Source of the DNA: Reclinomonas americana ATCC 50394
Lineage: Eukaryota
Reading direction: 5' to 3'
DNA length: 32,238 nt
NCBI GenBank assembly: GCA_048213135.1
Contig: PS015720.1
Span: forward strand, 11,810 to 44,047
Each line of letters opens with the position of its first letter. The first letter of the stretch is position 1. Positions 1-32,238 of this stretch are shown one piece after another. Both the position numbers and the translations under genes were made by a program. Under the pieces are notes generated by a model, which was not told the origin of the DNA, made no database searches, and was given only the letters and a program-made list of their open reading frames with translations.

Positions 1-6110
<6,110 letters not shown>

Positions 6111-6241
6111 CCTTTCATGTTTTAACACTATTAACTCGCACGCCCGCGCCCTGGGCTTGCTGTGTACTTTTTCTAAACCACCCCCAACCAAGCATTAAAT
6201 GATATCGTTTGCTGTTATTGATGATTGATTGTTGGGCAAAA

Positions 6242-9200
6242 TTAGATTGCGAAATGTCGAGCTGCTGTGCTTCCGCCAAACGACGATCGGCTGCGCAATC
6301 TTTGCAGCACGGGCGCAGAGCCAGCGATTGCTGTTGCTGCTGGCGCTGGCGCCGGCTTCAAACCGGGTGAGCCCATCGAACCGCGCGACAAACTCGAGCC
6401 GGTGCGCATGAGAACACTGGCGACGGTTCCGGATCGCTTCACCAACTCTGGTCGAGTCAGTGAGGAGGCGCGCCGAGCCATCAGCAAATTGCTGTTGCTG
6501 CGAGTCTTTGCCAGGGACTCGGCCAATCGGAAGACATCATCGGCTGCCGGGTCGCTTGTCGGATCCCTTTGCCCGGTGGCCACCGAGCTCCGGGAGCGCT
6601 GGCGCTGCAGCCGACCGGCCTCGATGCGATGCCGATCGTCGATGCACCGCTGGCGCAACAATTCACGCTCGACTGGCCCGAGGCCTGAGGCGCCGTCGTA
6701 CTGTGCGCCCGACAATTCCAGTCGATACCCCTCGGTGCTCCACAGCAAGCGCGCGTGCGGGATAAAGAGGCTCGGCAGCGATCGATCAGCTGGTGTGGTA
6801 TTCGCCGCGTGCGCCGCCACTCGCAACGCCGCGCTAATGTCCCAGCAGCGCACGGTGCAGTCCTCACCGCCCGTGTACAGCATGCTGTCGTTGTCGAGTG
6901 CCAGAGCCATGGTGTTGATCTCCTGCGGCGTCACGAGCAGAGTGCCGCATGAGCGGCACTGCGAGCCAGTCGAGAGGTCGAATAGTCGCACAGTGCGATC
7001 CGCACTGTACACACGAGTGTCAGTGCGCATCTGATGCACGGGAGAATGCAGGTAGGTAGGGTGCGTACCTGCCGGTGAGGAGCCATCGACCACATCGTGA
7101 GTACACCACCGCTCGAACTTCGTCGGTATGCGCTCTCTTGGCTCGGAACAGAGCATCGCCAGTGGCCGCCGACCAGAAGCGGATGCTCTTGTCCCAGCTG
7201 CCGGCGGCAACCAGTGCGACTGAATCGGGAGAGAAGGCAATCGCCAGCGCCTGGCGAGTGTCGGCACGCAGCGCTTGTCGGCACGAGTACGTCTCCGTGT
7301 CCCTGTGTACCAGAAGGTGTGCGGATCAGTGCACACCGACAATAAAAAAAAAATACATGCAATGAGTGTGCACGTGAGAGCGGCGAACCAGATGCGAACA
7401 GTGGCGTCCTTGCTGGCCGACGCTATCCATTGACCGTTCGGCGAGTACGCCACATCCATCACCCAGTCCGAGTGACCGCCACTCATCGCATCCATGACGG
7501 CGACTTCCTCGTGACGTGCCACCGACCACACACGCACGGCACCGTCCGAGCCGCCAGACAGCACAAACTGGCCGTCGGGTGCAAATCGCACGCTGCGCAC
7601 GTGAAGCAGCAATTGGTCAGACAACTATTCAACTGCAGAGTGAAACTCACGATACGCACCAGTACACACGGCCTGCGTGCCCGCGAAGTGACCAGATGGC
7701 CTGCCCATTCAGCACGTTCCACAGACGCACCATGCCGTCGTCGTACCCGGCCACTGCTGTGAGCTGATTTGGTGCGCACTCGATGGCATTGACGCGACCG
7801 CCATGGCTCTGTTCCCGAATGACGCGGACCAATGCACCAGTGGCTGTCTTCCACACTCGAATCGAGCCGTCCCAGCTGCACGACACCGCCAGACGCCGAT
7901 CACACGTCAACGACACGGCACGCACGGGGCCCGTGTGTCCCTCTCCTCGCGTCACAGTTTCTCCACCAAACAAATCATGCAGCCGCACAGTCTTGTCCTC
8001 GGAGCCCGACACCAGAATGCTGCCATCGTGCGAAAAGGTGACACTGGTACGTGCAGACAATATGTCAGAGAATACACATACATGCAATGCAGTCTATCAG
8101 TCGGGGCCTTGCGTACCAGTTGACAGTGTCGGTGTGCGTCTCGATGGTGGTGATCAGACGACCGGTACCAGTGGACCACAGTCGAATCGTGCGATCGCTG
8201 GCTGCCGTGCCCACAAATCCATCGACCGCAAACTGAATATCGTGCACCGCACCTGTGTGTCCCTCCAATCGCGTGCGCACAGTGGCCACTGTGCCGACGG
8301 TGCCCGAATGCTGCAATTCCACACTCGTATCCCACAACATTACCAAGCTGCGGTATGTGTNNNNNNNNNNNNNNNNNNNNNNNNNNNNNNNNNNNNNNNN
8401 NNNNNNNNNNNNNNNNNNNNNNNNNNNNNNNNNNNNNNNNNNNNNNNNNNNNNNNNNNNNNNNNNNNNNNNNNNNNNNNNNNNNNNNNNNNNNNNNNNNN
8501 NNNNNNNNNNNNNNNNNNNNNNNNNNNNNNNNNNNNNNNNNNNNNNNNNNNNNNNNNNNNNNNNNNNNNNNNNNNNNNNNNNNNNNNNNNNNNNNNNNNN
8601 NNNNNNNNNNNNNNNNNNNNNNNNNNNNNNNNNNNNNNNNNNNNNNNNNNNNNNNNNNNNNNNNNNNNNNNNNNNNNNNNNNNNNNNNNNNNNNNNNNNN
8701 NNNNNNNNNNNNNNNNNNNNNNNNNNNNNNNNNNNNNNNNNNNNNNNNNNNNNNNNNNNNNNNNNNNNNNNNNNNNNNNNNNNNNNNNNNNNNNNNNNNN
8801 NNNNNNNNNNNNNNNNNNNNNNNNNNNNNNNNNNNNNNNNNNNNNNNNNNNNNNNNNNNNNNNNNNNNNNNNNNNNNNNNNNNNNNNNNNNNNNNNNNNN
8901 NNNNNNNNNNNNNNNNNNNNNNNNNNNNNNNNNNNNNNNNNNNNNNNNNNNNNNNNNNNNNNNNNNNNNNNNNNNNNNNNNNNNNNNNNNNNNNNNNNNN
9001 NNNNNNNNNNNNNNNNNNNNNNNNNNNNNNNNNNNNNNNNNNNNNNNNNNNNNNNNNNNNNNNNNNNNNNNNNNNNNNNNNNNNNNNNNNNNNNNNNNNN
9101 NNNNNNNNNNNNNNNNNNNNNNNNNNNNNNNNNNNNNNNNNNNNNNNNNNNNNNNNNNNNNNNNNNNNNNNNNNNNNNAGCGAATGTACGCTGGCCTCGT

Positions 9201-12200
9201 GGCCCTGCAGTTGTCGCTCCTCTTGACCGGTGATGTAGTTCCACAGCACAATGAGGCAGTCGGCACTGGCGGAAGCCAGACGTGTCGAAGACGGGTTGGG
9301 GTCGTACAGAACGACGAGCACACTGTCCTCGTGGGCGCACAGGGTTTTGCCGCACGCCGCTTCACTGAGTTGCCAGATGCGCACCTTGCCGTCGTGGCAG
9401 GCTGTTGCCACCTCGGCGCCTGCAGTAATGAACAGGGTGAGCGACAAAAGTCAGACTCTCAGTGCGGAGTACACACACACACGCACCGTCTGGCGACATG
9501 TCAATGTCGTGCACACTGTTGGGATGCAACAGGCACGGCAACTCCTGGAACTCTGCGTCGTCCATGTGCGCGTTGCAGAGGGAGGCGTGGCGGAGAATGG
9601 CATTGTGGAAAATTACGCCCTCCAAGTGTGCGTCGTCCAACACCACCGAGTCCATCATGGCGTGCGACAGGTCGGCGTCGCGAATTGAGACGCCATGCAG
9701 GTCGTGCCCGGCAAACGAGAAGCGCGCAATGTTGAGAATGGTAATGGCGTTGGCCGCTGTCATTTCCAGCTCCGGGTGCTCCCTCGACGCCACAACGAGC
9801 TCGTACAACTTTTCCGTAATGTGTCGATCCCACTGCGCCTGCTCTGCCAACAATCGCAGCACTGGCATGTGATCGGTGAGCACGTGCTGGTTGACGTCGT
9901 GGGTGAGCAGCTGCCGGCTGCGGGCGTCCTCGAGCTCCGCCGAGGTCACATTGGCGGCCTCCGGATCAATGACAAAGTCCATGCACATGTCCAGCAGCTC
10001 TTGCGCGGCGCAGTACTCGAGCACACACTTGTGTAGGAAACAGAAGCCGTCGTCGCCTCGGTCACGCAGCAGGTACTGCCAGAACAAAAAAGGTGTGAGC
10101 ATCATCGTGGCGGCTTCCGGTGCTGTAGCAGGTGACAGAGCGTACCTGGCTGAGAACAAAAGTTGCGTCGGGGTTGTGGCGGGCAGCATCCGACTGTCGC
10201 CACAGGCGCACGCAGCGACCGGGGCGGATGAAGGTGAGATCCTTGAAGAGCATAAAGGAGGCCAGGTGCTTGCAGAATGCCAGTCGCTGCTGGACTGCGC
10301 GCGGGCTAAATATCTATTGCACACACACACAACACCACATGGTCAACAACAACACCAACAACAACAACAATGCGAAAACTTATACTATGGCAGAACGCAC
10401 CCCTGCAGTGCGCAGCTCCGTCTCAATGTGGCGTTGAACGAATTCGCGGAACACGTCGCTGAGCTGCACGCGTACAATATCGTGCGTGGACGACAGCGCG
10501 AAGCGATCCATGACGCGTACTAGCATCGACAAGGTTAGCGGCTAGACATACACACATGCTTGAGTCAGCGACCAGTGAGAGAAGCAGAACGCAGCCAGCA
10601 CAGCTCACCACTTGAGTCAATGGCAACAGGCCTGGCGTGTTGTCGATACGACGACGGTACTCGTCGGCGGAGTGCCACAGTGCAAACGGTCTGCTGGACA
10701 CGTAGCGCTGTAAGAACTCATCGACCTGCGACGTCGTCAGCGGCTGCAAGATGCAGTGCGCCAGCCGCGGACGAGAGGCGGAGGAAATGGAGTGAGACTG
10801 CGGCGGCGGATGTGGCAGGTGTGATGGTCGTGTCGCGGGCTCCACCGGCTCGAAAGTCATCTGATACTGGCGCCCGAGATGCTCCCGAATGTACTCGGAG
10901 CGGCAACTGACAACCATCTTCAGCTTCCACTTGTTGAGCTGGTTGACCGCAAACAAATTGGGTGGCTCCATGCCGGCCAAGTCGTCAAACGAGTCGGCCA
11001 GCAGCAGGAACTGATGCTTGTGTCGGAGCGTCTTGATGTCGGCGTCGCTGAAGCCGTGTCGATGCAGAATGCAAGGCATCAAGTTGCCGTGCAGGTCATC
11101 GTCGTCAATGTTGGAGAGTTGCACGGCGAGCGGAATCGCCGACGAGTGGTTGGAGAGGCGATAGGAGTGCCAGGCGTCGCGCTCGGCACGCCGCAGAAGC
11201 GTGCTCTTGCCGGAGCCAGCCGCGCCCATCAGCAGCAGCACGCGGTCCTCCATGTTGCCGTCGCTGACAAACTCATTCAGCAAGTCCATGGCCTTGGCCT
11301 GGCGGTCGTCAAACGGACCGCGTGTGCCGTGCAGCGCCAAGTCCAGGTCGAGATCCAGATCGGCGGCGCTGCCAACATCGTCGGCCACCTGCCACCGTGC
11401 GTGCATGGCGGCAATCTTTTCCTCCACGGTGCGCACGATTTCCACCGGGGCCTCCGGTCGCACCAATGGTGGCGCAGCCGCGGCAGCAGCAGCAGCCTCA
11501 TCGGCAGCGGCGGCGGCAGTCGCAGAAGCGTCGTCGTCTTCGTCGTCAACAACGGTGTCTGCGGTCACCGAGGGCACACCCTCGAGTGGAGTCATGGGCG
11601 GCTGCAGCGACGACGAGGACCCAGAGGAGGAGAGTGCGCCCGCCGACGACACCGACTGGAGAAGCGACGAGAGTGCCAGCGGTGGTGGTGAATTCGGTGG
11701 TGACGATTCGGCGGCCAGCGAGCGCGGCTGGATGCGAGTTGGAGTGTCGGCGATCGACGAAGACCAGATGCCATCGTCAACGCGCGGAGGTGTACCCTGC
11801 AACACCAGCGCTCGATGCCGGCGTGGTGTAGAGTCCGGGATAGCGTACGCAATCGGTTCGTCGTCCGCGGTCCCCTCGTCTCCTGCATCCTCCCTGCTGG
11901 TGGTGTTGTTGTTGTTGCCGTAGGTGTAGTTGCCGCCACTGATGTGCATGTCGCCGTCGGCCAGTGGCACAATGTCGTCCTCGAAAGCAACCGAGCTGCG
12001 TCGTCGTTGTCGGCGGGAAGGAGTGACGGCGGTGGTGGCGGTGGTGGCGGTCACTGGCACGCCTGCCACTGACACATGCACGTCATTGATGCTCGTCTCC
12101 TCGCCGCTCGTGGTGGTGGTGTCGCCACTGGCCGTCTGCTGTGAAGAGCGGCCGACGCGGCGAGCGCGCAATGCCTGCACACCCACTGGTGACATGGGGA

Positions 12201-12797
12201 GCGATTGTCGCCGATACGGGGTGCCTCGTTGTTGCTGCTGCTGCTGCTGTTGTTGCTCCTGAGAAGCAGGCGTGGTCGCCGGCGACTCGGGATTTTCCGG
12301 GGCAGACGGCGCCGCAGTGGGTACATCTGTCGGATCCCCACTGTTCATGTGGTGCAGTAGAACTGGTGTGCCCACTCGCTCAGTGGAAATCGAGCTCCCT
12401 GACGACACTGTGCGTGCAAGAGAGGGAGAGAGAGAGAGAGGCACATCAAGTGCGTAAGCCGTGTGTGAGCTTCTCGTGCACACACGCACCAAACTGACAT
12501 GACAGCGACGATTACTCAAACGTAACATGTGCGCAAGTTGCCGATCGACACGGGTGACCCTGTTCCAGCATAACTCACATATCGTCGGTGACCAGCAGCA
12601 GGCTGCTCGTACAGCTGCGGTGTGCCGTTGCCTGCAGGCACCACCTCGTGCAGGTGCTTCAAGGCGGAAGGAGCAGTGGCAGCAGGGAGAGGATTCAGGG
12701 GAGGAAGAGGAGGAGGAGGAGGCGCGTGCGTCGCGACCAGTGGTCGCGACACGCAGCAGCCACCACCGCGCAGACGCATCACGTGTCGTGGCGCCAT
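6242..12797 (-). CDS. NLR-like STAND protein: disordered N-terminus, NACHT-type NTPase, helical/winged-helix region, pentapeptide repeats, WD40 propeller(s), conserved C-terminal tail motif
   Basis: Walker A LLLMGAAGSGKS (~11203-11238); Walker B FLLLADSFDDL (~10979-11011); sensor VVSCRSEY; winged-helix FLHKCVLEYCAA (~10005-10040); AANAITILN followed by pentapeptide repeats (9537-9757); many WD40 repeats (GHTGAVHDIQF...IRLW, SGSEDKTVRLHD, SASKDATVRIW, TGGEDCTVRCWD). Phase-consistent exons: 12797-12579, 12493-12490, 12407-10609, 10541-10401, 10313-10146, 10075-9487, 9419-gap, then further exons to the stop at 6242. Confidence 0.9.
8361..9178. other. Assembly gap inside the WD40 repeat region
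   Basis: Ns in sequence, with WD40-coding sequence on both sides. Confidence 0.99.
9537..9757 (-). repeat. Pentapeptide-repeat segment within the NACHT-WD40 gene
   Basis: Translation FAGHDLHGVSIRDADLSHAMMDSVVLDDAHLEGVIFHNAILRHASLCNAHMDDAEF shows A(D/N)Lxx-type 5-residue periodicity. Confidence 0.85.
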
Positions 12798-13054
12798 TTG
12801 TTGTTGCGCAGCAGGGGTGTAGGTGAGCACCGAAAAGGGGGAGATGAATGTGACGCGAACTTGCACAAGACGCTTCTGTCTTTTCTCGCCCAAACAAAAA
12901 TCGATTTTGCACTCGACCGTTGAAGCTAGCGAAGCAGACCTGAATCGTGCATCGGATTCGTGGTGGTCACGGCGTCAGCGGCTCATCCTCCTCTTCGCCG
13001 TTCAGCGACGGTGAACTGCACTCCTCGATGCTCGTGCGAACAGCGGCTTCTGAT

Positions 13055-13075
13055 TGTGAGTCGCGCGCGAAATTA
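13055..13075 (-). promoter_or_regulatory. E2F-like promoter motif (TTTCGCGC within TAATTTCGCGCGCGACTCACA on the - strand), about 260 bp upstream of the NACHT-WD40 start
   Basis: Matches the E2F consensus TTTSSCGC. A near-identical copy lies at 14642-14663 and a related one at 24558-24572, all intergenic. Confidence 0.4.
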
Positions 13076-13302
13076 CTGTATGGTGCCCAATTGCAAGGTT
13101 TGCCCAAAGGTTTACCGCACTCACCCTCCCTCCTCTGTCGTATTGTCATCACCCCATGCGGCTGACGAAGTAGCAAGCATTTCGAGCTTTCAATTCATCG
13201 CAAATGGCAGACTCCCCAAAAAAACAACACTACAAAACACACATAATAATCATCATCTTCACATCAAAAGGAAAAAAAGAAGGCGCAAAGCACCCAGCCT
13301 CG

Positions 13303-14519
13303 TCAGAACACCATCTCCATCGAGGGGGGTGCGGCTGTCGAGGATGAAGTTGCCGAGGTGGACGTCGTGGTGCCACCGGCAACGTGCGCGAGCGGCACAG
13401 ACAGCTTNNNNNNNNNNNNNNNNNNNNGTGAGCACACACAAATGGAGGGAGTGATACAACGCCACCAACAAACCGTCGCTCCTTCTTGTACTCCTTCTCA
13501 TCGTCTTCCGTGGCGAACACGGCGGGCGGCGGGCGGGCCAAGAAATCACGAGCCTCGTCCAGCTTCTCCGTCTCGGAGATACCGCGCTTCCTGTTTGTGT
13601 GTGACAAGTGTCATTAGCATCAACTCCGAACAAACAAACAAACAAACTCACAGACAAAACTCACCGCTTCAGCGGCGGCTGCTCGACCTTGACACGCGCC
13701 GCGGCAGCCATGGCAGCAGGTGACGCGCGAGCACGAGCCTTGAACATGACCGGCTGCACAAAAAAAAAAGAAAAAACGGTTCCGATGAGCGGGAAAAAAT
13801 CCTCGCAATGCTCGCGACTGAAATGGGTGAAAACGCACCTTCTGATCCTCGCAGCTCATGTACTGCTGCTGCTGTTGCTGCTGCTGGTGATGGTAGTAGG
13901 CGGCAGCAGCGGCGGGGTTGGCGTGGAGCGACCAGTCAATCGCGCCAAACGAGACCGATTCCGGCGGCATGTAAACTGCCTGCTGCTGCTGCTGCTGGTG
14001 CTGCGGCACAGGCAGCGGCGGCGGCGGCACCTGCTGCTGCTGGAAGTGCACCGGCACCTGCGCACCACTAAAGTGGTTCTGCTGCTGCTGGTGGTGCTGA
14101 TGGTGCAGCTGCGGCGACGACACGGGCGACGACGACGAATCGGCGTCTGACACGGCGGCGCTGTCGGGCGACGACGACGGCAGCACGTGGTGGTGGTGGT
14201 GATGCTGTTGGTGGAAGCGGTGGTCACACGGAGCCGACTGCTGGTGTTGCCCCGCAAATCCCACGACCGCGGGATACCCAGAGGAACCGGCAGCGGCCGC
14301 AGCGGCCGCAGCAGCAGCCGCAGCAGCACCAGCGCCTGCGTTCATGGGCTGTGCGTAGCTCTCAAAGTACGCATCACTGTCGTCGTGTTGGTGGTGGCTG
14401 TGGTGGTTGTGATGATGATGATGAGGGGAGCAGGGAGCAGAGGGCGGATCAAAGGCGTCCAGGTCGACCTCGCCAAAGGCCGTGGAGAAGACCTCGTGCG
14501 AGGAGAAGAGAGCGTCCAT
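13303..14519 (-). CDS. Probable bZIP-type transcription factor with a His/Gln/Ala-rich N-terminal region; basic-zipper core presumed inside the 20-N gap
   Basis: Phase-consistent exons 14519-13839, 13753-13665 and 13590-13474 give ...VKVEQPPLKRKRG...ATEDDEKEYKKERR, resembling the lead-in to a bZIP basic region (EEKxxKRxRR-xxxNRxSA). After gap 13408-13427 a frame reads KLSVPLAH...MEMVF* (stop 13303-13305). The diagnostic N-x7-R motif and leucine heptads are not visible. Confidence 0.5.
13408..13427. other. Assembly gap (20 N, true size probably unknown)
   Basis: Ns in sequence. Confidence 0.99.
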
Positions 14520-14641
14520 TGTGGTGAAAGAGGGCACGCTCGGAAAACGGTTGTGCGTTGGTGTGTATTGTGTGGCGGGCGAGGTGTGCGCGCGGCGAGG
14601 CGAAAAGTAAAATTGACCCCTGCCACGCGGCAGACTAAAAA

Positions 14642-14663
14642 TAATTTCGCCGCGCGACTCACA
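14642..14663 (+). promoter_or_regulatory. Second copy of the shared upstream motif (TAATTTCGCCGCGCGACTCACA), about 125 bp upstream of the bZIP-like start
   Basis: Reverse complement of 13055-13075 apart from one inserted C. Confidence 0.4.
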
Positions 14664-15121
14664 CGAATTGTTCGGATTTTGGTCGTTTTCTCGTTGCATC
14701 TCTCTGTCTCACACACTGCTTGTCATGTTATCAATTTAAAGTAGAAGGGAGGAAGGAGTAGCAGATTCACCATCAGGTGTTGTCTGCTGCCTGTTGTTGT
14801 CCGCGATTCGGCGAAGCAGCTGATGCATTTTGCCCGCGGTCGGCCCGCGGGTTTTCCGGGATAGGAATTGCGGCAGAATGCGCGCCGCTCCATTCTTGTC
14901 GTCGCCTGCTTCCTCTGTCCCAGGATGACGGGGATTCTGCGGATGGAAGGGCGTCTGGGAGAATGCCCCTTTCAGTTGCTCCCAGTGAGGGCGGCGGCCG
15001 ATCATGAGCGATACGGACGGTGCACCGCGTGGCGAATCGTGGCACCCAGCGAGAAAACAAAACAGACGCGGAGAAACGGCGGGGGGAACGCTGCGCAGCG
15101 GTCGAGGAATCCATTGTACCT

Positions 15122-16725
15122 TCATCTGAGACACAGCTCGTCGCCACCNNNNNNNNNNNNNNNNNNNNNNNNNNNNNNNNNNNNNNNNNNNNNNNNNNNN
15201 NNNNNNNNNNNNNNNNNNNNNNNNNNNNNNNNNNNNNNNNNNNNNNNNNNNNNNNNNNNNNNNNNNNNNNNNNNNNNNNNNNNNNNNNNNNNNNNNNNNN
15301 NNNNNNNNNNNNNNNNNNNNNNNNNNNNNNNNNNNNNNNNNNNNNNNNNNNNNNNNNNNNNNNNNNNNNNNNNNNNNNNNNNNNNNNNNNNNNNNNNNNN
15401 NNNNNNNNNNNNNNNNNNNNNNNNNNNNNNNNNNNNNNNNNNNNNNNNNNNNNNNNNNNNNNNNNNNNNNNNNNNNNNNNNNNNNNNNNNNNNNNNNNNN
15501 NNNNNNNNNNNNNNNNNNNNNNNNNNNNNNNNNNNNNNNNNNNNNNNNNNNNNNNNNNNNNNNNNNNNNNNNNNNNNNNNNNNNNNNNNNNNNNNNNNNN
15601 NNNNNNNNNNNNNNNNNNNNNNNNNNNNNNNNNNNNNNNNNNNNNNNNNNNNNNNNNNNNNNNNNNNNNNNNNNNNNNNNNNNNNNNNNNNNNNNNNNNN
15701 NNNNNNNNNNNNNNNNNNNNNNNNNNNNNNNNNNNNNNNNNNNNNNNNNNNNNNNNNNNNNNNNNNNNNNNNNNNNNNNNNNNNNNNNNNNNNNNNNNNN
15801 NNNNNNNNNNNNNNNNNNNNNNNNNNNNNNNNNNNNNNNNNNNNNNNNNNNNNNNNNNNNNNNNNNNNNNNNNNNNNNNNNNNNNNNNNNNNNNNNNNNN
15901 NNNNNNNNNNNNNNNNNNNNNNNNNNNNNNNNNNNNNNNNNNNNNNNNNNNNNNNNNNNNNNNNNNNNNNNNNNNNNNNNNNNNNNNNNNNNNNNNNNNN
16001 NNNNNNNNNNNNNNNNNNNNNGACAGAAGCACGCCTGGAGGGAAGACGCAACGGTGGATGGTGCTGCTGCTGCTGCTGCGGAGGAGGCACATACAGTCCA
16101 CTACCGTCACCACCCATCGGCGCCTGCACCGGATACGGCGACACCGCAGGTCTCGCCTGCGCGCGATTCATGCTCTCCAACTGCCTCTCAATATGCGCAC
16201 GCCCACTGGTCACCGACATCTACCAAGCAACGACATCATCATCATCATCATCCGACCACGACGACAAGCAGCAGACAAGACCTCGGATCGTCGCGCGATA
16301 ATGTGCGGCGACTCTGCAAACTCAGTGTCGTCCAGCTTCAGCAGCTCCTCCACCGCCTGCCGCGTCGACATCTCCAGCACAAAGGTCTTGAAGTTCTGAA
16401 TGTCCACAAAGCTTGGCAGCCAACACGACAATGAGTCGCGATGAGCGAGTGATTGCTCTCACAGACACAGGAGCGCACCTGTACGAGTCCACGACAAAGC
16501 CGCCTCCCTCACACGCAGCATCCACTGCCGACTCCACATACACCACAAACACATCGTCGGCCACGTCAATGCTCACACGCGAGAAGCGAATGGTGCGCGA
16601 CAGCACCTGCGCGTGTGTGAGACGCACACGCAGGGAGAGAGAGAGAGACGCACACAACACGCAACATCATCGTCCAGCACACCGGAAGGCGGCGGCACAG
16701 CCTCTTCCTCAGTCGCCGCAGCCAT
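15122..16725 (-). CDS. Multi-exon protein with a divergent N-terminal RRM-like domain followed by a Pro/Gln-rich region; 3' part lies in a gap and the end is uncertain
   Basis: Phase-consistent exons 16725-16666, 16606-16479, 16411-16282 and 16219-gap give RTIRFSRVSIDVADDVFVVYVESAV...SYSFVDIQNFKTFVLEMSTRQAVEELLKLDDTEFAESPHIIARR, whose pattern parallels RRMs such as U2AF65 RRM1 (FLEF.s.......lDG..F....L.I.R). The stop at 15122 is tentative. Confidence 0.5.
15149..16021. other. Assembly gap (N run)
   Basis: Ns in sequence. Confidence 0.99.
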
Positions 16726-16928
16726 TGTGAGCACACATGTGGAGCGCCGATGGATCAACTTTGAGATTCTTGCTCTTTGTGAGAGACAACTGCGCGCGTC
16801 TGTCGTCTGTGCTTTCGTCGACAGCGAGGTGGTGAAGAAGGGCAACGAAGCTCTGTGCAAGAAAGAAAGAAAGAAAGAGAGAGACGCTTGTGCGGTTGAC
16901 AGAGAGCATCTCGTGTGATTGGAGGGTG

Positions 16929-16948
16929 NNNNNNNNNNNNNNNNNNNN
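16929..16948. other. Assembly gap (20 N) between divergent genes
   Basis: Ns in sequence. Confidence 0.99.
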
Positions 16949-17075
16949 GCTGTCAACAGCAACGCCGCACGGCTATCGCGACGATCCATGAGCGATGCAT
17001 GAGTTGTCAAAAGAGTGAAATCCGTCGAGTTGTCTTTCCACCGATTGCTTTCCGTGCACCGCGCTGTCGGTGGTC

Positions 17076-17795
17076 ATGAATGAGGAGGAGGAGGTGGAGC
17101 AGACGGTGGAGGACTTTGTGAACGAGTTTGTGATGCGCGGTCGCGTCGATGTCATTCCCCTCGATCGCTTTCGCTCCTTCTTCCCGCCTGCTCTCAAATC
17201 GTGCGTGTAATCCTTGCAGCACCTGACACGAGTGTGATGTGTGTGCGTGTCACTCACGTTTCTCCTCCTCCTCCTGTGTGCGTGCATGCAGAAAATCCGC
17301 GCAAATCAATGCCGAGTATCATTCCTTTCAGCGGTTCCGCCGCGACTTGCGTGCGCAGGTCCTGGACGTGGTGCATGAACACTTCGGGCCACTGGCCGAG
17401 CGCCAGGTCGCCCGCGGTCTCACGCGCGATCGCGACGACGAAGACGATGCCGATGAGGGCGATGCGCAAGAGGTGAGACGTCAGTGGGTGAGGCCTGCGG
17501 TCGCAATCCACTCATATCTATCTACGTACCGGGTGGCGGGGTGGTGCAGAGGCGCATATTGGAGGCTCGAGCGGCGGCGCTGCGTCGCGCCATTGAGCAG
17601 GTCGAGGCGGAGACGGAGTCGTACTTGCGGGATTTGCGACAACTCGATCGGCGGCTGGCGGCCAGTGCACAGCAGGTGCAGAGTGCGAGCGCGGGTGGTG
17701 GTGATGATGATGATGATGATGATGCTGGGGGGATCGACGTGCAGCGGGTGGCGGAGGAACTGCTTGAACGGATACGCAAGGCGCCGGAGGAGTAA
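17076..17795 (+). CDS. Small three-exon coiled-coil protein (~183 aa), Cnl2/Nkp2-like inner kinetochore (CCAN) subunit
   Basis: Exons 17076-17200, 17292-17472 and 17550-17795 splice in phase. The N-terminus EDFVNEFVMRGRVDVIPLDRFRSFFPPALKSKSAQINAEYHSFQRFRRDLRAQVLDVVHE fits the Cnl2/Nkp2 pattern (E..l..fl......iisl..F...FP......i..LY..lq..R....V...i), followed by an acidic linker and a coiled coil. Confidence 0.55.
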
Positions 17796-17958
17796 CTGAC
17801 GATTGTAGCGAGATGACTTGCGCCTCTTGCTCGACTCGACTCGAATCGACTACTGGAGAGACGACGCCCCAGCGAGTGCACGAACTCGCTCACTCTCCAT
17901 CACAGGCGCGTGATTGAATTGTGTGCATGTATTTTTCATAGGATTGGGGTGAGGTCTC

Positions 17959-20900
17959 TCACTTGCGCGTTGCGCGTGTGGATCGACGCGCTGCGGGTGC
18001 GCTCTTTTCCACCACCTTTGGCTTGCTGTTCCTAGTAGTCGCCGCAGTCTTTGACGGCTTTGCGGCAGCCACCGCCCGCTTGCCACGCTTCTCCGTCTTC
18101 ACGGTCTTCGCCTTGCTCTTCTTGCCCTTGGTCGGCACATCGTCCTCGTCCTCTTCTTCTTCCTCCTCCTCGTCTTCGGTGTCGGAGGTGGACTTCTTGC
18201 TGCGCTTGAATCCAAAAGGCACTGGCGCCGTATCGCGCTTCCCTTTGCTGCTGCCGGCTCCTGCATCGTCGTCTTCATCTTCCTCGTCTGTGTCCATGGG
18301 TGCCGCTGGCGACACAATGTCCCACTTGCGCATGGGCGACGGTGCAGGCGCGTTGTTGGCCTGCTCCGTGTGGTTGCGCTCCTGTACAATGTCGTGGCGT
18401 GTGTGAGTCTCACACGCAGCTGCGTCGATGTGTATGTATGGCACGCGGCGACGCAACTCGCAACGGTGTGCGCGGCGACGGCAGCACACTCGGCACCACC
18501 GCCTGACGCAAGTCGATTTGTGGCGTGTCGGGCGTCCCTGGTGTTCCAGGCGTGCGCACAGGGGTGCGGCTCGACGGCGTCGCGCGCTGTGCATGTGCGT
18601 ATCTTCAGTATTATCTTGCAAAGCAGTAGCATACAAGAGTGCGCACTGTTACCTTCATCGCGCTCGCCGGCTTGCTGGGGGTGGCAAACGCGCCTGCGCC
18701 ACCCGCAGCCGCAGCGCCCGCTGCAGCCGTGGCTGCTGTCTTTTCTGCCCGCTCGGCCTCCTTGGCACGCTCCTCCAGCTGTCGCATATCGTACTCCAGC
18801 TCCTTTGCAAGCAGGCGATTGGAGGCCAGAAGATCTGTGCCGCAACGAGTCAAACACCAGCATCATCAACTCTCTCTCTCTCTCTCTCTCTCCCTCTCCA
18901 CCTCCCCTCCTCACCTTGCATTTCTTCGTTGTGCTCCGTGAAGAGATAGTGCAGATACTGGAGGAGATCGCGCAGGAGTGGCGATCGCTGCTGCTCCAGC
19001 AAGTGCTTCAGCTCGACGCACACCGGCACCACATATTTCATCACGCCATCCTTGAAGATGCGCGTCAGCAGCGCACGATGTCGCTCCTTGAGCGCCGCAC
19101 TGGCTGCCGCCTGCGCAGAGCCGTCTTCCATGCCGGCTGCAATGTCGTCCTCCAGCTCCATGTCGACGGCGGAGGCGGAAGAGCCTGCCGCGCCGCGCTT
19201 CCACTGCAGTCGCATGTGCTGCTCACACCGCGCCTGTCAGGTATCATGCTTTTCTGCATCGCGTAGCACAAGCGACATGCAGACCTTGGTGGAGAGAATG
19301 TAGAGGCCGTCCTTGGCCACATCGTACATTTCGGCCAGAGCGTCGGCCGGATCACGGCTCTCCATCTGCGCGAGTCATTCAGTGGCGACAACGGCAACGC
19401 ATCACCAGCAACAGACACGTGCCTGTGCATTGTGCATGCTGTCAACCAGGGTGTTGAAGACGTTCTCCAGTAGGTGCTTGCACGTGCCGAGGCGGTCCTC
19501 GGGAGTCATGCGCGACAAGAGGCAGTCGTAGATATCGTGGCGCGTTCTGCGGCGTGATGGCGAATGAGAAGGAAGCAATCGGGGCGCCACTCGGCAGCAG
19601 ACAGTGGCGTGCAACTTTTCGTGTTCGGCGCCCACCAAGGCAAACCGATGTGCATCCGCACTCCACTCGTCATCCTTGTGGGCGGCCAGCTGGGCGTGGC
19701 AGCGGTTCTGATTGAAAAAGTACACGGTCTCCACAAACACGTTCTCGAACAGCTTCGGACGCTTCTCCGGGAAGCGTTCAAGCAGTGCATGTGATGCTGC
19801 GTATGGAAGGAGGGGAAGATGAGGAGAAGAAGACAAGCAGCGATAATCGTGACATCCACCGAGCACAACCAACCGAGTGCGCGCACTGCTGGCGACTCGT
19901 CAGTGAGCGCAAAGATCAGCCGGTGGAACAACTGGTGGTTGTTGATCTGGAGTGCGACAAGCGATCAGCACAGGCTGAGAGTGATTGCAACACAGCAGAC
20001 TGTGACGTACCTTCACGTAGTCTTGCAGCACCAGCTGCGCCAGAATCACAAAGCACTCCTTGCGAATGACGGCATTCTCGTGCAGCAGGCACAGCGTGAT
20101 TCCGCTCAAATAGTTGTCCACCACCGACGTGAAGCTGGAGAAATGGTGATGTTAGTCACGCGCACATTAGTGTACAACCACACACAAGGTCATACTTACC
20201 GAATGCACAAATCACCGAGCACGACAAGAATGTTGCTGATGACAGCCACGGGTGTGTCGGGCTCACGCAGCAGCATGTTGAAGAGTTTGACAGTCTGGTT
20301 GGCCAGGTCCTGGTTGGCCAGCGAGGCCTTGCCGACAGCAAGCACGGCGTGAGCACGAATGCGCTCGGGCACGGGAACACTCGACAGAGTCTGCGCTCTC
20401 TACGTCAGATCAAGTGGTGGCGGGCGCGCGCGGTGCAAGAGTAAGACAACAGACCTCGCCGCTATTGAGGTTAAAGATGGGCAGGGTGGCGGCTGTGAGT
20501 GCCGTCAGCTTGCTTGTCAGCTCCGAGTAACGGGCGCGCTGGCCGCTCTCACTCTGCACGCACACACACACTGCTTGTCAAGACCAGCGCAAGAGGCTGC
20601 TGTGAGAGAGCGTTTCCACCACACACGCATACCAGCAGCAGCTCGCCCAGCAAGAAAATGCGCGAGGCAAAGGCAATCTCGGCCGGTGTGTCGTTCTTCA
20701 TCACCTCCTCAAAGTCGCCGCACTCCAGCCGCTCGCCACGGACCACGTGCTCCACCTCACTCTGCACACCGCACACACAGTAAATCAGCCACCAATTCTT
20801 TCCCCTAACCGTCGCATGCACGCAACTTCGCAGAGCGCGGAAAGATCGGCGGCCCACGACTTGGCAAACGGCTCAAAGTCGGCACTCAAGTGCTCCATGC

Positions 20901-23900
20901 ACACTCGTTGCACGCACGCCACCATGCTCGGCGCAATGTTCGGGTTGGCACGACCGTACACCAGCGACTGGTAGAGTTGTGCTGCAGTATTTTGATGGTG
21001 AGGTCACGCACCCTCCTCAACAGTCACCAAAAGCACATCAAACGAAACTCGCCAACTCCTGTGCCCCGGCCTTTGGTAAGCGCTTCACGCCATGCGTCAG
21101 CACATGCAGGCAGCTCTTCATCTCAAACATCGGCATCCCATCGGCCTTGTCGAATGCACCGAGTGCCGGCCACAGCTTATTCAGCACCGCACCAGCCTCA
21201 ATCACTTGTGCGTTGTGTTCGGCGATTTGCTCGAGCAGTACCCAGAATATCTGCAGACAGGGCGCGTGGATGAGTGAACAGGGAAAGGTAAAGACATACA
21301 GGCAAGCAGTTCTGCTCACCCTTGACAATGGGTTGGTCTCGAGTGCTCGCATAGCGGTGCGCACGAGCTGCTTGAGATTGCTGGCATGTTGCGGCTCTGA
21401 TTTCTTCGAGTTGAGCCAGTGTGCAATGATGCGACGTGCCGAATCGAGATGAGCGCTGCAAACAGAGTGTGTGAGGTGGAAAAAGTACACAAAAGTCGAC
21501 TGAGATCGCGAGGACGCACAAGTTGGTGCTGAGAATCGTGGTCAGTGCGTCACGCAGCAGCTCTGGCACAGCATCGCTGTGGGCACGAAACACACACGAG
21601 TCAGCGAGCTGCTGCAGGGTGGAGCGAAGAAAACGATGGAACACAAGGACACACCAGTTCTCCAGCAGCATGTCGCGCACGCACTGTCGCACACGCTCCT
21701 GCACACTGTTCTCCACGTCGCCGGCACGGCCGAGCACGCCTGGTGGAGTACGGTGAAAACAGTCAGCAATGACGCGAACAGCACTCTGCGGCAACAGTCA
21801 ACGCAGATAACCTTCGGCCCAGTTACCGGCCAGCTCGGCGGCAGTGAGTGGTGCCTCCTGATTCGCCGCTGCCGGCTGCTTGTGTAGCCACTCGGCACAT
21901 GCGCGGACGGCATTGTCCAGCGACTGCACGGCCTGCACTCGCACCGACGTGGCCGCATCCATGGTACGCTCCTGAATGGCGGCAAATGCTGCGCGCCACA
22001 ACGTCGAGTTGCCGATGGCATGTCCGTGGCACGACGGCACAAGTGAGGCCAGCAACTGCACGGGTTATGTGTCAGCACTAGCAGGAGGCATGCACAGAAC
22101 AGTGGCCGAAAAACAACAAGCGCACCTCAACCACCGACTTGCGTACAGCCGCTCCAGGATCCTGAGCACGATCCATGATTTGCTCGAGAATGCTGGAGGG
22201 CGAGTCGCGCTGTCCAACCAACTCTGTCATGGGTGGAGAATGTCACAAAAAGTCAGGCCCACAGCGCACAGAGAACACCCATCGAGAGAAAACATGACAG
22301 CATATCTTCACACACAGTGTCGTCCTTGTGCGCCAGCTGGATGCACTCGGCCAACATCTCCAACGCCTTGCCGCGGACGGCACCAATCTGTGATTCGGAG
22401 TGGTCAATAAAAGCTTGAGGCGCAAGCACGCTTGCAGCCAATGAAGAGACGCATACCTTGTCGCAGATGCGCTCCACCACGCACTCGAGGAGCGATCGGA
22501 TGAGTTGCACAATCGCCCCTCGGCGTGTGCCGAGGCCCGCAAACGTCGCAATCAGCTCACCACTCAATTCCACTGCCAGCTGCCGACTCGTGCTCTGTGC
22601 GTCCATTGCACTGTCAAGCAGATGCCCAATCACACGGCTGATGCTCTCACTACGGACCTTGGTGTTCTTGGCCAGGCGTGTGACAAAGCCGACAAACCGG
22701 TCCACGGCCGCCAACTTGGCGGTGGAGACTGGCGACGCAACCTCGGCTGCAACTGCCGCCATCACCTCGTCCTCATCCACACTTTCCTCCGCTGCTTCCG
22801 GCGACGGCTCAAGACCCGCACACAGAATATCTTGCACCACCGCCAAGCAGGGTGCAATCAGTGCGCGTCGCATCTCTTGACGCTCGGCCGGACGCATGCA
22901 GAGGTGCTGCAACATGATTCCGAGGCTGTCGAACCAGGCAGTGACCAGCGACGGCTTGCCGGCATTGCTCTTGCTGCTGGCCGCTGCACTTCCCGCACCT
23001 TCCTCCTCTCCATCCTGCTGCTGCTCCTGCACTCCCTCCATCGCCTCCGGTTGCTGTGCTTGCGTCTGCGAAACGCCTCTGCGTGCAGCAGCAGCAGCAG
23101 GTGTCAGGAAAACACCATCGGGGAATGGAGCAGTGTGAGCGTGCATGCGCAACTGGAGAAACGACATTGCCTCGCGGTACACGTCGCTTCTCGCACTGCT
23201 GCCGGCCAGTGCCGTCACCAAGTGCTTGCACACCAGTCCGAACACTGCGGCGCTCGGGTTGCCGTCCACCAGTGCCTGCAGCACACTGAAACCGCTTTGC
23301 ACAACAGTGGCCGGTCTGTGCGCACGCAGAAAAATCCCATGAGACTCTCAGAGGCGTCGAATGGCTGCCTCTCTAAGGTACGCACAGATTGGTCTGCATG
23401 ACCGCGTCAATCAGCGTGTCGCACAAATGATCGGCAAACTCCTGCGCGTCGGCAAATCGCAGTCCACCTCGCGCCAAGTCGCGAATGGCCTGCAAGATGA
23501 AACACAGACGGGCTTCCAGCACCTCTGGATCCACCGGCTGCATCGTGCATGAGTCACCGCATGCCACCCACAACTGCACCCCCTCTTGCTCACCTCGTCG
23601 ATGGTGTCGTCGCCACCAGCGCTCTCATCCTCGGCGGTCTTGCGCTTTTTGGTTGCCCGACCTGCTCCAGTTTCGGCGCTCCGTTTGCCTGCGCGACAAG
23701 TCACTCGCAGGTCAGCACTGACATGCACATGCCACCAGCTGCCTCCATCAACACCTTTCTTGCCCTTGCGGCGCGACATGGACGGCCCGAGTGCTCCCAA
23801 TGCGCCCGCCCACTGCGGCAATCGCGACAGCACCTGGCGCAGCAGAAACGTGTCGTGCCACCGATACACCTTGCCGACAATCAATGAGCCTCAACAGACA

Positions 23901-24474
23901 ACTCCACACCCCACATACACACACGCACACACACATACCATTGCGCCCGGCAACGCCACCATGGCCACATACGCGGCCGCCGCGTTGACTTGCACACACA
24001 GATCCACTCGCGCCACACTATCGACTCGCCCCCGCACAGTCAGTTCACGACACTCACCGTCACAACTCCACCAGCGCACGATTCACTCACCCTCGCGCAC
24101 ACGCCGACAGCACCCAGCGCAACGATCCCAACTCGATCACCTCCTGCAATCGCTCAAAGCACGCCCACTCATCGCTCTGCTGCTGCTTCTTCAGCGCCAC
24201 TCTAGCCGCATCGTACGCCATGTCGGCCAGTTGCTCCATCACAGCCGCCGGCACATCCAACTCCACACTGCCGCGCTCCTCGGTCATTGCTGCTGATGAT
24301 GATGAAGATTGATCATGAAATGCGACTTGTTACCAACTGACGACACACACTCGTGTATGGCGCTAACTCACCTCCCTCTCCACCACTCTCGGGCACCACT
24401 CCCTCGCCCAGTGCACTCAGCAACTCCAGTGCCACCTCGCCAAGTGCCGTGATCACTTCGTCGCCCTCCGCCAT
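17959..24474 (-). CDS. NCAPD3: Condensin II complex subunit D3 (CAP-D3), HEAT-repeat/Cnd1-domain protein with many exons
   Basis: Spliced motifs characteristic of CAP-D3: VRAHAVLAVGKASL...ISNILVVLGDLCIRFTSVVDNYL...CLLHENAVIRKE...LVLQDYVK; LFHRLIFALTDESPAVR; LFENVFVETVYFFN; IYDCLLSRM; VVPVCVELKHLLEQQRSPLLRDLLQYL; LAKELEYDMRQ; C-terminal SPMRKWDIVSP; DK...VRGKAL and DAATSVRVQAVQSL HEAT motifs. Start ATG at 24474 is inferred; stop at 17959. Confidence 0.92.
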
Positions 24475-24557
24475 CTTCGAGTCACAGTCAGTCACGGGAG
24501 AGGGAGAGAAAGGAGAAGGAAGTGGCAGGAGAAAGTCGCACTTTTGACTTCAACTCG

Positions 24558-24572
24558 ATTTCCCGCGCGACT
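24558..24572 (+). promoter_or_regulatory. Canonical E2F site (TTTCCCGC, 24559-24566) in the short bidirectional promoter between CAP-D3 and the LRR gene
   Basis: Exact TTTSSCGC match about 85 bp upstream of the CAP-D3 ATG, extended by the GCGACT shared with the motifs at 13055 and 14642. Confidence 0.5.
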
Positions 24573-24639
24573 TTTCTCGTCGCACGAACAAATTCAATCA
24601 GTCCCAAAGGACGTGCTGTGAAGTGGGCCGTGAAGTGCA

Positions 24640-27600
24640 ATGGGCGACTTGCATGTCACGTTCTCTCTCGAGCGACTCGGGCGACGCGCCTCACTCGCAC
24701 TGTCGCCAACGAGTGTAACAGATGATGTGGCAGAGGACACGCAGTTGCCGCCACCTCTCGACACCTTCCGTCTGTGGGCGGAGTTGCGTGCACACTCTCA
24801 CACTCGCTCTCTCTTCTTCTCCCCTCCTCTCACACACAAGCACACACACAGTGGACTGCTTCAACCGCAATCGGCAATGATGCGACGCTTGACGCTCTCT
24901 GATGTGCATTTGCAAGCCGATCATGTGATTGTGTTGGCCGAGGTGTTGCCACTGTGCAAGCACCTGAGCGAGCTGGACCTTGTTTCGTCGCCTTGTCGTG
25001 CTGGCGTGGATTGCACCCTCTCTCCTCGTTCTCACATTTCTGTTAGAGTTACAACGATCTGTGTGGCGCGGCCTGTGCACCACCAGTGGGCACTCTGTTG
25101 CGCACCTGCCGGGCGCTGAACTCGTTGAGCTTGGCCGGCAATCCACTCGACGACTCATTTGCTGTGCGCTTGGTGGAGGTGACTTGTACACTCTCTCGTT
25201 CATTTAGCCACAGTACTCACCTCGCCAGCAGCATGAGTTGCGCGATGCCATGGTCATGTGCCCGCTGTTTGTGCTCGACATGAGCGGATGCCGCCTGTCG
25301 GGAGCTGGAGTGGCCGCCCTGCTGCGCTGCCTGCTTGCTCGTCACGTGGTGGCGGAGCCCGCTGCTGTTGCGTCGCCTTTTTGCGTGAGCGAAACATCGT
25401 TCAGTCGCTCATGCAAGGTGAACGATTGCAGGCACCGCTGTCGGCCGATCAGCTGGTTCTGGTGCTGGAGGAGGTGCCGTGTGATCCCACAGAAGATGTT
25501 GCGTGCGCCGTGTTGCTCTGCAGTTTCGAATTGTCGGCTTTTCTGAATGCAACCACCAGGTGTCGATCATGGGCACCGGCTCGACTGTGACCGAGTTGCC
25601 GCCGCTCGACACCCTATTGGAGCGATCGAGACGACTGCAGGCGGTGGCGGCTGACGCCAGCGGCTCGCGGCACGTGAATTTCAGCGGACCACTGAACGAC
25701 ATGCGCATGTCGGCAGTGCCGGCTGCCACCGACGACGAAGCGGTCGATGGCACGGCCTCGCAGGCGGCCGCGAAAGTGCTGCCCGAGCGCTCGTCGTACC
25801 TGTCGGTTGTGCGTCTCGGCAGCAACGCGATAAAAGGTGACACGGGTGGACCACTGCTGTTGCAGGGCTTTGCTGCCGCCGCCGAGTTGGCGTGGAACGA
25901 GTGTCGGTTGGAGCGTGCGCTCGCAGAAGATTCCACACCTGCGACCTTGCCGAGTGCGTCACAAACGCCGGGAATGAGTGCCGCTGCCGACGGATTCGGC
26001 TTTAGCCCTGCGCGTTTCGCCTCGCCGCTGACAAATCCCTCACCAGCTCGCCCGGCTTCCACGCGATCGCCCCACCGATCCCGCGAGCTGGACATGCTGG
26101 CTGTGGCCTTGGAGGACACGCCAGCGATCTTGCAAACGTCAGCTCCGTCGCTGCGACCACTTTTTACCTTTCCACTGACCGAACTCAATCTGTGGAACGC
26201 CGGCTTGGGTGTGGCTTTTTTCTTTCCTCTCTGTTGCCTCTGTCACCCCTCACAGCTCACTCTCACACCCCGCACAGGTCGAGCCGGAGGCGAGGCTCTC
26301 TTGCTTGCGCTACCACTGCTCGTGAACCTCCGTCGGCTGGTGGTTTCTCGGAACGAGCTCGGCGATTCGTTTGCGGTCTCCCTGGCCGCCATGATTGCCC
26401 CGGTGTGCATTGCGGATGAGGAACAACTTTTTGAGGCCAGCAACGAAGACGACAGGTGTGCTCTCTCTCTCACACACGCACACACCCTCATCTCCGTTCC
26501 TATTGATGCTGCTCGTACTTACCGCGGTGCCATCCTGCCGCCAGCGACGCCGTCACACGGGCACTGGAACAGGCTGCCGTGTCGGTGCAGCAAGAAGTGC
26601 CGCAGGCGGTGTTGGAATCTCTGCTGCAGGCCGCTGGTTGGTTGCGCAGTGCTCCGCCGGTGACGGCCGAGGCGCGTCGCTTGCCTGCTCTGCACACACC
26701 GCCGCCACCACCACCTGCGCCCGTTGCAGTCAAAGCCGTGTCGCCACAAGACATGGTCTCCAGTGCACGACAGGTGCATTTCTTGCAAGTGTTGCCTTCT
26801 TTTTCTGTTGCTTCACGTAACACCGAATTCAGGACGCCATGCTGCTGGATGCCGGCATGGAGGAGATTATGAGCATGAATGCCGACACTGGACCGAAAAA
26901 ACCACCGCCCGTCACGCGAGAAAAGGCGCGCCGCATTGCCGTCGATACGTGGCACAAGGCGAACCCGAAGGCCGTGACTGAACCACCCGCGGCGGAACTG
27001 GAGGAAATGACGCAGCAGATCTTTGCTCACCTCGCCCTGCGTCAGTCGCAGGCGAGCACCGCTGCTGCCGCTGCTGCTGCTGCCGAGGTTATCTTTGTGT
27101 TGCACGATGCGCCCGACGGCTCGTCTCTCGCTCACTCGTGTCATGACAACGCATCACCAGAGTGCTTCGTTGCCGTCGCCACCGACGCTGCTTGTCGAGG
27201 CTCCGGCAAGTGCTTCCATCACGCCGTCGCCGTTCATTCATTCCCCCGGTGCGGCCACCATGTCGCCAGGGGATTCGGTGGGTCTGCGCTCCGTGATGCG
27301 CCAGTGGGTAGCAGCGGTACGACGTCTTTTGCCGCCTGTCGACTGGTGGGTTGCACGGCGACTGGTGCACTCTGTTCCGACCACTGGACGCAGTGGTGGT
27401 GGTCACAGTGGTGGCGACGGCCACCATCACTTGTCAACGGAGGTACGTTTGCGAGTTTTTTGTTTATCGGCAGGAAAACGCTGCGTCTGTCTCACGATCG
27501 TGCATCGACGAGACAGGGTCTGCACCCGCCACCGCCAACTGGTTCTGTGTCACCGGCTGGCGCAACTAGTGCCGCTGCTAGTGCTGCCGCGCGCGGAACC

Positions 27601-30308
27601 CGGGAGCTGGATGACACGCTGAGCACAGACGGCCCGGCATGGATGTTGTGCTTGTGTCCGCGACTCACGTCGGTGAGTGGCGCGGCGTCTGCGGTGTGCT
27701 TCGCGGCTTCGCATCACTCACCAGTCGGACTACCGTCATCTCGCAGCTCGACGTGCGTAGCAACGACATTCAGGAACGCGGCATCAACAGCCTGTTGCAG
27801 GCACTTGAGCGACACCCGTCTCTTCGACACCTCGACACGAGCTTCAATCATGCTGGTCCACGCACAGCGTCGGTCCTCAGCCGCTTCCTGCACCAGAACC
27901 GCGCTGTACTCAATCTCCAAATGGAGGGTGTCGGCGACTTTTCGCCAAGCGATGCTGTTGACCTTGGACGCGCGTTGCAACACAACGAGTCGCTTCGCGT
28001 CCTCAATCTGCGACACACCACCGCCAGCGCGCCGACGGTGGAGGTTTGGCGAACCTTGCACCTGCTGACTGACATGATGCAGAGAGGGTTCATCGTTGCT
28101 GTGTTGCATGCAGGCTGTTCTGGATGGTGCGCTTCGTAGCCAATCGCTGGTGGAACTCAGCGAGACGTGGGCCGCTGAACCACATCGCGGTCTGCAGCAG
28201 CATCTGGCGAATAACATGCACCAGGCCACGAGGTGACATACACATGCATGTGTGGCCAGTGGTCTGTACAATTCTCACGTCTCCATGGCGCGCACAGTGT
28301 GGCGAGGCAAGAGGCTGTGGCGTTCTGGCGGAGTGTGGCTGCTGCCGAAGGTGACATGCACGGCGCAGGCGAGGACGAGGGTGAGGAGATGCAGGTGGCG
28401 GAGAATCCGACCTCGGTTAACGAAGTCGTGTCGGACCCCGACCTGGTGTCCGACCCGTCAGAAGAGGAGCAGGAGGAGGAGGAGGAAGAGGGTGAGATTG
28501 ATGGGGAGGCGGAGGAAGGAGAAGACGAACAGGTGGAGGTGGTGGCAGAGGAAGACCGAGGTGGTCTGAGCGAGGCTGAGCGGCAAGCGCGTGATGCGGA
28601 GCGGAGCCGTGCACGAGGTTTGCTGTCACATCGGCTTGCACACAATTCCCCGCAGGTATTCACAGCGATCTTGTGTTTTTGCCCTGTAGAGCGACGAAGA
28701 CGCGCAGCAAAAGTGGCTCGACTGCGGCGAAAGCTGGAACGCATCGAGGAGCTCCAGGTTTCGTCCTTTTTTTTTGCCACTTCGCGGCGACATGTTCGCT
28801 GATGCTTGCTTGTCCGCCTGTAGCGCGAGTTGAGGAGTCTGCCGGTTGATGACGTCGATCCAGCAGAGGCGGAGGTCTGTGTGTGTACGAGAGAGCGCTT
28901 GTTGTGCACTTGACTAAGGGTGTGCGGTTCATTTTCAGCTGCTTCAGGCACTCGCACCTCGCCCGCTCGCTGCGGCGCCCGTCGAGTGGGTTCGTGAATT
29001 CGAAAGCATGCTGGTGGAGGATTGTCGGGGGCAAGTGGACTCGTACTTGATGGTTCGGCGAGAGTTCCTGTTGTTCTCGTGAGTTGTGCACACGCGCTCA
29101 CTGTGACCACCCGCAGAGAATACGTGCAGAGCACGAACGGGAACTGCGGCTGCGAGTGACGGAAGAGAGAGAACGCGCCGATGCGATGATACTGCAGGTT
29201 CGGCGTGAGGTGGAAGCCGAAGCCGAACGCAAGGTTGCCGCCATGCGTGAACAGGTGGACCGTATGATACGTACTCGAGCGGCGCCCTATGTCGGTAGGG
29301 AGAGCATGCGTTCGACGGGCCGTGTGTCGTTCTTAACATGGTGTGGGTGCGCAGGACCACTGTATCCTGCTGGCTCGCCGGGTGCCCTTGTTGGACTGTC
29401 GGTGGACGCTGAGGATACCGTTCCCCAACAAGCACCACCCTGTCGTTTGTTGCCGGTCTCGTTTGCTCTCCGCGCGTTTGCGCATGGGGCGACGGTTCGC
29501 CTCATCTCTTCATGCTTCTTCTTCTTTTATTTCTGTCGTGTACTCATTGCCTTCATGTCGCTCTCGTGTGCACTGCAGAAGTCTGGCCCGCGAGAGCTGA
29601 TGGTGAGTGGCGGAGAGTTGCACTCCCTCGCCATGTGATTGTGCGTTGCTGACGACTCCTCAGGTTGTACATTTCCCTCTGTCTGTGCGCGTGACTGTCG
29701 ACCGGCACGGTGCTGTGCGCGCCGAGTCCGATACCGTTCCCCTCGTTAAACGTCGTCGGCGTGTGGCTCTGTCTGGTGAGGAGTGATGCACTTTATTTTC
29801 GTGTCTTCTTCGCTCACGTGACTCGCTCTTGCAGGTCAGCTGCTTCTGGCCTCCGGTCGTGTCACGACGGTGCGCGTGCTCATGCAGTGCTTTGCCGGCG
29901 CCCAGGTGGCAGCCGGCACTGCGCCATGTTGCGTCGCTCCTGTGCAAAGTGTATGTGATGCTCCTTGCCGCCGCCACCGCTGCTCACGCACACAGCGCAG
30001 TGTACGAGCAGGAAACACGACTGGCAGGATGGCGATCCAGCAGCGAACCCACGGTCGATGTTTTGCTTGAGGCGCCCACCGAGGCCGCCTCTCTGCTGGA
30101 CACGGTGGGGGCCTACACAATGGTGGTGACGGCGTCTGACGAGGCCAACCCGGCAGCATCACTGGCTGTTCTTCATCTCCGCTTCCGTTGCGCATACTGT
30201 CGTTCTTCTCTACACATGCATGTGCGTATGGCCACTGACGAGTGGTTTAAACACGCACAGAGGTGGTGGAACACTGGCAGAAACGGAGAGATTTGTAACC
30301 GTGCGTAA
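24640..30308 (+). CDS. Large multi-exon ribonuclease-inhibitor-like (RNI/NLRC3-type) leucine-rich-repeat protein with disordered linkers, an acidic tract and a C-terminal coiled coil; 3' extent uncertain
   Basis: LRR motifs LSELDL|SYNDL, LNSLSLAGNPLDD, LFVLDMSGCRLSGAG, LSVVRLGSNAIKG, LTELNLWNAGLG, LRRLVVSRNELGD, ISQLDVRSNDIQERG, LRHLDTSFNHAG, LRVLNLRHT across GT-AG-separated exons; Glu-rich tract ~28460-28550; coiled coil ~29117-29270. Exons after about 29350 may belong to this or a separate gene. Confidence 0.75.
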
Positions 30309-30414
30309 TAAACTCAATTGTGTGTCGCGTGCATGAGAGGAGCATTGATATTACAACAACATCATTATACTAAGTGCCGCTCGCGCACTATTGCGCAACA
30401 TGCGGTCGGGACGC

Positions 30415-32238
30415 TCATCTTTCACTGCCCCACATTACTGGTGGCTGAACCAAGCTGTCCGACCATGTGCGAGCTGCGGCGGGTTGGTCACCCGCTCCAT
30501 TCCACCCACTCCGAATCTGTTGTGGTGTACTGCTCCGCTGTGCTTGCCGTTGTTGCTGCACCGGTGGCTACAGCAGCAACGCGCAGAGTCAGCAAAACAG
30601 ATGTCATCGATAGAGAGAGAGAAAAAAAACTCCTACTCACCAACTCCACTGGCAGCAGAGTGATGCAGCCGGCATGTGCAGCGGCTACGTCGGTACGCCA
30701 ATCGCGAATTCGATCGAGCCAGTTGCGATTGTCAACGTCGACGCTCACCGACACGAGACCTGCACGGGCCAAGTTCTGTGCACTCAGCTCGAGAAGCACA
30801 GGTGCGGGACCGTTCGAAGTCGGCGTTGAGGGAGAGTGCCCGGTCGGAGTGGTATTGCCTCCTCCACCCAAACTCATCGACGAGTTTCGCGTGTGTGGTG
30901 TGAAGCCGCGTGATGGCGAAGCAGTCGCCGACGTCATCTGCGATACGAGTGAGCACCGAGGTGGAGAGGATACTTGTGAGGCGAGGAAGGCGAAAATCGT
31001 CAACGCACTGTTCGGGGATTATTGTGAGGCAGGGCTTCGTTGACAGAATGCGTGCTCCCGATGCCGCCGTCAATCAGCGACCCGATCACACTGTCCGACG
31101 CCGCCCAGTTCGACCGATCCGATCCGGCCGCGCCCCCTTGTGGGCTATTCAAGTCGGTACGGCCGACAAAGAGCAATGCCGGTGATAATCGCTGGTTCTT
31201 GGAGGGCGGTGTCGACGGCCGGATGCTCGCCGAGTGCGGTGGCAAGCTCGACAGAACCATGCGTCCAGTGGCGGGTTTCCGCAACTTGCAGCCCTGTGCC
31301 AGCGCAAGAGGTTGCGGCTGATGCTGTTGTGGGTACTGTTGCGGAGCCAGCTGCTGCAGCGGCAGCAGTGGAACAATGGAGGGTCGCGCCACCGACACCT
31401 GTGACGGCGACTTGGTTGGCTTGTCACCTGGCCTCGTGCCGGCCTGCTGACGCGCCAGCATTGCCTCGTCGTCAGCCGAGTCGCCCGGAGCCGGCGGTGA
31501 CTCCCGCTCCGGCGGCTGTAGTACTTCACCACCGCCCACTGCCGACGGGTAGTACTCGTCGGCCGGCGACGCGTGTGCTTGTAATGATGGAGTGGCGTAC
31601 ACCGCACGCGGAGCGTGCACATCGGGAGAAGCCGAGGCGAAACGCGACGGTGACACGATTTCGCCAGGAACCGCCAAGTCTCCACCCAACTTTGTCATGC
31701 TGTCTCCACCGCCACTATCTCCACCGCCAGGGTCTGCGTTGGGTGGCAACGGCGGACCAAAGCCCGACTGCATATCGTCGAGGCCGGAGCCCTTGACGTG
31801 TGACGACAACGACATTCGGCGACTGGTCAACAGTGCCAGCGACAACTTGCGCATCGATCGCGAGCGGATTGACTGCCGCCCCGTAAAGTTGGAGGTCAGA
31901 GTCTGTAGCACGTCCTCACCATCGTCTATCGTGCTGCCTGTTGGACGGAATCGCTGGGCAGCCGCCGACCGAAATGTCGTTGGAGTGTGCGGTGTGCGGG
32001 AGGCACAGAGACCTGCATCACGGAGCAAGAGAGACAGGATGAGTACACCGAGTGTGACGGGGGGTGGGGCGTCGACGATGACGGCGTCGGCGTGTGTGTG
32101 CGTGTGTGCGTGTGTGTGAAAAGTTGTCGACACGCACCCATGCGGCTCCTGGTGCGTCTGGCACGACGATCCCACACGTGTATGACGTGTGCGGTCGTAC
32201 ACGCTCTTTCTGTGTTCCTGTGACCCTTGGAGCACTGG
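30415..32238 (-). CDS. 3' portion of a multi-exon Ser/Pro/Gly-rich low-complexity protein continuing beyond the window
   Basis: Long ORF 31000-32235 with an internal CA-rich intron; GTGCGT...CAG intron at ~31008-30938; exon ~30937-30641 ending at a GTGAGT donor; final exon to TGA at 30415-30417. No domain recognised. Confidence 0.55.

Follow-up and report, generated by a model that had tools for sequence, protein, structure and literature searches.

The window, the whole stretch of 32,238 nucleotides that was analyzed, carries on its minus strand a gene at about 12348..6242, whose product joins a NACHT NTPase, pentapeptide repeats, and WD40 repeats and whose coding sequence is split by eight visible predicted GT-AG introns of 64 to 87 nt. 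All coding features and motifs given below lie on the minus strand. The gene model, obtained from open reading frames (ORFs) and predicted splice sites, spans 6242..12348 and comprises 959 codons before and 608 codons after an assembly gap of 818 N (8361..9178). The probable start ATG is at 12348 and the TAA stop codon is at 6244-6242. A first-pass annotation had placed the gene at 6242..11340; the 6242 end was retained, but the start was moved about 1 kb beyond 11340 because the coding frame and the coding potential run on upstream of that position, with coding potential in the ORF frame above zero only below ~12430. After removal of the eight predicted introns, the 1567 visible codons were free of in-frame stops. 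Because the gap is located inside the WD40 region, the blade number given below is a lower bound, and intactness of the whole frame refers to the visible parts.

The introns measure 67, 87, 70, 67, 73, 67, 86, and 64 nt. All but one of them shift the frame, and removal of all eight yields a single frame. Intron 1 (10542..10608, 67 nt, GTGAGC..AG) changes the frame, and the alignment to relatives is gap-free across its junction. It is followed by exon 2 (10401..10541), encoding the helical part after NACHT (PLTLSML...), and by intron 2 (10314..10400, 87 nt, GTGCGT..AG), which holds an in-frame stop where the frame-2 ORF ends (10382-10380). Exon 3 (10146..10313) was placed by splice sites and alignment to relatives, and intron 3 (10076..10145, 70 nt, GTACGC..AG) separates it from exon 4 (9487..10075). 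Intron 4 (9420..9486, 67 nt, GTGCGT..AG, phase 1) is located within WD40 blade 1. In the gene model exon 4 thus ends inside that blade, linking NACHT and WD40 within a single transcript unit. The remaining introns, at 8116-8044 (73 nt), 7659-7593 (67 nt), 7388-7303 (86 nt), and 7068-7005 (64 nt), separate the five exons after the gap (8360-8117, 8043-7660, 7592-7389, 7302-7069, and 7004 onward). One donor site is atypical (GTTCGC). The alignment to relatives crosses the splice junctions without gaps, and the junctions sit exactly where this alignment requires them. The earlier description of the gene as fully intronized stands for the eight predicted introns. The GC contents at the three codon positions were 0.64, 0.50, and 0.73, similar in composition to the neighboring intron-split ORFs (GC3 of 0.67 to 0.72), and the codon-usage score was positive along the gene. 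The gene is genuine and nuclear, and the eukaryote that carries it is GC rich (~60%) and intron bearing.

Each element of the architecture named in the first-pass annotation was recovered, with Pfam NACHT, Pentapeptide, and WD40 all matched above their cut-offs in a scan of eight ORF pieces, seven of which had a family. The NACHT NTPase occupies the end of exon 1 (10609..11340) and barely passed the threshold of PF05729 (28.4 bits against a cut-off of 26.7, E = 1.7e-6), whereas its relatives score 53 to 92 bits. A family hidden Markov model (HMM) built without the window protein matched it at E = 9.7e-48. Walker A (GAAGSGKST) is located at 11226-11200, Walker B (LLLADSFDD, where the family has DGYDE, with G to S and E to D here) at 11010-10981, sensor-1 (SCRSEY, arginine kept) at 10914-10891, and a P-rich insert at 10851-10765. 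In the alignment with relatives, Walker A, the Walker B aspartates, the sensor-1 arginine, and the F.H...LEY pattern of the winged helix are all kept. Upstream of NACHT, the N-terminal 336 residues (11341..12348) are of low complexity, rich in A, S, P, T, and D, with a poly-Q run. Pfam and NCBIfam scans found no recognizable effector domain there, and the Pfam scan found no HET domain in the window protein.

Exon 4 encodes, in order, a winged-helix motif, FCFLHKCVLEYC (10045-10010), a helical linker, TAANAITILN (9760-9731), pentapeptide repeats (~9715-9548; PF00805, 31.6 bits against a cut-off of 20.2), EFQELP (9553-9536), and the first strand of WD40 blade 1. The family HMM without the window protein matched this exon at E = 7.1e-48. 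The WD40 propellers follow FxELP...SPDG directly, as in the family, and PF00400 was found in all five downstream pieces (28.1 to 89.0 bits). At least 11 blades are visible: the part of exon 5 before the gap (9179..9419, 41.4 bits) holds blades 1 and 2 and the start of a third, and the region after the gap (6839..8360, 28.1 to 89.0 bits) holds the end of one blade and nine more. Behind them lies a C-terminal cap motif, WSTEGYRLELSGAQYDGASGLGPVERELLRQR (6647..6742), which includes LELSGAQYDGASGLGPVERELLRQR (6721-6647) and was matched by an HMM of relatives only at E = 1.5e-7. The family pattern of this cap is ...WSS...L.V.GA...GA.GLS.....LL.QRGA. The protein ends in an S/R/A-rich tail of 133 residues, encoded with the stop codon at 6242..6646, which has no NCBIfam family and is missing from the relatives, where a median of 13 residues follows the cap motif.

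These signatures belong to one family, as had been claimed. The middle module (winged helix, AANAITILN, pentapeptide repeats, and FxELP) was present in 88 of the 150 best NACHT matches, and the cap motif in 140 of the 181 family proteins of 1200 aa or more. The module from NACHT to the pentapeptide repeats aligned end to end over ~575 aa with Mortierellaceae, Mycoavidus, and unnamed proteins at 28 to 30% identity (E = 1e-59 to 1e-51), and the best identity of the NACHT exon among 1.84 billion representatives was 34%. By sequence, the window protein is a very divergent member of the NACHT-pentapeptide-WD40 family. Named carriers were Mortierellaceae, Mycoavidus, and Glomeribacter, together with Gammaproteobacteria metagenome-assembled genomes, Tatlockia, and Myxococcales contigs. 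The earlier list of carriers was borne out for Mortierellaceae, Mycoavidus, and other bacteria but not for ciliates, of which none occurred among the named matches in the 120 listed and none came up in a literature search. An ARM_5/NLR_Helical alpha-solenoid domain at the N-terminus is frequent in the family but not universal: ARM_5 was found in 9 of the 12 best NACHT matches and in two further relatives (P0103 and P0024), but it was missing from four of the five bacterial N-termini scanned, the fifth of which has DUF294. No Pfam family, ARM_5/NLR_Helical included, was found in residues 1 to 336 of the window protein. No second copy of the gene was present in the 32-kb window, and no informative gene was found next to it that would support the first-pass reading of the host as a protist.

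A phylogeny, a check proposed in the first-pass annotation, placed the window protein outside the clade of Mortierellaceae and Mycoavidus, which had 100/100 support without it. An AU test did not reject the window protein as sister to this clade (P = 0.764), and the tree settles no sister group. The nearest protein by path was bacterial (P0017), with SecB encoded 19 nt downstream of it. The branch of the window protein is very long, at 2.68 changes per column, where the median is 0.93; such a branch could also mean relaxed constraint or altered function, which speaks against a working immune switch.

For a protein with this gene structure, domain order, and intact motifs, we consider it somewhat probable that it works as a STAND NTPase of the NLR-like kind, that is, as a ligand-triggered, oligomerizing switch for non-self detection. 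We infer the mechanistic steps and the immune role from NACHT/STAND proteins. The WD40 propellers would keep ADP-bound NACHT closed, the pentapeptide beta-helix serving as a rigid spacer, until a ligand binds to the propellers and frees it. At the intact Walker A/B site ATP would then replace ADP and permit oligomerization through NACHT and the winged helix, a step that would gather the N-termini and let them relay the signal. Because the N-terminus is a 336-residue low-complexity stretch with no known effector, the output would most likely pass through recruited partners or self-association, and this step is a guess. Detection of a microbe, a virus, or foreign cytoplasm is a plausible role. 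Observations on the other side are the nonhomogenized blades, the NACHT score near the Pfam cut-off, and the defense models of PADLOC 2.0.0, none of which matched beyond the P-loop level (PDC-M16A, E = 3.5e-4, and Avs2, E = 9.6e-4, for the NACHT exon) and none of which matched exon 4.

The closest known systems are the "NACHT-PPR-WD40" proteins shared by Mortierellomycota and Mycoavidus, which the available text of Ciach et al. (2024, Evol Lett, PMC11291939) treats as NOD-like receptors. The order of NACHT, winged helix, AANAITIL helix, pentapeptide repeats, FxELP, WD40, and cap motif is the same, and the module is collinear over ~575 aa. In contrast, the identity is only 28 to 30%, the window protein falls outside their 100/100 clade, it lacks the ARM_5 or "NLR_Helical" N-terminal domain (named in the accessible part of Wojciechowski 2022, PMC9815663), it has a 17-residue P-rich NACHT insert and a 133-residue extra tail, and its host is GC rich and has short introns. 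Bacterial NACHT (bNACHT) proteins, which are NLR related, defend against phage, and the accessible sections of Kibby et al. (bioRxiv 10.1101/2022.07.19.500537) list the pentapeptide repeat among their associated domains and place homologs from fungal endosymbionts in bNACHT clade 18. The window protein shares with them a NACHT core and a C-terminal repeat sensor, and bacteria carry the same module (Gammaproteobacteria, Tatlockia, Myxococcales, and P0017), but the window gene is eukaryotic and intron-split and matches no PADLOC model beyond the P-loop. Fungal HET-E/D mediate non-self recognition, according to the same sections of Kibby et al. (10.1101/2022.07.19.500537). With Podospora HET-E, HET-D, and NWD, the window protein shares NACHT and a WD40 sensor, and non-self recognition would be a functional analogy. 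It differs from them in having no HET or other death-type effector and in carrying a pentapeptide module between NACHT and WD40. WD40 repeats of the HET-E/NWD type are highly internally conserved, that is, homogenized, unlike the blades of the window protein, and repeat shuffling is a hallmark of fast-evolving fungal and bacterial receptors. Among animal proteins, NLRC4 comes nearest by profile, in the NACHT NTPase core: a family profile of the window protein and 29 relatives matched NLRC4 chains at E = 3e-6 to 3.1e-5, the NLRC4 NACHT being the best of the solved chains (E = 3e-6), whereas the window NACHT exon alone matched no solved chain at E <= 0.01. The match is limited to the NTPase core, and NLRC4 has LRR and CARD where the window protein has pentapeptide and WD40 repeats and a low-complexity N-terminus.

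The blades also bear on the strongest alternative, which we regard as unlikely, namely, that the same protein was domesticated for a nonimmune job as a regulatory or scaffolding STAND switch of fixed specificity, with the ancestral variable propeller frozen and the effector swapped for disordered tails. Eight blades of the window protein had a median pairwise identity of 31% and a maximum of 45%, compared with medians of 67 to 79% in the homogenized arrays of four bacterial relatives, in a comparison based on crude regular-expression splitting that covered 8 of 11 proteins. The blades are thus not homogenized, and the hallmark of repeat shuffling is absent. The missing ARM-like domain, the lineage-specific low-complexity extensions at both termini, and the lack of a second copy in the window point the same way. 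However, nonhomogenized blades also occur inside the family (medians of 29% in the Linnemannia protein P0247 and 27% in the relative P0047), the copy count covers one window of the genome, and all NTPase and family motifs are kept, as expected for a working switch of the ancestral kind.

It is improbable that the gene was transferred long ago and survives as a decaying or nonfunctional relic, or that it is broken inside the gap, with the long branch reflecting relaxed constraint. The length of this end branch, the odd letter make-up, the borderline NACHT score, the 818-N gap inside the gene, and the GTTCGC donor would fit such a relic, but the stop-free visible codons, the retention of every catalytic and family motif, the splice junctions exactly where the relatives' alignment needs them, and the positive codon-usage score argue against it. 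Contaminating bacterial or Mortierella-type fungal DNA, which the bacterial or Mortierellaceae affinity of the closest relatives and the SecB-adjacent P0017 might suggest, is hardly credible, given the low best identities, the position outside the 100/100 clade, the eight spliceosomal-type introns, and the composition shared with neighboring intron-split ORFs, the introns having already been read in this way in the first-pass annotation.

Compared with the available text of Ciach et al. (PMC11291939), which describes NACHT-pentapeptide-WD40 proteins in eukaryotes only for Mortierellomycota, beside an endosymbiont donor or partner, the window gene represents a new host lineage for a family whose other members come mostly from Mortierella-type soil fungi, the bacterial endosymbionts of these fungi, and a small number of further bacteria. 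At its present weight this is an incremental addition to a known family. An intron-rich, compositionally adapted, very divergent copy in another eukaryote would widen the host range of the family, would provide a case for studying how domestication proceeds in its later stages (introns gained, repeats no longer homogenized, and the effector replaced), and would be a candidate for asking whether unicellular eukaryotes use such receptors in immunity.

Several transfers of NLR-like STAND receptors from bacteria to eukaryotes are assumed in the accessible sections of Kibby et al. (10.1101/2022.07.19.500537). The proposal of "ancient residence or old transfer" in the first-pass annotation fits the long branch and the composition, which point to neither a direction nor a donor. 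In a more specific and rather doubtful version, a nonfungal microbial eukaryote would have captured a bacterial NACHT-pentapeptide-WD40 receptor long ago, in a separate event followed by full domestication. The gene would have gained at least eight introns and the host composition and lost repeat homogenization and the ARM-like effector, and the protein would signal via acquired disordered N- and C-terminal tails, for example by condensate-like or prion-like self-association. If true, eukaryotes would have domesticated this receptor type twice independently, the other case being Mortierellomycota. Since relatives occur in Tatlockia and Gammaproteobacteria, an intracellular, Legionellales-like bacterium or another associate is a possible donor.

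The window gene was recovered as a chain of minus-strand open frames joined via eight predicted GT-AG introns, based on stop-to-stop ORFs and inspection of the sequence. The predicted exons are located at 12348-10609 (exon 1), 10541-10401 (exon 2), 10313-10146 (exon 3), 10075-9487 (exon 4), 9419 into an 818-N gap (9178-8361) and onward to 8117 (exon 5), 8043-7660 (exon 6), 7592-7389 (exon 7), 7302-7069 (exon 8), and 7004-6242 (exon 9). The visible codons number 959 ahead of the gap and 608 beyond it, and the frame closes with a TAA stop at 6244-6242. The predicted introns measure 67, 87, 70, 67, 73, 67, 86, and 64 nt from 5' to 3' along the gene. Seven of the eight shift the frame, and the 87-nt intron keeps the frame but contains an in-frame stop. 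Six of them (10400-10314, 10145-10076, 9486-9420, 8116-8044, 7659-7593, and 7068-7005, minus strand) begin with GTGCGT or GTACGC (consensus GTRCGY), and this donor together with the length of 64 to 87 nt may provide a usable splice-site signature of the host. When codon usage was scored with the homology-backed exons of the gene as the training set, the ORF frame was positive only downstream of approximately 12430, and another frame was coding farther upstream; the start codon was therefore placed at the ATG at 12348, which is probably correct. The first-pass annotation had read the gene itself correctly; it had ended this real gene at 11340, and the predicted start lies about 1 kb farther upstream. 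Exon 4 ends within WD40 blade 1 and exon 5 continues the same blade, so that by sequence logic the NACHT NTPase and the WD40 repeats would belong to one transcription unit.

The NACHT, Pentapeptide, and WD40 domains named in that annotation all exceeded the Pfam cut-offs when eight ORF pieces of the gene were scanned. NACHT scored 28.4 bits (cut-off, 26.7), Pentapeptide scored 31.6 bits (cut-off, 20.2), and WD40 was matched in all five downstream pieces with 28.1 to 89.0 bits, while the exon 2 piece (53 residues) matched no Pfam family. In an alignment with nine relatives, the Walker A motif was read as GAAGSGKST and Walker B as LLLADSFDD, where the corresponding family motif is DGYDE. The sensor-1 arginine is kept within SCRSEY, the winged-helix motif F.H...LEY is present, and TAANAITILN, the pentapeptide run, and EFQELP are in register with the relatives. 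A proline-rich insert of 17 residues is peculiar to the window protein among these ten sequences.

We searched the NACHT exon (282 residues) against 1.84 billion representative proteins, and 905, 356, and 1 proteins were matched at E values of ≤1e-3, ≤1e-10, and ≤1e-30, respectively, the top match reaching only 34% identity. In Atlas, the exon retrieved generic bacterial NACHT clusters only. The mid module, from the winged helix to FxELP, was found downstream of NACHT in 88 of the best 150 matches. Exon 4 alone found no match in a word-index search, but an alignment of the mid module (A1) succeeded as the query. Against genomes of bacteria and archaea it gave 210 candidate stretches, of which 185 were confirmed and 77 loci retained, mostly from Mycoavidus cysteinexigens metagenome-assembled genomes (MAGs) and also from Gammaproteobacteria MAGs, Tatlockia sp., and one Myxococcales bacterium. 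The same alignment matched 217 proteins in the protein collection, and the named carriers among the 120 listed were Mortierellaceae (Mortierella, Linnemannia, Entomortierella, Modicella, Dissophora, Gamsiella, Haplosporangium, Benniella, and Gryganskiella), Mycoavidus, and Glomeribacter. Ciliates, which had been suggested as carriers, did not appear among the named matches in these 120.

The C-terminal string quoted in the first-pass annotation proved to be part of a family cap motif with the consensus ...LCWSSTH..LTVSGASIEGVQGLS..NKRLLKQRGA. A strict regular expression for this motif matched only 11 proteins, and a hidden Markov model (HMM) was used instead; it detected the cap in 140 of 181 collected family proteins of at least 1,200 residues and, when built without the window sequence, in the window protein (E = 1.5e-7). 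Family HMMs likewise built without the window matched the NACHT exon (E = 9.7e-48) and exon 4 (E = 7.1e-48) and nothing else, thus revealing no second family copy within the 32-kb window. Five relatives (P0001, P0002, P0004, P0053, and P0104) carry two NACHT stretches per polypeptide, or three in one case, and some of them also carry two mid modules; these are either whole-unit tandem fusions or merged gene calls.

The window protein differs from family members at both ends and in its repeats. Long low-complexity tails at the N and C termini set it apart, and the cap motif is followed by 133 S/R/A-rich residues, compared with a median of 13 residues in the relatives. Neither the N-terminal 336 residues nor the last 135 matched a family in Pfam or NCBIfam. 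The alpha-solenoid N-terminal domain ARM_5, a type named NLR_Helical by Wojciechowski et al. (PMC9815663), was found in 9 of the best 12 NACHT-exon matches and in the relatives P0103 and P0024; Pfam detected no ARM_5 in the N-terminal 336 residues of the window protein. A hidden ARM exon farther upstream was considered and rejected. The ORF directly upstream (13623-14708, minus strand, 362 codons) has a good coding score in its own frame, which is another one, and its low-complexity product, rich in His, Gln, and Ala, has no Pfam match. About 1.2 kb of non-coding DNA separates this ORF from the window gene, and the two are probably distinct genes. Among bacterial relatives, the N-terminal part of a Gammaproteobacteria MAG protein (L053:2539-4695) matched DUF294, a putative nucleotidyltransferase domain (E = 2e-6), and those of four others matched no Pfam family. 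In a comparison of eight proteins by crude blade splitting, the eight post-gap WD40 blades of the window protein showed a median pairwise identity of 31% (maximum, 45%). Homogenised arrays were found in the bacterial L001 (Mycoavidus MAG), L050 (Gammaproteobacteria MAG), P0199, and P0017, with medians of 79% and 71% for two Mycoavidus proteins, 74% for the Gammaproteobacteria MAG protein, and 67% for P0017. Heterogeneous blades also occur within the family, with medians of 29% in a named Linnemannia protein (P0247) and 27% in an unnamed relative (P0047).

The spliced NACHT-to-pentapeptide module (548 residues) aligned end to end with 200 of the 279 collected proteins or ORFs. Its best identities were 28 to 30% over approximately 575 residues (E = 1e-59 to 1e-51) and were about equal against Mortierellaceae, Mycoavidus, and unnamed proteins. 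Among 107 module-bearing proteins without an organism name, identity to a named protein of Mortierellaceae, Mycoavidus, or Glomeribacter was at least 50% for 78, 40 to 50% for 14, and less than 40% for 15. A quick tree of 58 rows placed the window sequence beside non-Mycoavidus bacteria with an SH-aLRT value of 100. However, in the AU test a tree with the window sequence forced to the other side was better by 17.37 lnL units (p-AU = 0.764), and the 58-row placement was therefore not trusted and was rejected. In a more careful unrooted tree (30 rows, 524 columns, LG+C20+F+G4), Mortierellaceae and Mycoavidus formed a clade with 100/100 support. The window sequence falls outside this clade, on a backbone without a resolved sister. 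Its branch length is 2.68 against a median of 0.93, and the nearest row by path is the bacterial P0017, whose contig shows an unbroken ORF, SecB 19 nt downstream, and a GC content of 35 to 41%. The window gene is thus a lineage of its own within the family, both deep and fast-evolved. Its source is very unlikely to be a Mortierellaceae fungus, because identity to all copies from these fungi is 28 to 30% and the sequence falls outside their clade. Within the clade, the Mortierellaceae sequences group together (99/96) amid those of Mycoavidus; this arrangement, which gives no direction in an unrooted tree, agrees with the published proposal of endosymbiont-fungus exchange.

If it resembles the NACHT proteins that have been solved and studied, the window protein would act as a ligand-released, nucleotide-driven oligomerisation switch; of this scheme, the sequence shows the architecture and the intact motifs. 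The propellers would serve as the sensor, the pentapeptide beta-helix as a spacer, and the N terminus as the output through partner recruitment or self-association; because no effector domain was found, the output step is a guess. The best solved match of the family NACHT profile was NLRC4 (E = 3e-6). We know of no functionally tested member of the NACHT-pentapeptide-WD40 type, and no PADLOC model matched the window protein beyond the P-loop. In bacteria, NACHT proteins act in phage defence, and in fungi they mediate heterokaryon incompatibility (Kibby et al., bioRxiv 10.1101/2022.07.19.500537), and the Mortierellomycota NACHT-PPR-WD40 proteins have been called 'NOD-like receptors' (Ciach et al., PMC11291939). 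Proteins of this class most commonly serve in immunity or non-self recognition, and an NLR-like sensing role is somewhat favoured for the window protein. A switch domesticated for a non-immune function is a distinctly less probable account of the same architecture. A relic or broken gene is unlikely. The contig is a scaffolded draft with five N runs (752-1294, 543 nt; 8361-9178, 818 nt; 13408-13427, 20 nt; 15149-16021, 873 nt; and 16929-16948, 20 nt), the second of which falls within the gene. Contaminating DNA is hardly credible; the GC1/2/3 values of the gene are 0.64/0.50/0.73, compared with GC3 of 0.67 to 0.72 in neighbouring likely coding ORFs, and its composition matches the host.

The NACHT-PPR-WD40 architecture shared by Mortierellomycota and Mycoavidus has already been published (Ciach et al., PMC11291939), and bacterial NACHT proteins with pentapeptide repeats have been catalogued (Kibby et al., bioRxiv 10.1101/2022.07.19.500537). 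A limited literature search found no published description of a protist or ciliate NACHT-pentapeptide-WD40 protein. The window gene is a real, unusually divergent addition to a known family, of interest mainly because eukaryotes may have domesticated this receptor type a second time.

No Rfam family was found in the window. On the minus strand, a chain of ORFs with positive coding scores at approximately 18000-24330 resembles a HEAT/ARM-repeat gene with several exons. One piece, P0268 (22256-23347, 364 residues), had no homologue in the protein search and retrieved only generic eukaryotic HEAT/ARM look-alikes in Atlas. A Pfam scan of 175 neighbouring ORFs and a relaxed rescan of nine pieces yielded a single, sub-threshold match, to the condensin subunit 1 family Cnd1 in another piece of this chain, 19903-20151 (E = 6.8e-5), which scored 23.4 bits where the cut-off is 26.4.
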